The notes beneath the pieces are model-generated. The model did no database searches, was not told the origin of the DNA, and was given only the letters and a program-made list of their open reading frames with translations. Below are positions 1 to 64,000 of a stretch of 64,000 nt of DNA, piece after piece. The DNA is taken from NCBI GenBank assembly GCA_963823665.1, contig CAWGMQ010000004.1, forward strand, positions 1,728,001 through 1,792,000, in the 5' to 3' direction. The position numbers were made by a program, and so were the translations under genes. Origin of the DNA: an uncultured Planctomycetota bacterium. Its GTDB lineage: Bacteria; Planctomycetota; Planctomycetia; Isosphaerales; Isosphaeraceae. Each line of letters starts with the position of its first letter. Within the stretch, counting starts at the first letter, position 1.

Positions 1-1667
1 AATGCCGGCACTCGCGGCCCCAATTTCGTCAAGCAGCTCGCAGAGTTGGAGAAACGTGCCGGCGAAATTCCCGTCGCCATCGTGCGCACGACCGACTTCC
101 CGAAAACCGGAAAGGCGACGAATCAGATTGCCGTGATGCTCAAGCGGCACGGGCGAACGGTGGTCGTCGTCGACACCGACTGGCGAAGAATGCTCGCCTT
201 CGGGAGGTTTCGTGCGAGCCACGCGAGCAGGACCGACTTCGCCGCCTGGCAGAACACCGCCCGCCCGCTGGGTGAGCTTGACTCGCTCCGAAAGATTCTC
301 AATTTCAGCGCGCTAGCTGCAATGCCGGCACGCGCGGCCGCTTCTCAACCACCGGCCGCTCCGCCAGTGCGAGTTGTTCCCGTTTCGGCGACCTCGGAGG
401 ATTCGATCACTCCCAGCGCTCCGCGCGGGTCCGATCGTTCTCGGCCGCACGAACAGCGTGACGCCGTCCCCCGTCACCTTCGAGCCGAACGAGTTCGTCC
501 AGCACGCGGCATTCCTAGGTGGGTCGGGCAGCGGCAAGACGACGGCGGCGCTGAACCTGATCGAGCAATTGCTCGCGCGCGACGTTCCGGCCGTGCTGCT
601 CGATCGGAAGGGGGATCTGTGCCGGTACGCCGATCCAAAGGCTTGGGATCGTCCGCTTGGCGACGCGGCATGTACCGGCGCGCGTCAGGCATTACGGAAC
701 AGGCTCGACGTGGCACTCTTCACTCCGGGCGAGCCGGCAGGCAGGCCGCTTGCCCTGCCTATCGTGCCGCCCGGCTTCGCCGATCTTCCCGAAGCCGACC
801 GGGAGCGGTTTGCTCAGTACGCCGCAGGCGCGCTGGGCAGCATGATCGGTTTCAAGTCGTCCGACGCAGACAAGGGACAGCGGGCGATTCTGGCGAAGGC
901 CATCGAGACGATCGCGGCGGTGGCCGGCGCGGCGATCACGTTGCCGGTCTTGAGAGCTGCGATCGAGAATCAGGATGGAGCGCTCTTGAACGCCATCGGC
1001 GGCGGCTACCCTGGCAAGTATTACGCCAACCTCGCCCAGCGCTTGCTGACGCTCGAGCTGAATAACAAGCTACTGCTGAACGCCGATGAGGGGCTGGACG
1101 TGGACGCCCTTCTGGCGCGGGCCGTTACGCTCAGCCAGGCCGCGTGCGGCTGTCGGTGATCAGCACCCGATTCCTCGGCGATGCGGCCAAGGTCGACTTC
1201 TGGGTATCGCAACTGCTTGTGGCGGTCTCGCGCTGGTGCGCAAGTCACCTCAGGCGCGGCTCCAGGCGGTATTCATGTTCGACGAGGCAGACGTGTACCT
1301 GCCCGCGGGCACCAAGCAGCCTGCCACCAAGGCGCCAATGGAGGACTTGCTCAAGCGGGCTCGGTCGGCCGGCGTCGGCGTGTTCCTGGCGACGCAGAGT
1401 CCGGGCGATTTCGACTACAAGTGCAAGGAGAACGTGCGAACCTGGCTGATCGGGCGGGTGAAGGAGCAGCGGGCGATCGACAAGCTGAAGCCGATGCTGG
1501 CCGCGGCCAAGATAAACGTAGCCGACAAGCTCGCCGGGCAGGCGACAGGTGAGTTCTATCTCGTGCGCGAGTCCTGCGTGACGGCAGTGCGGTCCGACGA
1601 GTCATTCATGCGCACCGAGCAACTACCAGAGAACGAGATTGCTTTGCTTGCGCGCCGATTGGCTTGA
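1..1667 (+). CDS. HerA/FtsK-like (DUF87-type) P-loop ATPase, 5'-partial, three apparent frameshifts (~412, ~1120, ~1240)
   Basis: Walker A GGSGSGKT, LLDRKGD, Walker B MFDEAD and LATQSPGD are spread over ORFs 46-1065, 374-1159, 1144-1449 and 1086-1667; frame is open from base 1. Confidence 0.75.
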
Positions 1668-1739
1668 AATCCCGCAGGTACCGAGCGTCCAGCGGTCTTG
1701 GAGCACGCGGCCGCCGGGATGGCGGGGTGCCGAACAGGT

Positions 1740-2156
1740 CTACCGCCAGTTGATTATGGTGAGGGGATAGCCGAGCTGCTGGACTCGTTGGAAATGGGCG
1801 GTGTTGCCGGTGACCAGCTCCAGGCCGTGCTGGAGAGCAATAGCGGCGATCATGGGGTCGGCAACGCCGATCGGGCGGCCGGTGCGTTCAAGCTCCCCGG
1901 CGATACGGCCCGCCAGCTCGGCGGCGGAATGGTCGAAGGGGAGAATTTCCTCGAGGGCGACAGCGGCAAGGAAGGCTTGCAGGCGGCGGGCGGACTGGTT
2001 TTTCTGGAAGCCCCGGACAATCTCCATGACGGTGACGGAGGACAGGGTGAGGATGCCTTGGCTCTGACGGTAGGTGGTGGCGTTCTGGGTGACGGTCGGA
2101 TTTGACGCCTTGAGTACCTCCGAATAGATGTCGGTGTCGAGAAGGGCCTTACTCAA
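1740..2156 (-). CDS. vapC: PIN-domain toxin, VapC family
   Basis: LLDTD N-terminus, VMEI, DPMIAAIA, LVTGNTAHF motifs; TTG start at 2156 overlaps the antitoxin stop. Confidence 0.9.
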   Translation of the reverse strand: MSKALLDTDIYSEVLKASNPTVTQNATTYRQSQGILTLSSVTVMEIVRGFQKNQSARRLQAFLAAVALEEILPFDHSAAELAGRIAGELERTGRPIGVADPMIAAIALQHGLELVTGNTAHFQRVQQLGYPLTIINWR

Positions 2157-2403
2157 CGGAGATGTCCCGCCAGCCGTCTTCAAGGCGGTGCTTCATGGCA
2201 TCGGCAACAACCTCGTCGAGCTCATCGGCGGCGTCGGCCATGGCACCAATGGAACCCAGGCCCTTGTCAGCCGGGCGGGCAGGGGGCTGATGCAGGAAGT
2301 CCCGCACGGCCTGTGCGACCAGGGCGTCGGCCGAAGGAAAAAGGCCGCTATGCACCTGGGCACGGACGGCAAGTTCCAAATCATCTGGTAAGTTGATCGT
2401 CAT
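2149..2403 (-). CDS. Ribbon-helix-helix antitoxin (VapB-like)
   Basis: MTINLPDDLELAVRAQVHSGLFPSADALV RHH-like start; acidic C-terminus; overlaps the vapC start. Confidence 0.75.
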   Translation of the reverse strand: MTINLPDDLELAVRAQVHSGLFPSADALVAQAVRDFLHQPPARPADKGLGSIGAMADAADELDEVVADAMKHRLEDGWRDISVE

Positions 2404-2532
2404 ATTAGCTTGCCTCCGAGATGTCAGCTTAGCATAATCGAGCCGGTTTGCCAATGGGCGGATAGGCTGGTGTCAAACGACAAATCGCCGATTCGTCGCG
2501 TGGGACGATCGACGGCGGGGCTCAGTCGCTGT

Positions 2533-2745
2533 TTATTGGTCTGGAATGCCGGTTAAAGCATCCTCGAGGATTTGGGGGGCGATCTGCATGGGGCTTACCT
2601 TGCGTCCGCTGGTGCTGCTCTGCTCGGCCAGGCGGATAAGCCGTTGTCTGGTGGCGTCGCTCATGGGCACCTTGGGATGCCGTACCCAGTTTGCGTCGGT
2701 TGGCCTGCCTGGGCGGATACCTTGTCCAGGCTCAAGGCCGGCTTG
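2533..2745 (-). pseudogene. 5'-truncated remnant of a small DNA-binding/antitoxin-like protein
   Basis: Open frame ...PGRPTDANWVRHPKVPMSDATRQRLIRLAEQSSTSGRKVSPMQIAPQILEDAL*, not in the ORF track; family recalled, not verified. Confidence 0.4.
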
Positions 2746-2753
2746 AATGGTTC

Positions 2754-3080
2754 TTATCCGGCTGTTATTTCCATGTGCCCCTGCGTCCGGGCACTGGCCT
2801 TGGACAGCTTGATCTGCACGTCATAGCCCAAGCGGGTGATGAAGCGGATCAGCCTGTCGGTCGAAAATCCATCGAAGCGGCCTCTGAGCAATTCGGAAAC
2901 CTTGGGCTGGCGGATGCCGAGCAGTTTGGCAGCTTGGGCCTGGGTAAGACGCCGTCGCTGGACAATCCCCAGAATCTCAGCGGCAAGCTGGGATTTAGCC
3001 ATATATTCGTCGGCGTTTTCAATCCCTAGGTCGGCAAATACATTGCCGCTGCTGTCGTGGACGATGTTGTCAGCGGTCAT
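2754..3080 (-). CDS. XRE-family HTH antitoxin (HTH_37-like)
   Basis: SSGNVFADLG...LTQAQAAKLLGIRQPKVSELLRG...FSTDRL signature. Confidence 0.85.
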   Translation of the reverse strand: MTADNIVHDSSGNVFADLGIENADEYMAKSQLAAEILGIVQRRRLTQAQAAKLLGIRQPKVSELLRGRFDGFSTDRLIRFITRLGYDVQIKLSKASARTQGHMEITAG

Positions 3081-3151
3081 GGTTTTCTGGCCTTCTGCTG
3101 GTTCTTGTGATGCTCGACGGCTGCGCTCAGGCGTTTCTCGATCAAGTCGAG
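3077..3151 (-). pseudogene. C-terminal remnant of a Gp49/RelE-like toxin
   Basis: LDLIEKRLSAAVEHHKNQQKARKP* ends in an ATGA overlap with the XRE gene, typical of Gp49-XRE pairs; 5' part missing. Confidence 0.55.
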
Positions 3152-3417
3152 GCGGCTGTGGGATCACGTGGATCGAATCGCTTCGGGTGATTGCTTAGGC
3201 GTCGGGTATCGAGTGGAGAGGATCCGGAGGCCGAGCGGAATGGGCGGTTCCAAAGACAACCGTTGATATTCAGTATTTCCCCTTTTTCGTTGGTGAGCAC
3301 AATTGATTATAGAGTGTAGAAGTGCAAACATATTAATTGCAACATGTAATGGGGTACCACGCTCCGGTCCTAGGTGAGGGACGGGCTTATGTGGCGATCA
3401 CCGCTCGGCGGGGCCGA

Positions 3418-3467
3418 TAAAACGAAAATGGGGAAGCGTTGGCTGAAAGCCTAAGCTCCCCCATTTT
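3418..3467 (-). terminator. Intrinsic terminator of the putative sRNA
   Basis: AAAATGGGG...CCCCATTTT stem followed by UUUUCGUUUU on the minus strand. Confidence 0.6.
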
Positions 3468-3620
3468 AGTCCGCGTTCAACCAAAATGGCTGACGGCGGA
3501 AAAGAGTGGGTCTTGCGTGTGAGACAACGCAAAACACCTAAAGGTACGCCCCTGGGAAAAGGGCGGCCTTTTTCGTTTGGGATTTGGCGCAGTTGCAACT
3601 ACGGCTTAGTAATCCCTGAC
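3418..3620 (-). ncRNA. Putative ~200-nt structured small RNA (candidate antisense regulator)
   Basis: Five consecutive hairpins (3579-3616, 3547-3565, 3510-3535, 3471-3499, 3425-3467); the first four contain G-U pairs on the minus strand; promoter upstream, terminator downstream. Confidence 0.65.
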
Positions 3621-3626
3621 ACTCAA

Positions 3627-3655
3627 CGTATAGGTCACGTTTTCCACCTTGTCAA
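3627..3655 (-). promoter_or_regulatory. Sigma70-type promoter
   Basis: TTGACA-17 nt-TATACG on the minus strand, directly before the structured region. Confidence 0.65.
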
Positions 3656-3964
3656 ATCTCTCCCCAAAAAACTGTCGATGTAGTCTCATTCAATAACATA
3701 ACATCTTACCGAATAAGGTTTTATTAATAATCACCGCGGTCCTCCTCGTCTCGCTCTTTCACCCGGCGATTTCAAAATTATTAGGTACGCATAACGGCCA
3801 GAAGCACATTGTAGATACACCAGCTACTTGACATTTCGCTCGCATGAGCAAGAGAAATCGCAGTATCGCATGCAATGCGATTGCAAGGCCTGACGAGTGA
3901 GACCGAAGGGCCTGGCAGCGGCATAAAACGGGTTTACCATGAGTACGCCCCTGGGAACCAAGCC

Positions 3965-4321
3965 ATGTCAGAGGTTTCAGACCGCCCTCCGGGGCGAGAC
4001 GTTCGCCTTGCGCGCACCGTAGACCAGCCACCCGGGTTTGGCCGAAATCGCCCGGTGGGCGGCACCCTCATTAGCAAATTAATCAACTTCGTGTTGGCGA
4101 GTTGGACAATCACTTCCCACGGGCATCATTTGCCCCCGCCAGGTGGCGGGTCGGCATCGGTCGAACCCGAGGCCAGCCGAAAGGGAAGAAATACGATTAT
4201 CTGCCTAGGAATCATTCTGGCATTTCTTGCGGCTCTTTTGATAAGTGGCTCCTTACGGCTGGGTGTTACCGTAGAGGTCGGCAATCAGGGTAAGGCCGTG
4301 CCAGGTGTAAACGGAAAGTAA
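3965..4321 (+). CDS. Hypothetical protein with one C-terminal TM helix
   Basis: ATG 3965 after GGGAA; hydrophobic IICLGIILAFLAALLISG; stop 3 nt before the sigma ATG; start uncertain. Confidence 0.5.
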   Translation: MSEVSDRPPGRDVRLARTVDQPPGFGRNRPVGGTLISKLINFVLASWTITSHGHHLPPPGGGSASVEPEASRKGRNTIICLGIILAFLAALLISGSLRLGVTVEVGNQGKAVPGVNGK

Positions 4322-4324
4322 ACG

Positions 4325-5182
4325 ATGACTCTTCGTCGGCTTGATCGCCGTGACGTCGATTTCTCGACTCCTTTGCAGATTTATCTGCACGATATTAATG
4401 ACACGCCATTGCTGTCGGCGCAGGAGGAACGCGCGCTTGCCGAGCGCGTGGCGGTGGGTGATCCCATTGCCCGCGAACACATGGTTAGAGCCAACTTGCG
4501 CCTCGTCGTCAATATCGCACGCGGCTATCTGGGCAAAGGTTTGAACTTGGAGGACCTTATCGAAGAAGGGAATTTGGGGTTGATGCGTGCTGTCGAAGGG
4601 TTCGATGGCATGATGGGGACTCGATTCAGGACCTACGCGATTTACTGGATCAAGCAGTCAATTCGCCGGGCGGTGATGAACACGGGGAAGCCGATCCGCC
4701 TGCCGGCGTACATGGTCAGCCTCCTTTCCAAGTGGCGGCGAGCCACGGGGGTGCTCACCGATCGACTCGGCCGGGCTCCCACGCATGACGAGGTCGGGAA
4801 AGCCCTGCGACTCTCCAAGAAGAAAATGGGAATTGTGGCCAAGGCAATCCGTGTCAACAACCTCACGCCCCACTCGGAAATCCTGGATGAGGACGGTCCC
4901 GCGCTCGACCGCGTCTTGACCGACGATCGCAGCAACAAGGGCCCTGAATCGAAGATGATCGAGGCCGACGACCTCGACCGCATCTTCCTGCACTTGGATG
5001 CCCTCGAGAGTCGTGAAGCCGCGGTCATTCGCATGCGGTTCGGCTTGGACTCTTACGAGCCGATGACCCTGCGCGAGGTCGGCGAGAACTTGGGCCTGAC
5101 TCGTGAAAGAGCTCGGCAGTTGGAGAGCCAAGCGTTGCAAAAGCTCATGAGCGCGCTGGCCGAAACGGGCGGGCGCATCTGA
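4325..5182 (+). CDS. RNA polymerase sigma-70 factor, RpoD/RpoS-like, lacking region 1.1
   Basis: Region 1.2 LQIYLHDI, ANLRLVVNIA, DLIEEGNLGLMRAVEGFD, region 4 TLREVGENLGLTRERARQLE. Confidence 0.95.
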   Translation: MTLRRLDRRDVDFSTPLQIYLHDINDTPLLSAQEERALAERVAVGDPIAREHMVRANLRLVVNIARGYLGKGLNLEDLIEEGNLGLMRAVEGFDGMMGTRFRTYAIYWIKQSIRRAVMNTGKPIRLPAYMVSLLSKWRRATGVLTDRLGRAPTHDEVGKALRLSKKKMGIVAKAIRVNNLTPHSEILDEDGPALDRVLTDDRSNKGPESKMIEADDLDRIFLHLDALESREAAVIRMRFGLDSYEPMTLREVGENLGLTRERARQLESQALQKLMSALAETGGRI

Positions 5183-5301
5183 ACATAGTCCAATATAGGT
5201 TACTTAATGCCTAGATGGACAATCGGCTTGCCTCGATATTCAACGAAAAAGACAAGTAGACAGCGACAGCGAAACAGACCGTTACTGAGGCAGTTGACGC
5301 T

Positions 5302-5802
5302 ATGGCAGACGACGAGTTATCTGAGCTGGCTGATTCGATACGTGATTCCTACGCGCGGCGTAGAGCCAAACATGATCGCCGCCGCCGCATCGACCCTACA
5401 ACCTTTGATAGAGAGTACACTGCCGAAGAGATGGAATTCATGCGGGCGATGCAGGCTTATAAACAAAGCAGCGGGCGCATGTTCCCAACCTGGTCGGAGG
5501 TGTTGAAGGTCTTGCGGAGCCTGGGTTATGAAAAGGTAGATCGTAGAGATGCTGACGGTGAAAGCGTCGTAGAATTTGTGCAGGCGATGCAGGCTTATAA
5601 ACAAAGCAGCGGGCGCATGTTCCCAACTTGGTCGGAGGTGTTGGAAGTCTTGCAAAATCTTGGTTATCAGAGAGCAGGCGGAGAAGCGCATAAGGATACG
5701 CAGTCCGCACGTAGCGCGTTAACGACAGCTACGAGCGAACCACATGCTGCACCGCGCACTGTCAACCGGGGTAATGTGATCGCTGAAGCGATTGGTACCT
5801 GA
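5302..5802 (+). CDS. Planctomycete-type small protein with a tandemly duplicated [24 protein letters not shown] domain
   Basis: [14 protein letters not shown] motif plus two copies of the domain, 46 aa apart. Confidence 0.75.
5445..5643 (+). repeat. 61-bp direct repeat within the CDS
   Basis: 5445-5505 vs 5583-5643, one mismatch. Confidence 0.95.
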
Positions 5803-5878
5803 GCACGCAGGCTAGGCTTTTGCAGCGTCGTCACGCACCTTGAGCTTAACCAGTTCAGCTTGTTTAGCTGTGCCCTAA

Positions 5879-5912
5879 ATAATGGGTAATAATCCCCTTT
5901 ATGTAACGCCAA
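5879..5912 (+). other. dif-like tyrosine-recombinase site A (arm X - 6 bp - arm Y)
   Basis: ATGGGTAATAA TCCCCT TTATGTAACGC(CAA); the arms recur at 12231-12244 and 13991-14004. Confidence 0.7.
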
Positions 5913-6172
5913 TCCGGGGCAGGGGTCAAGCGGCGGTCTGGGTTCGGCGAACCTGAAACCGTAGATTTGTGCTCGAGATGTTGTAGATTGATTGTTCCAC
6001 GTCCAAGGAGGGGCAGCGACAATGGCGATGCGAGAAGATGTCTGTGCGTACCGCGGCGATTACAGGCAAGCCGAACAAGAGCACGTAATTCCCCAGAGGT
6101 TCGCACGGGTTTGAACGGACGTACGCCGTCCTGATGATCAGCCAAGTCAAATTGAAGAGGAGTGGAATCGAG

Positions 6173-6377
6173 ATGGCACGCAGCGTTTCGACGCATCTCA
6201 TGTTCGAGGGAGTTGCCGAGGAGGCGATGAAGTTTTATGTCTCGCTCTTTCGACGGTCAGAGATCGTCAAGGTTGAGCGATACGGACCTGGCGAGCATGG
6301 GGCGGAGGGATCCGTCAAGGTCGCGACCTTTACTCTCTGTGGGCGAGAGTTCATGTGCATCGACAGCCCGATCAAGC
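6173..6377 (+). pseudogene. VOC/PhnB-like gene copy 1, 3'-truncated
   Basis: Near-identical to the first 68 codons of 16004-16504; similarity stops at ATCAAGC (6377). Confidence 0.85.
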
Positions 6378-6409
6378 CTCTCATTTCGGGCCACGATGTG
6401 AGAGGGGTG

Positions 6410-7291
6410 TTAACTTGGAATGGATAGCGTCGAAACAAAAGCGAGCAGCTCGGCCCATGCGTGATCGAATTCGATGAACTCGGTCGTAGTCTTCCGAATC
6501 TGCGCATCGTAAGTCGACGACGCCTTCTGTCTCACCTTCTCATCAAAGGCCGACTTCGTCGCGACAATTTCCCGAGCGGCGGACTTCTGCAGAAGGAAAG
6601 ATGAAACCTTGCCGAGGTCAATCAACGCCGAGTGCTTGCGAACCATTGAGGCAATATCGAAAACGTCTTGAGGGCGTGAACGATTCCGGGGAATCTGCTG
6701 AAGGAGAGCCCGAAGCTTTTCCGCGAGAATATCCTCGAGGGTGCAGACCCGAAGTGGAATCGATTCAGGACCGAGCTGCTCATCCCCGGTTTCGCACAGC
6801 ACGTCATTCAGGCTGATTTCGACTTCGACCACTTCAGAGAGCGTCTTTCCGGCTGAAAGCCGCTCGTCGATGTTTTGGAAGTATCTGTCGCCGGGGAGCT
6901 GATAGCAGACCTTGAGGTTGTAGGTTGGCCTGGTCTTATCGACACCAGGCGGATTTCGACGAATGCTCTGACACCGAGCCTTGACCTGATATCGCCGTTC
7001 TTCTGTCTTCAACGCAGTATCCATAAGCCCCTTGATAACTTCTGCACTGTCTGGGAAATCCTCGACGGCGCTGAAATCGAGGTCGAGCGTGCTCCGCATG
7101 TTGCCGTGAATGAAGCGAAGGGCGTTTCCGCCCTTAAACGCGACGCGAGAAACGAACGCAGCCGATGAGGACATCGACACCAGAATCACGAACTGGACGA
7201 AGCGACGCCTCGCTTCCTCCGCGGTCGTGCCATGCAGCTTTCGCCAAGCATCGAGCTCGGCAATTGAGGTTGGATAGCTTCCTGCTTCCAA
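6410..7291 (-). CDS. abiEii: AbiEii/AbiGii nucleotidyltransferase toxin (type IV TA)
   Basis: FKGGNAL...RSTLDLDFS, AEKLRALL, RPQDVFD motifs. Confidence 0.9.
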   Translation of the reverse strand: MEAGSYPTSIAELDAWRKLHGTTAEEARRRFVQFVILVSMSSSAAFVSRVAFKGGNALRFIHGNMRSTLDLDFSAVEDFPDSAEVIKGLMDTALKTEERRYQVKARCQSIRRNPPGVDKTRPTYNLKVCYQLPGDRYFQNIDERLSAGKTLSEVVEVEISLNDVLCETGDEQLGPESIPLRVCTLEDILAEKLRALLQQIPRNRSRPQDVFDIASMVRKHSALIDLGKVSSFLLQKSAAREIVATKSAFDEKVRQKASSTYDAQIRKTTTEFIEFDHAWAELLAFVSTLSIPS

Positions 7292-7298
7292 GCGGCCT

Positions 7299-8198
7299 CT
7301 AATTCTCTTCCAAGATGGCCAAAACGGACTGCGGAACGTTTAGCGAAAGATTCCACTCCGCCGAGAACGTCGTCGCATACGGGTTACGTGCGACCAACTT
7401 TACCGACCCTCCGCGTTGCAGTCCATGCCGCCATTTGGCGAGCAGAGGATGAGTCTTCCCTAACTTTTCAAGGAGAAAGCCCACCCGCTGTCGGAGCACC
7501 TTGTGTCCATAATCGTCTGCGTAGGAGACGAGCTTGGCGACGTCGACGTTTTCGGCTGACCGCCACGCTTGAAGCACCTTCTCAATGCCGCCCGACTTTT
7601 CAGGCATCCGAATCGCGTCAAGTAACGTTCGTTCGACGTCGGTGACATAAATCGGAATGCCGAAACTGTAACCGACGATAACGCCGAAGCCAGGCTCCGA
7701 CGAAAGCTGTGTCCAGATTACCCGGACACCTCGCACCGTCAGGGGACGCTTCGCCGTGAGAAGCGAGCTCGCTTCAGACCAGTCTTCTGGTGTCGTGCCA
7801 AGCGGTAACCGGTCGGCGTTTTCTGCTCGTTCGCTCGCAATCGGGTAGACCTCTGTCGGAACGAGGTCTGTGATGCCGTGGTAAGCCATCGCGGTAAGGA
7901 AGCCGAAGACCGCCCAAGGATTTGCTTCCTGAATGATTTGCTCTTCGGAGACCTCAAGCAAATTCGCGTAGGCTACGTTCACCACATAAACGCCGGAAAC
8001 GCCTTCAACCGACACGACCTCTCCTCGTCGGACGAGCTCCTTGCGGATGGCCTGAGCCTTCTCTTCATCCGGCAGAGGGGAGTTTTCAGCTCTGGCTATC
8101 TGGCGAGCAATTACAAGAATTCGCCAGTCGGAAATGACTCGACGTCGAGTCTCTGCAAGCACTCGGAGGATGTTGGACGCAAATGTCTTAGGGCCCAT
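7299..8198 (-). CDS. abiEi: AbiEi-family antitoxin/transcriptional regulator
   Basis: TAMAYHGITD, VTDVERTLLD, RQRVGFLLE, WNLSLN motifs; directly upstream of abiEii. Confidence 0.85.
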   Translation of the reverse strand: MGPKTFASNILRVLAETRRRVISDWRILVIARQIARAENSPLPDEEKAQAIRKELVRRGEVVSVEGVSGVYVVNVAYANLLEVSEEQIIQEANPWAVFGFLTAMAYHGITDLVPTEVYPIASERAENADRLPLGTTPEDWSEASSLLTAKRPLTVRGVRVIWTQLSSEPGFGVIVGYSFGIPIYVTDVERTLLDAIRMPEKSGGIEKVLQAWRSAENVDVAKLVSYADDYGHKVLRQRVGFLLEKLGKTHPLLAKWRHGLQRGGSVKLVARNPYATTFSAEWNLSLNVPQSVLAILEEN

Positions 8199-8210
8199 AG
8201 AAAGAGTCGA

Positions 8211-8266
8211 GCATCGCGAGTAAGATGTCCTGAGGACATCTTACTCGCGATGCAACTCAAAGTCAA
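8211..8266 (-). promoter_or_regulatory. abiE promoter with a perfect 43-bp palindromic operator
   Basis: TTGACT-17-TAAGAT (8266-8238); GCATCGCGAGTAAGATGTCCT-G-AGGACATCTTACTCGCGATGC (8211-8253) overlaps the -10. Confidence 0.85.
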
Positions 8267-8462
8267 GGATAAAATGAAAATCTTGTCAAGATTAGGAATG
8301 GTTGTAATGATCGCCGAAACCGAAGAAGACCTGGAGCATTTCGCCGCGATGGGCGAATGCGAATTCAGTAATGGCGAGTGGGCTCGGCTGGATGCCAAGA
8401 GGCGGCCCGTGACGGCGATTAATCAGGGCTGCCAGGTCGCATCAGTCAATGCATAATCATTG

Positions 8463-8954
8463 CTAGAGTTGCGGTGGCTGCGTCTCGATCATGAGGTGTT
8501 CCACGGGCCACGTCATACCGTCACGGGGGCCAGCCATGCGGACAAGGCCCACCGTTACTTTCCCCGCACCTTTTTCGCCTTCCCATTGCGAAAAACTTTG
8601 GATCTGGCGACTGATGCCGTCGCCGACAGCCTGCTGGACCAGCCGTAGCAAGGCACTTTTCCAGTTCTCGCCAGATAGGCTCTCACCTGTCGTAAGCACC
8701 TCGCTGCTCGGTTTGCGGATCGTCATCGTGAAAATGGCAGAGTCCTCCGTTAATCGAAGCCTAAGGGATCGGGCGATCTTGTCCGCGGAATCGAGTTTCA
8801 GTCCGCGATCGCCGTCAAGAAATCGTTGCACAATGGTGTGGCTCAGCTCGGCGTCCTTAGCGACCTTATAAGCCGTAAGCCCCCGCTGGCGAATAACTTC
8901 ACGAAGCTGCTCCGAAATTGTCAGAGCGGGGGTAGAGGTCTTTTCGGAAATCAT
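8463..8954 (-). CDS. XRE-like HTH protein
   Basis: ISEQLREVIRQRGLTAYKVAKDAELSHTIVQRFLDGDRGLKLDSADKI. Confidence 0.75.
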   Translation of the reverse strand: MISEKTSTPALTISEQLREVIRQRGLTAYKVAKDAELSHTIVQRFLDGDRGLKLDSADKIARSLRLRLTEDSAIFTMTIRKPSSEVLTTGESLSGENWKSALLRLVQQAVGDGISRQIQSFSQWEGEKGAGKVTVGLVRMAGPRDGMTWPVEHLMIETQPPQL

Positions 8955-8997
8955 AAATACCTCAATTTGTCGTGATTCTCGCCATTACCACACAGTT

Positions 8998-9025
8998 ATT
9001 ATACGCCAATTGTTCTACGAGTCAA
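8998..9025 (-). promoter_or_regulatory. Sigma70 promoter of the HTH gene
   Basis: TTGACT-16 nt-TATAAT. Confidence 0.65.
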
Positions 9026-9090
9026 ATGGCACATGTGACAATTGACGCCGCTTTCGCGGGCAATCCAGGATAACGGGTGAAATGCAGAGG

Positions 9091-9159
9091 CTTGTATCCG
9101 GAGTGCCGCAGAAAGTGGCTCGCCTTCACGAAGGGCGGTGTCGGCGCTTCGGATACAAG
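9091..9159 (+). repeat. Terminal fold-back hairpin of the IS91-like element
   Basis: CTTGTATCCGGAGTGCCG (9091-9108) pairs with CGGCGCTTCGGATACAAG (9142-9159) with two G-T wobbles; inner hairpin CGCCTT..AAGGGCG. Confidence 0.9.
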
Positions 9160-9185
9160 GGATTGGACTGAACCGCGGGCAGGCG

Positions 9186-9207
9186 GGCGACTATGGAGAT
9201 TCAATCG
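9186..9207 (-). other. oriIS-like rolling-circle origin motif
   Basis: CGATTGAATCTCCATAG downstream of tnp resembles the recalled IS91/ISCR oriIS (TTGAACTTCCTATA). Confidence 0.45.
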
Positions 9208-9432
9208 CGGGCTTTCCAGCAGGTGAGCGCGTTGTCGGCCGGGAGCGGTGATTCGATCGCTGGAAAGCCGGTTGGTGTGCCGTAGCCGGTGCTCGATTTA
9301 GGCCCAACCTGGGCTTTCTTCAGGCCTATGGACACGAAATCCTGCTCGCCGAACAGGGAATCCACGGTCACCCTCGAAGGGCGGTGTTGACGATGGCGAG
9401 TCATCAGGTTGCTCCCGTCCATCTGGAAGGGT

Positions 9433-10668
9433 TTAGGAAGTATCAAATGCCACCGCCTCGGGTGTGGGACCGCAGTGAGGTCCTTCACTCGGGTCGGCCG
9501 GAAGCTCCCCGAGAATCGCGACGATGAACATATAGCCCTTGCCGCAAGCAGGGCAGACGTGCATCGCGTGTTCTCCTTCGGCAGCGACCTGCTCTTCTGG
9601 AGCCGGCTCAGGCGCCCCCGGTTCCAAGGAGGGCTCGGTCTCCTCGAGTAGCTCGCGACACAGTTCGAGATTCTCCCGGCACACCCGGTTAGCGAGGAAG
9701 CCATAATGCCGGATTCGGACGAATCCGGCGGGTAACACATGCAGGAGGAATCGGCGGATGAATTCGATCGCTTTGAGCGCCATCGTCTTCTGCTTTCCCT
9801 CGTGCGCGTAATCCTTCCAGTGGAACGTAACCTTGCCGTCCTCAACCGTGATCAGCCGGTGATTGCTGATCGCGACCCGGTGGGAGTACCGGGCCAGGTA
9901 TTTCAGCACCTGTTCCGGGCCACCAAAGGGAGGCTTGGCGTAGACAACCCATTCGGTCTTGGCACTGGCAGTGAGCCGGCGCTGAAACTCGGCCGGGTCG
10001 GCCAACGAAGCGAGCGTGCCGTGCAAGGAAAGCTTGCCCTGATCGAAGGCGAACTTAAGCAGAGCGAGAAACTTCCCCCGAAAGAGGCGGCTGAGGACAC
10101 GGACCGGTAGAAAGAAGCCGGGTTTGCAAGGGACCCATCGCGCGCGATCAGGCGACAGCCCGCCACCCGGCACAACGCAGTGGACGTGCGGGTGATGTTG
10201 CAGGTTCTGGCCCCAAGTGTGGAGGACGGCCAAGAAGCCGATCTCAGCCCCGAGGTGCTTCGGGTCGGCGGCGATCTGCTGCAAGGTCTCGGCGGCGCAT
10301 TTGAACAGGAGACCGTAGACCACCCGCTGATTCTGCAAGGCAATCGGGTCGAGCGCCGCCGGAAGCGTAAATACGACGTGATGATATTCGACCGGCAGCA
10401 ATTCCGCTTGCCGGGCCTCCATCCACTCCGCGGCGGCGGTTGCCTGGCACTTCGGACAGTGCCGATTGCGGCATGAGTTGTAGGCGATCTGCTGATGGCC
10501 GCATTGATCACATTCCTCGATGTGTCCGCCTAGGGCAGCAGTCCGACAAGCTGCGATGTCGCGCAGAGCGCGACGCTGCTCGGACGAGAGCGTGTCGCCA
10601 TATCGGTCGAGAAAAGCATCACCATAGTCGCGAACGACCTCGGCCACTTCGAGCCGAGGTCGGTTCAT
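9433..10668 (-). CDS. IS91-family transposase (Zn-binding + Y2 HUH domain)
   Basis: YNSCRNRHCPKC, HVVFTLP, LHTWG...HPHVHC (HUH), YLARY (Y2), RIRHYG. Confidence 0.95.
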   Translation of the reverse strand: MNRPRLEVAEVVRDYGDAFLDRYGDTLSSEQRRALRDIAACRTAALGGHIEECDQCGHQQIAYNSCRNRHCPKCQATAAAEWMEARQAELLPVEYHHVVFTLPAALDPIALQNQRVVYGLLFKCAAETLQQIAADPKHLGAEIGFLAVLHTWGQNLQHHPHVHCVVPGGGLSPDRARWVPCKPGFFLPVRVLSRLFRGKFLALLKFAFDQGKLSLHGTLASLADPAEFQRRLTASAKTEWVVYAKPPFGGPEQVLKYLARYSHRVAISNHRLITVEDGKVTFHWKDYAHEGKQKTMALKAIEFIRRFLLHVLPAGFVRIRHYGFLANRVCRENLELCRELLEETEPSLEPGAPEPAPEEQVAAEGEHAMHVCPACGKGYMFIVAILGELPADPSEGPHCGPTPEAVAFDTS

Positions 10669-11496
10669 GGCCGGGACTCACCGGGTAGGGGACCGATCCG
10701 GTCGAGGGGGCTGCGCGTTGCCTCGACAACGCCTGGCGACACGTGGGTATAAATGGCGGTTGTCTCGAGCTTGCGATGGCCGAGAAGCACCTGAATTGTC
10801 CGGAGGTTGGTGCCGGATTCGAGCAAATGGGTCGCGAAACTATGCCGCAGAGTATGCACCGTAACGTGCTTGCCCAAGCCGGCGTGTTGCGCGGCGCGGA
10901 CGCAGATTTTGTGCACGGCTTTTCCGGTGATGGGTTTGTCTGGGACGTCCCCGGGGAAAAGCCAGTCGGTCGGCCGAACGATTTTCCAGTATTCACGGAG
11001 CAGCGCGAGGAGACGAGGCGAGAGCATGACGTAGCGGTCCCGACGTCCTTTGGCTTGTCGGATGCGGATGACCATGCGCTTGCTGTCGAGGTCATCAACT
11101 CGAAGGCCGATGACCTCAGAGAGCCGTAAACCCGCGGTGCTTGATGTCGATCAGCCCTGCGAAGAACGTGGCGACTTCGTCTGAGCTGAGAACGACAGGG
11201 AGGCGCTTGGGTTGCTTTGGGAAGGGAATGCGATCCAGGGCATCCTTTCGACCGAGGGTGACCTCGTAAAGGAACCGCAACGCGGCGAGGGTCTGGTTGT
11301 AGACGCTCCAGGAGACCTTCTTCTCTTGAATGAGGTGGAGCAGGTAAGATCGAACCCCCTTTCTGCCGAGGTGCTCGGGCGACCGCCTGTAATGTCCTGC
11401 GAAGAATCTGACACGCGAAACGTAGGCGTTGATGGTCCGTGTTGAGAGATTCTTGAGCTTCATGTCCTCGATCATTTGGCGTCGTAGCGGTGTCAT
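10665..11496 (-). pseudogene. Tyrosine recombinase (N-terminal SAM-like domain) broken by a short internal deletion at ~11135
   Basis: N-half MTPLRRQMIEDMKL...KHR joins out of frame to AGLRLSEVIGL...KGRRDR...HTLRHSFATH...LLGH...TAIYTH; the usual short linker is missing. Confidence 0.85.
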
Positions 11497-11646
11497 GATG
11501 TGCTCCCGTGTTGAGGTAAAAAGGGGAAGCGTTTATCATGGCTAGGTAGAAGCGCTGAGCGTGTGCGTGTGTCACGCAACCGGGCGCCTGTGACGCGGCA
11601 AGCCGGGCTTGTGTGTTAAAGAATCAAGGACGCGGCGGACAGGCGA

Positions 11647-12086
11647 TGGGCAGCGAAGCGATCGTCCAAAACTTGATCGGTGTCTTCCCTCGAAGGATAG
11701 TGGAGGGTCCAGTAACCCCACATGATTGCCCTGAGTGTCTGGAGTTGCGCGGGCAACTCACCGGGACCACTTGGCCTGATGTCCCGCTGGAGTTCATTCG
11801 CGACCATCCTGACGTATTACCGCTGCTGTCGCCGGAAGCCTATCTGACCTTCCTACCCGCGTGGCTACACCAACGTGTCCTCGAGCCTGAGGGCGAAGTG
11901 GCTTCCATGCTCCTCGTGAACCTCGCATGTGATTCCGATCCGACAGGGTTTGCATTCGAGCAACGCGACGCCATCATCGAAGTGGCCCGATTCATCGTGC
12001 GGAACAACGGCTGGGGGCCGGAAGACCCTGAAAACGCGAAGTCCCTCGTCGCGATCGAACGGGCATGGGCGGACGTCATAGCCTAA
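11647..12086 (+). CDS. Hypothetical passenger protein (DUF6714-like)
   Basis: HDCPEC...WPDVP...LLSPEAYLTFLPAWL; lies between the recombinase and the right end of the element. Confidence 0.6.
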
Positions 12087-12210
12087 ACCCCGGGGCGGAG
12101 AATGCGCGAGTGTAACCGACGCATTTGGCGTGGACCCTGAGCGTGTGATCCCGACATACCGCTGATAGACCCGTAGCAGGAAGGCCAACGCTTCAAAGGT
12201 CTACCGCGCA

Positions 12211-12246
12211 GCGGTTTAGTCCAATGTCCTTTATTACCCGTTATCC
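12211..12246 (+). other. Right junction of the IS91-like element, dif-like site C
   Basis: GTTTAGTCCAA TGTCCT TTATTACCCGT; outer arm matches site A arm X (13/14). Confidence 0.7.
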
Positions 12247-12386
12247 GCAGGCTGGACTCAAATCGCGCTTTGCCTGTAACGGCTGATTTATAAATCACCG
12301 CTTACGATCTTGGTGTCACTTGACGGTGATTCGTTTCGCTTCCGAATTCATCGGGGGCCACCCATCCGGCATACCGAGGGCTCGAT

Positions 12387-12995
12387 TTACTCTGGCTGTG
12401 CCGGGACCGATGGGCTCGAGGCGGGCGTGACGGGTTCCAGGTCTAACAGCTCCGGATCATCAAGTACCGCCGCCGGTCTGTCCGCTTCCACTGCCTCGAT
12501 TAGGCGACCATCTTTTATTACCATCTGAACCGGTGGAGGGCTGCTCGGATAATACAACCTCGCGATCCGTGCGACCAAGGACATACTCAGCGCTGACACG
12601 ATGACCGCGACGCCAATCCAGCCCGCCCTCGCGACCATCCCTGGACGGTCACGCCTGTACCTCGATCTCAGCCCTGGGATGAATCGGATTGCCAGGTAGG
12701 TGGAGGCGTAGAGGCCGCTGGCCACCACCAAGATTAAGGCCGTCGCCGCTCGCCAGAGCATCTCCCGGGCAACGCGAGCATCGTCGCTTGCCGCAATTAG
12801 ACGCTGCTCCGCGACATCGTAGGCCCCAATGGCTCGCAGTTCGGGTACCTCCGCCAGCCAGCGGGGAGCGCGCGTGAAGAGGAAGATGGAGGTCTCCAGA
12901 AAGCGGATGCTCGTGTAGAAGTAGAAGGCCAACGCAATCGCAGCCACTGCGAGCATTAATTGTTGCGCGGTGAAACGGACGCGGGGCAGGCTCAT
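12387..12995 (-). CDS. Hypothetical membrane protein
   Basis: MSLPRVRFTAQQLMLAVAAIA N-terminus typical of Isosphaeraceae; three hydrophobic segments. Confidence 0.65.
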   Translation of the reverse strand: MSLPRVRFTAQQLMLAVAAIALAFYFYTSIRFLETSIFLFTRAPRWLAEVPELRAIGAYDVAEQRLIAASDDARVAREMLWRAATALILVVASGLYASTYLAIRFIPGLRSRYRRDRPGMVARAGWIGVAVIVSALSMSLVARIARLYYPSSPPPVQMVIKDGRLIEAVEADRPAAVLDDPELLDLEPVTPASSPSVPAQPE

Positions 12996-13122
12996 GAGTC
13001 GATCGACCTCTTGTGCTGGAGACGCTGCATTCGGCATGCTCGCATGTGCGGCTGATCTCTAGATGACCCGTTACACCACGGATTTGACGTAAGTTGTTAA
13101 TCGTCGTAGAAAGTTCCATTCC

Positions 13123-13971
13123 TCGGCGTTTAATCATCCGCCAGGCGTCGATGCGGTGCATAGGCCGGTCCGTTAAGCGACGGTGGCGGTCGATGGAGCG
13201 GAAGAGGGGGGTTTTCTTCTCTCCGGCAATGCCTGCTGCCGCGATGTAGGCATCCAGATAATCCTCGGCGTTGTGGTGGGCGGGCACCTCGTGCCGTTTG
13301 CCGCCTTTCTCGTGCAAGCGGAACCATGCCCGCCGGCCCTCGGTGTAATAATCCTCTACTTTCATGCCGAGGGCGGCGGTGACGCGGGCGAAGCTGAACA
13401 CCATTACGGCGATCAGTGCCCGGTCACGTAAGCCCACCAGGCTGGGCGGCCGGTTGTCTTCCTCGCCTTCTTTCGGCTCCGGGCCGATCTTGAGGGGGAT
13501 GCTGTCGAACAACTCTCTCGCCTCGTCGGCTTTGAGGACCGGGGTTTTGCCCTTCTTCACGACGTGCTTAGCGGCCCGCACGGCGGCGGCCGGGTTGGCG
13601 TCGATCACCTGCCCGGTAATCAGCCAGTCGAACAGCATCCGTAAGGACGCAAGGTGCTGCTTGACGGTTGGCGTGCTGGCCCGAGTTTCCTTGCCGGTCA
13701 GCGTAAGCTCGGCCAGGTAGGCTGATACGTGGTAGCTCTTGATGGCGGATAGGCTCAGGCCCTTGGCGTGCGACCAGGCGAAGAATCGCATGGTGTTGCG
13801 GTAATAGGCCGCCCGGGTGTTGGCGTTGGGGATAGTGTCGGTGAAGAAGGTGAAAAACCGCTCGGCGGCTTTGTCGCCCTGGTCGGCGATGACGGCGGGC
13901 AGGGTGAAGCTGCTCCGGTGATTGGTTAACGCTCGTTGATGATTGGACGCTCTTACCAGCTCCGTACCCAT
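13123..13971 (-). pseudogene. Tyrosine recombinase/integrase, 3'-truncated
   Basis: NTRAAY, KQHLASLRMLFDWL, RDRALI...FARV, HEKGGK; homology ends at WRMIKRR, before HxxR and the catalytic Tyr; the ORF continues into unrelated sequence. Confidence 0.85.
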
Positions 13972-13990
13972 GATCAGTAGCTCCCTCCAG

Positions 13991-14021
13991 TTGGCGTAAC
14001 ATAAGAATTTTTATGTCTCGC
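13991..14021 (-). other. dif-like site B upstream of the integrase, at the junction with VOC copy 2
   Basis: ACATAA-AAATTC-TTATGTTACGCCAA; spacer and outer arm are VOC coding sequence (cf. 16060-16071). Confidence 0.75.
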
Positions 14022-14353
14022 TGTTTCGAGGGTCAGAGATCATCAAGATTGAGCGATACGGACCTGGCGAGCATGGGGCGGAGGGGACCGTCAGGGTCGC
14101 TACCTTTACTCTCTTTGGACGAGAGTTCATGTGCATCGACTACCCGATCAAGCATGAGTCTACCTTTACGCCATCGATGTCTGCCTTTGACGAATGCGAG
14201 AGCGACGCGGAGATCGAAGATGTGTTCAGCCGGCTTTCGGTCGGTGGGCAAGGATTGATGCCGCTCGGCAATTATGGGTTCAGCACAAAATTCGGGTGGG
14301 TGAAGGACCGGTTTGGTCCGTCGTGGCAGCGTAACCTTTCGAGAACGCTGTAA
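14005..14353 (+). pseudogene. VOC/PhnB-like gene copy 2, 5'-truncated and frameshifted
   Basis: Aligns to 16060-16392 from codon ~20; ends NLSRTL*. Confidence 0.85.
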
Positions 14354-14434
14354 GCCCCGTGGATGTCACAGCAAGCGCCGGATGTCCGCGAATCGCGCCT
14401 CGCCAAAGTCCGCTAAGTTTGTGTTACTTGTGGT

Positions 14435-15565
14435 TTAGTGATTTCGAGTTTTGGAGGTTGCATCGCGCTTACCTTCGAGCAACTTGCGTGTTCGTTCCAA
14501 TTCGCTGGCCAGCGTTTCCTCGCTTGGCAGGGCTGTGAGATACTCTGCGGCGAGGATCGTGCTCGAGATGCCCTCCAGGGCGTAACGGGCGACGCCTGCG
14601 CGGTGCTCGGCGCAGAGGATCAGGCCAACCGGCGGATTCTCGTCGGTTCGGGTCCAATGATGGCGAGCGTAGTTGAGGTACAGGTTCATCTGACCGATAT
14701 CGCCGGCGGTGATGGCGGCGAGTTTTAGATCAATGAGGATCAGGCAGCGGAGTCGACGGTGAAAGAACACCAGGTCGATGCGGAACCACTCATCATCGAC
14801 GCGCAGCCGCTTTTGGCGGCCGACGAAGGTGAAATCATCGCCGAGCTCGAGCAGGAACGTTTCCAGATGGCGGATCAGCGCCTCTTCAAGCTCGTTCTCA
14901 GAATACTCGTCCTTCAGGTTGAGGAATTCCAGGACGAACGGGTCCTTGATCTCCTCCTCGGGCGTGAGAGTGTCTTCGGGCCGGGCTTTCTGCCCTTTGG
15001 TGAGCGTCGCAGCCTTGTTGCGGGATAACATGGTACGCTCGTAAAACTGTGTGCTGATCTGGCGGTCGAGTTGCCGCACGTTCCACCCGGCGCGCACGGC
15101 CTCTGTTTCATAGAATGAGCGTGCGTCGGGCTTTTTGACCGACATCAGGCGGACATAGTGAGACCAGGAAAGCAGAAAGTTTTTCCCCAGTTCGACCAGG
15201 GTCGTTTCGCCATACCCGGATTTTGCAGACGCTGTCTGCAGAATTCGCGGGTAGGCCAGGTAAAATTGACGCATCTGGTAGAGGTTCCGGTGGCCGAACC
15301 CGCGGCCGCACCGGCGAGTGAGGTCTTCGGACATGCGGGTGACCAGTTGCTCGCCATAGCCAGCACGATGCTTTCCGCGTTGCTCCTCCTCGACGATCCG
15401 ACGGCCGATTTCCCAGTAAGTGGCGGTCATGATGCTGTTGACGGAACGGGCCGCGGCGTGACGGGCCGACTCCAGGACTTGAATTACTCCGGCCAGAACA
15501 GCTTCATAGGTGTCGTCGCCGGTCTTCGCAGGCATGCGCTTAGGGCGGTTGCGTTTCTTTGCCAT
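14435..15565 (-). CDS. DUF1016/YhcG-family PDDEXK nuclease-domain protein
   Basis: YWEIGRRIVEEEQ, LSWSHY, IKDPFVLEFL, FLLELG..F.FVGRQ, IDLVFFHRRLRCLILIDLK, GQMNLY. Confidence 0.92.
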   Translation of the reverse strand: MAKKRNRPKRMPAKTGDDTYEAVLAGVIQVLESARHAAARSVNSIMTATYWEIGRRIVEEEQRGKHRAGYGEQLVTRMSEDLTRRCGRGFGHRNLYQMRQFYLAYPRILQTASAKSGYGETTLVELGKNFLLSWSHYVRLMSVKKPDARSFYETEAVRAGWNVRQLDRQISTQFYERTMLSRNKAATLTKGQKARPEDTLTPEEEIKDPFVLEFLNLKDEYSENELEEALIRHLETFLLELGDDFTFVGRQKRLRVDDEWFRIDLVFFHRRLRCLILIDLKLAAITAGDIGQMNLYLNYARHHWTRTDENPPVGLILCAEHRAGVARYALEGISSTILAAEYLTALPSEETLASELERTRKLLEGKRDATSKTRNH

Positions 15566-16003
15566 GCTTCCGTATAGCATGTTCGAGGCAGGGGGCAAAC
15601 CGGAATTCCCCGGGCGGATCAAGATTCGACCAGGCGGAGGCCGAGGAGTTCTTTCAACGAATCGCGGGAGGCGAGGACGTCGCGCGCGTCGGCGGTGAGC
15701 GAGAAGCGTTCGCGAAGCTGCTCGATCTAACGGTCGGTGACGGCGGGGGTGGCGATGATCAGATCAGAGTAGCCGGATTGCAAGTGCGTAGATGGTATGC
15801 AGGCTTTCCGTCGCCGAGGACACCGGAGGCGGTGGTGCGGAGCCTGCGGTGGAATTCGCGCTTCAGGCGGAACAGCATTTCCAGCCCAGGTTGCACGTAT
15901 CCCCGATGGCTGCGTTGCGTGGGCTCGATTGCTCCAATACGCTCGAGGGATTTACCGTTGTCCCGGCGAGCGGCCAAGTCAATCGAAGAGGAGTGGAATC
16001 ACG

Positions 16004-16504
16004 ATGGCACGCAGCGTTTCGACGCATCTCATGTTCGAGGGAGTTGCCGAAGAGGCGATGAATTTTTATGTCTCGCTGTTTCGAGGGTCAGAGATCATCA
16101 AGGTTGAGCGATATGGAGCTGGCGAGCATGGGGCGAAGGGGACCCTCAGGGTAGCGACCTTTACGCTCTGTGGGCGAGAGTTCATGTGCATCGACAGCCC
16201 GATCAAGCATGAGTTTACGTTTACGCCATCGATATCTATCTTTGTCGAATGCGAGAGCGACGCGGAAATCGAAGACGTGTTCGGCCGGCTTTCGGCCGGT
16301 GGGCAAGTATTGATGCCGCTTGACAATTACTGGTTCAGCACAAAATTCGGCTGGGTGAAGGATCGGTTTGGGCCATCGTGGCAGCTTAACCTTGCGGTGG
16401 TTCACCAGGCCGCCGCTCGAGAAACGCCCCACCAGGCCGCGACCAAGCCGATGAAAAGCAGGCCCGCGAAGGTCGCAACCGCGACTGACAAGACGGCGTT
16501 CTGA
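16004..16504 (+). CDS. VOC/PhnB (3-demethylubiquinone-9 3-methyltransferase-like) family protein, copy 3
   Basis: THLMFEG.AEEAMNFY, FTPSIS, LMPLDNY, FGWVKDRFG.SWQL; C-terminal read-through overlaps the convergent gene. Confidence 0.88.
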   Translation: MARSVSTHLMFEGVAEEAMNFYVSLFRGSEIIKVERYGAGEHGAKGTLRVATFTLCGREFMCIDSPIKHEFTFTPSISIFVECESDAEIEDVFGRLSAGGQVLMPLDNYWFSTKFGWVKDRFGPSWQLNLAVVHQAAARETPHQAATKPMKSRPAKVATATDKTAF

Positions 16505-16869
16505 GGTTCCAAAACGGCCTGCTCGGGGCGATTCGGGTGGTGATAGACGGTCACGGCCGAGCCGACGGGGTATCTCGCGACGGTCGCCTCGGCTCGGGCC
16601 CGTGAGCCGTTGTAGACATGGAAAGCGAAGTGCCGACTCTCCCGCAGCTCGCCGGCCGCGTAATACGTGAAGCGGATTCTTGGCGCGAATGACGCCCTGG
16701 GCAGTGAATCTCGCGACACCTCTTCGACGGCCGATTCAACGACCTTGCCTGTGCTCTGCGGCCAATGCCTCGCCTGAAGATGGTCGATCGCCGCTGTCAC
16801 CAGATAGGCGAAAACCAGGAAGACCACTCCGACTGCAGGGAGCCAGATGTTGAAATAATGAGAGAGCAT
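16402..16869 (-). CDS. DUF3592-like membrane protein
   Basis: TM - WPQSTGKVVES...YPVGSAVTVYHHPNRPEQAVLE - TM. Confidence 0.75.
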   Translation of the reverse strand: MLSHYFNIWLPAVGVVFLVFAYLVTAAIDHLQARHWPQSTGKVVESAVEEVSRDSLPRASFAPRIRFTYYAAGELRESRHFAFHVYNGSRARAEATVARYPVGSAVTVYHHPNRPEQAVLEPQNAVLSVAVATFAGLLFIGLVAAWWGVSRAAAW

Positions 16870-16896
16870 GGCGTCTCCAAGGCCTGGTTTCTTAGT

Positions 16897-17406
16897 TCAC
16901 GATCCGTGGTCAGCCAGACGCTTGATGTCTTTGACCAAGAGGTAAAGGTGGAGTGCGTCCGTTGGCGACGCGGTGAAGCCGAAATGCTCGTAGAATCGGC
17001 GGGCATTTTCGTCCTTCGCGTGGACCGCCAGGGCGCGGATACCGGCGATGCCGGCGGCCTGGACTGTCCGCAGCATCGCATCCTTGAGCAGACCCGCACC
17101 GATCCCTCGGCCTGGCGATCCGCTGCTGACCGCGAGCCGGGCCAGAAGCATGATTGGCACGGGATGGCGGGCCAGGCCTTTGGTCAGTCGGTCAGGCGCG
17201 TCGTCATAAGACACTTCGCCCACTGCCAGCGAGTAGAAGCCGACGACCGTCTCCCCGGAGAGTGCTACATAGGTCTGGGCAACGCCTGCACGAAGGTTGA
17301 CCAGGGCGAATCGCGAAAGGAAGCGGTTCAGCTCCTCCTGGCCGCAGTCGAATCCGGAAACAACGTGATCGGCCCGGAGCTTCTCGATCCGGAGTGGATC
17401 GGCCAT
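16897..17406 (-). CDS. GNAT acetyltransferase toxin (AtaT/TacT-like)
   Basis: FDCGQEELNRFL, VVGFYSL, LLARLAV...GRGIGAGLL, VHAKDENARRFYEHFGF. Confidence 0.9.
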   Translation of the reverse strand: MADPLRIEKLRADHVVSGFDCGQEELNRFLSRFALVNLRAGVAQTYVALSGETVVGFYSLAVGEVSYDDAPDRLTKGLARHPVPIMLLARLAVSSGSPGRGIGAGLLKDAMLRTVQAAGIAGIRALAVHAKDENARRFYEHFGFTASPTDALHLYLLVKDIKRLADHGS

Positions 17407-17408
17407 CG

Positions 17409-17693
17409 TCAATCGCCGCGCTCAAAGACGCTCCGTTCCTGGAGCAGGCGGCCGAGGCGGGGGATTGAACGGGGAGCGGCGTCGAGCGCGTCCATAAACG
17501 CCTTCCAGCGGTCGGCATCGAGGCCGAAACGCGTCCGGTCCGCCAGGGTTTCATCGGCGCGTACGAGGGCGCTCTCGAGCACGAATTCGCTCACCGTCCG
17601 GCCCGCTGACTCTGCGGCACTCTGAAGTTTCTGCTTGGCTTCCGGCGAAAGCCGGAGGTCAAGTTTGGCGGTCCGCGTCGATCGTTGCGGCAT
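17409..17693 (-). CDS. DUF1778 RHH antitoxin (AtaR/TacA-like)
   Basis: KLDLRLSPEAKQKLQSAA...TVSEFVLESA...WKAFMDALD. Confidence 0.9.
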   Translation of the reverse strand: MPQRSTRTAKLDLRLSPEAKQKLQSAAESAGRTVSEFVLESALVRADETLADRTRFGLDADRWKAFMDALDAAPRSIPRLGRLLQERSVFERGD

Positions 17694-18038
17694 GGTAACC
17701 TCTCCTTGTCGTTTTCCAGAAGTCAAGGATAGCACGCCTGCCCGACATTGTCACGACAAAACCGTAGATGGGTCCGCGTGTGGCGGTTCTTTGCCTGAGG
17801 ATGACCGAAATGGAGAGAATCGAGGCTAGCCCGCCTCGCGGACGTCTGAAGCGCGTCATGAAGTATTGGCCACACCTGGAGTGAAGCGCTGAGCGGGTTT
17901 GTGCGGGGTGGGGCGAGCTCGATCGGTGGTTCGGACCGCGGTGGAACACGTTGCTCGACAAAAAGAGGTTCGTTCTCTGCGATCACGCAGGGCTTCGCTC
18001 AACATGATCGCGCGTTGCGCAAAGAGCGATCGGAGTGC

Positions 18039-18191
18039 CCCTTCGCGAAGCGAAGGGCGACAATGGGCTCAGCGTGAATCGGCGGGGCGCGTGCGCTGGA
18101 TTCAGGGGAGACCTCCGGGCTGGCGGAGGGCGGGGTCTGGAGACCCGCGCCCAACCAGGACGCACTTTCGCGGAGCGAAAGGCGACATTGG
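18039..18191. repeat. Cluster of REP-like hairpins
   Basis: CCCTTCGC-GAA-GCGAAGGG-CGACAATGG (18039-18066), CTTTCGC-GGA-GCGAAAG-GCGACATTGG (18165-18191), and a GGCGGGGTCTGGAGACCCGCGCCC unit between them. Confidence 0.75.
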
Positions 18192-18259
18192 CGCGGGGGC
18201 GAATGGGGGGTTTTCCTTAATCCTCGCGGGGTACGGGTGCGCAGCGAATTCTCGAGAAG

Positions 18260-19354
18260 CTACTCTTCGCGTTTCGACTGCTTCGACGCAAGTCTTACCA
18301 AGCCGAGCGTGGCCCAGGAGCTGGCGGCGCAGGTGATTGGGGTCAGGAGGGTCGCGCTGCCGGGCTCGCCATTCGGGGTCGAGCGAGAGATCATCGGCCA
18401 ACTGCCGTCTGGTGTTTGCGTGGCGACCAGGAAGTTGATCGCTCGCTTGATGCCCGGTTTTTCGGCGGTGTAACCGGCTAGCGACAAGACGTACAAAGTT
18501 TGGCCGGTGGCGAAGGCGTCGCTCTTTGGGTCAGGGACGGTTTGGCTCCAGCCACCATCGGCGCGTTGGAGAGCGAGCAACTCGTCTATCGTCGTTTGGA
18601 GGGAATCGCGCGGCTTGCCAGAGCGCACTCCCATCAGCACCTTCAGGGCCTTGTCTTGATGGAGGGCAGAGGGCTTTGCGGCGTCGAGCCAGGCGATCGC
18701 TTTTGAGAGCGCGGCACGGTGGGATTCGGGCGCGTCGGGGCCTGTTTCGCCTTCGAGCGCCATGATGATCCAGGCGGCGTCGGTTGTCTGGCTTTCGTTG
18801 ATCGGCGGCCGCCTCAAAGTGGGAAAGAACTCCCAGGAACCGTCTGGTTGCTGCTTCTTGACGATTTCTTCCGCGATCAGACTCAGGCTTTGCTTTTCCC
18901 CTTTCTCCAGTGAGGGCAACGAACGAGCAGCGACGGCCAGGAACGGGAGCCCGATGTTCAGCCCGCGACCCTGAGGGCGCGGGTCGGGTGGATCGGCCGG
19001 GTTCGGAAAGATCTTCGAGGCCAGCAACCTGTCCTTACTGCCCAGCAAGGACTCGGTCACTTCGGTCACGAATTTCTTGTTGATCGGGTACCCCTGCCGT
19101 TCGGCCTCGCTCAACGCCCAAATCGGCATTGGCACATGATGGCAGGCGGCGCATTTGCGCGTTTTTAGCCAGGCGGCACTCTCGGTCTGGATGTAGCCGA
19201 TGGCGCGCTCGATCGTCTGCTCGACCTGCTGTCGCGTTGCGGAGGGAACGGAAGGCGGTTCGTCTGCCAGGGCCACATTGGAAAGGCAGAGGCTCAGCAA
19301 GAACACTGTTAGCGAACATCGGCGAGCCATGGACCGGTCCAGTGTCAGAGCCAT
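18260..19354 (-). CDS. Secreted prenyltransferase/squalene-oxidase-repeat protein with a CxxCH motif
   Basis: Signal peptide, KCAACHH, QW repeats QQPDGSW, LQRADGGW, TQTPDGSW. Confidence 0.8.
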   Translation of the reverse strand: MALTLDRSMARRCSLTVFLLSLCLSNVALADEPPSVPSATRQQVEQTIERAIGYIQTESAAWLKTRKCAACHHVPMPIWALSEAERQGYPINKKFVTEVTESLLGSKDRLLASKIFPNPADPPDPRPQGRGLNIGLPFLAVAARSLPSLEKGEKQSLSLIAEEIVKKQQPDGSWEFFPTLRRPPINESQTTDAAWIIMALEGETGPDAPESHRAALSKAIAWLDAAKPSALHQDKALKVLMGVRSGKPRDSLQTTIDELLALQRADGGWSQTVPDPKSDAFATGQTLYVLSLAGYTAEKPGIKRAINFLVATQTPDGSWPMISRSTPNGEPGSATLLTPITCAASSWATLGLVRLASKQSKREE

Positions 19355-19428
19355 TGTTCGGCGGCAGTTTGACGCGCTGACATTGTACCGCAACCACCGC
19401 CGCAAGCGGTGGCTCATCCCTTCGCGGC

Positions 19429-21080
19429 GAGGCTGTCATCTTTTGGCCGCGTTGCGGTAACTCGGCCGTTGGGCCTAGTCGGCTGTGATTCACCGCTTGG
19501 TCGCTCGGTTAGTGCCGCCGATTCACGCCAGTTCTCCAATAGCCCAGCCGTTGACGCAAACGCGCTTTCCTATTTTGTCCCTTTTTTGCAAAGTACCGCT
19601 CATTCCGCCAGTTTGCCCATCGCTGGGCGCAGTCTCCCTGCGACAACCAGGTTGTGAGCAATTGCAAACAACAATGCGACGGCGCGGCAACGCGGTTGGC
19701 CACGCACGGGCATAAACCAGAATCCTCGATTGCGAGCCTGGGCGTTGACCCACTCGGCTGTTTGGCCTCGCAGCCGGTAGATCAGCTTCGCGGCCTCGGT
19801 CCCCATTCGGATCCGCCAAGCGGCAACCGCTTCGCTGTCGCCCTTCTTTGCGGTGTAGGGATCTTCTCCATTTGCCTGTTTCTTTTTCTCGTCTCTGATC
19901 GGCCCGTATACGATGCAGCCGCGTTGGGCCGCCTGATCGATCGAGTCCTTGGTCGTGAAGCCACCGTCAACCAATGCCTCATCCGGAATTCGTTCGTAAC
20001 GCTCCTCCAACTGGTCGAGCATGGGCGGAAGTTCTTCGCCATCGTTCCCTGCGTTGGTCACCTCCACACCCACAATCACACCGCTTTCGGTGTCTGTTGT
20101 GAATTGAACGTTATATCCCGGCCGGAATCCTCCGTCTGGAAACTTCATGATCCTCGCGTCGGGGTCGGTGGTCGAAGCACGCGCTTCCCGCCCCTTGCGG
20201 CCGTAGGACTCGTCACGTTCGCGTTGCAGCTCCTCGCACTGCCGCATCGCTTCTTCGATCCGTTGCTGTCGCTTGTTGGCGGCACGCTCCCGCGCCGCTC
20301 GCTGCCGTCGAGTCAGCTCTGCTGTGTCCTCCTCGGCCAGTTTCTTCAGCGCCTCAACCTGCTCCTTCGCCGCTTTCAGGCACTCCTCCAGGCTACCGCG
20401 ACGACGAAACGAGCTCTTGCCCGCGCTGGCACGCACTCTCATTCCGTCCTGAGCGACCCGGTCCATTTTCACCAACCCGGCATGGAGCAGGGTGCCCACG
20501 ATCTGCGTGAGCAGTTCGTTCAACTTCTCGCCCCCACAAGCGAGGAAGTGGGACAACATGCTGTGGTTGACGGTTACGCCGCCGCACAGCCACTGGTACG
20601 GCAGACTCCCTTGGTTCTTTTCGCACAGCCGTTCGATTTCACGGGCGCTGCCGACTCCCTTCAATGTGGCGAAAACCCGCAATCCGACCAGCAAGCGCGG
20701 GTCGGTGGCATCTCGGCCGACATGTCGCTCGACGGCCTTGATCTCGCCGAGCCAGGCTTTCAGATCGAGCTTGCAGACCGCCGCCCAGACGACCCGGGCC
20801 GGATGGTCGGCCTCGAGCAATTCATCGAGCGATGCCCAGCGCATCTCGATCTGGTCGCGTACGGGACACCGCAGCCGCGGCTTGCCAGTTGGCATCGACT
20901 GGGCAGCCTGGGCGGGAGAGGGCTGATCGGGCAAGTCTTCTGGGCTAAAGAGAGGAAGTGTCATGACGCTCGTCCTGCAACACCGGGGCTGCGTGGGGCT
21001 CATGCGGCGGACTACATGCATGGTATTAGAACGTGAACACTATACAAAATCAACCCCAACGCCGAAAAAATCACAGCCTC
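19429..21080 (-). mobile_element. IS1182-family insertion sequence, 1652 bp, 3-bp target duplication GGC
   Basis: Imperfect terminal IRs GAGGCTGTCATCTTTT / AAAAAATCACAGCCTC; GGC at 19426-19428 and 21081-21083. Confidence 0.85.
19600..20964 (-). CDS. IS1182-family transposase
   Basis: DUF772-like HPARVVW, SAREIERLC, YQWLCGG; DDE motifs QDGMRVRASA, GYNVQ, LVDGGF. Confidence 0.9.
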   Translation of the reverse strand: MTLPLFSPEDLPDQPSPAQAAQSMPTGKPRLRCPVRDQIEMRWASLDELLEADHPARVVWAAVCKLDLKAWLGEIKAVERHVGRDATDPRLLVGLRVFATLKGVGSAREIERLCEKNQGSLPYQWLCGGVTVNHSMLSHFLACGGEKLNELLTQIVGTLLHAGLVKMDRVAQDGMRVRASAGKSSFRRRGSLEECLKAAKEQVEALKKLAEEDTAELTRRQRAARERAANKRQQRIEEAMRQCEELQRERDESYGRKGREARASTTDPDARIMKFPDGGFRPGYNVQFTTDTESGVIVGVEVTNAGNDGEELPPMLDQLEERYERIPDEALVDGGFTTKDSIDQAAQRGCIVYGPIRDEKKKQANGEDPYTAKKGDSEAVAAWRIRMGTEAAKLIYRLRGQTAEWVNAQARNRGFWFMPVRGQPRCRAVALLFAIAHNLVVAGRLRPAMGKLAE

Positions 21081-21267
21081 GGCGCGAAGGGCGACAATGG
21101 GCTTGGCGGAAACTTGCAATCCTGGCGGTGCTACTTGGAGGGCTGGGGGGGTGGCCGTGTGGCAGTGGCGGGCCGCCGACCGGGCGCGAATCAGGGCGGC
21201 AGTCGCGCGGGGGGAAGCCCAGACGGCCCGGAATGCGGAGAAGAAGGCCCGCTACGCATAACGCCGT

Positions 21268-22281
21268 GTGATCGGGGCACTCGAGGCGTTTGCTCGGTTC
21301 GAAAGCGGCGCGCCGCAAGTGTTCATTCGCGTGGGCGGCAATAGTCCGGCTGGGCCTTATCCGATCCTGGCACTTTACGGCGAGCAAGGCTCGGCCAAGA
21401 GCACGCTGGCGAGGATCATCCGATCGCTGATCGATCCCCAGGATTCCCCGCTGCTTTCCGAGCCACGCAGTACCCGTGATCTGATGGTCACCGCCACCAA
21501 CGGGTGGCTGCTCGCTTACGACAATATCAGCGCGATTCGCCCGTGGCTGTCTGACGGCCTCTGGCGGCTGGCCACCGGCGGCGGCTTTGCGGGACGCGCC
21601 TTGTTTTCCAATGACGAGCGAACGGTACTGCACGCGCAACGACCAGTGATCCTGAACGGGATTGAAGAATTCGTCCAGCGCGGCGATCTGAGCGACCGCA
21701 CGGTCTTTCTCAATCTGGCGCCGATCCCGCCGGGCCAGCGGTGGCGCGAGGATGAGTTGTGGCACGCATTTTACCGGGACAGGCCGCTGATTCTCGGGTC
21801 TTTGCTCGATGCGATCGCGGGAGGGCTGCGCGAGCTGGCGTCGGTCAAGCTGGCGGAATTGCCCCGCATGGCCGACTTTGCCGCGTTCGCCGAAGCAGTG
21901 GGCCGGGCGCTGGGATGGAACGCCGATACGGTCCTTGCGGACTACAACAATAATCGTAAGGACGCGAGCGCGGCACAAATTGAAGACTCGGTGATCGCGA
22001 GCGCCATGCTGGAGCGTGCCCCTGAAACCTTGAACTGGTGGGGCACCCCTACCGAGCTGCTCAAGGACCTCGGCGACCAGGTGGGAAAGAAGGTGACTTC
22101 CTCGGCCGGGTGGCCCAAATCGCCTTCCGTGATGACGAATGAGCTCCGCCGGATCGCACCGCAACTCCGGAGCAACGGGGTGTCGGTCACGTTTGAGCGA
22201 ACCGCCGGAAAGCGGATCATCTGCGTCCGGACCACGCATAAGCAGGAACCGGGTCGTCATCCGCAAGTCGATATTTTATAA
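21268..22281 (+). pseudogene. Phage/satellite primase-helicase-associated ATPase, truncated
   Basis: GEQGSAKST Walker A, LAYDNIS, ATGGGFAGRALFSNDE, LPRMADF; N-terminal part missing. Confidence 0.65.
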
Positions 22282-22371
22282 TGCCTTGTGTCGACCATCT
22301 CGGCGCTGCCAAAAACGTCGTCATCCGTAAGTCCAGTTCCTGTAAGGAGATGACGACGATGACGACGTTTT
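22253..22371. repeat. Iteron-like direct and inverted repeats
   Basis: GTCGTCATCCGYAAGTC at 22253-22269 and 22317-22333; GATGACGAC x2 at 22349-22366; 14-bp IR 22312-22325 / 22358-22371. Confidence 0.75.
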
Positions 22372-22688
22372 GGGGGGTGTGCGGGAGCTGTTCGGTGGCT
22401 TGGAAGACAAATGCGAACGCAGGTGAGCGGGTAGTGCGGTGCCGGAGGTGGATCACTGGTTGCCTGGCGGGCGAAACAGGTCGCCGACGACTAAGAAGGG
22501 GAACCGCACCCACGCCTGGTGATTTCCGCGGCGGCTTGCCGACGCAATTGTGAACTATGCTTCGACAACTGGGGCGCGTGTTGTAGAATTGGGGCGGCAG
22601 CCCGAATCGAGAATCTCGAACGGCGATCGCGCCAGGCGTGCGGTTTCCGTTCCTTGCCCCGACGATGCACATCCTTGGATCGCTTTCG

Positions 22689-23957
22689 ATGTCCACTCGA
22701 CGCCGATGTCTACTCCGTCCGGTTCTGGATCAGCTTGATGAGCGCTGTTTGCCGTCCGGCTTGACGCCCGCGCAGTTGACCAGCGCTTACGGACTGGACT
22801 CGATCACGTTTGGCACGGGCTCCGGAGCGATCAAAGGGGATGGGACCGGGCAAGTCATCGCGCTGATTGAAGCCTACCACGACCCGTACATCGTCTCGGA
22901 CCTCGAGACTTTTGATAAGGCGTTTGGTCTGCCGGACCCGCCCAGGCTGATCGTCGCGAATCAGGCTGGAAGTGTCACGAACTCGGACTGGGCGCTCGAA
23001 GAATCGATGGATGTCGAGTGGGCACATGCTATTGCGCCGGGAGCAACCATCCTGGTTGTCGAAGCACACTCGCAAACGCGCCAGAGCCTGATCACCGCTG
23101 TGAATGCCGCACGATACACGCCCGGGGTTACCGTGATCTCGATGAGCTGGGGCTTTAACGAGTCAGCTAACGAGGATTCGTACAACAGGGTGTTCACGAC
23201 TCCGCCGGGGCATCGGGGGATCACGTTTTTCGCGGCGAGCGGTGATAGCGGAGCGGCCCTGGGGGCCGACTGGCCCTCGGTGACGCCGTCGGTGGTCGCG
23301 GTGGGCGGCACGACGCTGAACGTGACGGACTCGGGGCATTACCTCGACGAGACGGCCTGGCTGGATAGTACCGGAGGAGTTAGCCGGTACGAGCAAGAAC
23401 CTGGGTATCAGCGATCGGTGCAGGGCACCGGCAAACGAAGCACACCCGATGTCGCGTTCGATGGTGACCCCAACACGGGCGTCAGCGTCTACCAGACAGT
23501 CTACGGCGGCCACGGTTCCTGGGAGGTGGTGGGTGGAACGAGCCTGGGCACTCCGGCCTGGGCCGCGATCACGGCCATTGTCGACCAGGGGCGCGTGCTC
23601 GATGGCAAGGGCTCGCTCGACGGTGCAACGCAGACGCTGCCCATACTGTATTCGCTGCCATCGAGCGATTTCAACTTCATTCCGCCTGTGAATGCCAGGG
23701 TCAGCCAGGCGGCCGGCGGGAGCGCGAATACAACCACCGGACTGGGCACGCCGAACGGGCGCGCGCTCGTGGCCGATCTGGTTGCGAGCAACATCTCCAC
23801 TCTGCTCACAACCAGCACAGCGCGCACCGCCGCGAACGCACGGGCGAGCGCTGCGAAGAGGAACGCGCACGCAGCGGCGGCCCTGCCGGTTTCGCGGCAA
23901 CCCGTGCGATCTCCGTCAACAGCGGTCTTGTTTGCAAATCGAAGTCGCGTCAGGTAG
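22689..23957 (+). CDS. S53 (sedolisin/kumamolisin) peptidase
   Basis: WALEESMDVEW (Glu/Asp), ASGDSG, GGTSLG (Ser); LEPR-XLL-like N-terminus RPVLDQLDERCLPS. Confidence 0.9.
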   Translation: MSTRRRCLLRPVLDQLDERCLPSGLTPAQLTSAYGLDSITFGTGSGAIKGDGTGQVIALIEAYHDPYIVSDLETFDKAFGLPDPPRLIVANQAGSVTNSDWALEESMDVEWAHAIAPGATILVVEAHSQTRQSLITAVNAARYTPGVTVISMSWGFNESANEDSYNRVFTTPPGHRGITFFAASGDSGAALGADWPSVTPSVVAVGGTTLNVTDSGHYLDETAWLDSTGGVSRYEQEPGYQRSVQGTGKRSTPDVAFDGDPNTGVSVYQTVYGGHGSWEVVGGTSLGTPAWAAITAIVDQGRVLDGKGSLDGATQTLPILYSLPSSDFNFIPPVNARVSQAAGGSANTTTGLGTPNGRALVADLVASNISTLLTTSTARTAANARASAAKRNAHAAAALPVSRQPVRSPSTAVLFANRSRVR

Positions 23958-24053
23958 GGTTTCCACGAGGAACATGTTGACACTCGCTCATCGTCATCAT
24001 CCTTCGTGAATTCGACCTCGCAATGGAATGCGCACCCTGGGAGTTGGTCAATC

Positions 24054-25526
24054 ATGCGAAACCGCCGTCGCGGGCCGCGCTGCCGGCCTCTACTGGATGA
24101 ACTTGACGACCGCTGTTTGCTTTCGGGTTTCTCGCCGTATCAGCCGAGCGGATTCACCCCTGCCCAAATCACTGCCGCCTATGGTTTAAACGACATCACC
24201 TTCACTTCAAAGACGGGCGCCACCGTCACGGGAAACGGCAGCGGGGAAACGATCGCATTGATCGAGATGTACCACGATCCTAACATCCAGTCGGATCTGG
24301 CAACGTTCGATGCGAAATACGATCTGCCGACGCCGTCGCTCTCGGTGGTGGACCAGGCGGGCACTCAGACCAATAGTGGATGGGCGCTTGAGGAGTCCAT
24401 GGATGTCGAGTGGGCGCACGCAGTCGCCCCCGGCGCCAACATCCTGGTGGTGGAGGCGGCGCCGTCTTATTCACAAACCCAGGAATTACAGAACCTCTTG
24501 AACGCGGTGAACACGGCGCGGAACACGGCGGGCGTGGTGGCCGTCTCGATGAGCTGGGGCTTCAACGAAATGTCCAACGAGTCGTCGTACGACTCTTATT
24601 TCACGACGCCGTCCGGGCACCAAGGCGTTACCTTCATCGCGGCCAGCGGAGACAGCGGATACGTTGAGTATCCTTCTGCCTCGCCGAATGTTCTTGCTGT
24701 GGGTGGCACAACCCTCAATTTGACGGGCTCGGGGGCGTACTCGTCGGAAACCGCGTGGGCGGACAGCGGGGGCGGGTACAGCGCATACGAACAGGAGCCG
24801 AGCTACCAGGGCGGCGTGCAAACCAGCGGGGCGCGGAGCACGCCGGACGTGGCGTTCGACGCCGATCCGAATTCGGGCGTCATGGTCTACTCGACGGCGC
24901 CTGGGGGCAGGTCGGGTTCGTGGCAGGTGGTTGGGGGAACGAGCCTGGGCTCACCGTCGTGGGCGGGAATCATCGCCATTGTCGACCAGGGACGAGCTGT
25001 CGCGGGGCTCGGAAGCCTGGATGGCGCGACCCAGACGCTGCCCGCGCTTTACGCGGCAGCATCGAGCAATTTCAACAGCGTCGCGTCGGCCCCGACTTTC
25101 GGCGGCTATTCGTTCGGAGGTTTCAACCCGTTTGTAGGATTTGCGGGCAACAGCCAGGCCTCGAGCTCCTTCTGGGGCGGCTTCGGATTGGGCATCGGCC
25201 TGAACTCCGGCTCGACGACCTCGAGCGGTGAAACTGCCAATACATCGACGGGACTGGGAACGCCCAAAGGCGCGTCGCTGATCTCCGATCTGGTCGGGAG
25301 CACTCTCACGAAGGCGGTTACCTTCATCGACAGCAGCAACAGCGGCACGGGAACCACGCCGACAAGCCCGACGCAGCCGACGAAGCCGGTTGGCTCGAAG
25401 CACCGCGCGAAACATGGGCATACCACCGCCAAGCACACGAAGCACGCGGCGAAAGTGAGCGGGCGTAAGCTGGTGAATCAGGCGCACACATCCGCCAAAC
25501 ATGTCTCTGGTATACGGCTTGTGTAG
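24054..25526 (+). CDS. S53 peptidase, paralogue
   Basis: Same catalytic motifs; RPLLDELDDRCLLS N-terminus; Gly/Phe-rich insert and His/Lys-rich tail. Confidence 0.9.
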   Translation: MRNRRRGPRCRPLLDELDDRCLLSGFSPYQPSGFTPAQITAAYGLNDITFTSKTGATVTGNGSGETIALIEMYHDPNIQSDLATFDAKYDLPTPSLSVVDQAGTQTNSGWALEESMDVEWAHAVAPGANILVVEAAPSYSQTQELQNLLNAVNTARNTAGVVAVSMSWGFNEMSNESSYDSYFTTPSGHQGVTFIAASGDSGYVEYPSASPNVLAVGGTTLNLTGSGAYSSETAWADSGGGYSAYEQEPSYQGGVQTSGARSTPDVAFDADPNSGVMVYSTAPGGRSGSWQVVGGTSLGSPSWAGIIAIVDQGRAVAGLGSLDGATQTLPALYAAASSNFNSVASAPTFGGYSFGGFNPFVGFAGNSQASSSFWGGFGLGIGLNSGSTTSSGETANTSTGLGTPKGASLISDLVGSTLTKAVTFIDSSNSGTGTTPTSPTQPTKPVGSKHRAKHGHTTAKHTKHAAKVSGRKLVNQAHTSAKHVSGIRLV

Positions 25527-25874
25527 GTGGCTCGATCGGAAACGGCGGGCCGACACGAGGGTCGGCCGTGCGGGCGCTGGCGGGCCGCCTGGGGTGTCGG
25601 CCTGGGCTGATGAACACTCGGGCTTATTGACGAATTTCGCCGTGAACGATTCGGCGTTTTCTGTTGCGCGACCGCCTTGTGAGCGTGGCCGCCGGGATGC
25701 ACCCCCCTGGCCCCCCCTTCTAAAGGGCTCAGAGGGAGGGGTTTTCGTCACCAACAGCTCCCACTCCCTGGGGAGGGCTGTGGTGACGGGTCGATTGCAG
25801 CAACACCGCCGCTCGAATCGAATGGCTCGCCAGAAGAGACCGTGGCCAGCGTGGGAGCCGTGGCGCCGCCAGAT

Positions 25875-26078
25875 GCTAGCGTTCAGCCGCGAATAGAGAT
25901 CAACGTATCGTTTGAACAACTCGTCATAAAGGCTGGCATTGGCGGGGTTGGGCTCGACCAGAGTGTCGATCGCAACCATGGCGCGGGCGGCCTCGGAGAA
26001 ATCGGCGTAGACGCCCGCGGCGAGTGCCGCGGCCATGGCTGATCCCAGCGCGCACGACTCGCTGTCCTTGGCAGTCCC
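25875..26078 (-). pseudogene. C-terminal fragment of an FGGY-family carbohydrate kinase
   Basis: ESCALGSAMAAALAAGVYADFSEAARAMV...EPNPANASLYDELFKRYVDLY with no N-terminal part. Confidence 0.7.
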
Positions 26079-26320
26079 AGGAGGAGTGACGGTCGTTCAC
26101 CGGTAGTTTCCATGACGTGGCGACCTCGCGGCTTGCCGGCCGGAAACGCATCTCGAAGCAGGCTCAAGCTCAATCGGAAAGAAGACTATCGAGCCAGCCC
26201 CGATCGATCCGGCCGACGCAATGGCGATCGACGTCGACCGATGCCCGAGCGACTCTTTGCAGCACGGCACGCATTCACGAGATTCCCTCGACCCTGCCCG
26301 CGACCGTCGAATTGAGAGCA

Positions 26321-27044
26321 TCATACCGCGGGGCCGGGGCGGCTTTCGAGAGCCTGGTCGCGGTGCCAGAGCCAGGCGAAGAGAGGGAGCAATGCCAGGG
26401 CCCCCCACTGATAGGCAGTCAGGCCCAGGGCCACGACCGGCTCGGGGCGGATGAACTCGGTGAAGAACCGATAGATCAGGTAGGCGATCAGGTAGAGCTT
26501 GATGCGCTGGAGCCGGAACAGCCCCCGGCGTTCGGTCCAGACGAGGAACACCGCGGCCGAGGCGTGAAACGCGACCTCGTAGAGCTGGGTCGGATGTCGT
26601 GGGAGGCCGTCGTGAAATACCACGCCCCAGGGGAGGTTCGTCGGCTTGCCGTAGCAGCAGCCGCCGACGAAGCAGGCCAGCCGGCCCACGGCCACCGCAG
26701 CGGCCACCGGCACCGCAAAGCTTTCGCCGGTCTTGATCGTCACACCCAGAATCGCCTTGGCCACCTCGACGCCAAAATAGCCGCCAACCAGGCCGAACAG
26801 GATCGTCTTGCCGTTGTCGAACCACGCTCGGCCGCTGGCCAGTCCTTCCCAGTCGGCCAGCACGAACGGCACCTTCGAACCGATCATCGCGCCGCAGAAG
26901 GCCCCCAGCGCGATCCCCCACCGCTGCTACCGCCGAGAGCGGCGGTGCCCGGTCGCCGCGCCGTTCGACGAGCACCGCCGTCACGAGCGCCATCGCCATG
27001 ATCGCGGCGTAGGCCAGGCCAGGGGCGGGCGGAGAATCGGTCAT
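26321..27044 (-). CDS. Prolipoprotein diacylglyceryl transferase (Lgt)-like membrane protein, frameshift near 26930
   Basis: MIGSK, GKTILFGLVGG, AVGRLACFVGGCCYGKPT.LPWGV, HPTQLYE, YRFFTEFIR. Confidence 0.85.
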
Positions 27045-27052
27045 CAGTTCTT

Positions 27053-27244
27053 TCACAGGCTCTCAGCGATTGAAGAGGGTGCAATAGGCGAACATGGCGC
27101 GGAAGGTGCGGAATACCCCGGTCGGACGCCGGGATACTTGCGCCAGTCCCGACGCTGGCAGAGCCAGCATTCCGCCGCGCCGGGGTCGTTCGTCGCGCCG
27201 CAGTCCCAGCAGGTCGGCTCGGGCTTTGGCTTCTGATCGCTCAT
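27053..27244 (-). CDS. Small Zn-ribbon protein
   Basis: CWDCGATNDPGAAECWLC; DNA 73/77 identical to the start of the upstream gene. Confidence 0.55.
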   Translation of the reverse strand: MSDQKPKPEPTCWDCGATNDPGAAECWLCQRRDWRKYPGVRPGYSAPSAPCSPIAPSSIAESL

Positions 27245-27335
27245 GACGGAGACCTCGCTGGGGAAGCTTCAGCCCAATTCACCTCTCGGCGGTCACCCGG
27301 GGTGGGGTGGGGCACGCGGCTCCGCGACTTCGATT

Positions 27336-28004
27336 CTAAAGGGATATTGGGCCCCTCGGGTGGCAAATCAGCAAGACGGCGATGCACAGGGACACGAACA
27401 TGAGCGCGGGGAGCAGGACCGCCATGAAGATGACCGAGGCGATCTGCTGGAGACCCGTCATCCGCCGTCCGTCATCACGGCTCCGATACCTGGCACGCGC
27501 CCAGGTGATCAACGAGGCTGGGATCAAAAAGATAGGCGATACGACGAGGAGCGCCGCCAAGCCACCGGCCGAGACGATCCGCGCGACCAGAATCGCCCCG
27601 GCGGCGATCGTGGTCACGGCGGTGGCGAATTCCAGGGTAGTCATCGACTGTCCCGGAAGCGGCCGCTTTCGAAACCGCGACCAGATGTATAGCACGACCG
27701 GAACCGGCAAGGGCAGGAAATAAAACCAGGGCAGGAAATAAAACCAGAAGTAGGTATTGTGCCCGGCGTCAAGGGCCATCCCCGCACTGAGAATGGCGAT
27801 CGCTCCGACGATGATGATGCCGGCAATGGGCAGTCGGGACCGATCGCCGCCCCGAGATACGCCGGTCTTCGCCGGCCCCGAGGCCCGATCAGAAAACCAG
27901 TCCCGGTGGTGGCAGAGCCAGCATTCCGACGCGCCGGCGTCGTTCGTCGCGCCGCAGTTCCAGCAGGTCGGCTCGAGCTTTGGCTTGGTGCTCGGTTGGC
28001 TCAT
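27336..28004 (-). CDS. Zn-ribbon membrane protein
   Basis: CWNCGATNDAGASECWLC followed by about five hydrophobic segments; ATGA-coupled to the upstream gene. Confidence 0.7.
   Translation of the reverse strand: MSQPSTKPKLEPTCWNCGATNDAGASECWLCHHRDWFSDRASGPAKTGVSRGGDRSRLPIAGIIIVGAIAILSAGMALDAGHNTYFWFYFLPWFYFLPLPVPVVLYIWSRFRKRPLPGQSMTTLEFATAVTTIAAGAILVARIVSAGGLAALLVVSPIFLIPASLITWARARYRSRDDGRRMTGLQQIASVIFMAVLLPALMFVSLCIAVLLICHPRGPISL
27710..27747. repeat. 18-bp tandem duplication encoding WFYFLP x2
   Basis: AGGGCAGGAAATAAAACC x2. Confidence 0.9.
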
Positions 28005-28756
28005 GGGGTCGTTCCGACGGGACTGGAAGGCGCAGGGACTTCGGCCGTCTCGGCGGGTGCGGCCAGCCGCCGCGCGTACTCGGCGGCCATCGATTTCACC
28101 CGGCGGATCACCTGGCCCTGGATGATCCCGCTCATCGCCAGCGCCGTGCAGAAAGATGAGCTCGTGGTACCGCGGCACGCGGATGTCACGCCCACCCTGG
28201 ATCCAGACCGCCCATCCCAGCAGCCAGACGATAGCCGAGCAGGGAGGCGATCGTCGCGAACCAGACGAGCCGGAGCTGGAACCGCAAGCGTCGCCAGGGC
28301 CGGGATCAAAAAGAACCCGATCACCAGCGGGCTCTTCGGACCGTCGGCGACCATCAGCAGGAGTGTCAAGAGCATCACGTCCAGGCCCGTCGCGACGAAC
28401 TTGAGCGCCGCCGGCATGAGGTGCCGCCGCAGCCAGAGGTGCACCCCCACGCCGAGCAAGACCCAGGCCGCGGCGATCGCGGTGACGGTCTGGTGGAAGG
28501 CTCTAGTCGCTGACCTTCGGGAGCTGGATGAATCCCAGATCCACGCCGTGGTAGTTGATCAGCTCGATGGCGTAAAACGCGGCGACGGCCGCCAGGCGGA
28601 GCAGGTTGGCCCGCGTCTCCCCCTCGTATTCCTCCCATCGGCCCACGATGTACCAGGCGCGGTCGTCGGCCCCAGCAAGCGGAGTCGTGGCGGCGGCGGA
28701 TGCGGGGATGGTGCTGATGACGGAGGACTCCCGAGCAAGGGCGGGCGGGCCGGCAT
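28001..28756 (-). CDS. Hypothetical membrane protein, several frameshifts
   Basis: Hydrophobic segments (RANLLRLAAVAAFYAIELINYH, LKFVATGLDVMLLTLLL) in different frames; start coupled to the radical SAM stop. Confidence 0.55.
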
Positions 28757-30184
28757 TTACGCAATCCCCCCGATCGTGACCAGGGACGGAGGCGCCATTG
28801 CGGCTGGCGCAGGCAGCCGCGCGGCTGCCGTGTCGCGATAGAACAGGTTATAGGTGTCGAACGGGATGATCCGACCGTCCGGGTGGACGATGTGGATGCA
28901 CGACTTCTTCACCGAGCGGACGTCGAAGTTGTACGGGTCGAGGAACTGCACGATCAGGACCCGGAAGATCTTGTCGTAGGTCAATTGCGGCGGCGTAGCG
29001 AGCTCCGGCAGGCAGCAGAGGAGCTGGCGCAACGTCCACGCCGAGGAGTCGGGCGAGTGTGACGTCGAGAACAGCTCGACCACCAGCCGCCGCATCTCGG
29101 GGTCCTGCTCGTTGAGGATCGTGTTGCGCTGCATCTCCAGGAGCGTCGTCGGGTCGAGGAGCTGCGTCAGCGGCACGACCTTGCCGCCCAGCTTCAGGGC
29201 ATACGCCATGGCCAGGCAATCGGGGTGGCAGGGGACGGGCACGATGTCGCTGGGTTGAAAGTGCGGCGACTGCTCGAGGATCCGCGCGCGGACCTCGGCC
29301 AGCGTGAGCCGGTCGCGCGCCGGGTCGAAGCCCTCGACCCGGCCGGCGATCTGGACCGGCTGGAACGTCACCCCGCGCACGCAGGGCTGCGCCAGCGCGA
29401 AGTCGATGATCGCGCCGAGCTGATCGTCGTTGAGCCCCTTCTTGAGCGTGACGACCAGCGTGGTCGAGATCCCGTGCTCGTTGAGGTGCTCGAGCGCCCG
29501 GTTGCGGATCTCGACCAGGTCTTCGCCACGCAACGCCCGCTGGGGCACCGCGTCGAGCGAGTCGAACTGGAGGTACACCTCGAAGCCCGGCATGTACGCG
29601 GCGAGCCGCCGCGCGAACTCGGGGTCGCTGGCGATCCGCACGCCGTTGGTGTTGACCATCAGGTGCTTGATCGGCCGCTCGCGGGCGAGGTCGAGCACTT
29701 CGAAGAACTCGGGATGGATCGTCGGCTCGCCGCCGGAGATCTGCACGATGTCCGGCCGCCCCTCGTTCCGCACGACGCAGTCGAGCATGAACGCGATCTG
29801 CTCGAGCGACCGATGCGACGGCCGCTTGGGCGAGCTCTCGGCATAGCAGATCGGGCAGGTCAGGTTGCAGTGGTCGGTGATCTCCACCAGGGCCAGGCAA
29901 CTGTGCTGCTCGTGGTCGGGACAGAGCCCGCAGTCGTACGGACACCCGCGCTCGATCGTCGTGTTGAACTTCCGCGGCATCGTGCCGGGCTTGAGCGCCC
30001 GCCGCGAGAACTGGTAGTACTCGACGTCGGTCGAGATCAGCACCTTCTCTTGCTTGTGCTCGGGGCAGTGCTTGACCAGGTAGACCCGACCCTCCTGGAA
30101 GATGACCTTGGCCTCGACCTTGCGCAGGCAGGTCGAGCACAGGCTGTTGGTCAGCTCGAAGAAGATGTAGGGACGGTCCGCCAT
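28757..30184 (-). CDS. Radical SAM protein of the MJ0619/Tes (tetraether lipid synthase, GDGT-MAS) family
   Basis: N-terminal SLCxxC...KHCPEH, GCPYDCGLCPDH, CNLTCPIC, SGGEPT, CHPDC, FLDPYNFD...SCIH...IIPFDTYN. Confidence 0.88.
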   Translation of the reverse strand: MADRPYIFFELTNSLCSTCLRKVEAKVIFQEGRVYLVKHCPEHKQEKVLISTDVEYYQFSRRALKPGTMPRKFNTTIERGCPYDCGLCPDHEQHSCLALVEITDHCNLTCPICYAESSPKRPSHRSLEQIAFMLDCVVRNEGRPDIVQISGGEPTIHPEFFEVLDLARERPIKHLMVNTNGVRIASDPEFARRLAAYMPGFEVYLQFDSLDAVPQRALRGEDLVEIRNRALEHLNEHGISTTLVVTLKKGLNDDQLGAIIDFALAQPCVRGVTFQPVQIAGRVEGFDPARDRLTLAEVRARILEQSPHFQPSDIVPVPCHPDCLAMAYALKLGGKVVPLTQLLDPTTLLEMQRNTILNEQDPEMRRLVVELFSTSHSPDSSAWTLRQLLCCLPELATPPQLTYDKIFRVLIVQFLDPYNFDVRSVKKSCIHIVHPDGRIIPFDTYNLFYRDTAAARLPAPAAMAPPSLVTIGGIA

Positions 30185-30498
30185 CGCGAGGGCTCCTGAT
30201 GCCGTCGTCCGACCCGTGAAGCGTTCCGGTTGAGTCGCTAAAGAGAGATGATCAAACCGCGACCGCGCGTGCCACGTTATCAAGACTACTCGCTCAACGC
30301 CACCAGCCAGACCCGCGCACCCGGGCCCTGGGCTGATGAATCGTTGGGGTTAGCCGTCCCGGCGAGATGGGCGTGAGGGTTCGCGCAACATACACTGCGG
30401 GAAGCCACCGCTCCTTCGATCGCAAGTTTTCAACGACCCAGTGTCGGCCCTATGGGCGTTGGCCGGCCGACTGAGATGTCGGACGGAAGGGCGCAGGA

Positions 30499-31296
30499 TC
30501 AAGCCGCCGGTTTCATCACTTTCTCGAGGATCGTCTGGAAGACGTCCGAGTTCACGCTGAATTCGCCGCGGAACGGGTTGTCCATCGCGGCGGTGAGGAA
30601 AATCAAGACCGCGATGAAGCAGGCCAGGATCATCACGGCCAGCGCGTGCAACTTGAAATTCTCGACCCAGAAAAGATAAGTGAGCAGACCGTTAAGCAGC
30701 GCGCCGATCAGGACCACCGCCCAGAGGGCCGCGGGCAGACCGGTCGAGACGGCCTGAAGGCGAAGCCTGCGCTGCTCGAGCACGGTATCGAGCGACCGAA
30801 GTACCTCGGCATGGACGATTTTTTCGCGCTCGCGGGTGGGCTCGAAGTTCATCACGTCGTTTTCCAGCCGGTCGAGGATCATGTCGCCGTCTTCGAGCGC
30901 GATACCCTGCTTGTGAGCGGGCCATTCCTTCTTGATGACAGTCTGGGTGTAATCGCGCATGAGCGATTCGAGGTTGTTTCGAAGAGGCTGAGGGTAACCG
31001 TCGAGATCGCGATACAGACTGGTGAGCGCGGCCGCCTCGGAGGTGACAACCGCGTCGACCTCGGTGTAATTCTCCCAGGTTGCAACAGCGATCAAACCCA
31101 GAGCCAGGCCATAGAACACTCCGAGTGACGCCAGGAAATAACTGACGAGATCGTTGTGCTTGGAACTCGCCCCGACGAGTTGCTTGACGATCGGGCGGCT
31201 GATCACGAGCCCGAGAAGCGCCAGGCCCACGGTAAAGGCTACGATGAGGGTGCACAGCATCCAGTTTGGCAGGTCATAGATCCAATAGAACGACAT
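30499..31296 (-). CDS. DUF4239 / bestrophin-like membrane protein
   Basis: GVFYGLALGLIAVATWE, EAAALTSLYRD, RRLRL, MDNPFRG. Confidence 0.85.
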   Translation of the reverse strand: MSFYWIYDLPNWMLCTLIVAFTVGLALLGLVISRPIVKQLVGASSKHNDLVSYFLASLGVFYGLALGLIAVATWENYTEVDAVVTSEAAALTSLYRDLDGYPQPLRNNLESLMRDYTQTVIKKEWPAHKQGIALEDGDMILDRLENDVMNFEPTREREKIVHAEVLRSLDTVLEQRRLRLQAVSTGLPAALWAVVLIGALLNGLLTYLFWVENFKLHALAVMILACFIAVLIFLTAAMDNPFRGEFSVNSDVFQTILEKVMKPAA

Positions 31297-31523
31297 GCGT
31301 CGCCACTCCTTGGTCGAACGTGATGATGGCCGTATCCGAGCCCCAAACCATAACGATTTCGTGGCGGACGGGCTATCTCAACCGATCAGGCTGGTGGGAA
31401 CGGCCCGGTGATTCGATAATGCATAACAGAGTTTTCCAGCCGAGTGATCCGGGGGCCGGCGAGTCGTATTTCGTCGACGCCGGCTCTCAGCCCTGAACCA
31501 GGTTCGACTGTCGGAGAGATTGG

Positions 31524-34374
31524 ATGTCGGTGGCGAGCCCTCCCGAGCCGGCGGAAAAATCGCAACGCCCAGGCCGGACAGGCGCCGAGCCGGCCGATTC
31601 GCTGGCGGAGCCGTCGCTCTGGACAGCGCGAGCGCTGGACGGATCACTGATCGTTCTCTTTCTGACGCTGGCGTTTCTGCTGGGCAGCTTTCCGCTCAAG
31701 GACGCCGACATTTACTGGCATCTACGAACGGGCGATCTCATCCGGCAGACGGGCACCGTTCCCCGGACCGATATCTTCACATTCACTCGTGAAGGCACAC
31801 CCTGGATCGATTTGCACTGGATCTTTCAGATCGCCATAAGCTGGCTGCATGAGCGCGGCGGGGTGCCCGCACTCAACATAGCCAAATGCGTTGTCACGTG
31901 CCTGGCGCTGCTCATATTGATTGCTGCCCGCAAACGCGATTGGCCCATCCCGGTGATGGTTCTTGCGTGGCTGCCCGCGCTGTTTGTGCTGGCAGGGCGC
32001 ATTTACGTTCGCCCGGAGACGCTGACGCTGTTTTACCTGTCGGTGTTCCTCGCGGTCATTCTCTGGTGGGATCGTTTTCCGTTCCTTGCTTTCTTGCTGC
32101 CGGTGGTGCAGGTGGCGTGGGTCAACTCGCACGGACTCTTCGTTCTGGGACCGGTGATCCTCGGCTTCGCGCTCGTCGACGCCGCACTTCGCCTCGGGCT
32201 CTTCGCCCCGGAACGAAGACGATGGTGGAAGCTGATTTTGATTGCGAGCGCGGCGACGGGTGTGGCGTGCTTGATCAATCCTTATGGCTTGCACGGGGCA
32301 CTTTATCCGATCGAGCTCGCGGGGACGATGAGCAACCCTGTCTTCTCGCGCAATGTTGCCGAGCTTACTTCGATTCCGGACTTCATCAGAAGCCCGAAAA
32401 GCGACGGCTTCAAGAACCTCTCGCTACAGCTTCATTTGCTCACGATGCTGATCGGAGCGCTCAGTTTCGTGATTCCTCTTTTCTCGCGTTTTACGGCTTC
32501 CCGGCGAGCAGGCGAAGAACCCGTGGTCCCGGCCCTGCCCGGACCACCCGGCGGCGCGGCTCTAGAGAACGCCCGTCCAAGCAAACAGAAACGATCGCGA
32601 TCGAAGACTGCCGGCAAGAAGACTGCCAGGGCCGGCCCGACCGCGAATCCGAGCACCGCGCCGACGGCGGTCTGGCGGCTCAGCCTGTTTCGACTCCTGC
32701 TCTTTGCGGCCTTTAGCTGGCTGAGCTTGCAGGCGACGCGCAACAGCCACCAGTTTGCGGCCGTGGTCGGGGCGGTTACCGCGTGGAATTTCGGCGAATG
32801 GGCCGCGGCCATCCGCAACCGCAGGCAGACGCAGGGAACCATCGCGCGTTCGCGATGGTCCCTGCCGGCGCGCCCGATTGCGTTCGGCACGGTCGCACTC
32901 TTGATTCTCTGGGTCGGGAGCGGCCAGTTCTTTCGGATGACGGGCGAGGGCAGGACGATCGGGCTAGGTGAGGACCGGCTGTGGTTTCCGCACGAGGCAG
33001 TGAAGTTTGCGGGCAAAGCGGGAATGCCGGACCGTTTCCTCTCTTTTCACAACGGTCACGCCGCGCTTTACGAGTACTACTACGGCCCGGAGCGCAAGGT
33101 ATACATTGACCCGAGGCTGGAAGTCGCCGGCGCCGATCTGTTCCGCCGCTACAATGCGCTGGGGAAGCGGATCGAGGCGAACGAGCCCGGCTGGGAAGCC
33201 GAGCTCACCGAGATGCGGCGACCGGTCATCCTTTCGGACCATTTCTACAATTCCGAGATCGGCGCCACGTTGCTTCAAAGCGATCACTGGCGGTGCATGT
33301 GGTTCGATGCCATCGCGGCGGTATTCGTGCACGACTCATCCGGCGCGGCGGTGCGCGGACACCGTCGATTTCGCCGATCGTCATTTCCGGCCCGATCCGG
33401 GGAGGCAGCCGCGCGATCAAGCCGAGCTTCTCGCCTCGAGCCGAGCGATCGCCAAGTACATGATTCACCTCGGCCCCGCTGCCGGCGAGAAAACGCGTTC
33501 ACTGGCCTGGGTCGGGCTGGACGACACGCGGACGCTCTTGCGGAAGGAACCAGATTCGATCGATGGCTGGATCAATCTGGGGGTCATCGAGCTTTGTCGC
33601 GAGCCACCGTTCAAGCCTGTCGCGAGATTCCGCGCTGCGCTGGACCCGGTTCACGACCTGTCGATCGTGCGCGCCACTGCGGCGCTTCGGCATGCTCTTG
33701 ATCTCGAGCCTGCCAACCCTTTGGCGGCAAGCACGCTGATCGGCGCTTACAACTTGCGGCTCATGCACGAGCCGGCGGTTGGCCTTCTTCATCTCATCAA
33801 GCAGAATAGCAAGGCGCCCTTGCGCACAGATCACGAGCGCAAGATGGGGCCGGCTCCGTCGACGAAGTGGCAAAACTTGAGTGATCTCGATCAGGCGGTG
33901 ACGGCTTTGCTTGCGTCAGGTCGTGCGAAAAGTGCAGTCGTTCTGCTGGAAGAAGCCCACGCCGCGGAGCGTGCGCCGTGGGATATGGCCGATCGGATCG
34001 CAACCCTGCGGCTGCATCTCGGCGAGCCGGCCCGGGCGCGGGCGGCGTGGGAGAATGCGGTTGCAGTGCCTGAGCCTGCCGTCCGCGAAGCGCGAATCGG
34101 GATGACTTATCTGGCGGAAAACAACTTCGAATCCGCGCGGAAGCATTACCGCCTGGCGCTGGATGCCAAGCCGGACCTGTTCGAGGCGCTTTACGGCCTG
34201 GCTGTGCTCGAAGCAGACTCAGGCGATGCGGCCACGGCCCTGGCGCTGGCCAAGAAGGCGGTTGCGGCGGCTCCGGACGAAACGTCACGCACGGCGGCCC
34301 GGTTGCTCGCGGCGCGAGTCGCTCGGTTTGCCCGGGCGGTGATGGAGCTAGCCCACCGCGATGATTCACCCTGA
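31524..34374 (+). CDS. Polytopic membrane protein (GT-C-like) with C-terminal TPRs, frameshift near 33355
   Basis: DADIYWHLRTG, VRPETLT, WVNSHGLF, YIDPRLEV; TPR-like C-terminus in ORF 33007-34374. Confidence 0.7.
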
Positions 34375-34399
34375 ACGGGAGCTTGCTCGGGCCGATCTT

Positions 34400-34774
34400 T
34401 TACGTGGAGCTGCCGGCGCGCACTGGCTTGGCGCGGGCTTTCTTCCAGTCCTCGTGGAGGGACTTGAGCTCCTCAAGAGTGACGCCGCCGTGGTCTTCAC
34501 CCGAATTCCATCGGGCCATGAGCGCCTTATGCCGGTCGCGAAGCGGACCCCTCGGCAGGAACTTGCCGTAGAACTTCTTGAGCACCTTGAGGCGCAGGTC
34601 GGCCGGGGGCCGCGGGGCAGGCTTGGGCTTTTCGGCTGGAGCTTCTTTCGCCTTCGCGTCGGCGGCCTCGGGTGCTGCCGCCTTTACTTTCTTCGGTTTG
34701 GCCGCTGCTTCGCCTTCAGGTTTGGGTTTGGCCGATTTGGCGGGCTTCTCTTTATCAGCCGGTTGCTTCGCCAT
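34400..34774 (-). CDS. Lys/Ala/Pro-rich hypothetical protein
   Basis: ORF with a low-complexity N-terminus and a globular C-terminus. Confidence 0.6.
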   Translation of the reverse strand: MAKQPADKEKPAKSAKPKPEGEAAAKPKKVKAAAPEAADAKAKEAPAEKPKPAPRPPADLRLKVLKKFYGKFLPRGPLRDRHKALMARWNSGEDHGGVTLEELKSLHEDWKKARAKPVRAGSST

Positions 34775-34936
34775 CGCGCTCACTTGCTCTTTCTCGAAAA
34801 GAACCAAGACATTTGCCAGGAGTGAGGAAATAATCTACTCGAAGCGTGAGCAGGCTGACAAGTCTCGGTCAGTTGGCAGCGGCTTCTTGAAGACCGGCGG
34901 GATCTCGGCGGGGCGCCGCGATGTAGGCGGAGCTTA

Positions 34937-36037
34937 TCAGCCGACCGAGCCCAGGTTCTGGCGGGTCTTGACGCGCCAGGCGTGGGGCCCGCGGAGGACT
35001 GAAGCAGCCTCTGCCGGGAGGGTAGGGGATTCGCCGTTCCAGCGGTGAAGCTCCAGGCTGCTGAGCACCTGGTCGGCGAGCCTGACGGCTCGCAGCGCGT
35101 CTTCGCCGCTGACTTTCGGGCGTGAGATGCCGCGCGCGGCGTTCACGAAGTCGGAGAGCTCGAGCGCGAGTGGCTCGAGGGGCTCCGGCTCGACCTTGTC
35201 GACTCGGAGGACCTTACCGAAGAGATGCTCGCGAACGGCAGCCGGCTGGCTCAGGTCCACGCCGTCCAGATCGAGCTTGCCGCGCTTGAGGCCTTCGGAG
35301 GGGCGCACGACCGTGGCCTTCTTGCTGGCGAAATCAAGCGAGGCGTATCCCTCTGCGCCCCAGATGCGCATCTTGCGGGCCGGAGTGTAGCTGGCGCGGC
35401 TGGCCGTCACGTTGGCGATGCTGCCGTCTTCGAATTCGATCCGGGCGTTGGCAACGTCCTCGTGTTCGCCGAAGAGGCTGACGCCGACCGCCTCCACCGA
35501 GTGCACGGGGGAGTTGATGAGCGCGAGCAGCAGATCCAGGTCATGAATCATGAGGTCCAGGACCACACCAATATCGGTCGATCGGAATGTGTAGGTGGAA
35601 AGCCGTTCGGCATTGACGAACTTGGGGCGGATTGGCATTTCCTCGAGCGCGCGCAGAGCCGGGTTGAATCGCTCGATGTGGCCAACCTGGAGCACGGCGC
35701 CACCGGCGTGGGCGTCCTCGACGAGTCGCGCGGACTCGGCGGCGGAGGCGGCCATCGGTTTCTCCACAAGTGTGGCGATGCCGCGCGACAGGAAGGGACC
35801 GGCGGCTTCCCGATGGAGGACGGTGGGAACCGCGATCGTGACTGCGTCAACCAGGTCGACCATCGCGCGATAGTCATCGAGCGCGATTGTGCCACACCTG
35901 GATGCCACCGCGTGAGCCTGGTCGGGTCGGGAGTCTGCAACGGCGACCAGCTCGACGCCCGGCATCGCCGCAAGAATCCGCGCGTGGTGCTGGCCCAGAT
36001 GCCCGACGCCCACGACTCCAACACGGAGCGGCCTCAT
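34937..36037 (-). CDS. Gfo/Idh/MocA oxidoreductase (GnnA-like)
   Basis: GVGHLG, LVEKPMA, GHIERFNP, DLMIHDLD; ATGA-coupled to lpxA. Confidence 0.88.
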   Translation of the reverse strand: MRPLRVGVVGVGHLGQHHARILAAMPGVELVAVADSRPDQAHAVASRCGTIALDDYRAMVDLVDAVTIAVPTVLHREAAGPFLSRGIATLVEKPMAASAAESARLVEDAHAGGAVLQVGHIERFNPALRALEEMPIRPKFVNAERLSTYTFRSTDIGVVLDLMIHDLDLLLALINSPVHSVEAVGVSLFGEHEDVANARIEFEDGSIANVTASRASYTPARKMRIWGAEGYASLDFASKKATVVRPSEGLKRGKLDLDGVDLSQPAAVREHLFGKVLRVDKVEPEPLEPLALELSDFVNAARGISRPKVSGEDALRAVRLADQVLSSLELHRWNGESPTLPAEAASVLRGPHAWRVKTRQNLGSVG

Positions 36038-36840
36038 CTTGACCTCCCGCGATCCCTGGCCCGCCCATGCTTGCCATGGTGTTGGCCTTCAACAAAAGCA
36101 AGAAGGCTTTGCACCTCGGGGCCATAGTGATTGTTCGATCGCAGAAGCTCCAAGGCATGTTCGGTTGTCATGTGGGCGCGATAGAGAAGCCGGTGGGCCT
36201 CGTGGAGGCTGGCGATCGCCTCGGGGGTCAATCCATTGCGTTTGAGCCCCACCAGGTTCAAACAGCGCACCTTGGAGGGATTGCCATCGACCATCATGAA
36301 TCGAGGTACGTCGTGGTAGATGCGGGACAGCCCGCCGACATAGCTGTACGACCCGATGGTGACGAACGGATGGACGGCGACTCCGCCCGAGATCGTCACC
36401 AGGGACTCGACATGAACGTGACCGCCCAGAATCGTGTTGTTGGTGATGACCAGCTTATTGCCCAGGACGCAGTCGTGAGCCACATGCACGTTGACCATGA
36501 GGAGATTATGCGAGCCGACGCGGGTGACGCCTTCCTCCTTTTCACTCCCACGGTGAATGGTGACACCCTCGCGTATGGTGTTATCATCGCCAATTTCGAC
36601 GCGAGTGGGGTTGCCGCGGAAGGATAGATCCTGGGGCTCGCCGCCGATCGAGACGAACGGGTAGATGGTGTTGTCTTCACCTATGGTCGTGATGCCATCG
36701 ATGAACACGTGTGCGATCAATCGGGTGCCACGGCCGATGGTCACGTCGCGACCGATGACACAATACGGACCAATCTCAACGTCGTCGGCGATTCGCGCGC
36801 GGGCGTCGATGCACGCGGTATCAGCAATCAAGGTCGCCAT
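36034..36840 (-). CDS. lpxA: UDP-N-acetylglucosamine O-acyltransferase
   Basis: Hexapeptide repeats, PQDL, REGVTIHRG, HVAHDC. Confidence 0.93.
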   Translation of the reverse strand: MATLIADTACIDARARIADDVEIGPYCVIGRDVTIGRGTRLIAHVFIDGITTIGEDNTIYPFVSIGGEPQDLSFRGNPTRVEIGDDNTIREGVTIHRGSEKEEGVTRVGSHNLLMVNVHVAHDCVLGNKLVITNNTILGGHVHVESLVTISGGVAVHPFVTIGSYSYVGGLSRIYHDVPRFMMVDGNPSKVRCLNLVGLKRNGLTPEAIASLHEAHRLLYRAHMTTEHALELLRSNNHYGPEVQSLLAFVEGQHHGKHGRARDRGRSR

Positions 36841-36927
36841 GGCCCAGTCATCCTTTCGACCGATGGTTGCGGGAAGATTCGCTCATCCTCCCACCGTGTA
36901 GATGGAAGCGTGGCCGGGATGGAAATC

Positions 36928-38295
36928 TCATGACCTGCAGTCGCCGTCGACCGGCGCGGAGGCGCGATCGGCGTCGATGATGACAAAGCGAAACTCTGCC
37001 TCGGCTGCCAGAGATTCGCCGATCATGGCCTGGCCCCGTATGCACGCCGAACTGCGTTTGATCCGTTGGCTCTGAACCTCGATTCGAAGCTGGTCGCCCG
37101 GCACGACTTTCCGCCGCAGCTTGACCCGATCGATCGATGCGATCATCGCGAGTTTTGTGTGTGGATTGTCGATACTGGCACCGATCAATATACCGGCCGC
37201 CTGAGCCACCGCCTCCAAGATGAGCACACCGGGCATGATCGGCTGCCCGGGCCAATGACCGCTGAAGAACGGTTCGTTGATGCTCACGTTCTTGACGGCC
37301 AGCGCGCGGGTGGGCGGCTCGAGCTCGAGAACTCGATCGACCATCAGGAACGGGTAGCGGTGAGGCAAGATGCTCATGATGCCTTGAATGTCGAGACTGC
37401 CGCTGCGCTCGGGTGCAACGCCTTCTGTCGATCGACCGGTTCTGCTTCTGGCCAGGTCGAAAAGCTGCCGAGCCAGAGCGTGGTTCGTCTGGTGACCGGA
37501 GCGATGGGCGACGACAAGACCCTCAAGGTCAAACCCCGTCAGCGCGAGATCTCCGAGCAGGTCGAGCAGCTTGTGGCGCGCACACTCGTCCGGAAAGCGC
37601 AACGAGTTTCCGATCGGGCCTTCACGACCGAAGATCAAGAGATCTGCCGCGGTCGTCCTGCGGCCGATGCCCGATTCACGAAGAGCATCCGCCTCGCTCT
37701 CGGTGACGAAGGTCCGGCTGGAAGCGATCTCCCGCTTGAATGTCTCCGGAGAAAGTCCCACACAGTAACTGTGAGCGGAGATCGGGGCATCCGGGCCATA
37801 ATCGAGATGATATGCCAGAGTGAGAGTCCCGCGCGTCCCGGGATTGGCGGCGAGCGAGGCTTCTCCCTCGCGGACGACGACAGAGCTCTCGAGCTCGAGC
37901 ACCGCACGCATCCGGTCCTGCTCGACGATGCCGGCTTCTTCAATGGCTTCGACAAAGGCCCGGCTCGAGCCGTCACAACCCGGGCACTCCGGCGCGTCGA
38001 TCTCGACAATGCAGTTGTCGACGTGGGTCCCGGCCAAGGCGGCGAGCACGTGTTCGGTCATTTCCACGGTGGCGTCGCCCAGCCTGAGCGTGGTCCGGCG
38101 TGCCGTCGGGACGACCCGATCGATCCGTGCCGGTATGAGCGGACGATCGCGCAGGTCGACCCGTTCGAAGACGACGCCCGTGCCCGGCCCGGCCGGCCGG
38201 AAGCGCAGGGTGACGTCGGACCCGTTGAAGAACCCGTGCCCGCTCACCTTTGCGGAACTGGCAAGCGTGCGCTCTCGGCGCTTGGCTTTCAGCAT
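36928..38295 (-). CDS. lpxC: Bifunctional LpxC/FabZ
   Basis: TEHVLAAL, HKLLDLLGD (LpxC); LPHRYPFLMVD, HWPGQPIMPGVLILEA (FabZ). Confidence 0.93.
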   Translation of the reverse strand: MLKAKRRERTLASSAKVSGHGFFNGSDVTLRFRPAGPGTGVVFERVDLRDRPLIPARIDRVVPTARRTTLRLGDATVEMTEHVLAALAGTHVDNCIVEIDAPECPGCDGSSRAFVEAIEEAGIVEQDRMRAVLELESSVVVREGEASLAANPGTRGTLTLAYHLDYGPDAPISAHSYCVGLSPETFKREIASSRTFVTESEADALRESGIGRRTTAADLLIFGREGPIGNSLRFPDECARHKLLDLLGDLALTGFDLEGLVVAHRSGHQTNHALARQLFDLARSRTGRSTEGVAPERSGSLDIQGIMSILPHRYPFLMVDRVLELEPPTRALAVKNVSINEPFFSGHWPGQPIMPGVLILEAVAQAAGILIGASIDNPHTKLAMIASIDRVKLRRKVVPGDQLRIEVQSQRIKRSSACIRGQAMIGESLAAEAEFRFVIIDADRASAPVDGDCRS

Positions 38296-38341
38296 TCCCT
38301 ACCCCATCATCATCAAAGCGACTTGGAGAAGAGAAGGGGCC

Positions 38342-39070
38342 TCAGTTCTGGTCGGTGCGGGCACCGTTAACAGGCTGGCCGGCCGCTGGCGGGGCTGCGT
38401 TGTTTCCGGCTGCGGCCGGGTTCGCGACAGCCTTGTAACGGCGGTTGAGGTTGAAGATCACGTCGTTCGTGATGTCGTTCCGCGGGTCGAAGTAGACCAT
38501 GGTGTTCTGGAAGGCGGCCATCACCGAGTTGGGATCGGCTCCGTTGGGGGCCTGATTTGTCACTCGCACGACGTAATTGAACTTGCGCCAGTTGGCGATC
38601 GCCGTCACCATCAATTGAACTTCCTTGTAGATCGTGGCGAGGTTTTCAGATTCTCGGGCCTGAAACTCGCGCTGGGCTTGCTCGCGGCCGGCGGCGAAGC
38701 GTGCCTTGAGCTCGGTCACCCGGTCTTCGTGCTTCTTGAAGTCGGCGGTGCCGGGAGTGAGCTTCGAGAGCATCTGAGCTTCGTCCTCGGCGTCGCTCTT
38801 GATCTTCATCAGCTCGTTCTGCCTGCCCAGCACGGCAGTCTGAAATTCCTTGCTGGTAAATTTGAACTTCTCGTATCCCTTGAAGACGGCATCCATATCG
38901 ACGGTGCCGATCATCGGCGGCACCGGAGCCGACGGAGTCGCAGCGCCGCCGTTGGGGTTCGCAGCCTTGCGAACTGCTGGATCCTGCTGAGCAAGGGTCG
39001 GTCCCACCAGAAAGGAGAGCCCGACGATGCCCAGCCCAATCGCCAAGATTCCACGTGTCGAGAGAACCAT
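38342..39070 (-). CDS. OmpH/Skp periplasmic chaperone
   Basis: Signal peptide, IGTVDMDAVF, coiled coil, NDITNDVI; upstream of the lpx genes. Confidence 0.85.
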   Translation of the reverse strand: MVLSTRGILAIGLGIVGLSFLVGPTLAQQDPAVRKAANPNGGAATPSAPVPPMIGTVDMDAVFKGYEKFKFTSKEFQTAVLGRQNELMKIKSDAEDEAQMLSKLTPGTADFKKHEDRVTELKARFAAGREQAQREFQARESENLATIYKEVQLMVTAIANWRKFNYVVRVTNQAPNGADPNSVMAAFQNTMVYFDPRNDITNDVIFNLNRRYKAVANPAAAGNNAAPPAAGQPVNGARTDQN

Positions 39071-39467
39071 CGGTACAACTCCTTTTCTACCGTGGCGGTC
39101 CATTGCGGGGCCGTGCAGGGGCCTTGAGCCGGCCCATGCGGCGTCGAAGGGAAATCCAGGATCGACCGGTCCAGCCGGCCTGGCTGCACGTCGATCACGC
39201 TGCGCGAGCGGCGCGAAGCCGCCGCACAGCATTTCTCACGCCCAAGTCGGGCTATTTTCCGGGATGGAATCCGATCGTCCCGGCTAAATTCCCCGGCGGC
39301 GGACGCTAACGCGGGGCATTCTGTACCGAAGGTGGAGATGGGTCAAGGCGAACCGCGAACTTTGTGATTCGCGGGCTCGCTCGACCGCCCGCCCGCCCGC
39401 GCAGGACCGGCGTTCGTTGTCTCTTCGATAAAGCGCCCTGCGAAGACGCCCTCGAGTGGGGCAACTC

Positions 39468-39881
39468 TCACTCTCCCGAATACGAAAGCACAAAGTCGTG
39501 GAAACGGTATTTCTTGTTGCGGGGAACCTCGCCGGCCGCGGAGAAGAGCGAGAGCAGCAGCTCACCGAAGTGATCGGTGCGCACGCAGTAGAAATTGTGC
39601 TTCCCTTCCCGGCGCGACTCGATGAGACCCGAGACGCGAAGGAGTGCCAGGTGGTGACTCACGGCGGGTTGGCTTTGACCCAGCCGGTGGCACAGGTCAG
39701 TGACATGAAGCTCGCCATCGGGCGAAAGGGCCAGGTAGAACAGAATGCGCAGGCGGGTCTCGTCACTCAAGAGCTTGAACACCTGCGCCAACTCGCGAAC
39801 CGATTGATCGGAGACTTCCGGAGCAGAATGAGCGAGCTGACCGTTGCCAACGCTTGTCCGCCGAGTTTCTTTGCGTGCCAT
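39468..39881 (-). CDS. ArsR/SmtB transcription factor
   Basis: FKLLSDETRLRIL, QSQPAVSHHLALLR, RREGKHNFY. Confidence 0.92.
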   Translation of the reverse strand: MARKETRRTSVGNGQLAHSAPEVSDQSVRELAQVFKLLSDETRLRILFYLALSPDGELHVTDLCHRLGQSQPAVSHHLALLRVSGLIESRREGKHNFYCVRTDHFGELLLSLFSAAGEVPRNKKYRFHDFVLSYSGE

Positions 39882-40044
39882 GGTGGAATTTCCTCAAAGG
39901 ATGAAAAGAGAACCCAATGCCGGGGGAACCCGGCCTCTCCCAAGTCAGATTGCCTGCACTGCGCATGCCAGCAGAGCTCGATCGACGACCCGCTGTGAAG
40001 CAGGCACGCGATCGGATTAGCCCGTCGGCACGCTCTTTTAGACG

Positions 40045-40092
40045 AAACCCGTATGAAGCGCGTACGCGCAAACCCGTATTAAGCGCGTTCGC
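40045..40092. repeat. 23-bp direct repeat upstream of arsR
   Basis: AAACCCGTATGAAGCGCGTACGC / AAACCCGTATTAAGCGCGTTCGC, period 25. Confidence 0.85.
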
Positions 40093-40207
40093 ACCGCTCT
40101 AGCCTACAGTTCGCTACGCGTATGTACTCATTTTCAGGCAGGTCGCGATAACAAATCTTAGCAATTATTAAAAGATTAATGTGTAACACTCAATACTTAT
40201 ATGGCGG

Positions 40208-41107
40208 CTATGCATGCGGAGTCAAGAGGCCGTAGGTTCTGATGCTTTTCGTCAGCGATTCCCGCGCTCGCTCGTCCAGCGGGCAGAGTGGGAGCCGCAT
40301 TTCTCCGTTGCCCCTGCCGAGGATGGCCAAGGCGGTCTTGACAGGTATGGGGTTTGGGGCCAGCGCAAGCAGATCACGACAGAGGGGAAAGAGCCGCTTG
40401 TGCGCTTCGCGAGCCTCTTCGAGCCGACCGTCCTTGAATGCCTCGATGAGGCCCATCACGTCACGGGGAACAAGGTTGGCGACCACCGAGACCACACCTT
40501 CCCCGCCGATTGCCAGCATGGGCAGAGTCAAGCTGTCGTCACCGGACAAGATCGTCAGGTTCGTGCGCGCGATCAACTCGCTCGCCTGGTCGAGCGAGCC
40601 CGACGCTTCTTTGACGGCGACAATCGGACCGATCGCCGCGAGCCGCTCGATCGTCTCGGGCTCGATGTTGCGACCGGTCCGAGACGGTACGTTGTACAAC
40701 ACCAGCGGTAAGTCGGAGCATTCGGCGATCGCCGCAAAGTGGCGATACAAGCCTTCCTGATTGGGTCGGTTGTAATACGGAGCCACCTGTAGCGAGCCGT
40801 CCACTCCCGCACGCGCGGCGAAACGAGTCAGACGAATCGCTTCCGCTGTTGAGTTCGAGCCCGTCCCGGCCATGACCTTGGCACGACCGGCGGCCGTCTC
40901 AACAACAATCGCGATCACTCGCTCGTGTTCCTGGTGGGTAAGCGTCGGTGACTCGCCCGTCGTGCCTACCGGCGACAGGACCGGCGTTCCTTGCGCAATG
41001 TGCCACTCCACGAGCCGCCGCAGACCGGCTTCGTCAACTTCCCCGTCTCGAAAGGGAGTAACCAGCGCAACCGTGCAGCCCGCGAAGTACCGTCCCTTGG
41101 TTGGCAT
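40208..41107 (-). CDS. dapA: 4-hydroxy-tetrahydrodipicolinate synthase
   Basis: GTTGES, PYYNRP, YNVPSRTG, KEASG, SGDD, NPIPVK. Confidence 0.95.
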   Translation of the reverse strand: MPTKGRYFAGCTVALVTPFRDGEVDEAGLRRLVEWHIAQGTPVLSPVGTTGESPTLTHQEHERVIAIVVETAAGRAKVMAGTGSNSTAEAIRLTRFAARAGVDGSLQVAPYYNRPNQEGLYRHFAAIAECSDLPLVLYNVPSRTGRNIEPETIERLAAIGPIVAVKEASGSLDQASELIARTNLTILSGDDSLTLPMLAIGGEGVVSVVANLVPRDVMGLIEAFKDGRLEEAREAHKRLFPLCRDLLALAPNPIPVKTALAILGRGNGEMRLPLCPLDERARESLTKSIRTYGLLTPHA

Positions 41108-41425
41108 GCCTTCTCCCGGCCAACGCCTGGCGACCAGATAAAGTTTTGCTTGAGGAACCCACCGAGGCGTGCGAGCGACCAACTCTTGACGGGCATTCAA
41201 CCAACCGAGACAACCACCATGCACGACACGACGATTGCACCGCCATGAGTTAAAGCATAACGAATCTTATAGTACTCCGATGCCAAAGGGAAGCGGCAAC
41301 CTCGCCACGTCGAGCGAATTTGCCGAAATCGCGCCGAGATCGCCTCTTAGGCGTGCAGGCGCAAAGATCCAGGCATTCATGATGGCGGCCATGGACAGAC
41401 GCTTGATCATGTCCAGGACTTCGAC

Positions 41426-42172
41426 TCATTCGTGGGTCGCCATTGGATTCGAAATCGCCGCTAAAATGCACGACTTCATCTCGAAGACGGCCTGCCTGAA
41501 GCCCACGAACACGCTGCGGCTGACGATGCTGTGGCCGATATTGAGCTCCTCCATTCTCCGAACGCGCGCCACCGGGCCCACATTCTGGTAATTGAGACCG
41601 TGGCCGGCGTGCAGCTCCAATCCAGCCGCAACGGTCACAGCCGCGGCCGCTCTCAGAGAACGAAGCTCGCGCTCCCGACCGGCATCCCCTTGGGCGTCGG
41701 CGTATCGTCCGGTGTGAAACTCGACGGCGTTTGCGCCCAGCTCGACTGCGGCGTTTACCTGCGCCGGATCGGGGTCGATGAACAGCGCGACATCGATTCC
41801 CGCATCACGGCAGCGCGCAAGCGCGTGAGCAACCCGCGATTTTTCGCCGACGACGTCGAGCCCCCCTTCGGTCGTCAGCTCGGCGCGTCGCTCAGGTACC
41901 AACGTCACTTGATGCGGTTTGATCTCCAGGGCGATCGCGACGATCGACGGATCAAGTGCCATCTCCAGATTGAGCCGCACCTGCACGGTCTCGCGGAGGA
42001 GCCGCACGTCCCGATCCTGGATGTGGCGGCGGTCTTCGCGCAGGTGGACCGTGATCACGTCGGCCCCGCCTAATTCAGCCTGTACGGCAGCCCACACCGG
42101 GTCGGGTTCACGCGCGTTCCGCGCCTGGCGCAGGGTCGCGACATGATCGATATTCACACCCAGGCGTGGCAT
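41426..42172 (-). CDS. pdxJ: Pyridoxine 5'-phosphate synthase
   Basis: [35 protein letters not shown]. Confidence 0.97.
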
Positions 42173-42219
42173 ATTGCGGATTCTCCAAGTCAAGCAGAAA
42201 GGTGGCGGCTTTTTGTTCG

Positions 42220-44502
42220 CTAAGGCGAGTGCTCGCCGCCGGCGGCCTTGCCCACGGATCGCAGCGGAGCTTGCGCCAGGATGAATGTTCGCGGCGGGCC
42301 GACGGCGAACGCGACTCGCCCCTTACGGCCGGAGCCCTCGCCCTCAATCGCGACGATCCGCCCGAGCCCGTACATGGGATGGGCCACAGTCTGGCCCACC
42401 CGAAACAGAGCGGGATCCGCCAGCCCTGCGCCTCCGGCGGAGACAAACCCGCTCGGGCCGCCGGCCAGTTGAGCGGCGGTCGTCAACCGGAACTCCGGAG
42501 GCGCTTGCGCTGCTCGAGGTTCGCGCGGAAACGGCGGCCGCGAGCCGTGGTCCTGCCACGGACCGGAATAGGCCGAGCCAACTCCCGAAAAATCGCGCAC
42601 CACGATATGCCCCTCGGGAAGCTCACGCAGAAACGCCGAAGGCTCCGTCGATTTCACCTGTCCGCGGAACGAACGCACGCGACAACGGCTCAGGTAGAGC
42701 TCGCGCCGGGCGCGGGTGATCCCCACAAAGAACAGTCGCCGCTCTTCCTCGATGTCGTTGCCGTCGTCGCGAACCCGCGAATGGGGCAAGATTCCCTCTT
42801 CCAGACCGACGATGAAGACCACCGGAAACTCGAGCCCCTTGGCCGCGTGCAACGTCATCAGCGTGACTGCACCCGTATTCTCGTCCCAGCGGTCGATCGG
42901 CGAGGCCAACGTGACCTCGGCCAGGAATTCCTGGATCCCCGCGCCCGGATGCGCCTCGTCAAATTCGTGGGCGGCGGTGATCAACTCGTCGAGATTGGCA
43001 ATTCGATCTTCGCCCTTGTTCTTGGAATCGGCCGAGAGGTGCTCGCGGTATCCTGTGCGGGAAAGAAGCTTGAGGATTCCCTGCTCAACCGATCCGTCCC
43101 GCAGAGACGATAGCTCGTCGACCAACCGTGCCAGATCCTCGAACGCTCGGCCCGCCTTGTCGCGCAGACTGGAAATCGTCGTGGCCTTCCCCGCCATTTC
43201 CAGGAGCGGAACTCCGCGCTCCCGCGCGGCGGCGACCAGATGCTCGAGCGACGTCTTCCCCAAGCCACGCGGCGGAACGTTGACGATCCGCGCAAATGCA
43301 AGGTCGTCCTTGCGATTGACGAGCAAGCTCAGGTACGCGACGACGTCCTTCACCTCCTGCCGTTCGTAGAAGGCCACTCCGCCGACGATCTGATGCGGAA
43401 TCTTGAGCGCGCGGAAGGCTTGCTCGAGCGGACGAGTGAGCGCCGTCACCCGGCAGAAGACCGCGATATCGCCAAGCCCATGCTCGCCCTGCCGAACCAT
43501 CCCTACGATCCGCGCGGCGATCGACTCCGCCTCGTCGGTTTCGCGCGCGTAAAGTGTGAGCTCCACCGGATCACCCGACGGGTTTTCCGTTCTGAGCGAT
43601 TTCGGCTTCCGCCTCCGATTGAACCGGATCAAGTGGTCGGCAACGCCGATGATGTTCTTGGTGCTGCGGTAGTTCCGCTCGAGCGTCACCACGCGGCAGC
43701 CCGGGAATTCGCGCTCGAAATTGAGGATGTTCGACAGATTGGCGCCGCGCCATCCATAAATCGACTGGTCCGGGTCGCCGGTCACACAGAGGTTCGGAAA
43801 CTCAGCCGACATGGCAAGGACGATCGCGTATTGAGCCAGATTGGTGTCTTGATATTCATCCACCAGCACATACTTGAACCGGCGATCGAGCTCGAGGCGA
43901 ACGTCGCGGTGCTCCTTGAGAATCGCCACCATGTGCACCAGCAAGTCGTCGAAATCAACGGCCGAGGTCATCTTGAGTCGAGCTTCGTAGAGCTCGTAAA
44001 CCTGGGCAACCCTTCTGCCGTAATGGTCTCGGGCGCGGTGATTCATGGCCACCGGGCTCACCAGCTCATTCTTCGCCCGGCTGATCGCCGCCTCCACCCG
44101 CTCGGGTGTCCAGCCATCCTCTTCCCAGCCGAGCACTTCCATCACGCTTTTCACCACGCGCAGCCGGTCGGCCTGGTCGTAGATCGAAAAACTGGTGTCG
44201 ATCCCGACCAGCGGCGAGTAGCGGCGCAGCATCCGCGCACAAAATCCGTGAAAGGTACCGACCCAGACCGCCGATCGCGGCGCCAGGTCTTCGATCCGCG
44301 CACGCATTTCACCGGCCGCCTTGTTGGTGAAGGTCAAGGCCAGAATCTGCTCGGAGGGAATCCCCTGCGCGAGCAGCCACGCGACTCGCCGTGTGATGAC
44401 ACGCGTCTTGCCCGAGCCGGCACCGGCCAGCACCAGGAGCGGACCCGTCGTGTGCGTGACTGCCTCGCGCTGAGGATCCGTCAGATCAGCAAGCAAATCC
44501 AT
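42220..44502 (-). CDS. pcrA: UvrD/PcrA DNA helicase
   Basis: [40 protein letters not shown]. Confidence 0.95.
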
Positions 44503-44503
44503 T

Positions 44504-45343
44504 TCAAGGCTTCACTTTCTCGAGGACCTGCAACATCCGCCCGCTCTTGGCCTTGGCCTCGAACTCGGTCGGTCTGGGTTTTCCCGGCGCCGCCCAGCAG
44601 ATCTTCTGGGTATCGCCGTCAAGCTCATAGATTCCTTTGAGCGAATTGTCCTTGCCCGGCCCGTCGGTGATCGTGATGTCGATCGTCTTGGGCTTCGCGC
44701 TCGGGTCAATCTTGAACGTGCCGTGCACGGTGTTTCCCTGCACCGTGGAAGTCGATTGCTTTCCCTTCAAGACCAACCGGTCATCTTCAAACTTGTCGGC
44801 GGGAACTGCGTTTCCTTCGACCTCGATCGAGACAAACTTCCAGGTCGCCTCGAACCGCTTGAGCTCGTCCTGCACGGCCTGGAGCCGCTCCCGCCCGACC
44901 GTCTTCGACCGTTTCCACACCACCAGCACGAGATCAGAATCGGCCGGTGCCGCGAATTGCTCCGGCCGCGCGGTCTCGGGGCTCAAGCCGCGACAGATCG
45001 TCAGGTCGTCACCTTCGATTTTGTAAATGCCCTTGAATGTCTTTCCTTTGGAGAAACCGCTGGTGAACGTGAAATCAATCGTCTTGGGGCTCTGGGTCGC
45101 GTCGATCTTGAACGTCGACGCCTCCGCGGTCGCACCCAGCTTGGAACGGTAGACGTCATCCAGAACGACCAGCTCGCCCCCCTTGGTCTCTTCGGCGGGC
45201 GTTTCCTCGCCGCTGGCCAGGAGCATAACCATGTGCCACCCTCCCTGGAGCTGTTCCGCCGGATCTTTCACTTCCGGCTGCTTGGGCTGGCCCGCACCCA
45301 GCAAAAGCCCGACCGCGACCATCGCCAAACCAGCCCCGCGCAT
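44504..45343 (-). CDS. TIGR03067-domain protein (two copies)
   Basis: Two F(K)ID...PKTID...KGIY...RPxxF units after a signal peptide. Confidence 0.88.
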   Translation of the reverse strand: MRGAGLAMVAVGLLLGAGQPKQPEVKDPAEQLQGGWHMVMLLASGEETPAEETKGGELVVLDDVYRSKLGATAEASTFKIDATQSPKTIDFTFTSGFSKGKTFKGIYKIEGDDLTICRGLSPETARPEQFAAPADSDLVLVVWKRSKTVGRERLQAVQDELKRFEATWKFVSIEVEGNAVPADKFEDDRLVLKGKQSTSTVQGNTVHGTFKIDPSAKPKTIDITITDGPGKDNSLKGIYELDGDTQKICWAAPGKPRPTEFEAKAKSGRMLQVLEKVKP

Positions 45344-45402
45344 GTTATTCCTCCGGAGGGAAATCCCCAAAACTCGATACTGTGCTACCAATGCCGGTCC
45401 AG

Positions 45403-46814
45403 TCAAGCGCCAGGGCTCTCCATCGCGAGCATCCTCGCGACGTTCATGAGCGCTCGCGCGGTATGATAATTCGCCTTCCATTGATTGGCCTTCGAGCCGT
45501 CACCGAGCAGCTTGCCCTCTCGCGTCGTCTCGCTATACCAGCCACCGTGAATCCCGTCCAGGAGGTGTTTCTCGATGAAATCCCACTGCTTCAAGAAGGC
45601 TTTCCAGTAGCGATCGGTGCGATCGCCAAACTTCCGGTGCATGAGCAAAAGCGCATTCAATCCCTCGGCCGCCGTCCACCACACCTTCTTCCGGTCGAAA
45701 GCCGCTCCCGCGAACGACTCTCCCTTGTCGTAGAAGCCGCCCGAGTCGTCGTCCCAGCCCCAATCCAGAGCATGGTCCAAAAGCGCCCGCGCGACCCGCC
45801 AGGTCTTCTCGTCATCGGGCATCGCGAGCGCATGAGCGGCCTCGACCAGCAGGAAGGCCGTCTCCACGTCGTGCCCGAACGAGTCGTGCGCGGGAATCGC
45901 CCGCCAGTCAGCCGTCAAGTAAAGATTGAGCGCCCCGGCTCGACCGCGATTCGATCACGCACGATCGAGAATACCTCCCCGAGTCGCTCCTTCACGACCG
46001 GCCCCTCGTCAATCTTCCTGAGCTCGGCAAGAGCCTCAAGTAAATGAATATGTGAATTCATCGACTTGAAACCGTAATACACGCCCAGCCGGTCGACCCG
46101 CTTCTCCAAGGGTGCCAGGGCGTTCCAGGAGAGGATCGGCGTCCCGTCCCGGCGCGTTGCCTCGAAGTATCCGCCGTTTTTAGAATCGTGAGCGTGCCGT
46201 TCCAGCCAGTCGAACGCATCACGGGCGACCTTTCTGGCGAGTGGGTCGCCGGTCACTTGAAAAGCCTTGCTGGCGGCATAGATCACGAATGATGTGCCGT
46301 AAACGTGTTTCTCGTCACCCTCTTTCGGGTCAACATGTCCCTCGCGGTCGAGAACCCAGTGAAAACCGCCAAATTCCTGGTCGCGAAGGACCCTGTCAAG
46401 AAACGCGATCCCGTGCCGCGCGTATCCCACGAATTGATCGCGGTCCTCAGGCGAATATTCCGCAAAGGCGGCGGCAGTCCAGGTCATGCGAGCCTGGTAG
46501 ACAAGAAAGACGTTTGAATCCTGGCCGGGCAACCAGTCGCGGCCCATCGATTGGTGAAATCCCCCGCGAACCCGATTCACAGCGTGCGGATACCAGTGGC
46601 TCTTCAGCTCATCGCGCAGCAGGTCTTCAATCCGGCGGCGGAGCTTCTGCCGCTCGCCGTCGAGAGGTGATTTCGCAACCCGCTGTGCCCCCGCCCGCTC
46701 GGGTTGCCCAACCCCAACCGGCTCTTCTATCCCTGCCGCCGCCTTGAGTGTGCCCGAGCCCGGCAGAAAGAGGAACGGGCATGAGAGCAAGAAGATAATC
46801 GGCTCCCAGGTCAT
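45403..46814 (-). CDS. AGE-family / cellobiose 2-epimerase, frameshift near 45930
   Basis: YQARMTW, KSMNSHIHLLEA, SFGHDVE, KVWW, WKANYH. Confidence 0.88.
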
Positions 46815-47112
46815 GAAAAGGACCCCCGAAAAAGCACTGGCCGATCCCCCCGTAGCGCTCATCCCGCGCGGAGCCGCCGTTCGGGCTGGACCCGGGCCGC
46901 TTTGCTTCGTCCCAGGAAACTCACACGTTTGAATCATATCGCAAACGAGTCTCCAAAGGGCGTCGGCGCCCTGTCTTTCTCGGCCCGCGTCTGCGATCAT
47001 CGCTTGCCGGGCCAGCCCGGCGAACGGTTGATCACGAGCGGGCGGGTCGTTCGTTCCCTTGCGCGGGGGCAACACCCCGCGCAAACCGTGCCCAGTGCAC
47101 CGAGGATCACCC

Positions 47113-47610
47113 ATGATCATCGATCCAACCGCGTACATCGCTCACGGAGCCGTCGTGCTCGGCGACGTACAGATCGGCAAGGATTCAAGCGTCTGGTTTA
47201 ACTCCGTGGTGCGAGGCGACACCGACACGATCACAATCGGTGAATCCACCAACATCCAGGACCTGTCAATGATCCACGCTGACCCCGGAATCCCTTGCTT
47301 GATCGGCAACCGGGTCACCGTCGGGCACCGAGCCATTCTCCATGGCTGCACCGTCGAGGATGATTGTCTGGTCGGAATGGGAGCGGTCCTGCTCAACGGC
47401 GCACGGATCGGACGCGGCTCCGTGATCGGTGCCGGGGCCCTCGTGCTCGAAGGCACGGTCATACCCCCGGAATCGCTCGTGCTCGGCTTCCCCGCGAAAG
47501 TGATCAGGCAGGTGGATGAAACAACCCGTGCACGCATCGAGCACGCATGGAAACACTATGTTGAGAAGGCCTGCAGCCACCGGGCTGGAACTTACCCCAC
47601 GCTGAAGTGA
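47113..47610 (+). CDS. Gamma carbonic anhydrase-family protein
   Basis: VRGD, TNIQD, TVGHRAILHGC. Confidence 0.92.
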   Translation: MIIDPTAYIAHGAVVLGDVQIGKDSSVWFNSVVRGDTDTITIGESTNIQDLSMIHADPGIPCLIGNRVTVGHRAILHGCTVEDDCLVGMGAVLLNGARIGRGSVIGAGALVLEGTVIPPESLVLGFPAKVIRQVDETTRARIEHAWKHYVEKACSHRAGTYPTLK

Positions 47611-48208
47611 AAATCGGCAGAGATGCCCCTGAGCCGGCCCGAGCAGCTCGGAGAGTGAGCATGCAAAGGCCGCGCCCCGGTTTGAATAGCGCGCAAGGAA
47701 CGAAGACACTGCTCGCCGGACCCGAATTCCGCCATCATACTTACGCAAGCACGGATCTTTTCTCTATTTCTACTTCTTCTAGCGTGCGAATTACTCTAAC
47801 TAACGAACGACTTTAGGAGGTCTGCCGGTGTGCCATCAACCTTCACTAGACGGCCAACCGGGCGATCGGATCGGCGAACAGTGTCCGCTCTAACATTCGC
47901 TGCGCCTGTTGCCGTCGCCGGACATGTCCGCACATCGTGGCCACGGGTCAGCCACTTTCGCGTTTGCCCTGCGACGGCTTCAATGGCGAATACGACTTTC
48001 ACACGCGAAATCTTACACCGGTAACCTTGGAATTCGCGCGAATTCTGTCCGCGAGGCCTCTCCGGAAGCTCGTTGCGTTGCAATTCCGCCGCATCTGCCT
48101 CTTGAAGCGTCGTGTACTGGGAGCCGGCTGCCATTTGCGATATAGTGGTAAGTTCTTTGTTCGCCTCCGATTCAGCTTGCCACGATCATGATGAGGGGAG
48201 AGGGCCAG

Positions 48209-48804
48209 GTGTCAGTTCTCAGCGATTCGCAGACCTCGTTGACCTTGATGGAACGGCTGCGCCAGTTCCCCAGGAACGCCGAGGCCTGGGAGCGCTTCGT
48301 CGAGCTCTACCGCCCCAAGATTTACGGTTGGTGCCGTGTGTGGGGTCTCCAGGAGGCGGACGCGGAAGATGTCGCACAGGATGTCATCGCCAAGCTCACC
48401 CAGAAGATGACGCATTTCGACTACGACCGGACACGCTGTTTTCGTGCCTGGCTCAAGACCATCACCCAGCATGCCCTGAGCGACCTCCTCGCCAGCCGCT
48501 GCCGTGCGCTCGGCGACGGTCCGGCCCCGATTCACAGCAGTATCGAAGTCGCGCGGACCTGGAAAAACGCATCGAAGAGCTCTTTGACCGCGAACTGCTC
48601 GACCTGGCGATCGCACGCGTGCGGGAACGTGTTGCCCCGGCAACCTGGGACGCATTCCGCTTGATGACCTTCGACGAATACTCCGGAGCCGAAACGTCGA
48701 AATTACTGGGAATCCCCGTTGCGTCCGTGTTCGTGGCCAAACACCGGGTTCAGAAGATTCTCAAGGAGGAGCTCGCCAAGCTGGATGACGGCCGGGACGA
48801 ATGA
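48209..48804 (+). CDS. ECF sigma factor, frameshift near 48545
   Basis: QTSLTLMERL...AWERFVELY, DAEDVAQDV, FRAWL; region 4 TWDAFR...VFVAKHRV in the next frame. Confidence 0.88.
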
Positions 48805-50217
48805 ATCGCCCGCCCCCGTAGTGGGTGCCTCGCCGCCGCTTTGCGGACCTTCCGACCTCAAATCCTGCTCAGGCAGCGAAGCCGCCGGCACGATCGCCCC
48901 GCGCCACTCCAGCCGCCAGGCGGCCGCAGCGCGCGGTTCCTCCCGCTCGCTCGCGCTGAACGTTTCGGCCGAAAGCCCCCTGTGCACCTCGGCATAACTC
49001 CGGTCGAACGCCCGATCCAGACCCATCACAAAGACCTTCCAGGACGAGGTCGAAGGCTCTACGTCGACGTGCCCCTTTGCCTCGGCAGTGCCGGTTCTCC
49101 CCGGCTCCGGACCGGTTTGAATTCGCGCCGGCGTGGACCACAAGGTCGCCGCGAGTGCCAATGACATCGAGCCCGCGAGGGGGCTTAATTCGGCGATGTG
49201 TTCGTGATCGAAGGGACCACTCGCCACATCAGGCGCCCTCCCGCTCAGAAGTCCCCTCCACGGCGCAGTCCCCGCGGCGATCGAGTCCTCGCGCGCATCA
49301 ATTCTGAGCGGAAGACGAGGGCCCCCAGGCTGGATGTCGCCCGGTTCAAGCGATTCAAACGAACTCACACGCCATCCGGCGAAGGAGCGATAATCCGATG
49401 GACGTCCAATGACGATATCGTCCGGCCGGCCCATCAATGTCGACGGACCCGCAGCCCCCGCCCCCACGATCAGCAGCAGCGGATCCTCGCCATTGAACGA
49501 CTCGGCGCCGTCGTCAAAAGGTTGCTCGTCAGCAACCGTCCACGCCAGCGGATCCAGCAAACCCGGGTTGACCTGATCTTCCGCGCCGTTTGTTTGAAAA
49601 ATCTGGCCTGTCGGATCCGTTGGCGTCGGGCCGGCTGATTGCCCCTGCGAATCCGGAGGAGTACTCGTCCCGCCGCTGGAGCCGCCTTGCGACGAAGTTG
49701 TGCTCCCGTCCGGGTTCGACTGGCCGCCATCGACCGTGCCTGGATCCGTGACGGGGATCGGACCATCGACGCCGGCCACCGCAGTAAACGCGTCAGTGTG
49801 CGCCGCCGGGAACACCGCATTCGCGTCCTTCGACGACGAGCTTTTCACATCCGCTGCGGCAAACGACGAATCGGCATGCTCCGCCCGGAACCACGAGCCC
49901 ACGTGCGCTACTGGAACGGACGAATCGAGATGCGCTGCGGCAACAACCAGCGTGCCGGTGCCGGCGCTGCCAGCCGCCGCCGGCTGCGGGCTCGCCTGCG
50001 AAGCGTCGTCTCGTTCAATCGCATCATGGACCCACCACGGCGACGCAACTGCCGAACCGATTTCCGCCGGCACGCTGGCCACACTCAGATCCAGCCCGCC
50101 CGCAAGAGCCGTTCGGTTCTCGAGCGGCTCCAGGGCCAATCGTCGCGCGAGCCGGAACTGACGAGACCGTCGCACCCGCAATCGAATCCAGGGATCGACG
50201 ATCCGTGAAACGGACAT
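48703..50217 (-). CDS. Hypothetical low-complexity protein with a LEPR-XLL-like motif
   Basis: RRLALEPLENRTALAG near the N-terminus; ends uncertain. Confidence 0.6.
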   Translation of the reverse strand: MSVSRIVDPWIRLRVRRSRQFRLARRLALEPLENRTALAGGLDLSVASVPAEIGSAVASPWWVHDAIERDDASQASPQPAAAGSAGTGTLVVAAAHLDSSVPVAHVGSWFRAEHADSSFAAADVKSSSSKDANAVFPAAHTDAFTAVAGVDGPIPVTDPGTVDGGQSNPDGSTTSSQGGSSGGTSTPPDSQGQSAGPTPTDPTGQIFQTNGAEDQVNPGLLDPLAWTVADEQPFDDGAESFNGEDPLLLIVGAGAAGPSTLMGRPDDIVIGRPSDYRSFAGWRVSSFESLEPGDIQPGGPRLPLRIDAREDSIAAGTAPWRGLLSGRAPDVASGPFDHEHIAELSPLAGSMSLALAATLWSTPARIQTGPEPGRTGTAEAKGHVDVEPSTSSWKVFVMGLDRAFDRSYAEVHRGLSAETFSASEREEPRAAAAWRLEWRGAIVPAASLPEQDLRSEGPQSGGEAPTTGAGDSFVPAVIQLGELLLENLLNPVFGHEHGRNGDSQ

Positions 50218-50248
50218 CAAGGGCGTCTCTCTGTCGGAAGCTGCCGTT

Positions 50249-53200
50249 TCAGCGGCCGGTTGGGCGGTTCGCCTCGGCCATTCGAGTGTATTCGGATAGC
50301 CGGCGTATGCTATCGAAAGCGGGGTCGGTCTCAACAATCTCGTGCCAGAAGGTATTCCGCGTCTCACGGGGCGTCTGTTCAATAACCCGGCGCAGAAACT
50401 CTAAGGCGCGAACCTGATAGGCGCGGATGGCATCCATATCGGGCTTGCCACGAGGCCGCGGCTCCTGGACGAGCCCTCCAGCGGCCTGCGCCATCGTGCG
50501 GGATGCAGTATACACAAGATGCGCCTCGACGTCGCCATGGCGGAGCGATTCTTCCGCGTCGCGCGCGGCTTCCCGGTACTGACCCAAGGCCGCCAGGCTC
50601 GACCCGCGCCCGGCGTACGCTTCACCACTGCCCGGCTCCAGACGAACGGCTTCGTCAAAATCGCGCCGGGCAAGCTCATTCGCCCCCGTCACCAGGTAAG
50701 TCCAGCCTCGGCGCAAGTGCAGCACGCTGTCGTCGGGCCGTCCGTCCAGCGCCACCGTGAAATCGTCGATCGCGCCCCTGAAATCGCGTCGCTTCGATTT
50801 GGCCAACCCACGTAAACCCAGAAGTTCGGGTGATTTGTGGCCGGCGCTCACATACGCCTCGCACGTGGCGAGAGCCTCGTCATATCGTTTCAGTTCCAGT
50901 AGCGCCACGATCTTCGTGCGCTGCACCTCGGAATTCTTGGGGTTGATTCGTAGCGAGGCGTCGCTTTCGCACAGTGCCTCCTCGAGCCGCTTGTCGTCCA
51001 GCAGCAGCCGGGCAACCAGGGCACGCAGGTCGCCGGTCACCGCGTTCTCCTGCCCCTCCCGCTTGATCGCTTCCCGCAAGTCCCCTAGCGCCGCAGCGCG
51101 CACTTGGGGCGTGACTTCGCGCCGCTCCAGGTTCCACCGCGCGCGCATTCGGTAAAGCGCCGCTTGATCGGGGCTAAGAGCGATCGCTTGCCCCAGCCGC
51201 TCGATTGCCAGGTCGAGATTCTGGTCTCGCCGGTGAACCTGCGCCAGAGTGACGTATGCGTTCACCTGCCGAGGCGCCAGCGCGATGGCTTCCGTCAAAT
51301 CGGCGATCGCGTCGGCTGAATTCCTGCGCTCGAAGTGAAGCAGCCCGCGGTTGACCAGCACCGCGTACCGGTATCTGCCGCCCGGATCGCACAGGGCGGC
51401 CTGGCGATAATCAGCAAGCGCGGCCTTGAAATGGGCCTCCGCCTCGACTGGATCCGTCGCCCCTGCACCCGACTGGCCGTACGCAAATCCTCGCAGCACG
51501 TAGAGCCAGGGAAGATCGGGGTGGTCCTCCAGGCACGCGGTCAAATACATCCTCGCTTCGCCCGCATTCGGCGGCCTCGAATTCAAGCCGCAGATCGCCA
51601 TCAGGCACTTCCCCCAGAAATGGTTCGGCTTGGCCCGCAGGGCCGCCTCGAAGTGCAGCTTGGCTTCTAGAAGCAACCCTTGCTTGTACCGCTCCAGTCC
51701 GCTCAAGAAATGGTCGAGCGCACCGTCGGGCTCGATGCCTGATGCCGTCGATTTCGCGCGCTTTGCCCCCTCCAGGTCGCCACAGCGCTCCAGGCACGCA
51801 GCCCGCCGGAGCCAGATCGCGTGCGTCGGCTGGGGGAAGAGCATGGCCGCGCGATCAAGTATCCGGATCGCCCGCCGGGCCTGCCGGTCGGCGACCTCGC
51901 CGGGCAAGGGCAGAGCGACTGCCTCGGCCAGCACGATCAGCATCTCGTAGCAGCCCAGGACAATGTCCTTGCGCTCCAGCTCGAAAAGGCCCTCCAGCGG
52001 TGCAATCGCCCATTCGTCGACATCACGCCCGGGAGCGGCGTAAATCTCGAGCGCCTCCATGCTCGCCTTGCGGATCGCCACCCGGTTTTCAACCGCGTTG
52101 AGCGACGTGAGCTCGGTATTCTGGAACAACGCGTCCTCATGCCGCCGGAAAAACTCGCGGTACTGCGCCAGCGCAGACACCCGTGCGCGGAATTCTGCCA
52201 GCAAGCCGCCCACCTCGGCGTGCACGTCGGCCAACCTGGGCTCCAGGCTGATCTTCCCGTCCAGGCGTGACAGGCTTTCCATGGCCGTGGCGCCCTCGAT
52301 CTTGTGCGCACGCACGAGGCCCAGTACCCGCTCGCTCTCCTGTCGAAGTCCGGCAACCCGTTGTTCCTCCTCGAGTGTTTTGCCCCGCGAGATCACGTGA
52401 AGACGGATCCCGGCGACCACCAAGATTGACGCGATCAGGCAGGCAACCGCGAGCAAGCTCGCAGCCGTTGGACGCCGCCGCACCAGCTTGAGCACCCGCT
52501 CCCAGTACGGCGTCCGCCGCGCCCGCACCGGCTGCCCCGCCCGGAACCGATCCAGGTCGTCCGCCAGCGCCGCCGCAGTCGCATACCGCCTGTGCGGCGC
52601 CTTCGCCAGGCACTTCAAACAGATCGTTTCGAGATCGCGCGACAGGTGCGACTCTAGTCGCGACGGAGCCTCTGGATCCTCGTGCAGCACCTTGTGCAAC
52701 GTCTCCATCGCCGTTACGCCTTTGAACGGCGGCCGCCCCGTCAACATCTCATACAGAATCGCCCCCAGCGCATAAACATCCGTCTCCGGACTCGCCTCCT
52801 TGGCCCTTCCCTCGGCCTGCTCCGGAGGGATGTAGCTCGGCGATCCTAGCACCTGCCCGGTCGCCGTCTGGCCATCCTCCTCCAACCGCTTCGCCAGCCC
52901 GAAATCCGTGATCTTCGGAGTCCCGTCATCCGAGAACAACACATTCGATGGCTTGAGGTCCCGATGAATCACCCCGGCCTGATGCGCGACATCAATCGCC
53001 CGCGCAAGCGTCGCCAGCAACTCCGCCGACTGCGCCTCCGGATGCGGCTCGCCCGCAAGCACCCCCTCGAGGCTCCCCCCCTCCAGAAGCTCAAACGTGA
53101 CAAACGGAAGCCCCCCAGTCTCCCCGATATCAAAAATCTGGATGATGTTGACATGCCGCAGGTTTGCGACCGTCTCGGCTTCATTGCGAAATCTTGCTAA

Positions 53201-53635
53201 ATCCTCGGGCTTGGCTAAACTTCCAGCCCGAAGCATTTTGACGGCGACCATGCGGCTCAGGCGGTGCTGGCGCGCCTTGTAAACGACGCCCATTCCGCCG
53301 TGTCCCAGCTTGGCGAGGAACTCGTACCCTTCAATGGCGGGAAATCCTGCCTCGCCTCCCCTCGCGCGAGCATGGGCTTCCCGCGCCGATCTCAGTGTCT
53401 GGTCGAGGCCCGGGAAGGCATTGTCGCATAGGCTGGACTCCATCCACGGCGTCAACCCATCCTCTCCGAAGTACCCCCATTCCATGAAGTGGCACGATTC
53501 GCTGGTCAATTGCTTGAGCCGCTCCTGACACGCGATGCAGGTTTCCACGTGCTCGATCATCGAAGCAGCTTGATCGTGATCCAACTGCTCGTCGAGAAGC
53601 TGGGTGAGCAATTCATCGCGGGTGCAGCAATCCAT
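50249..53635 (-). CDS. Ser/Thr protein kinase with an N-terminal zinc anti-sigma-like motif, TM and TPRs
   Basis: HVETCIAC; GHGGMGVVY, VAVK, HRDLKPSN, DFG; TPR array. Confidence 0.93.
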   Translation of the reverse strand: MDCCTRDELLTQLLDEQLDHDQAASMIEHVETCIACQERLKQLTSESCHFMEWGYFGEDGLTPWMESSLCDNAFPGLDQTLRSAREAHARARGGEAGFPAIEGYEFLAKLGHGGMGVVYKARQHRLSRMVAVKMLRAGSLAKPEDLARFRNEAETVANLRHVNIIQIFDIGETGGLPFVTFELLEGGSLEGVLAGEPHPEAQSAELLATLARAIDVAHQAGVIHRDLKPSNVLFSDDGTPKITDFGLAKRLEEDGQTATGQVLGSPSYIPPEQAEGRAKEASPETDVYALGAILYEMLTGRPPFKGVTAMETLHKVLHEDPEAPSRLESHLSRDLETICLKCLAKAPHRRYATAAALADDLDRFRAGQPVRARRTPYWERVLKLVRRRPTAASLLAVACLIASILVVAGIRLHVISRGKTLEEEQRVAGLRQESERVLGLVRAHKIEGATAMESLSRLDGKISLEPRLADVHAEVGGLLAEFRARVSALAQYREFFRRHEDALFQNTELTSLNAVENRVAIRKASMEALEIYAAPGRDVDEWAIAPLEGLFELERKDIVLGCYEMLIVLAEAVALPLPGEVADRQARRAIRILDRAAMLFPQPTHAIWLRRAACLERCGDLEGAKRAKSTASGIEPDGALDHFLSGLERYKQGLLLEAKLHFEAALRAKPNHFWGKCLMAICGLNSRPPNAGEARMYLTACLEDHPDLPWLYVLRGFAYGQSGAGATDPVEAEAHFKAALADYRQAALCDPGGRYRYAVLVNRGLLHFERRNSADAIADLTEAIALAPRQVNAYVTLAQVHRRDQNLDLAIERLGQAIALSPDQAALYRMRARWNLERREVTPQVRAAALGDLREAIKREGQENAVTGDLRALVARLLLDDKRLEEALCESDASLRINPKNSEVQRTKIVALLELKRYDEALATCEAYVSAGHKSPELLGLRGLAKSKRRDFRGAIDDFTVALDGRPDDSVLHLRRGWTYLVTGANELARRDFDEAVRLEPGSGEAYAGRGSSLAALGQYREAARDAEESLRHGDVEAHLVYTASRTMAQAAGGLVQEPRPRGKPDMDAIRAYQVRALEFLRRVIEQTPRETRNTFWHEIVETDPAFDSIRRLSEYTRMAEANRPTGR

Positions 53636-53642
53636 CGTCTTG

Positions 53643-53861
53643 CTACATCACGTCGCACGCGAGCCTGATCATGGTCAGCTCGCCTGCCTGGCTGTAGTAG
53701 AACCGCCGGCTCACGACCTTCACGTAAGCGTACACACCCGAATCTTTTTCGTCGGGGACATAGACCAGGTCGCCCACCGAGGGAACCGTGCACTGCTCGC
53801 GCACGGTAATGTTGGCGACCACGCGATCCGCTTTTTCGTTCCAGAACTCGAGTTGCGTCAT
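53643..53861 (-). CDS. Small hypothetical protein
   Basis: 72-aa ORF directly upstream of the kinase, protein-like composition. Confidence 0.5.
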   Translation of the reverse strand: MTQLEFWNEKADRVVANITVREQCTVPSVGDLVYVPDEKDSGVYAYVKVVSRRFYYSQAGELTMIRLACDVM

Positions 53862-54106
53862 TTTTGCACCGTGCGGCGAGTCTCGGAGACAGCGAAGCCA
53901 ACGTTTGATGCCAACGATATCTTAAACGTTCGGCGCGCCGGTGTGTGACCAAATTTTGGCCATTCTCCAGGCGTCTGAACATCCGTTCGGACCTCCCGCT
54001 GGCAGGGCGACGGAGACACCCTGCGCAACGGCAAGGCCTGCCTGGCTTTCGGAGTGAGTGTCAGCCTCTTTACCCATTGCACCTCCGCCCTCCGTCCTTC
54101 CCGGCC

Positions 54107-56212
54107 TCACCCCTCCACGACAGCCACGAAATCTCGTTTCAAAACATGCCGTGCCCCGTCCGTATCCGCCAGGCGCTCCGCCAGCATCTGGGTCCCCAAT
54201 TCAACCGGCAAGCACGCCGAGAATTTCAGGCCGTCAAGCGCGGTCTCGTCGATCGACGGCCGAAGCGCCTCCACCGCAATGCTCCTCAGCTCCCGGATCG
54301 CTTGTTCGGCATCTTCCAGGCTCAACGATCCATCAAATCTCAGCGCATAATTGTTCGGTCGAATCGGGCACCGAGCAGACTCCGCAAGTTTCGGAACGAG
54401 CGTCAAGTTCGCTCGAAACCCACCGAACGTCCACCACGTCAGAGTGTCATCCGGGCTCTGAACGAGCGCCGTCCGTTCAAGGTCGATCCAGGGAAAGCCA
54501 CCCCGCAGTTGCTCCATCTGCATTCCCGCCCGGCCCGACCAGGCCTGCATCGCATCGCCCGATGCCAGCACCGCCTTGATGGATTGCATCATCCTGTAGG
54601 ACAGCGGCTGAACGTCTCCCTTCCATCGCGACCGCCCTTGGTCCTCCGTGGCCTCCACAAACGCGACCCGGCGCTGCCAATCCACGTGGGTCACCCGCCA
54701 CGCTCGCCCTCCCAGCAACAGCACCCTGGGTCCCTTCGTGGTTCCCATGAACGTCATCTGGTCCACGTACCCCAATTCCTGGCGGCCATGGAGAACCGAA
54801 ATGACCGGCGGTGAGAGAAACACCGACATGATCTCGAGAAAGTGCTTCCGGCCGTACTTCGCCTCGCCCTTCTTCCCGAACCACAGGATGCCCGAATCAT
54901 CGAAAAGGATGTCTTCCCCCAGCATCCACTCGACGAGCGCCGATCGCTCGGCATCCGAGGTCTGCTGGAACCCTCGTACTCCCGAGATCCACCGAAACCA
55001 GTCGGTCCGGCCGATTCCCCTTTCCTGAAGAGCCAGCGCCATGATCTGCTGAGCCATGATGTGCATCGGCCGCGGTGGAGGCTCGATTGGCTCGACGTAG
55101 CCGGTTTCCCAGAGCGCCACAATCCCCGTCGCTTTCATCAGCGCCTCGTCATCCGTCGCGAGGAACAGGCAGTTTCGTTTGGCCCCCTCCCGGCGCCCCG
55201 TCCTTCCCATCCGCTGGAGAAAACTCGAAACCGTCGTCGGCGCATCGATCTGGATCACCCGGTCCAGATCGCCGACATCGATCCCCAGCTCGAGCACGCT
55301 CGTCGCCACGATCACGCAGTCATCGCGGTTGGCAAACGCATCCTCTGCCTGTCTCCGCGCGTCCACGCTCAACGAGCTATGCGTGACGAACGTGGTAGTG
55401 CCAAGCTGCCTCAGCTCGCTGCCCAACTGCTCAGCCTTGGCCCGGCTGTCAACAAAGACCAGCCGTTTCTCTCCTCGCCCGATGCGAGAGATCACCACGG
55501 CAGCATTAGCAATCGACGCGACGTAGTCGATCGTCACTTCGGCCGCTTGTCCTCCGCTTGCCGGAGGAAGTGCGACACCTTTGGCTCCCACACACGAGCC
55601 GGCCAGCCATTGCGCGAGCGCTTCGGGATTACCCACGGTCGCAGAAAGCCCGATCCTCTGAATCTCACGATCTGCCAGATGTGTCACGCGCTCGAGCACC
55701 GACAGCAGATGCCACCCTCGGTCGTCGCCGGCAAACGCATGAATTTCATCGACGATCACCGCGCGAACGTTCCCCAGCAGATTTCGCGAATCGACGTTCG
55801 GCGAGACCAGCATGACTTCGAGCGACTCGGGCGTGGTCAGCACGCAGTCGGGCGGTTCGCGCTGAATCCGCCTCCTCGCCCCGGCCCCGACGTCGCCGTG
55901 CCAGAGGGCCGCTCGCCTGCCGACAAGGCCGCAATACCGAGCAAGTCGAAACTCCAGGTTGTTGAGCAGCGCCTTGATCGGGCAGAGATAAAGAACGCTC
56001 AGCCCCTGCCAATCTTCCGAAAGCATCCGCGACAAAACCGGAAAAAACGCGGCTTCGGTCTTGCCCCCAGCCGTGGGCGCCAGGACGACGAGATGTTCTC
56101 CCGCCAGGATCCGCGGAATGACCGCATCTTGAAACGGCCGAAGCGAGCGCCAGCCCAGGCTATTGACAATATGGTGCTGAAGGGCAGGGTGTAGCGAATC
56201 GAAATGGCTCAC
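54107..56212 (-). CDS. Lhr-like DEAD/DEAH helicase of BREX-2 (BrxHI)
   Basis: APTAGGKTEA, DEIH, SAT, LELGIDVG, QRMGRTGR; follows brxD. Confidence 0.9.
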   Translation of the reverse strand: MSHFDSLHPALQHHIVNSLGWRSLRPFQDAVIPRILAGEHLVVLAPTAGGKTEAAFFPVLSRMLSEDWQGLSVLYLCPIKALLNNLEFRLARYCGLVGRRAALWHGDVGAGARRRIQREPPDCVLTTPESLEVMLVSPNVDSRNLLGNVRAVIVDEIHAFAGDDRGWHLLSVLERVTHLADREIQRIGLSATVGNPEALAQWLAGSCVGAKGVALPPASGGQAAEVTIDYVASIANAAVVISRIGRGEKRLVFVDSRAKAEQLGSELRQLGTTTFVTHSSLSVDARRQAEDAFANRDDCVIVATSVLELGIDVGDLDRVIQIDAPTTVSSFLQRMGRTGRREGAKRNCLFLATDDEALMKATGIVALWETGYVEPIEPPPRPMHIMAQQIMALALQERGIGRTDWFRWISGVRGFQQTSDAERSALVEWMLGEDILFDDSGILWFGKKGEAKYGRKHFLEIMSVFLSPPVISVLHGRQELGYVDQMTFMGTTKGPRVLLLGGRAWRVTHVDWQRRVAFVEATEDQGRSRWKGDVQPLSYRMMQSIKAVLASGDAMQAWSGRAGMQMEQLRGGFPWIDLERTALVQSPDDTLTWWTFGGFRANLTLVPKLAESARCPIRPNNYALRFDGSLSLEDAEQAIRELRSIAVEALRPSIDETALDGLKFSACLPVELGTQMLAERLADTDGARHVLKRDFVAVVEG

Positions 56213-57531
56213 AATTCCAGCTCGATTTCATCGACGTTCGAAGCCCCCGCCGCCTGCCGTTCGACCGGTAGAAGCTCCGCTTCGCTGATCGTCAGCGCGT
56301 AGTGCGCTCGCGGGTCGAAGTCTTCGAACTGGTCGATCCGGTCCAGGACGTCGGAGACCAGTTTCTTGAGGAAGATTCGGGGCGACACGCCAACTTTTCC
56401 GCCTAACTTGCCTGCCACCGCACTCGCTAGCTCGGAGACGTACTTGTCGCCGCACACATCCTTGACGCGCACCGGCGATCGGGCATGCTGACTGTAGATA
56501 TCACGAATCTTGGAGCCGACCAGACAGAGCCGCTCGAGCGTGAACGCTGGGAGTCGGATCTGCACGGCCCTCGGGTTGTCGAATCGGAAGTCGGTCTTGA
56601 AGTCAACGTGCAGCCGTTGCGCCAGCGGCTCCAGCCGCTGAACGCCCTGCGGCCCTTCAAAAAATGCAGTTGTCCCGGTAATCATCAGGTACAAGCCGGG
56701 AAATCGACCGGAGTCAATCTCGTCGATGAGCTGCCGCAGCGCGTTGAGGCTCTTGTCGCGCACGTCGCTCCGCACCCGTTGAATCGTCTCGACCTCGTCC
56801 AGGACGATCAGCATCCCGACGTGGCCCGAATCGCGAAGAATCGCCAGAATTCCTTGCAGGAAATTGAGCGCACCGAAATGATCGATGTCCCCTTTCAATC
56901 CGGCGAATCGCTTGGCTTCCGCCGCCACGTTGGGCCCGCCCGAGAGCCAGGCGAGCAGCCCCTCGGCGATGTCTTGCCGGCCGTCGATCTGAGCCTGCCG
57001 ATACCCGCGCAAGGCCGCGCTGAAAGTCGGCGCGGTGCGGGCCACGGCCGCCAGCCTACGCTCGAGCAATTCGTTGCTGCTCTTGAGTAATACCTGCGCA
57101 TCGTTCGGGTCAACCGAGCCGCCGGCGAGCACATCTTCTTCGAGCGTGAAGATCCAGCTATCGACGATGTTCCGCAGTGCCCCCTGCGGTGTATCTTTCG
57201 TCGCGAGCCGTTCATTCAACCGGCGGTAGACGGTCTCCAGACGGTGCAGGGGGGTCTCGGCCTCGGAAATCTGCACCTCGGAGGACGCAAATCCCATTCT
57301 CCGGGCGCGATCGGCCAGCCAGCGAGCGAAGAACGTCTTGCCGCAGCCGTATTCACCTCGAACCGCCTTGAATACGCTGCCGCCGGATGCGACCTTCTTC
57401 AGCTCGTCGTCGAGCGCAGCTTCAAAACGGTCGAGGCCCACCGCAAAGGCGTCGAGGCTGCTCTGCGGGACCGTGCCCCGCCGCAGGGCGTCGACAATCT
57501 GTTCTCGCCTTTCCGGGCTGATCGTGGGCAC
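56209..57531 (-). CDS. brxD: BREX ATP-binding protein BrxD
   Basis: ALRRGTVP, RGEYGCGKT, LDEVE, QISEAETPLH. Confidence 0.9.
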   Translation of the reverse strand: MPTISPERREQIVDALRRGTVPQSSLDAFAVGLDRFEAALDDELKKVASGGSVFKAVRGEYGCGKTFFARWLADRARRMGFASSEVQISEAETPLHRLETVYRRLNERLATKDTPQGALRNIVDSWIFTLEEDVLAGGSVDPNDAQVLLKSSNELLERRLAAVARTAPTFSAALRGYRQAQIDGRQDIAEGLLAWLSGGPNVAAEAKRFAGLKGDIDHFGALNFLQGILAILRDSGHVGMLIVLDEVETIQRVRSDVRDKSLNALRQLIDEIDSGRFPGLYLMITGTTAFFEGPQGVQRLEPLAQRLHVDFKTDFRFDNPRAVQIRLPAFTLERLCLVGSKIRDIYSQHARSPVRVKDVCGDKYVSELASAVAGKLGGKVGVSPRIFLKKLVSDVLDRIDQFEDFDPRAHYALTISEAELLPVERQAAGASNVDEIELEL

Positions 57532-57537
57532 TACTTG

Positions 57538-60237
57538 TCACCTCAGCTCAAACTGCCGCTTCAGAAGCTCTCGGTTCAGCTCGACGGTGTCGGAGGCATC
57601 GTCTCTCGTCAGGACCGCGAACCCGTCAATGTTCAGAACGCGCTGCATCACGGCCAGGAGCCCGCGCAGCCGCATGGGTGGATAATTGACCGACCGTGCC
57701 AGCGCCGACGACGTCAATTTTCCGCCGCGCCCGTCCAGGACCGTGAGCACGTCTCGCAAGACCCCTTCGGGCGGCAGGAATCGGCCCGAGAGACTCTTCT
57801 GCTCCTGGAAGATCGGAGACTCGAAGAGCTTCGCCACCAGCTCGGACCCGGCCGCCCCACCGCCGGTCGGTCCTCGAGCGCCGCGAATCTGCTCGGGTCC
57901 GTCGAAAAGCGGCATCGATTCCTTCGGCTTGGCCGGCTTCGGCCGGGGTCTGCTGCTGACCGGCCTTGCCACGACGTTCCCATCTTCGTCCCACCAGGAC
58001 GGCATGTCCACCGCGACTTCGGCCCAGCCGTCGGGAATGGGCTCAGCCGGGGAAAACACGGCGATCGGCACCACCATTTCCTGGGGAGAGACGCCCCCGT
58101 GATAGCCGTTTTTCTTGATCCCATACCGGATGTTCTCGGACCAGGGCGCGAGCAAGCATTTCGACTCGGGTATGACCACCCGAAGCCCGCTCACACGCAG
58201 CTCGCCCTGGCCGGGGGATGCATCCGTGGCAACCCGCCAGCGCTCTCCTCCCTCACCCGCGGTGAATACCGAGCCCGAGTCGAGCACGTGGCCGTGGTCG
58301 CTTGTGATCACGACCAGACGTTTCCAGTACTTGGCTTCATGAAGAAGCGCCGGAAGCACCGGGATCGTGCCGCGAGACCAGGCGGTGTCGAGCTGTTCCC
58401 CCTTCAGCAAGTTATCGTCAACGGCATTGATGACCACGCCCACGATCCGCCGATCCGGGGATGCGATCGCCTCGCGGACGTCCCCGGCGAGAACCGAACC
58501 CGCCTCATCGCGCAGCGCCGACTTGTGAAAAAGAACCGGCGGAGGCCCGCCCTTGCAGCAGGCCAGAAGCGCGGGGTGCGTCTCGAAGCCAGCCTGCTCA
58601 TCGGCCGACGATCCTTGCCGCAGCCGCCCGCAGAAAAGGCTGGTGCGCGAAACCTCGGTCACGGAAGGTATCGTCGCGAGCCCCGCCGAAACCAGCGTCT
58701 CTTTTCCAGCTCGATTGAGCGGAATCCAATCCTGGCCCAGCAGGTCTGGTAGGAGCTCGCGGCCGACGGCCACGCTCAGGGCATCGATGATGATCAGCAA
58801 GACCGGGCCGTGCGCGGCAAGGGGCGCGACGACCTCATCCAGGAGCCGCTCGACCGGAAGCAGCCCCTGGTGCGGCGAATTCAAGCCCGTCGACGTGCGG
58901 AGCAGCTCCGCGAATTTCTGCGACCGAGCTTCTTGCACTTCGGTGACCCGCGCGAAGAGCTTTGCATAGGCCTCGGAGAGCTCGCGGACCGGGTCGCCCG
59001 TGCGGAGCGTGAGCCTCGCCCGATCGACAAACCCCCCGTCAGCCAGATAACCATCCGATGCCTCGACCAGCGAGCGCGGCTCACCACGACCGTTTGTGTC
59101 TGCTTGAGACAGCCACCGCACCAGCCGGACGGCCATGTCGACACGTTCGAGTCGCCTGCGCTCTCCCTTCGCCAGCTCATGATCGGCGATCTCCGCCCGG
59201 GCTTCCATCAAGTCCGTAACCGCGGCGCCCCCCTTGGCATCGAGAGCGCGTGTCAGAGTTGTTCCGAACCGCTCCAGCCGCTGCGCGAAACCCAGCGGCG
59301 AGGTCGAGCTTAGATACGCGAACGCACCGGCATCAAGCGAGAGTAAGATCTCGTCGGCCCGATGGACCAGAGCACCCTTCGATCTGGCGTCGCTGAGCTG
59401 CAGGCGAACGACCTCCGTCGCAACCGCATTCCAGCGCTCGATCGTGGCCTGATCAGGAGTCGATCGACCGAGGTATCGCTCTTCCATCCTGCCCGCGGCC
59501 TTCTCCAGCTTCCCCTTCGCCTTTGCGCTATGGATCACTCCGGCCGCGAGCCCGATCGGTACGGCATCGGGCTTTTGATTGGCCGCGATGCACTGGAAAA
59601 CCGCGGTGGCCGTTTGGCCGGCGGTCTCGGCGAGCCACGCGATTGCCGCGTCGCGGAACTCTTGCGAGGCGCCCTGGTAGCGGGCGACCGCGGAGGCGTC
59701 GATCGACCACCGGAGGATCGCCGCCAGATCGGGCCGCTCGCCGCCGAGTTCGATCACTCGCTCGAGCAGGATCGGCCAGACGGTCTCCGCGTCCAGAAAG
59801 CCGCCCGCGACGGCCGGATAACCCCCTTCGGGATTCAGCTCCATCAAGGAGTCAGCAATCCACGGATGCCGCGTGAGCCGAGGGTCAACCGCGTGGGCCT
59901 GAAACAGCGACTTGACGATCTGCCACGAGTCGACCGGGAACAACCGCCGCTTGGTGAGCCTGACGAGAATGTCGTCGCTGAGCTGACTATCCTCCAGGCT
60001 CGTGATCAAGACTTTAGTTGCCGTCAGCGAGTCCTCGGCCTTGAGAGCAATTCGCAGCGCCAGCGGCGAATCGCATTGCTCGATTACATAGACATCATCA
60101 CCATGCTGCTTGATACGTGCACCCGTCCACCGCCCCGGCGCACGGATGCCAATCACTCGCGCCTCCGGAACTTTCTTCCGGATGGCCGCCACCTGGGCCC
60201 GGATCTGACTGAATGTGGGGGCGGTTGCTACGCTCAC
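57538..60237 (-). CDS. pglZ: BREX-2 phosphatase-domain protein PglZ
   Basis: IIDALS, PSVTEVSR, NAVDD, TSDHGH, GYHGG. Confidence 0.92.
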   Translation of the reverse strand: MSVATAPTFSQIRAQVAAIRKKVPEARVIGIRAPGRWTGARIKQHGDDVYVIEQCDSPLALRIALKAEDSLTATKVLITSLEDSQLSDDILVRLTKRRLFPVDSWQIVKSLFQAHAVDPRLTRHPWIADSLMELNPEGGYPAVAGGFLDAETVWPILLERVIELGGERPDLAAILRWSIDASAVARYQGASQEFRDAAIAWLAETAGQTATAVFQCIAANQKPDAVPIGLAAGVIHSAKAKGKLEKAAGRMEERYLGRSTPDQATIERWNAVATEVVRLQLSDARSKGALVHRADEILLSLDAGAFAYLSSTSPLGFAQRLERFGTTLTRALDAKGGAAVTDLMEARAEIADHELAKGERRRLERVDMAVRLVRWLSQADTNGRGEPRSLVEASDGYLADGGFVDRARLTLRTGDPVRELSEAYAKLFARVTEVQEARSQKFAELLRTSTGLNSPHQGLLPVERLLDEVVAPLAAHGPVLLIIIDALSVAVGRELLPDLLGQDWIPLNRAGKETLVSAGLATIPSVTEVSRTSLFCGRLRQGSSADEQAGFETHPALLACCKGGPPPVLFHKSALRDEAGSVLAGDVREAIASPDRRIVGVVINAVDDNLLKGEQLDTAWSRGTIPVLPALLHEAKYWKRLVVITSDHGHVLDSGSVFTAGEGGERWRVATDASPGQGELRVSGLRVVIPESKCLLAPWSENIRYGIKKNGYHGGVSPQEMVVPIAVFSPAEPIPDGWAEVAVDMPSWWDEDGNVVARPVSSRPRPKPAKPKESMPLFDGPEQIRGARGPTGGGAAGSELVAKLFESPIFQEQKSLSGRFLPPEGVLRDVLTVLDGRGGKLTSSALARSVNYPPMRLRGLLAVMQRVLNIDGFAVLTRDDASDTVELNRELLKRQFELR

Positions 60238-63200
60238 GACTTTGTTTCTTCTTCAATTCGCCACGAGATTGTCAGCTTCACGCGCCGCCGCTCATCCATC
60301 TGCTTCGCCAACTCGTCGAGCTTCGCTCGCGCAGCAGGTACCTTTTGCAACTCCGCAGTTCCCTCGTCAATTAATCTCCAGCCGGGCGGGGGCGGGGGGG
60401 GCGGGGGAGGGGGTGGCAGAGGTGGAGGCACCGTCAAAAGCCGCACCGCCTTCGACTGCGCCGCCTTGAGCGCCGTGGCGAGCCCTTTCACATGCTCATC
60501 GCAACGAAGGCCCTCGGTAACTGCAGTGCGAATCTCGTTCGCGGCAGTCTTCCGTGAGTCAGTGAGTCCCGCAATCGCTTCGAAGATCTCCCAGTTCGTT
60601 CCTTCAATCGTCCCAACGAGCGCCTGCGCACTCGTCCGGCACTCGCCCATGGCCGATTCGCTGGTAGCAACCTCGGCCGAAGCCAGCGCACCCACGACCG
60701 AGCCGTCTGCGGACTGATTCAGCTTCTCGAGAAGCTGCATCGTCGCGGTGGCCGTCTTGAGACGATCCGATTCGGCGTCGGGTATCCCGAGCTTTGCCAC
60801 GCGTTCCCGGAGTTTCTGGCAAAACGTCTGGCAATGTTGCCGCCCATCGCTTGCCTTGCTCTTGACCTGAGTGACAAGCGACGCGACGTTGCTCGCGCTC
60901 AGGTGCGGCGAGACCGCCAAGCCGAAGATCGAGGCCGCGCGATCAATCGCGCGCTTCCACAGATCGGGAGGTGGCAATTCTACGGGCTGAAGAATGCACA
61001 GGTCCGGCAGGTTCCCGATTGATGCCTCGAAGGCGGCCCCGTGCAGGAAGAATGAAAGGGTCGCCTGGAGCGCATGGGTCAGAATGACGAGATTCTCCGC
61101 CTCTTTCGGCAGCCCCATGGGCTTGGGCTCGTTCATCCACCGGCGCAGATCGCGGACATCGGGCGCTCCCCCTTTCTCGGCGATTTTCCTCGTGAAGTGG
61201 TGCTTCCAGTGCTGGCCGATCACGAAATGCGTCTTATCCAGACCCATTTCACCCAGCTTGAGCGGATTGGCGATCGCGCGAATGAGCGGCCGAAGCGTCT
61301 TGTCGACCGGGGCCCGGTCGTCCGAGGCCTGCGCCGCGACGCCCGTGACCTCGAACACCTTCTTCAAATGGCTGCTCTTGATCTCGGCCTCGAACATCGG
61401 GGCCGCCGGGTAGTCGTGCTCGAGGGCCTGGCTCAACAGGTTGATCATCGCCCCGCCCAGGCTCGCGGCAACCGGCGGCCTTAGCTCGAAGCCCGGCCAG
61501 AGTGAGACAAATCGCTCGGAGGGCTCCAGCTCGTGCACGGTATCAAGTGAGCCGGGCACCAGCGGGTCCAGCCCGTACGCCGCATCCACGTGACTTTTGA
61601 CCCGCTCGCGCAACACGCTGCGCTGATTTTCCAGCAGTGACTTCGCCGACAGCCGGTCCTGCGCCGAGAGATTGCTCGCATACTGGCCGAACCGCTCCCC
61701 GGTCAGGATGTGCTCGATCACGACCAGCAGGCCGAGGTCTTTCCGCGCGTCGTTACTGAAAAACGCGGGCACCCAGCAAATCGTCCTGGCCCCCTTGGCA
61801 TGCGAGTCCTTGAACGCCTGCAGCTTGCTCAGATCGTCCCTGGGCCCGTGGCCGGCCTCGTCGAACGGAAAGTCGATTACCAGCTTCCACGCCTCGCCTG
61901 TGTTCTCAAGCGACGAATCGGGCAGGTCGCGGATGTTCTTGAATAGCACTGTGCAAAACCGCTCGGTGTTCCGCCACCGCAGGTCGTACGACTGCTCGAG
62001 CTGACCCTCGCGCTGCACCACGCCGGCCTGCTCGAAAAGCATCTGCCGCACCCGCTGCACCCGGTTTCCCAGCCGGTCTTCGCCCTCGGCCTGCTTGATG
62101 ATGCTCTCGGTGTCTACCCCCGAAAGCTGGATCGAGATCGTCGGATTCGTCTCTTCCCCGATCCGGATCTCGCCCACGCTCGCCGCCCATGCGCGGCAGC
62201 GCCCGAGCACTTCCTGACCCTCTTTGCCCTCGATCGGTGTTTTGATCGTGCCGTGATTGAGGGCCGCCAGCCGTTCCGCCGTCAGCGACCGCAGCGATTC
62301 GACCTCCGGCACCAGCGCCGAAAGCAACAGCGTCTTGATCAGCCGGTCGTTGGTGCGGAAGTCTCTTCGCCTTTGATCGCGCTCGGCCAGACCTTCGATC
62401 TCCTCCCGGCGCCCGTGCTTTTTTTCCAGGAGCGGAAGCAGCTTCTGGTGATAGAGCCGCTTGGCGTTGTCGAAGTGGATGGCCATTTCCTGGCTGAAGG
62501 CCTCGTCGGCCCCGGCGATCACGTCGTAGAGGTCACCCACCGGAACGATATCACCGACCTTGAGCGTCTCGCGCCCGTCGACCAGAAGCTGCATCATCAC
62601 CTTGAGCGCAGTCCGCTCGCGCTGGAGCACGCTCGAGACCGCGATCAGCGTCTGCACGAGTGCCGGGCTGAACGGGTACACCTTGCGAAACATCGCCCGG
62701 TCACCCTCGTGTGTGAGCAGGATGTTCATCACCGCTTCGCGGATTTGCTTCGTCTGATCGAAGGCCGCATCAAGCTCGTGGCGGGCGCCCTCGGTCTTGA
62801 CCTTGAGCACACGCTTCTCGGCAATGGCCGGCAGATTGCGGTCTTCAAGCGTGATCTTGTGGAACCGGCCCTCCCAATGCTTGAGCGCGTCGCTGAAATT
62901 CAGCCGGTCTGCTCCTGGCACGGCATCGCCGATCAGCTCGCTCAAGTCTCGCTGGCGAGCGACGAAGCTGATGACGGGAATCGGCCGGTCGGGTGTTTGC
63001 GCCTCGACGAGCTTCGCCAGTTTCTGCCCTTCCTGATGCACAAATCGCAGGTCGGCCGCGCGGCTGGCGAGCCAGAGCACCAGCTCGTCAAGGAAGAGAA
63101 TCAAGGCATCATAGCCCAGCCCCGCCGCGTGTTTGCTAAGAACGGAGAGCCCCTTGTCGAGCGAGAGAAACGCCTCGCCGTGGGCGCCGGCTTGCGTGTC

Positions 63201-63884
63201 ATACGAGCCGAAGAATTTGCCGATCAGTGTGCTGATGAGCTGCGAGCGCTCCTCGGAGCCGGGCAGGGCGACCGTCGCGGTCTCGAAGCGCTCCGCATCC
63301 CACGCCCGATCGACGTCGCCGAACTCGCTGTCAACGGACGCTCCTTCGCCAAGAGCCTCGAAGAACCGCTCGTCCCCCATTTGCTTGCGCAGGTTCTCAG
63401 CGTCGCGGAACAACCCTTCGGCGAGATAAACGCCAGGAATCGGGGCATCGGGATGCGTGCGGCGGATGAAGTCGACGTACCCGCCCAGGATGCCCGACTC
63501 CATGTCGTGCGACCCGATCATGTGATAGGGCACAAGCAGGAACTTCTTGCCGGTGATCCAGTCGTTGTGCCGGGTGATGACCGAGGCCAGCTCGGGAATC
63601 CCTCGCGCCGCGATGTTGCCTCCGAGGATGAGGTGCAGCACCGCCATGAAATGGCTCTTGCCGCTGCCGAAACTGCCGTGCAGGTAGCTCGCCTTGCTCG
63701 TCTTGGACTGGAGAGCCCCTTTGATGAAGCTCAAGGCATCGTCGTAGCAGCCCTTCAGCTCGGGCGTGACCACATATTCGCGCAGTGTCTCTTCGGGCCG
63801 GGTGACACCTTCCGCCAGCCGAAGCACAAAGCTCCCCTGTTCGACGTGCTCGGGAATCTCGATGAGGTCTTTGAGAAGGGTCAT
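60234..63884 (-). CDS. pglY: BREX-2 ATPase PglY
   Basis: MTLLKDLI, YVVTP, HGSFGSGKSHFM, FLDEL, VYPFSPAL, LNHG. Confidence 0.9.
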   Translation of the reverse strand: MTLLKDLIEIPEHVEQGSFVLRLAEGVTRPEETLREYVVTPELKGCYDDALSFIKGALQSKTSKASYLHGSFGSGKSHFMAVLHLILGGNIAARGIPELASVITRHNDWITGKKFLLVPYHMIGSHDMESGILGGYVDFIRRTHPDAPIPGVYLAEGLFRDAENLRKQMGDERFFEALGEGASVDSEFGDVDRAWDAERFETATVALPGSEERSQLISTLIGKFFGSYDTQAGAHGEAFLSLDKGLSVLSKHAAGLGYDALILFLDELVLWLASRAADLRFVHQEGQKLAKLVEAQTPDRPIPVISFVARQRDLSELIGDAVPGADRLNFSDALKHWEGRFHKITLEDRNLPAIAEKRVLKVKTEGARHELDAAFDQTKQIREAVMNILLTHEGDRAMFRKVYPFSPALVQTLIAVSSVLQRERTALKVMMQLLVDGRETLKVGDIVPVGDLYDVIAGADEAFSQEMAIHFDNAKRLYHQKLLPLLEKKHGRREEIEGLAERDQRRRDFRTNDRLIKTLLLSALVPEVESLRSLTAERLAALNHGTIKTPIEGKEGQEVLGRCRAWAASVGEIRIGEETNPTISIQLSGVDTESIIKQAEGEDRLGNRVQRVRQMLFEQAGVVQREGQLEQSYDLRWRNTERFCTVLFKNIRDLPDSSLENTGEAWKLVIDFPFDEAGHGPRDDLSKLQAFKDSHAKGARTICWVPAFFSNDARKDLGLLVVIEHILTGERFGQYASNLSAQDRLSAKSLLENQRSVLRERVKSHVDAAYGLDPLVPGSLDTVHELEPSERFVSLWPGFELRPPVAASLGGAMINLLSQALEHDYPAAPMFEAEIKSSHLKKVFEVTGVAAQASDDRAPVDKTLRPLIRAIANPLKLGEMGLDKTHFVIGQHWKHHFTRKIAEKGGAPDVRDLRRWMNEPKPMGLPKEAENLVILTHALQATLSFFLHGAAFEASIGNLPDLCILQPVELPPPDLWKRAIDRAASIFGLAVSPHLSASNVASLVTQVKSKASDGRQHCQTFCQKLRERVAKLGIPDAESDRLKTATATMQLLEKLNQSADGSVVGALASAEVATSESAMGECRTSAQALVGTIEGTNWEIFEAIAGLTDSRKTAANEIRTAVTEGLRCDEHVKGLATALKAAQSKAVRLLTVPPPLPPPPPPPPPPPGWRLIDEGTAELQKVPAARAKLDELAKQMDERRRVKLTISWRIEEETKS

Positions 63885-63906
63885 GTGGGAGACCGCGAAG
63901 AGAGAT

Positions 63907-63999
63907 TTAGGTTAACTCAAAATCATACATGTAGGACAGTCGCCCCGGGCTGCCATCTCTCGGAGGTCCAATCAGGGACCGCTTGCCACCGATCCGGTT
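63907..63999 (-). CDS. 3' end of an unidentified gene upstream of pglY
   Basis: Open frame NRIGGKRSLIGPPRDGSPGRLSYMYDFELT* running off the window edge. Confidence 0.35.
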   Translation of the reverse strand, partial: NRIGGKRSLIGPPRDGSPGRLSYMYDFELT

Positions 64000-64000
64000 T

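Follow-up and report, generated by a model that had tools for sequence, protein, structure and literature searches.

The window, by which we mean the whole 64,000-nucleotide stretch of DNA that was analysed, belongs to a genome of 16.5 Mb, and its first 16 kb has the look of a mobile or defence island, carrying HerA-like, PIN, HTH, AbiE, IS91-like transposase and integrase domains. The G+C content is 51–56% over most of 3–9 kb, as compared with 62% for the window, and no tRNA gene was found in the window or in the 40 kb to its left. The locus studied here comprises, on the minus strand, a putative small RNA (sRNA) with five hairpins (3415–3620, about 205 nt) and its promoter (3627–3655). On the plus strand there follow an AT-rich region (3690–3860) with three weak candidate operon promoters (−35 elements at 3693, 3758 and 3828), all of them upstream of 3897; a leader containing a 27-codon upstream open reading frame (3939–4022); a 118-codon ORF with a membrane segment (3965–4321); a gene for a sigma-70 family factor with regions 1.2, 2, 3 and 4 (4325–5182), beginning 3 nt after the ORF stop; and an extra copy of a gene for a small conserved planctomycete protein (5302–5802), for which we coin the label DPTT from its motif.

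Duplicated genes occur elsewhere in the island. A PIN-type toxin–antitoxin pair preceded by an HTH gene (1740–3167) is found again about 4 kb to the left of the window (L124, 14471–15703), the two HTH copies being close to each other. A 3-demethylubiquinone methyltransferase-like gene is present in two near-identical copies, one truncated (6134–6427) and one at 16050–16504, which flank the AbiE and integrase block.

The divergent promoter and the putative folded RNA

The leftward promoter described in a first-pass annotation of this DNA consists of TTGACA (3655–3650), a 17-nt spacer ending in AAACGTGACC, and TATACG (3632–3627); its coordinates and strand proved correct on re-checking. The site ranked second among 383,790 combinations of site, spacer and strand in the window. 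It has no T at −7, and a generic promoter scan missed it. It is a close match to the conserved promoter of the chromosomal sigma orthologue. All 31 orthologue loci considered (L008, L075 and L095–L123; 29 fetched and two others, which are kin and not independent, with promoter sites selected by regular expression) carry TTGAC, 16–17 nt, TAnnnT and an extended GT(C/T)C element. At each of the 31, the conserved promoter (TTGACA, 16–17 nt ending in GT(C/T)C, TAGGTT) stands about 140 nt 5′ of the sigma orthologue, and it offers a usable handle on planctomycete transcription. Two positions of the sRNA promoter deviate from the consensus of the orthologues, −15 and the −7 T, the latter being present in 31/31 of the regex-selected sites. 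Its spacer scored well against random 10-mers (p = 0.004), yet outscored only two of 27 leave-one-out sites.

An 18-base pattern was then built from the sRNA promoter and the promoter of the parent sigma gene. In genome G000 it matched exactly only at these two sites, which is circular because the pattern was drawn from both. With two mismatches it was found in G000 upstream of two further genes, one of them the chromosomal DPTT gene (control, 0), and in five other genomes, for which the pattern had been fixed beforehand, the sole exact match was the promoter of the sigma orthologue of G133. These matches indicate that the sRNA promoter is probably real and akin to that of the sigma gene, a likeness that suggests feedback; that the promoter is read by this sigma itself is a guess. 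A relaxed pattern was not enriched in the genome (32 matches versus 81 in the control) and was found before unrelated genes, so the promoter may be of a housekeeping type. On the same grounds a genome-wide regulon derived from the relaxed pattern was rejected; counts for the whole genome come from pattern searches throughout.

Downstream of the promoter come five hairpins, as had been proposed, with loops at 3594–3597, 3554–3558 (UUCCC), 3519–3526 (UGUCUCAC), 3484–3486 and 3445–3447. The minus strand of 3410–3625 folded with −86.6 kcal/mol (z −5.93, equalled in 0/200 shuffles) and the plus strand with −83.4 kcal/mol (z −3.80), most of the folding signal lying within 3420–3539. The earlier argument that G–U pairs favour the minus strand failed, as the minimum-free-energy structures carry five such pairs on either strand. 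G–U counts were consequently dropped as strand evidence, and the choice of strand rests on the promoter and the energy. The proposed U-tailed terminator was borne out in part: a last hairpin with a U-run is present (3416–3470), with U/A runs on either side that would possibly make it a bidirectional terminator, but the scan called hairpin 3 with its U-run terminator-like and not the last hairpin. The RNA, whose ends are inferred, may therefore be about 120 nt long, ending after hairpin 3, or about 205 nt; both forms retain both of the seed segments considered below. An Rfam search of 1–12000 gave nothing at gathering score and four weak matches, none to c4 and none at the sRNA hairpins. The sequence that follows the sRNA promoter has no similarity to the region upstream of the parent sigma gene.

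Repeats shared by the RNA and the leader

Seed 1 (3544–3558, minus strand) is formed by the UUCCC loop and the 3′ arm of hairpin 2. It is the complement of a 15-mer in the leader (3943–3957) that covers codons 2–7 of the upstream ORF and, as first reported, the GGGAA just 5′ of ATG 3965. Seed 2 (3519–3526, minus strand) is the 8-nt loop of hairpin 3, of which 7 nt are complementary to the leader at 3897–3903. The 15-mer direct repeat is exact, with copies 399 bp apart, and we could confirm that both repeats fall on sRNA hairpin loops in an order compatible with antiparallel pairing. The upstream ORF, which the first-pass annotation did not contain, has its ATG at 3939, with the 15-mer beginning four bases further on. 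A weak hairpin carries this AUG in its loop and draws its 3′ arm from the 15-mer. GTACGC, the hexamer that opens the 15-mer, was seen a third time, in the inter-promoter region (3785–3790).

A direct repeat of at least 15 nt arose in two of 3000 dinucleotide shuffles of 3300–4330, and a repeat of at least 14 nt was present in three of 62 window tiles. The 7-mer matches the loop sequence and has a compatible order but is statistically weak, since a 7-mer of any sequence shared upstream of the two 15-mer copies has p = 0.22; when the match was restricted to the loop sequence, p was 0.010, 0.020 and 0.070 when 60, 135 and 661 nt of leader, respectively, were allowed. The 15-mer with at most one mismatch has three matches in the genome, two of which are this pair, and no other lies near an RNA-like locus. 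The repeat stops exactly at the loop edge and its flanks are unrelated. Hairpin 2 needs bases on either side of the repeat, and 33 of 5000 random flanks folded equally well (p = 0.0066); that the hairpin is built with flanking bases argues against a plain target-site duplication.

Once both RNAs are opened, pairing of the 15-mer has a net energy of about −10 kcal/mol and that of the 7-mer one of −7 to −8 kcal/mol, and the repeat was the best site for the seed within 3860–4340. The UUCCC loop is wholly unpaired in the sRNA fold; the stem ties up 10 of the 15 seed bases and costs 13 kcal/mol to open. Loop contacts of 5–7 bases gave −4 to −6 kcal/mol net, and the 10-mer intermediate about 0. The leader itself is structurally unremarkable (z −0.39). 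The leader hairpin described at 3886–3913 appeared in local and short folds but was gone in longer ones; given this instability, the 7-mer contact may be of a kind other than loop–loop. Of the kissing-loop antisense repression originally put forward, pairing with the leader stands as the best reading, with favourable net energies, whereas its loop–loop form needs a leader hairpin that is supported only in part. A G–U-rich extension between the patches was also considered and dropped as evidence, as it was no better than in shuffles (p 0.44–0.80).

The membrane-protein ORF and the duplicated sigma gene

The 118-aa ORF has a single homologue, P0002, which is likewise 118 aa long. No family was found for it in Pfam or NCBIfam, PHROGs gave one row at E 0.58, and protein searches with the ORF returned only P0002 and a variant, P0003; the Atlas gave no usable match. 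Frameshift-aware alignment of P0002 with the window DNA required some seven changes of frame within 3971–4156, with use of all three frames, and then ran in a single frame to the stop. The changes fall within the first 64 codons (3965–4156), with 0/7 in the last 165 nt (p = 0.012), and the ORF was open and in frame from ATG 3965 in 6% of simulations. It follows that only the C-terminal membrane segment looks protein-coding (4196–4321, including the C-terminus); 26 consecutive residues in this part are identical to P0002. The cluster member P0003 has compensated shifts too, although cluster membership selects for such shifts and errors in the reads could also account for them. Among contigs from DNA runs, a short one is identical to 4034–4184 and may stem from the source sample; contigs of two DNA runs included none over the sRNA.

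The ORF has one membrane segment (hydropathy 2.6). The original description of 3965–4321 as a transmembrane protein would hold for this C-terminal segment but probably not for the first 64 codons, which are indifferent to frame. Because of this indifference, translation may begin at ATT 4196 and give a 41-aa peptide; the product is otherwise 118 aa long. By a simple duplex score the best ribosome site of the ORF lies before ATT 4196 (−5.5 versus −4.2 for ATG 3965). This internal site (4181–4188) paired in the local fold with a possible anti-Shine–Dalgarno sequence at 4113–4118 (p about 0.78), whereas in longer folds its partners were different ones. Blocking of 4105–4125 did not make it easier to open; in these models the ribosome site of the 41-residue peptide is possibly sequestered. 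The 15-mer lies over the site of ATG 3965 and about 240 nt upstream of ATT 4196. The last six residues of the ORF are identical in P0002, and their codons contain the ribosome site of the sigma gene, a hint that a coupled gene follows P0002 as well.

The sigma copy is 92% identical to the chromosomal copy, with DNA homology extending from start codon to stop. It is a duplicate of a host sigma and not the RpoS-like factor first suggested, falling below the NCBIfam cut-off of TIGR02394 (244.8 versus 378.7 bits). Orthologues are present in 93 of 121 family genomes, seven of which have two matches, and in a tree the window sigma groups with its parent and the same-genus orthologue (100/99). As judged from its divergence from the parent (dS 0.415, dN/dS 0.108), the copy evolves under purifying selection. 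It carries four changes at columns with a conservation of at least 95%, as compared with none in the parent and 0–7 in 29 other orthologues. These changes at near-invariant columns, K55R, S102R, S106I and V263A, lie in what we take to be sigma regions 2 and 4, so that promoter melting or specificity may differ.

The DPTT-motif protein is present in 118 of 121 family genomes, and the Atlas clusters closest to it are mostly from Planctomycetota, in keeping with a planctomycete genome; its domain gave no family or fold match (best Z 3.7). In the window gene the domain is partly duplicated, with a 29-nt exact repeat. An extra sigma gene adjoins a DPTT gene in five of six other two-copy genomes (G022, G133, G134, G144 and G094; not G006). 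Such extra sigma and DPTT copies (L129–L133, L165; window 4325–5802) occur in either order and in several genera, and an in-frame TGA is present in the sigma matches of G022, G133 and G134. The RNA module was absent from all seven upstream regions read of other extra sigma cassettes.

Homologous DNA of the locus was found in none of the collections searched. A DNA search of 61 relatives gave three short matches, none of them true (best E 0.0019), and one of 121 family genomes gave no true match, the best sRNA matches lying in apparent coding sequence. Two-patch patterns produced one single match in viral contigs, four in family genomes (control, four) and 30 in metagenomes, none of the last homologous, while a promoter-plus-seed pattern matched two genome contigs, both from unrelated taxa. 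No true match was found with peptide patterns in metagenome, genome and viral collections or with a peptide profile in 401 phylum genomes; the peptide query gave one weak match, inside a long frame, in 121 family genomes. Plasmid and phage collections held no true homologue, and a single-sequence covariance model run on 120 other genomes gave one match at E 0.02 and no true homologue. On the evidence of these sequence searches, the locus is a well-formed single-locus candidate.

A candidate antisense switch and its alternatives

What is seen in the sequence is a promoter, a folded RNA, two complementary patches and an order of genes. Our preferred reading, to which we give roughly an even chance, is that a tisB/IstR-1-like, divergent antisense sRNA with a C-rich loop seed would block translation of the leader and so gate a peptide and a coupled sigma copy on a mobile island. 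The UUCCC loop and the 8-nt loop would make the first contact with the leader, at GGGAA and at 3897–3903. A 15-bp duplex would then extend over the GGGAA 5′ of ATG 3965, together with the opening codons of the 3939 ORF, and stop ribosome loading. Leader translation would count for its passage and not for its sequence, in the manner of mok, by opening downstream structure; it would yield the membrane peptide in its 118-aa or 41-aa form, and ribosomes would be passed on to the sigma gene 3 nt past the stop. Since the sRNA promoter resembles that of the host sigma gene, whatever activates the host sigma, possibly the sigma itself, would also make the sRNA and damp the island copy. The module would most likely have started as a type I toxin–antitoxin-like unit, the sigma and DPTT copies being captured behind it. 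If the locus is what it seems, RNA control of the antitoxin style would reach a further phylum and be seen to gate a global regulator.

A fuller version of this proposal is tentative, and we regard it as doubtful: a type I toxin–antitoxin-like RNA switch may have been recruited to control a copy of the host sigma that was captured and has changed slightly, with transcription of the sRNA from the host-sigma type of promoter providing negative feedback and a sequence-indifferent leader ORF coupling a membrane peptide to sigma synthesis. If this were true, the island could turn on dormancy and a reprogrammed regulon together.

The sRNA might be real but act elsewhere, or have lost its function, the repeats being a relic of local duplication or due to chance. 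The repeats of at least 14 nt in three of 62 window tiles, the p of 0.22 for the 7-mer alone and a leader that is not significantly structured are consistent with this. We nevertheless consider it rather unlikely, given a 15-mer that is perfect amid unrelated flanks, two matches that both coincide with loop edges, and three genome matches with at most one mismatch, of which two are this pair and no other is near an RNA-like locus. It is unlikely, too, that the repeats act as DNA, either as operators for a protein or as a target duplication or recombination pair flanking a 399-bp promoter segment. Hairpin 2 spans the repeat boundary (a joined allele would fold with −5.4 kcal/mol, as compared with −14.9), the left copy lies 70–85 nt downstream of the promoter and within the folded RNA, and no terminal inverted repeat was present at the segment ends among the 25 longest of 53 pairs listed; against this, the repeats are in direct orientation, an integrase and transposases are nearby, and the third GTACGC, at 3785, lies between the copies.

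The 15-mer supplies the 3′ arm of the hairpin that holds AUG 3939, which raises the question of the sign of regulation. An sRNA pairing with the leader could activate it, or affect transcription, by freeing the 5′ arm before AUG 3939 or by altering termination, and a shared promoter logic would fit a feed-forward loop too. The duplex would, however, start 4 nt downstream of the A in AUG 3939 and extend over the GGGAA 5′ of ATG 3965, presumably within both ribosome footprints, and we think either mode improbable. Least probable is the absence of any discrete sRNA, a bidirectional terminator and a decayed sigma-promoter copy having been carried along and inverted in the duplication. The concentration of the folding signal in 3420–3539 and the promoter without a −7 T would suit this explanation, but five hairpins follow the promoter with no gap, and the post-promoter sequence is unlike that upstream of the parent sigma gene.

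Repression of the leader by an antisense RNA, the reading we prefer, has parallels. In R1 CopA/tap, an antisense RNA blocks a leader ORF required by the next gene. In the c4-icd-ant system of P1 and P7, two-patch antisense control acts on a small gene coupled to a transcriptional regulator, the c4 RNA being cut from the same transcript. The locus resembles the c4 system in its proposed two-patch control and in a small gene that would be coupled to a regulator, but has no Rfam match to c4.

Divergent type I toxin–antitoxin pairs (tisB/IstR-1, zorO/OrzO, shoB/OhsC and dinQ/AgrB) combine an sRNA gene with a short perfect match to the long leader of a small hydrophobic protein (available text of PMC4147584), and 15 continuous base pairs suffice for OrzO (excerpt of PMC3919570). 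Here, at the level of sequence (promoter, fold and terminator-like hairpin), a putative sRNA gene is likewise divergent from a peptide gene, and the 15 nt of exact continuous complementarity fall within the 15–21 nt of the class, by the thresholds in those portions of PMC4147584 and PMC3919570. The hydrophobic peptides of the class have fewer than 60 aa; the one here would have 41 if ATT 4196 is used, and otherwise 118. The locus differs in its two patches, in a seed made of hairpin loop and arm, in a match that overlaps a ribosome site, that of ATG 3965 (about 240 nt upstream of ATT 4196), which the match of those antitoxins does not in the account available from PMC4147584, and in a sigma factor 3 nt after the peptide stop. 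There is no sequence homology with the class, and Pfam, NCBIfam and Rfam searches over the locus gave none to any described toxin or antitoxin family. Like pAD1 par (Fst/RNA II), whose repeats serve pairing and translational block (PMC4147584, in part), the locus has two dispersed direct repeats, the 7-mer here being statistically weak; unlike par, whose RNAs converge and share a terminator (same extract of PMC4147584), it has diverging promoters and a peptide without any Pfam match. In hok/mok/Sok the antisense RNA blocks a leader ORF whose translation the next gene needs (PMC4147584, same portion), and the block proposed here may act likewise. The leader here is open but frame-indifferent, both in the window and in P0002, and is in frame with the peptide, unlike those of hok/mok/Sok and CopA/tap. 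In these two systems the antisense RNA is encoded across from its target and overlaps it, whereas the sRNA here would pair with a repeat at a distance of 399 bp. The locus belongs to none of these systems by homology or gene geometry. According to a 2025 paper (PMC12390103), type I systems had, until its cyanobacterial case, been described in Proteobacteria, Firmicutes and Tenericutes alone. Among the papers listed from an open-licence library, none dealt with an antisense system in planctomycetes or with a type I module that shares its transcript with a sigma factor.

UCCC loops seed binding to Shine–Dalgarno sequences, after which the stem opens, in LhrC, RNAIII and RsaE (excerpt of PMC4132741). 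The locus shares with these RNAs a UCCC loop and a G-rich ribosome site (PMC4132741, same excerpt), but they are trans regulators of many targets in Firmicutes, whereas the target here is perfect and neighbouring. The other ribosome sites of the operon, at 4183–4187 and 4312–4317, read GGGAA and GGAAAG and not GGAG, and the UUCCC loop could touch them weakly.

Follow-up and report, generated by a model that had tools for sequence, protein, structure and literature searches.

The locus analyzed here raises the question of why short dif-like arms recur around a truncated integrase gene in the window, the name used below for the whole 64-kb stretch of DNA that was analyzed. The first-pass annotation took two such arms, X and Y, as half-sites dividing the region into a cassette-like array of modules, built by the integrase family or by host Xer. 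A renewed search recovered both exact copies of X and both exact copies of Y, as well as the differing 6-bp spacers TCCCCT, AAATTC (GAATTT on the + strand), and AGGACA (Table 1). The architecture ATAA-N6-TTAT occurred three times in the window, at 5879, at 13991, and at an unrelated intergenic position (41247).

Table 1. Arms, cores, and genes at the locus, in window coordinates
Feature	Position	Strand	Remark
X arm, ATAATGGGTAATAA	5879-5892	+	Exact; takes the place of the integrase-proximal arm at the distal junction
Distal core, TCCCCT (AGGGGA in integrase orientation)	5893-5898	+	Purine-rich type, as in family sites
Y arm, reverse complement of integrase-distal arm D (TTGGCGTTACATAA)	5899-5912	+	Exact pattern match
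Conserved flank F, CCGCTTGACCCCTGCCCCGGA-like	5913-5936	-	Outside arm D in relatives; also in L100 and pSINAC03
PhnB-like copy A, upstream region and 5' part	6014-6384	+	Cut at 6384 by the AbiE module
AbiEii/AbiEi toxin-antitoxin module	6385-8301	-	Pfam; cargo with its own edges
Possible third relic half-site	8996-9009	+	2 mismatches to the Y pattern; without partner arm
Degenerate X	9070-9083	+	3 mismatches; chance level
IS91-family Y2 transposase (9433-10668) and frameshifted integron/XerA-like integrase (10619-11575)	9433-11575	-	
X', ATAACGGGTAATAA	12231-12244	-	Followed by AGGACA; without recognizable partner arm
Integrase pseudogene, Xer-like tyrosine recombinase, 3'-truncated	13030-13971	-	Pfam PF00589, PF02899
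Y' arm, integrase-proximal arm P (TTATGTTACGCCAA)	13991-14004	-	Exact pattern match
PhnB-like (PF06983) copy B, 3' fragment	14005-14353	+	Begins at the core
Proximal core, GAATTT	14005-14010	+	From the PhnB-like target gene; equals the hexamer of intact copy C
Pseudo-arm, TTATGTCTCGCTGT	14011-14024	+	Within PhnB-like coding sequence
PhnB-like copy C, intact	16004-16504	+	Unoccupied pseudo-site: core 16060-16065, arm 16066-16079

A genome scan found exact X and Y to be unique to the locus. With up to one mismatch, Y was found at two places in the 16.46-Mb genome, both of them the window copies (three for a reversed-pattern control), and X at its two window places plus a one-mismatch match on another contig (two for the control). 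The degenerate copies were also present but proved weak when scored by mismatches against the original patterns. The X pattern gave 3 matches at up to three mismatches against 1.03 expected, with the copy at 9070 counted, and 5 of 100 shuffles reached 3; the Y pattern gave 4, including the copy at 8996, where 2.29 were expected, a count reached in 18 of 100 shuffles. The copy at 13061-13074 has 4 mismatches, hence it was missed at this threshold, and it lies within the decayed 3' end of the integrase ORF. The degenerate X copies are attributable to chance or to coding sequence. Recurrence by chance, given AT-rich 14-mers and an AT-richer island, fits these chance-level copies, and about one X-like match per genome is expected, as was seen elsewhere in this one. 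As an account of the exact arms it is extremely improbable, because exact Y occurs twice in 16.46 Mb with both copies within 8.1 kb, a relative's site carries identical arms, and a 24-bp flank is conserved too. Chance is hence refuted for Y, and it may account for the copies at 9070 and 13061.

The relatives of the integrase that starts at 13971 were examined for such a site. Eighty loci encoding relatives (53-90% identity) were fetched; in 76 of them the upstream sequence ran to at least 200 bp, and a site was defined as a WWAA-N6-TTWW inverted repeat, located no more than about 600 bp upstream, whose arms match at 9/14 or more positions. Of the 76 loci, 44 had an upstream 14-6-14 inverted repeat (...ATAA-N6-TTAT...), about 130 bp from the integrase gene, against 0/79 in downstream and 0/61 in far-upstream controls; a looser palindrome score (at least 11/14) gave 34/76 upstream, 5/76 downstream, and 6/57 far upstream. 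These 44 sites have 40 distinct left arms, each paired with a matching partner arm, a pattern of covariation, and the core AGGACG is present in either orientation in 28 of them. The relatives thus show the layout of a simple tyrosine-recombinase core site, a pair of inverted arms separated by a 6-bp central region. These upstream sites uphold two earlier proposals, namely that the arms come from the dif-like core site (ATAA-N6-TTAT) of an Xer-like tyrosine recombinase, which holds for Y, and that the 13971 family is the cognate enzyme. In a relative from an Isosphaeraceae MAG (L092), the site is a perfect palindrome, TTGGCGTAACATAA AGAGAG TTATGTTACGCCAA, one arm of which is identical to arm P of the window and the other identical at 13 of 14 positions to the arm at 5899-5912. 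Another relative (L100) has the same arms, including arm P, together with the CCGCTTGACC flank and the same integrase leader and gene start; its core is AGGGCG, and that of the pSINAC03 site is AGGGGA. The intact paralogue in the genome under study (L007) carries a 13/14 palindrome, the proximal arm of which ends 73 nt upstream of the ATG. Integrase homologues were carried by 462 plasmid records, and ATAA-N6-TTAT lay upstream of the integrase or its operon in all four plasmid loci inspected. X was absent from the 80 related loci; across 585,401 bases of fetched sequence, from related and other loci, its single match carried 2 mismatches. By these comparisons, only Y, not X, belongs to the site family of the integrase. 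The reverse complement of 8996-9009, TTGGCGTATAATAA, is identical at 13 of 14 positions to the commonest family arm, TTGGCGTATCATAA, and this copy may be a third relic half-site of the family.

In the window, the family site is represented only by two hybrid halves, in which the inverted-repeat matches are 6/14 (X to Y) and 9/14 (pseudo-arm to Y'). The proximal half meets a pseudo-site inside a PhnB-like gene, and the fusion point coincides exactly with the 6-bp core: L100 and another relative (L022) are homologous to the window in their DNA from exactly 14004, and PhnB copies B and C share homology from 14005. The first 8 bases of the pseudo-arm are identical to an arm of a family member (L070). 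The distal half, with its flank, lies 8.1 kb from the proximal half in inverted orientation and is joined to X. Positions 1331-1371 of the paralogue locus L007 align to window positions 5936-5896 at 87.8%, by which the homology of flank and arm D extends 3 bases into the core, and the flank is conserved over 24 bp. Both breaks, at 14004/14005 and within 5896-5898, are hence located at the edges of the central region, as in a core site. We consider it probable that the two exact Y arms once formed a single palindromic recombination site, since split in two, that belonged to the adjacent truncated integrase. The X-Y site at 5879-5912 is a recombinant (hybrid) junction, as the first-pass annotation had it. 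Its further identification as the circular joint of the 14004-12231 segment failed, since its Y arm bears the conserved flank found in relatives beyond the integrase-distal arm, which makes this site the other end of an integration.

The palindrome might instead be an operator or promoter through which the integrase operon is autoregulated, with the Y copies being promoter fragments spread by rearrangement that was not site-specific. The site does lie within the leader of the integrase operon, a TTGAC box is found 10-13 nt outside arm D in close relatives (5 of 44 sites), and the copy at 8996 overlaps a strong sigma-70-like promoter before an HTH gene (TTGACT, 16 nt, TATAAT; 11/12 in a promoter scan). 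A simple promoter scan detected no promoter at the L007 site or at 5879-5912, however, the P half has none, both window breakpoints fall at 6-bp spacer edges as expected of strand exchange, and the layout agrees with the proven att site of IntA described below. This explanation was accordingly judged highly unlikely.

The enzyme itself is degraded. The window integrase shares 82% identity with the intact 347-aa paralogue across residues 14-316, and its DNA homology to six relatives stops at 13124, before the HxxR motif and the Tyr; this missing 3' end was not found elsewhere in the 64-kb window. H295, R298, and Y330 are invariant in the family alignment, and the complete R-H-R-Y catalytic set is present in the paralogue but not in the window gene, which is a fossil without its catalytic C-terminus. 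The nearest solved structure to the family recombinase was XerD (1a0p, E 6e-9), and XerD was also the closest among the NCBIfam models. Assignment to XerD or XerC proper was rejected, as the equivalog scores are far under the cut-offs (TIGR02225 for XerD, 108.6 bits against 329.6; TIGR02224 for XerC, 85.2 against 335.15), and an integron integrase was also dismissed (TIGR02249, 32.8 bits against 265). The host genome has a separate XerD-like gene (312 bits).

The split site likely arose when a circle carrying both site and integrase integrated into the chromosome, and the Y arms probably lie at the two ends of a mobile element that integrated long ago. Arm P and the integrase stand at one end and flank F and arm D at the other, with flank and integrase both inside; this order and orientation fit integration of a site-bearing circle, unlike inversion or insertion into the site. 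The ancestral site would have consisted of arm D, a 6-bp core, and arm P upstream of the integrase gene, and the circle would have recombined at this site with a look-alike inside the PhnB-like gene. The stretch 5899-14004 would then be the decayed body of the element, which the IS91-like element, the AbiE module, and a PhnB fragment later invaded and rearranged. A single conservative event does not suffice. The cores disagree (AGGGGA against AAATTC, read in the direction of the integrase), and so do the outer flanks: beyond the distal junction come X and the sigma module in place of the PhnB 5' part. X would hence have reached the spot where the PhnB 5' flank is expected through one or more additional recombinations or deletions. 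A solitary PhnB 5' fragment ending at the site was not found in the genome, a point against the integration reading. PhnB copy A retains its own pseudo-site (6229-6248) and from 6014 is 90.7% identical to a copy at 1713 kb of contig C4, and copy C is syntenic with the single copy in a same-genus genome (G035). PhnB-like genes adjoined none of about 85 related integrase loci, which makes the PhnB gene here a one-off target. For L022, the one relative tested that has a hybrid site next to its integrase, a genome search allowing up to 2 mismatches recovered no partner half-site; this and the one-off target also count against integration. Against the element itself stand the absence of replication or transfer genes from its proposed body, the chromosomal-type DNA inside it (PhnB copy A and the AbiE module common to G035), and X' at 12231, which falls inside and is not accounted for. 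The junctions would now be inert unless the 82%-identical paralogue at 565 kb of C4 acts in trans.

The module array proposed at the outset can be weighed against the same map. It holds that X/Y half-sites bound sigma, TA, defence, IS91, and integrase modules shuffled by the 13971 family or by host XerC/D, and it draws on the dif-like architecture, the possible family half-site upstream of the HTH gene, and the pair of X and X', which are identical at 13 of 14 positions, inverted, 6.3 kb apart, and near-absent elsewhere in the genome. The AGGACA beside X' agrees with the family consensus core AGGACG at 5 of 6 positions, the host carries XerD-like genes, and the mosaic region has grown to about 32 kb, compared with about 9.5 kb in the same-genus genome. 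Nevertheless, the island has only two complete sites (5879-5912 and 13991-14024), 8.1 kb apart and without other copies in the genome; those at 8996, 9070, 12231, and 13061 each consist of a single unpaired arm, X falls outside the site family, and the local integrase is presumably inactive. The sites had been said to fall at module edges, which is correct for 13991-14004 and 5896-5936 but not elsewhere: the breakpoints defined by comparison (6014, 6384/6385, 8301, and 13124) all lie away from X and Y. The AbiE module, the only one with an independent second context, is found in G035 as a 91.6% identical block in different surroundings with edges at 6385 and 8301, and it is not bounded by X or Y. 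The IS91-family element is a single copy in the genome, and no second copy was found for its region or for 11560-13130. Host Xer left no sign of use; in the 16.46-Mb genome, exact CATAA-N6-TTATG and AACATAA-N6-TTATGTT (up to one mismatch) each occurred at only three places, each beside an element-type tyrosine-recombinase paralogue. With no modules bounded by complete sites, we regard the array as quite unlikely.

Known systems offer partial parallels. IntA of R. etli, a plasmid-borne simple tyrosine recombinase, is described as recombining 23-bp palindromic att sites (attA on p42a, attD on p42d), by which replicons are cointegrated and resolved (PMC4928290). Its att site is likewise a short palindrome upstream of its own gene (about 115 bp on p42a), with 8-bp arms TCCGATAA and TTATCGGA around a central region, and its inner arm bases recur in the pSINAC03 site. 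Its central region spans 7 bp instead of 6 bp, and IntA is only 24% identical to the present family over 263 aligned residues (pairwise E 2e-5), which places the latter in a different subfamily; tblastn against p42a 1-50000 gave no match at E 1e-3. Recombination by IntA was demonstrated experimentally (PMC4928290), which makes it an experimental analogue for the present family. Xer/dif, XerS/difSL, and XerH/difH sites likewise have inverted arms on both sides of a 6-bp central region, and in xerS-difSL the site and gene are adjacent as one module (PMC5357621). Unlike dif, the family arms are 14 bp, near-perfect palindromes, and variable from element to element, and the family is multi-copy and plasmid- and island-borne, hence not a chromosome-dimer resolution locus. 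The pdif modules of Acinetobacter plasmids also occur in mosaic DNA and associate dif-like sites with accessory genes, toxin-antitoxin pairs among them, and are reported to be each flanked by two complete XerC/XerD sites and to recur in different contexts (PMC6449649, PMC13141974). The window has two hybrid sites, lone arms, and an element-encoded recombinase, and no module recurs with such borders. Cre and other simple recombinases integrate at secondary pseudo-lox sites, and integration into a chromosomal look-alike of one arm and core resembles this, the comparison being one of mechanism only.

The locus is thus fairly ordinary mobile-DNA debris. A broader proposition, which we find unlikely, is that a phylum-spanning family of self-contained site and recombinase modules built the mosaic island through repeated recombination with look-alike sites inside genes. 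Such uncharacterized modules would occur on plasmids and chromosomes of Planctomycetota, Acidobacteriota, Verrucomicrobiota, Pseudomonadota, and others, each with a 14-6-14 palindrome and conserved AGGACG core about 130 bp upstream of an Xer-like integrase and with arms that co-vary with the enzyme. The repeated events would be read from Y, Y', the relic at 8996, and the X/X' pair near family-type cores. If true, dif-module shuffling would have a chromosomal counterpart in which element-encoded enzymes take the place of host Xer.

The first-pass annotation had described two 14-bp dif-like arms, X and Y, and its positions and 6-bp spacers for the exact copies (TCCCCT; GAATTT, or AAATTC on the minus strand; AGGACA) were reproduced in the window. 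Within the whole 16.46 Mb genome (12 contigs), Y with at most one mismatch was found at just the two places of its exact copies, and X at its two known places plus one single-mismatch match, which falls in an unrelated AT-rich repeat of a different contig. The exact arms are not frequent genome-wide, a concern that the annotation itself had raised. Recurrence of the arms by chance is barely credible as an explanation, and for Y it is excluded. The degenerate copies that had been added are weaker: those at 9070 (3 mismatches) and 8996 (2 mismatches) lie at chance level against the annotation's own patterns, and that at 13061-13074 (4 mismatches) lies inside the decayed 3' remnant of an integrase frame. 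The 64-kb window holds three complete ATAA-N6-TTAT patterns, namely at site A (X-6bp-Y, 5879-5912), at 13991-14024, and at an intergenic place from 41247, which is probably a chance occurrence.

Coordinates and sequences of arms, sites, junctions and repeated units
Feature	Coordinates	Sequence	Remarks
Arm X	5879-5892 (+); 12231-12244 (-)	ATAAYGGGTAATAA	exact copies
Arm Y	5899-5912 (+); 13991-14004 (-)	TTATGTWACGCCAA	exact copies
Proximal junction		ACAGCGAGACATAA-AAATTC-TTATGTTACGCCAA	then integrase; read on minus strand (integrase orientation)
Distal junction		CCGCTTGACCCCTGCCCCGGA-TTGGCGTTACATAA-AGGGGA-TTATTACCCATTAT	reverse complement of site A, integrase orientation
L007 site		TTGGAGAAACATAA AGGCCG TTATGTTTCCCCAA	upstream; proximal arm ends 73 nt before ATG; Y-like arms, 13/14 palindrome
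L092 site		TTGGCGTAACATAA AGAGAG TTATGTTACGCCAA	perfect palindrome; Isosphaeraceae MAG, integrase 90% identical; arms equal the window's Y arms letter for letter
pSINAC03 site		TTGGTATCCGATAA AGGGGA TTATCGGATACCAA	plasmid locus, upstream
L022 hybrid site	2880-2940		non-palindromic left arm, AGGGAG, arm P
L013 site	1494-1527 of C5:881666-884685	GGAACATAA AGCAGA TTATGTTCC	~830 bp upstream of integrase paralogue
Third ATAA-N6-TTAT	41247-41280	GAGTTAAAGCATAA CGAATC TTATAGTACTCCGA	symmetry 6/14; no integrase nearby
PhnB-like copies (PF06983)	6014-6384 (A); 14005-14353 (B); 16004-16504 (C, intact); C4:1713232-1713665		four in ~31 kb, two being fragments
Repeated XRE/HigA-like unit	window 2488-3150; L117 2578-2823, 13677-13904, 14743-15179; L112 14477-14741, 18210-18617		with minus-strand gene
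Motif [TG]GAATGG[TA][TA]	2744, 6417, 8295 (+); 13114 (-)	TGAATGGTT-type	four in 64-kb window, about the chance number

The ORF that starts at 13971 encodes a Xer-like tyrosine recombinase (Pfam PF00589, PF02899), and an intact paralogue of 347 aa in the same genome (locus L007) is 82% identical to it. Upstream regions of intact homologues were compared, as the annotation had suggested. Eighty relatives' loci from many phyla (53-90% identity) were fetched, and a site was called where a WWAA-N6-TTWW inverted repeat with at least 9/14 arm matches lay within ~600 bp upstream. Upstream sequence reached 200 bp or more in 76 loci. Such a site was present in 44 of these, as against 0/79 downstream and 0/61 far-upstream controls; a looser palindrome score gave 34/76 upstream, 5/76 downstream and 6/57 far upstream. 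The 44 sites start at a median of 129.5 nt from the protein match and carry 40 distinct left arms, each arm still complementary to its partner, and 28 of them have the core AGGACG in either orientation. The relative L100 has the same arms as L092, the flank CCGCTTGACC, and the leader and gene start seen in the window. Plasmid homologues comprised 462 records, 156 with at least 80% query coverage, and all four plasmid loci inspected carry such a site upstream of either the integrase itself or a short operon whose last gene is the integrase. Within the window's genome, AACATAA-N6-TTATGTT (at most one mismatch) and exact CATAA-N6-TTATG each occur at three places, each beside a tyrosine-recombinase paralogue.

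Further loci showed variations on this layout. One Isosphaeraceae MAG holds both an integrase copy with a hybrid site (L022) and another copy with an intact palindrome ~700 bp upstream (L023, ~2288), so both states exist in nature; a partner half-site for the L022 hybrid was looked for in its genome, at up to 2 mismatches, and not found. The paralogue at L013, on another contig of the window's genome, is distant (28% identity, 526 aa), and two small putative toxin-antitoxin-type ORFs were read by eye between site and gene. At L007 (C4:563525-567442), integrase and site are flanked by a DNA methyltransferase gene on one side and an N6-methylase-like gene on the other, which is a defence-island context. 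By eye, the first ~900 nt of the methyltransferase gene look AT-rich and the last ~400 nt GC-rich, and its end has possibly been swapped by recombination. Among ~85 loci, none of the HTH gene, the membrane protein, ORF 11613 and AbiEi was found as a conserved neighbour of the integrase, and a YhcG nuclease lies near the integrase in two (L021, L100).

The two Y copies of the window were then read against this 14-6-14 site, whose integrase-proximal and integrase-distal halves are termed arms P and D. At the proximal junction, the DNA of L100 and L022 becomes homologous to the window precisely at 14004, where arm P has its inner end, and PhnB-like copy B becomes homologous to the intact copy C at 14005, the first core base. 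Copy C holds an unoccupied look-alike (...GCGAT GAATTT TTATGTCTCGCTGT), indicating that the PhnB-like gene supplied the core and one arm here; this arm matches the Y copy at 13991-14004 in 9/14 positions and is identical over its first 8 bases to the arm of family member L070. At the distal junction, a 24-bp flank, arm D and three core bases align to L007 1331-1371 (87.8%), and flank and arm D match L100 and pSINAC03 too. The Y arm of site A is hence arm D rather than arm P, whose expected place is taken by the reverse complement of X. Arm D is identical to the reverse complement of arm P at 13/14 positions, which is the degree of symmetry of intact sites. Site A had been taken for the circular joint of the segment 14004-12231, which is contradicted by the D-side flank next to its Y. 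The minus-strand order is P-integrase ... flank-D, with integrase and flank both inside, as would be produced by integrating a site-bearing circle; order and orientation rule out inversion, or insertion into a resident site. Splitting of a promoter by integration is a weak candidate, for the promoter scan calls none at L007 or site A and a TTGAC flank is found at only 5/44 sites. That the palindrome serves solely as an operator is quite unlikely, as this leaves the breakpoints at the core edges unexplained. The Y arms are probably relics of junctions left by site-specific recombination, in which a plasmid-type Xer-like integrase acted on its cognate site; the simplest version is a circular element that would have integrated through its own site and since decayed.

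Decay is evident in the integrase gene. Its DNA homology stops at 13124 for all six relatives compared, protein similarity fades by residue ~291 to 316, and the HxxR and Tyr invariant in the family alignment are missing; a search for the 3' end elsewhere in the window found none. The window integrase is predicted from its sequence to be dead.

A single integration does not account for the whole arrangement. The cores differ between the junctions (AGGGGA is of the family type, AAATTC that of the target), X and a sigma-factor module rather than the 5' part of PhnB form the outer flank at the distal junction, and none of the genome's four PhnB-like places holds a PhnB 5' fragment ending at the site. 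Copy A lies inside the proposed element; from 6014 it is 90.7% identical to the copy 15 kb upstream of the window, and it continues past an intact look-alike site of its own until the AbiE module interrupts it at 6384. These features require at least one further recombination or deletion. Copy A was rejected as the missing 5' half of copy B, as it runs through its own pseudo-site to 6384 and, by eye, shows several differences in the ~155-bp overlap. The four PhnB-like copies are a local segmental expansion of a variable region; the same-genus genome G035 has one.

X and its copy at 12231-12244 are 13/14 identical, inverted and 6.3 kb apart. They are probably related by descent, because the chance of a second copy within the window, estimated from base composition, would be only ~0.004. 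Their flanks share nothing, and the copy is followed by AGGACA, one base off the family core, with no partner arm. X was not found beside the 80 relatives, and with one 2-mismatch match across the 585,401 bases fetched from related and other loci it has no support as a family arm; it may be an arm from a family member outside the sample, or a look-alike of target origin. The reverse complement of 8996-9009 (TTGGCGTATAATAA) is 13/14 identical to the commonest family arm (TTGGCGTATCATAA), with TTGACT 10 nt outside, as in L100, and no partner arm. It coincides with an 11/12 sigma-70-like promoter before the HTH gene, and is a possible third relic half-site.

The annotation had placed the sites at module edges of a pdif-like array built by the 13971 integrase family or the host Xer. 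Independently supported edges coincide with sites only at 14004/14005 and 5896-5936; the breakpoints at 2488, 2743-2752, 3150, 6014, 6384 and 13124 and the AbiE edges do not. An array of this type is unlikely, as it fails its defining tests, and nothing links the host's own XerD-like gene (312 bits) to the X/Y sites. G035 (16.1 Mb) is syntenic from 15890 rightwards, and the conserved flanks are ~9.5 kb apart there versus ~32 kb in the window's genome. G035 also has the AbiE module (6385-8301), 91.6% identical and in different surroundings. An empty target was sought in G035, where synteny ends at 15890, and in 60 family genomes, where the X region has no homologues and of 4300-5898 only the sigma gene has any. 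Neither the IS91-like element nor 11560-13130 has a second copy for comparison.

Other features of the island were also recorded. All four [TG]GAATGG[TA][TA] motifs lie at or within ~30 bp of breakpoints (the 10-bp crossover 2743-2752, both AbiE ends and the truncation at 13124), and may mark a second recombination system. Three further copies of the XRE/HigA-like unit lie within 19 kb to the left of the window; in the same-genus genome the AbiE module interrupts the unit, which is circularly permuted around it between direct AACCATTCAA / ATCATTCAA repeats, the signature of a further integrating circle. The likely AbiEi operator is a perfect inverted repeat of 21 bp (8211-8253, 1-nt spacer) that contains AGGACA/TGTCCT and lies immediately upstream of where the AbiEi antitoxin starts (8198). 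ORF 5302-5802, with no assigned function, contains a 96-nt direct repeat (5434-5667, 138-nt spacing, 89% identical) and lies downstream of the island's sigma-70 paralogue, which is 89% identical to a copy on C5. The integron/XerA-like integrase (10619-11575), which adjoins the IS91-family Y2 transposase, is frameshifted, its coding sequence lying in two frames, 10665-11075 and 11116-11496.

The closest characterised analogue of the integrase family is Rhizobium etli IntA, which recombines 23-bp palindromic att sites, fusing and resolving plasmids (PMC4928290). Its att lies ~115 bp upstream of the integrase gene on plasmid p42a; at 24% identity, the likeness is one of mode of working, not of membership. 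The site-next-to-gene layout also resembles that of xerS-difSL, as outlined in PMC5357621. XerD is the best match among solved structures. The family scores far under the XerD and XerC cut-offs.

The locus itself is a decayed mobile element of an ordinary kind, and offers a natural example of the family site having recombined with a gene-internal look-alike. A vague family of half-sites is replaced by a specific, testable assignment, a candidate cognate 34-bp site of an unnamed group of Xer-like integrases that is very widespread, with 462 plasmid records and 360 genome loci. For annotation, the palindrome can separate intact, plasmid-like copies from integrated ones, and the co-varying arms around a constant AGGACG core suggest orthogonal recombinase/site pairs of use to tool builders.

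What the first reader, a model, noticed from the sequence alone, without database searches (positions are those of the whole stretch)
9068..12246. IS91-like element whose joined ends form a CTXphi-attP-like ssDNA hairpin: candidate rolling-circle element integrated by a tyrosine recombinase
Seen: joining the right end (12211-12227) to the left end (9091-9176) gives GCGGTTTAGTCCAA-TGT-CTT-GTATCCGGAGTGCCG...CGGCGCTTCGGATAC-AAG-GGA-TTGGACTGAACCGC. This folds into one long stem with 11-6-11 geometry: GCTTCGGATAC resembles an XerC arm and TTGGACT(A/G)AAC loosely resembles an XerD arm. In the 6-bp core, the 3 bp next to the XerC-like arm pair perfectly (CTT/AAG) and the other 3 (TGT/GGA) pair poorly. 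All arm mismatches are G-T wobbles on the + strand only. An oriIS-like motif lies inside the element (9186-9207), not at its end. Known: CTXphi integrates its folded (+) ssDNA through such a hairpin, needing homology only next to the XerC site; several IS91-family elements carry an upstream tyrosine recombinase whose role I do not know to be established. Inference: the Y2 HUH protein produces a ssDNA circle and a tyrosine recombinase (element-encoded or host Xer) integrates it, so this would be an IMEX-like element rather than a classical IS.
Basis: partly seen in the sequence, partly recalled or inferred. Interest (0 to 1): 0.92.

Follow-up and report, generated by a model that had tools for sequence, protein, structure and literature searches.

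The report
Jumping gene with CTX-like folded end
This is a damaged copy of a widespread jumping gene whose two ends, once joined, fold into a single-stranded hairpin that its own recombinase probably inserts into the chromosome the way cholera phage and integron cassettes are inserted, a mechanism not yet tested for this family.

Summary
The element is real: an intact IS91-type transposase, a recombinase gene broken by a 26-bp deletion, and one passenger gene (ISAzo26 type). Multi-copy relatives, empty alleles at two loci and four natural end-to-end junctions put the ends at 9083 and 12224, with crossover N|TT.

The corrected join supports a CTX-like fold better: an 11-nt core faces a 6–8-nt core (CTX: 12 and 5–7). 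The strand opposite the genes folds better in 58 of 58 junctions. Wobbles in the end-to-end stem favour that strand 58:1.

Targets centre on ATAA-N6-TTAT. The break lies at the spacer edge, and the adjacent base matches the element's last base in 59 of 73 sites. Both point to tyrosine-recombinase chemistry. Host XerCD is unlikely: sites are dispersed and none is dif.

oriIS- and terIS-like motifs are internal. Gene-less minis of 202–346 bp keep the same ends. The gene pair and its kinship to integron integrase are published; I found no paper on the mechanism. This scan noted similar elements before (16 findings). No activity was tested.

The parts
9083..12224 (-). Whole element, 3142 bp (genes on the minus strand = 'top' strand)
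   Evidence: Ends from multi-copy relatives and family-wide motifs; empty alleles in relatives. No empty allele of this very site was found.
9068..9082 (.). Target half-site next to the 3' end (host DNA); AA at 9081-9082 is target-derived
   Evidence: Inverted repeat with 12236-12246; the dinucleotide varies with the target at 3' junctions
9083..9093 (+). 11-nt long core strand of the folded attachment site; crossover at 9082|9083
   Evidence: Identical within 13 of 14 multi-copy groups; conserved CCTCT-like bulge
9091..9159 (+). Inner stem-loop carrying the two L arms (9094-9104 and 9146-9156)
   Evidence: Fold; 666 of 800 cells Watson-Crick, with several pair types per column
9157..9162 (+). 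6-nt short core strand
9163..9176 (+). Inner R arm; pairs with the far end 12211-12224 only after the ends are joined
   Evidence: Longest inverted repeat of the region; 520 of 600 cells Watson-Crick
9191..9205 (-). oriIS-like motif, about 110 nt inside the end; candidate nick region for the HUH protein (inferred)
   Evidence: In 78 of 97 elements; resembles the last 20 nt of IS1294/IS91/IS801-type ends
9433..10668 (-). IS91-family Y2 HUH transposase, 411 aa, intact
   Evidence: NF033538 472 bits, PF04986, PF14319; HUH and YxxxY motifs
10665..11496 (-). Tyrosine recombinase gene, integron-integrase-related, broken by a 26-bp deletion at 11132/11133
   Evidence: PF13495 and PF00589 halves; alignment to L044; intact paralogue in the same genome, L006
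11613..12086 (+). Passenger gene, DUF6714-like (lead only), in the 5' leader
   Evidence: No Pfam hit; Atlas feature score 0.94 with recognition value below threshold; absent from L044
12200..12224 (-). 5' end: TT + GGAC + 4 nt + short palindrome (terIS-like); outer R arm 12214-12224
   Evidence: IS1294 begins GAAC + 4 nt + palindrome
12225..12246 (.). Target 6-bp spacer (12225-12230) and second half-site (host DNA)

Best explanation
An autonomous single-strand integrative element. (1) A circular form joins 12224 to 9083; this junction exists as natural head-to-tail joins in relatives, though a free circle was not seen. (2) The strand opposite the genes (window +) folds into an attachment site with two recombinase arms and an 11-versus-6-nt core; shown by covariation. 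(3) The element's own IntI-related recombinase exchanges that one strand at AA|N with a double-stranded, dif-core-like target (ATAA-N6-TTAT), helped by 1-2 nt of homology, and replication resolves the product; inferred from junction signatures. (4) The HUH protein acts as a rolling-circle initiator at the internal ori-like motif, on a circle or on tandem copies, and supplies the folding strand; inferred and the weakest step. How a single integrated copy first circularises is open. This copy's recombinase is dead, so it could move only with help in trans.
For: Ends and crossover: empty alleles L173/L167 and L171; natural joins L099, L116; L291; L333. Fold: bottom strand more stable in 58 of 58; wobbles 58:1 and 65:10; the pair at the crossover is kept in 40 of 40 with three Watson-Crick types plus G-T. 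Target dyad with a 6-bp spacer is the best fit, 1.6 mismatches against 2.6-2.9 for other spacers. The -1 base matches in 59 of 73 (shuffle mean 21.8, max 37) and in 26 of 32 families. A recombinase gene lies upstream in 149 of 154 transposase hits, duplicates included. All six catalytic residues are present in 29 of 29 recombinases. An 11-bp spacer cannot match a 6-bp target as duplex (established knowledge; stated for CTX attP1). IS91 uses the bottom-strand circle, the strand that folds here. Minis keep the 5' end and hairpin.
Against: No experiment and no free circle: reads gave no junction. 29 of 73 targets differ from the consensus at 4 or more of 8 positions, and the -1 match is only 11 of 23 in minis. 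In both loci with empty alleles the -1 bases differ. 27 of the 58 wobbles come from one column, and relatives are not independent. A terIS-like end is conserved, which a pure Rep role does not need. The integrated 3' end cannot complete the fold (-22.0). Relatives with 42-46% transposase identity did not fit my end patterns. The end patterns were built from the first examples.
Confidence: 0.66

Rival explanations
1. The HUH transposase does all cutting and joining, as in IS91/IS608. It nicks after ATAA in the target and after the AA at the 5' end; the hairpins are its binding sites and the recombinase is an accessory, for example a resolvase.
For: oriIS- and terIS-like motifs are conserved. 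The folding strand is the strand IS91 moves. Insertion is oriented and without target duplication.
Against: The target has a second half-site exactly 6 bp away, and homology lies on the spacer side of the break; both are expected for 3'-phosphotyrosine chemistry, not for HUH. The ends lie outside ori and ter. Only 1 of 78 elements has an IS91 tetranucleotide after ori.
Confidence: 0.13
2. The recombinase works on duplex DNA (excision and integration as in small integrative elements, or strand-biased as in SEs). The fold matters only for replication of the circle.
For: The recombinase lacks the IntI insertion needed for attC recognition. SEs circularise one strand without an HUH protein.
Against: The duplex junction has an 11-bp spacer against the target's 6 bp. 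The inner arm 90 nt away covaries with the far end: own partner 12.35 pairs against 11.17 +/- 0.13 shuffled. XerCD recombines folded CTX DNA without such an insertion.
Confidence: 0.13
3. A true IMEX: host XerCD integrates the folded strand.
For: Arms resemble dif arms at 7/11 and 6/11. The target consensus equals the inner bases of dif. Core asymmetry is CTX-like.
Against: Five copies are spread over one 4.9-Mb chromosome and four over three contigs of another genome. The best target match to E. coli dif is 15 of 22, and this site scores 9 of 22. There is no family-wide C/D arm asymmetry. The element's own recombinase is conserved.
Confidence: 0.05

Closest known systems
IS91 family; ISAzo26-type members with an upstream tyrosine recombinase
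   Same: Transposase family. The same two-gene layout and ends occur in the record annotated ISAzo26. The IS91-XerD gene pair is reported in 15 phyla (PMC9208149, passages).
   Different: Against IS91/IS1294: the element runs about 110 nt past the ori-like motif and 2 nt past the ter-like motif, the target is a dyad rather than a tetranucleotide, and the junction is not ori-ter.
CTXphi attP(+) / IMEX
   Same: Two inverted sites about 90 nt apart fold on one strand; long and short core strands (11 and 6-8 against 12 and 5-7; PMC4246890 section 7); cut at the arm edge; short homology; tandem copies.
   Different: Own recombinase; many dispersed targets rather than dif; crossover beside the arm that looks XerD-like; no phage genes.
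Integron cassette (attC x attI, IntI)
   Same: Crossover just 3' of AA on the folding bottom strand (AAC in attC; PMC4792948, passages); site completed only when the ends join; recombinase is sister to IntI in my tree, and this kinship is already noted in 10.1101/542381 (passages).
   Different: No IntI insertion; the base at the crossover varies (A, G, T, C) instead of fixed G; 3-5 nt core bulge; the unit carries its own recombinase and HUH gene.
SE elements (strand-biased circularising)
   Same: Tyrosine recombinase and single-strand exchange.
   Different: SEs encode no HUH endonuclease (PMC9345347, passages).

Membership tests
IS91 family | Y2 HUH transposase with zinc-binding N-terminus | tested here: met
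IS91 family | Element ends at oriIS next to a CTTG/GTTC-type target | tested here: not met
   IS1294/IS91 end 4 nt after the motif; here the end is about 110 nt further out; 1 of 78 has the tetranucleotide
IS91 family | terIS: tetranucleotide plus subterminal palindrome at the very end | tested here: inconclusive
   A like motif is present but 2 nt inside the end; the family-wide count is biased by my pattern
IS91 family | No target duplication | tested here: met
   Empty alleles
IS91 family | Transposase-catalysed insertion | not testable with these tools
   Needs mutants
IMEX (CTXphi type) | Folded single-strand attP with unequal cores | tested here: met
IMEX (CTXphi type) | Integration at dif | tested here: not met
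   Dispersed copies; at most 15 of 22 arm bases match E. coli dif. The hosts' own dif sites were not located.
IMEX (CTXphi type) | No own integrase; relies on XerCD | tested here: not met
   Recombinase gene in 149 of 154 hits, catalytic residues intact in 29 of 29
Integron cassette system | IntI with the additional (I2) domain | tested here: not met
   About 40 aa shorter than IntI4 there; below the TIGR02249 cut-off
Integron cassette system | Bottom-strand fold with crossover after AA | tested here: met
Integron cassette system | Invariant AAC/GTT triplet at the crossover | tested here: not met
   Pair types AT 11, CG 9, TA 6, G-T wobble 14 of 40
Integron cassette system | attI site and cassette array around this copy | not tested
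   No attC model was run on the window

The most novel reading that the evidence does not exclude
ISAzo26-type 'IS91' elements are not transposase-inserted IS but a class of autonomous single-strand integrative elements. They combine a rolling-circle initiator, an I2-less sister of the integron integrase and a CTX-like folded site, and have gene-less minis and cargo-bearing forms. They would be the complete, self-encoded system that PMC4792948 found missing when it speculated on a CTX-like origin of integrons. Their target range, from dif-core-like dyads (this clade) to G|TT attC/attI-like sites (acidobacterial clade), would trace the path to cassettes.
Probability: 0.4. Interest if true: 0.9.

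Novelty: new variant of a known kind. Interest (0 to 1): 0.76.

Why it matters
It assigns a testable job to the orphan recombinase of a family found across many phyla and redefines the family's ends. It offers a living model for how recombination of folded single strands, and so integrons, could have begun before the I2 domain existed. A 200-350-bp mini defines the cis needs of a possible single-strand DNA integration tool. Insertion into recombination cores of other mobile elements would let it ride on them or disable them.

Tried and rejected
Empty allele of this site: the left flank was not found in 40 relatives.
Reads: four soil runs, kept as contigs and holding small shares of the words, gave no joint between the ends; this is uninformative.
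Junction patterns: 0 hits in viral contigs; 1 in metagenome contigs; 1 of 401 genomes (L335 not examined).
The target palindrome is not a repeat family: one further 2-mismatch hit against one control hit.
Rfam: no match. Terminator scan: nothing at the ends.
Sinorhizobium loci L168 and L169 did not match my key; L170 and L172 share only the left flank.
The first tree (quick) did not resolve elements against IntI.
A two-register reading of the ends was replaced by one register because it gives a 6-bp spacer throughout. For the acidobacterial clade G|TT fits equally well.
My first reading, 'attC-like cassette', was softened to a CTX/attC hybrid.
Elements at 42-46% transposase identity were left out of all end statistics.
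In one search the labels xc/xd were swapped and two window arms were off by one base; one search corrects the window values.

Full report
Anatomy. On the minus strand the window holds a tyrosine recombinase gene (11496-10665) overlapping an intact IS91-family transposase (10668-9433; NF033538 472 bits). The recombinase has a 26-bp deletion at 11132/11133 relative to a 78%-identical element. A passenger gene lies on the plus strand in the leader. The genome holds a second, intact element (L006), a 5' end with another passenger (L008) and further remnants. Relatives named in records are Isosphaeraceae and other Planctomycetota, Acidobacteriota and Proteobacteria. A recombinase gene precedes 149 of 154 transposase hits (some loci were fetched twice).

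The observation. Pairwise comparison of copies within genomes shows the shared sequence starting at TTGGAC and running past the hairpin. In 14 multi-copy groups the 11 nt before the 3' break are constant in 13, while the three bases outside the 5' end vary in 8. In Sinorhizobium plasmids, empty alleles exist for two loci (L173 and L167 for L162; L171 for L165). They show insertion at N|TT without duplication. At 3' junctions the dinucleotide follows the target's own palindrome (CT, AA, CA), so the break lies before it. Four natural head-to-tail joins confirm the junction: L099 and L116, L291 and L333. Carried over to the window, the element is 9083-12224. This is inferred from relatives; no empty allele of this site was found.

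The fold. I analysed the 97 elements with a recognisable 3' end, 76 with both ends; all have transposase identity of 50% or more. In 58 of 58 distinct joined ends the strand opposite the genes is more stable (mean 5.3 kcal/mol), and all z-scores are below -3. Over 40 non-redundant junctions the end-to-end stem has 520 Watson-Crick cells, 58 G-T on that strand, 1 G-T on the other and 21 mismatches. The inner stem has 666, 65, 10 and 59. The pair flanking the crossover is kept in 40 of 40 with A-T, C-G, T-A or G-T. An inner arm pairs better with its own 5' end than with another element's (12.35 against 11.17 +/- 0.13). The long core exceeds the short core by 5 nt in 27, 4 nt in 10 and 3 nt in 3. 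Caveats: kin are not independent, one column gives 27 of the 58 wobbles, and the end patterns were derived from the first examples.

The target. There are 73 distinct sites (76 elements, minus two tandem-internal rows and one duplicate). They centre on ATAA-N6-TTAT: 15 exact, 34 within two mismatches, 29 with four or more. A 6-bp spacer fits best, and the break is at its edge. The spacer base at the break equals the element's last base in 59 of 73 (shuffles 21.8, max 37), the next base in 46 (27.1, max 39), and the third in 32 (21.8, max 34, not beyond the shuffles). With one site per family the counts are 26, 20 and 12 of 32. A tyrosine recombinase cuts at the arm edge and frees a 5'-OH strand that must pair, so this is its signature; an HUH enzyme reads the other side (established knowledge). 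The rule is loose: both loci with empty alleles mismatch at -1. No site matches E. coli dif at more than 15 of 22 arm bases, and copies are dispersed. Two rhizobial sites abut tandem recombinase genes; I read these as RIT ends from annotation and recall. An acidobacterial clade uses sites that read equally well as G|TT, attC/attI-like (the attC consensus is recalled).

The enzymes. The best solved relative of the intact recombinase is IntI4 (135 bits), then an archaeal XerC-like recombinase (130), with about 40 aa fewer where IntI has its insertion. All six catalytic residues are present in 29 of 29. In a tree of 52 proteins (seven rows dropped: five long branches, one duplicate, one frameshifted), element recombinases and 14 IntI are split from nine Xer-like and RIT-like proteins with support 99.7/100. 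The elements form one group at 85.5/96. Sampling is thin and lacks XerA. The kinship is already in print (10.1101/542381, passages). IS1294, IS91 and an IS801-like element end 4 nt after a motif that these elements carry about 110 nt inside their end (78 of 97), with a tetranucleotide following in 1 of 78. The 5' end is TT followed by a terIS-like GAAC/GGAC, 4 nt and a palindrome. IS91 inserts only its bottom-strand circle (PMC13181058, introduction and passages), which is the strand that folds here.

Minis and cargo. A covariance model of the 3' end hit 40 of 121 genomes of the family. I picked 38 hits by hand as lacking a listed transposase nearby. Of these, 23 are gene-less elements of 202-346 bp with the same 5' end, hairpin and crossover; 12 pass a strict ori pattern, and most others show a degenerate one by eye. 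Seven of 71 full elements have long leaders; where a clear cargo gene was seen, it lies on the folding strand.

Mechanism. Shown by sequence: the ends, the junction, the fold, the strand bias and the target rule. Inferred: integration of the folded strand by the element's recombinase with replicative resolution (about 0.75), and the HUH protein acting as a Rep at the internal origin (about 0.55). Unexplained: how a lone integrated copy circularises, since its 3' end cannot complete the fold, and why a terIS-like end is kept. Tandem copies could serve as donors, as for CTX.

Literature. Nine searches found no description of these ends or this mechanism. The library lacks most subscription journals and ISfinder/TnPedia, and no supplements were read. 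Seen as passages: PMC9229058 (ISShvi3 beside an attC, forming a cassette-like structure), PMC9345347, PMC11322121 (ISWz1-flanked circles), PMC5737581, PMC8138268, PMC3414803, PMC5357621, PMC10288648, PMC9208149, PMC8876359 and PMC4792948 (CTX is 'not a complete system' as it lacks its own integrase). This scan already holds 16 findings on the family in at least 15 genomes, mostly attC-like or attC-homing. My attC-like reading was written before that look-up. Added here are the CTX-like core asymmetry, the dif-core-like targets with microhomology, the empty alleles and the minis.

Verdict. The feature is real, the junction is corrected, and the model is largely upheld with the element's own recombinase rather than host Xer. 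It is a known gene pair with an apparently undescribed and untested mechanism.

Noticed in passing
L008:6880-8322 (G000:C5): A 5' end and leader of the same family with a different 407-aa passenger gene but no recombinase or transposase; homology stops about 20 nt before the recombinase start.
   Followed up: partly
window:6134-6427, 14129-14353, 15797-16504: Three related ORFs, two with the same MARSVSTHLMFEG start, that look like pieces of one duplicated gene.
   Followed up: no
window:12649-13971 (-): A second, XerD-like tyrosine recombinase about 400 bp from the element; its C-terminus looks replaced by unrelated sequence.
   Followed up: no
window:6410-8198 (-) and 16897-17735 (-): Gene pairs that look like an AbiE-type nucleotidyltransferase pair and a GNAT toxin-antitoxin pair (labels recalled, not searched).
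   Followed up: no
L067, L068, L090, L094, L108, L117, L161, L164 (3' flanks): Proteobacterial insertions sit beside 20-bp palindromes of back-to-back TTATG...CATAA-like arms, suggesting arrays of recombinase cores.
   Followed up: partly
L131-L142, L157-L159: A divergent recombinase plus IS91 clade (42-46% transposase identity), multi-copy, whose ends did not fit my patterns.
   Followed up: no
L334 (MT839798.1): A record filed as 'Bacteriophage sp.' is a recombinase plus IS91 transposase element.
   Followed up: partly
L054, L064, L143 leaders: Serine-resolvase-like genes carried as cargo in the 5' leader (label by eye).
   Followed up: no
window:12204-12214: The CCGC of the 5' end can pair either with its local palindrome or with the inner arm, a possible switch between the terminator-like hairpin and the attachment fold.
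   Followed up: no
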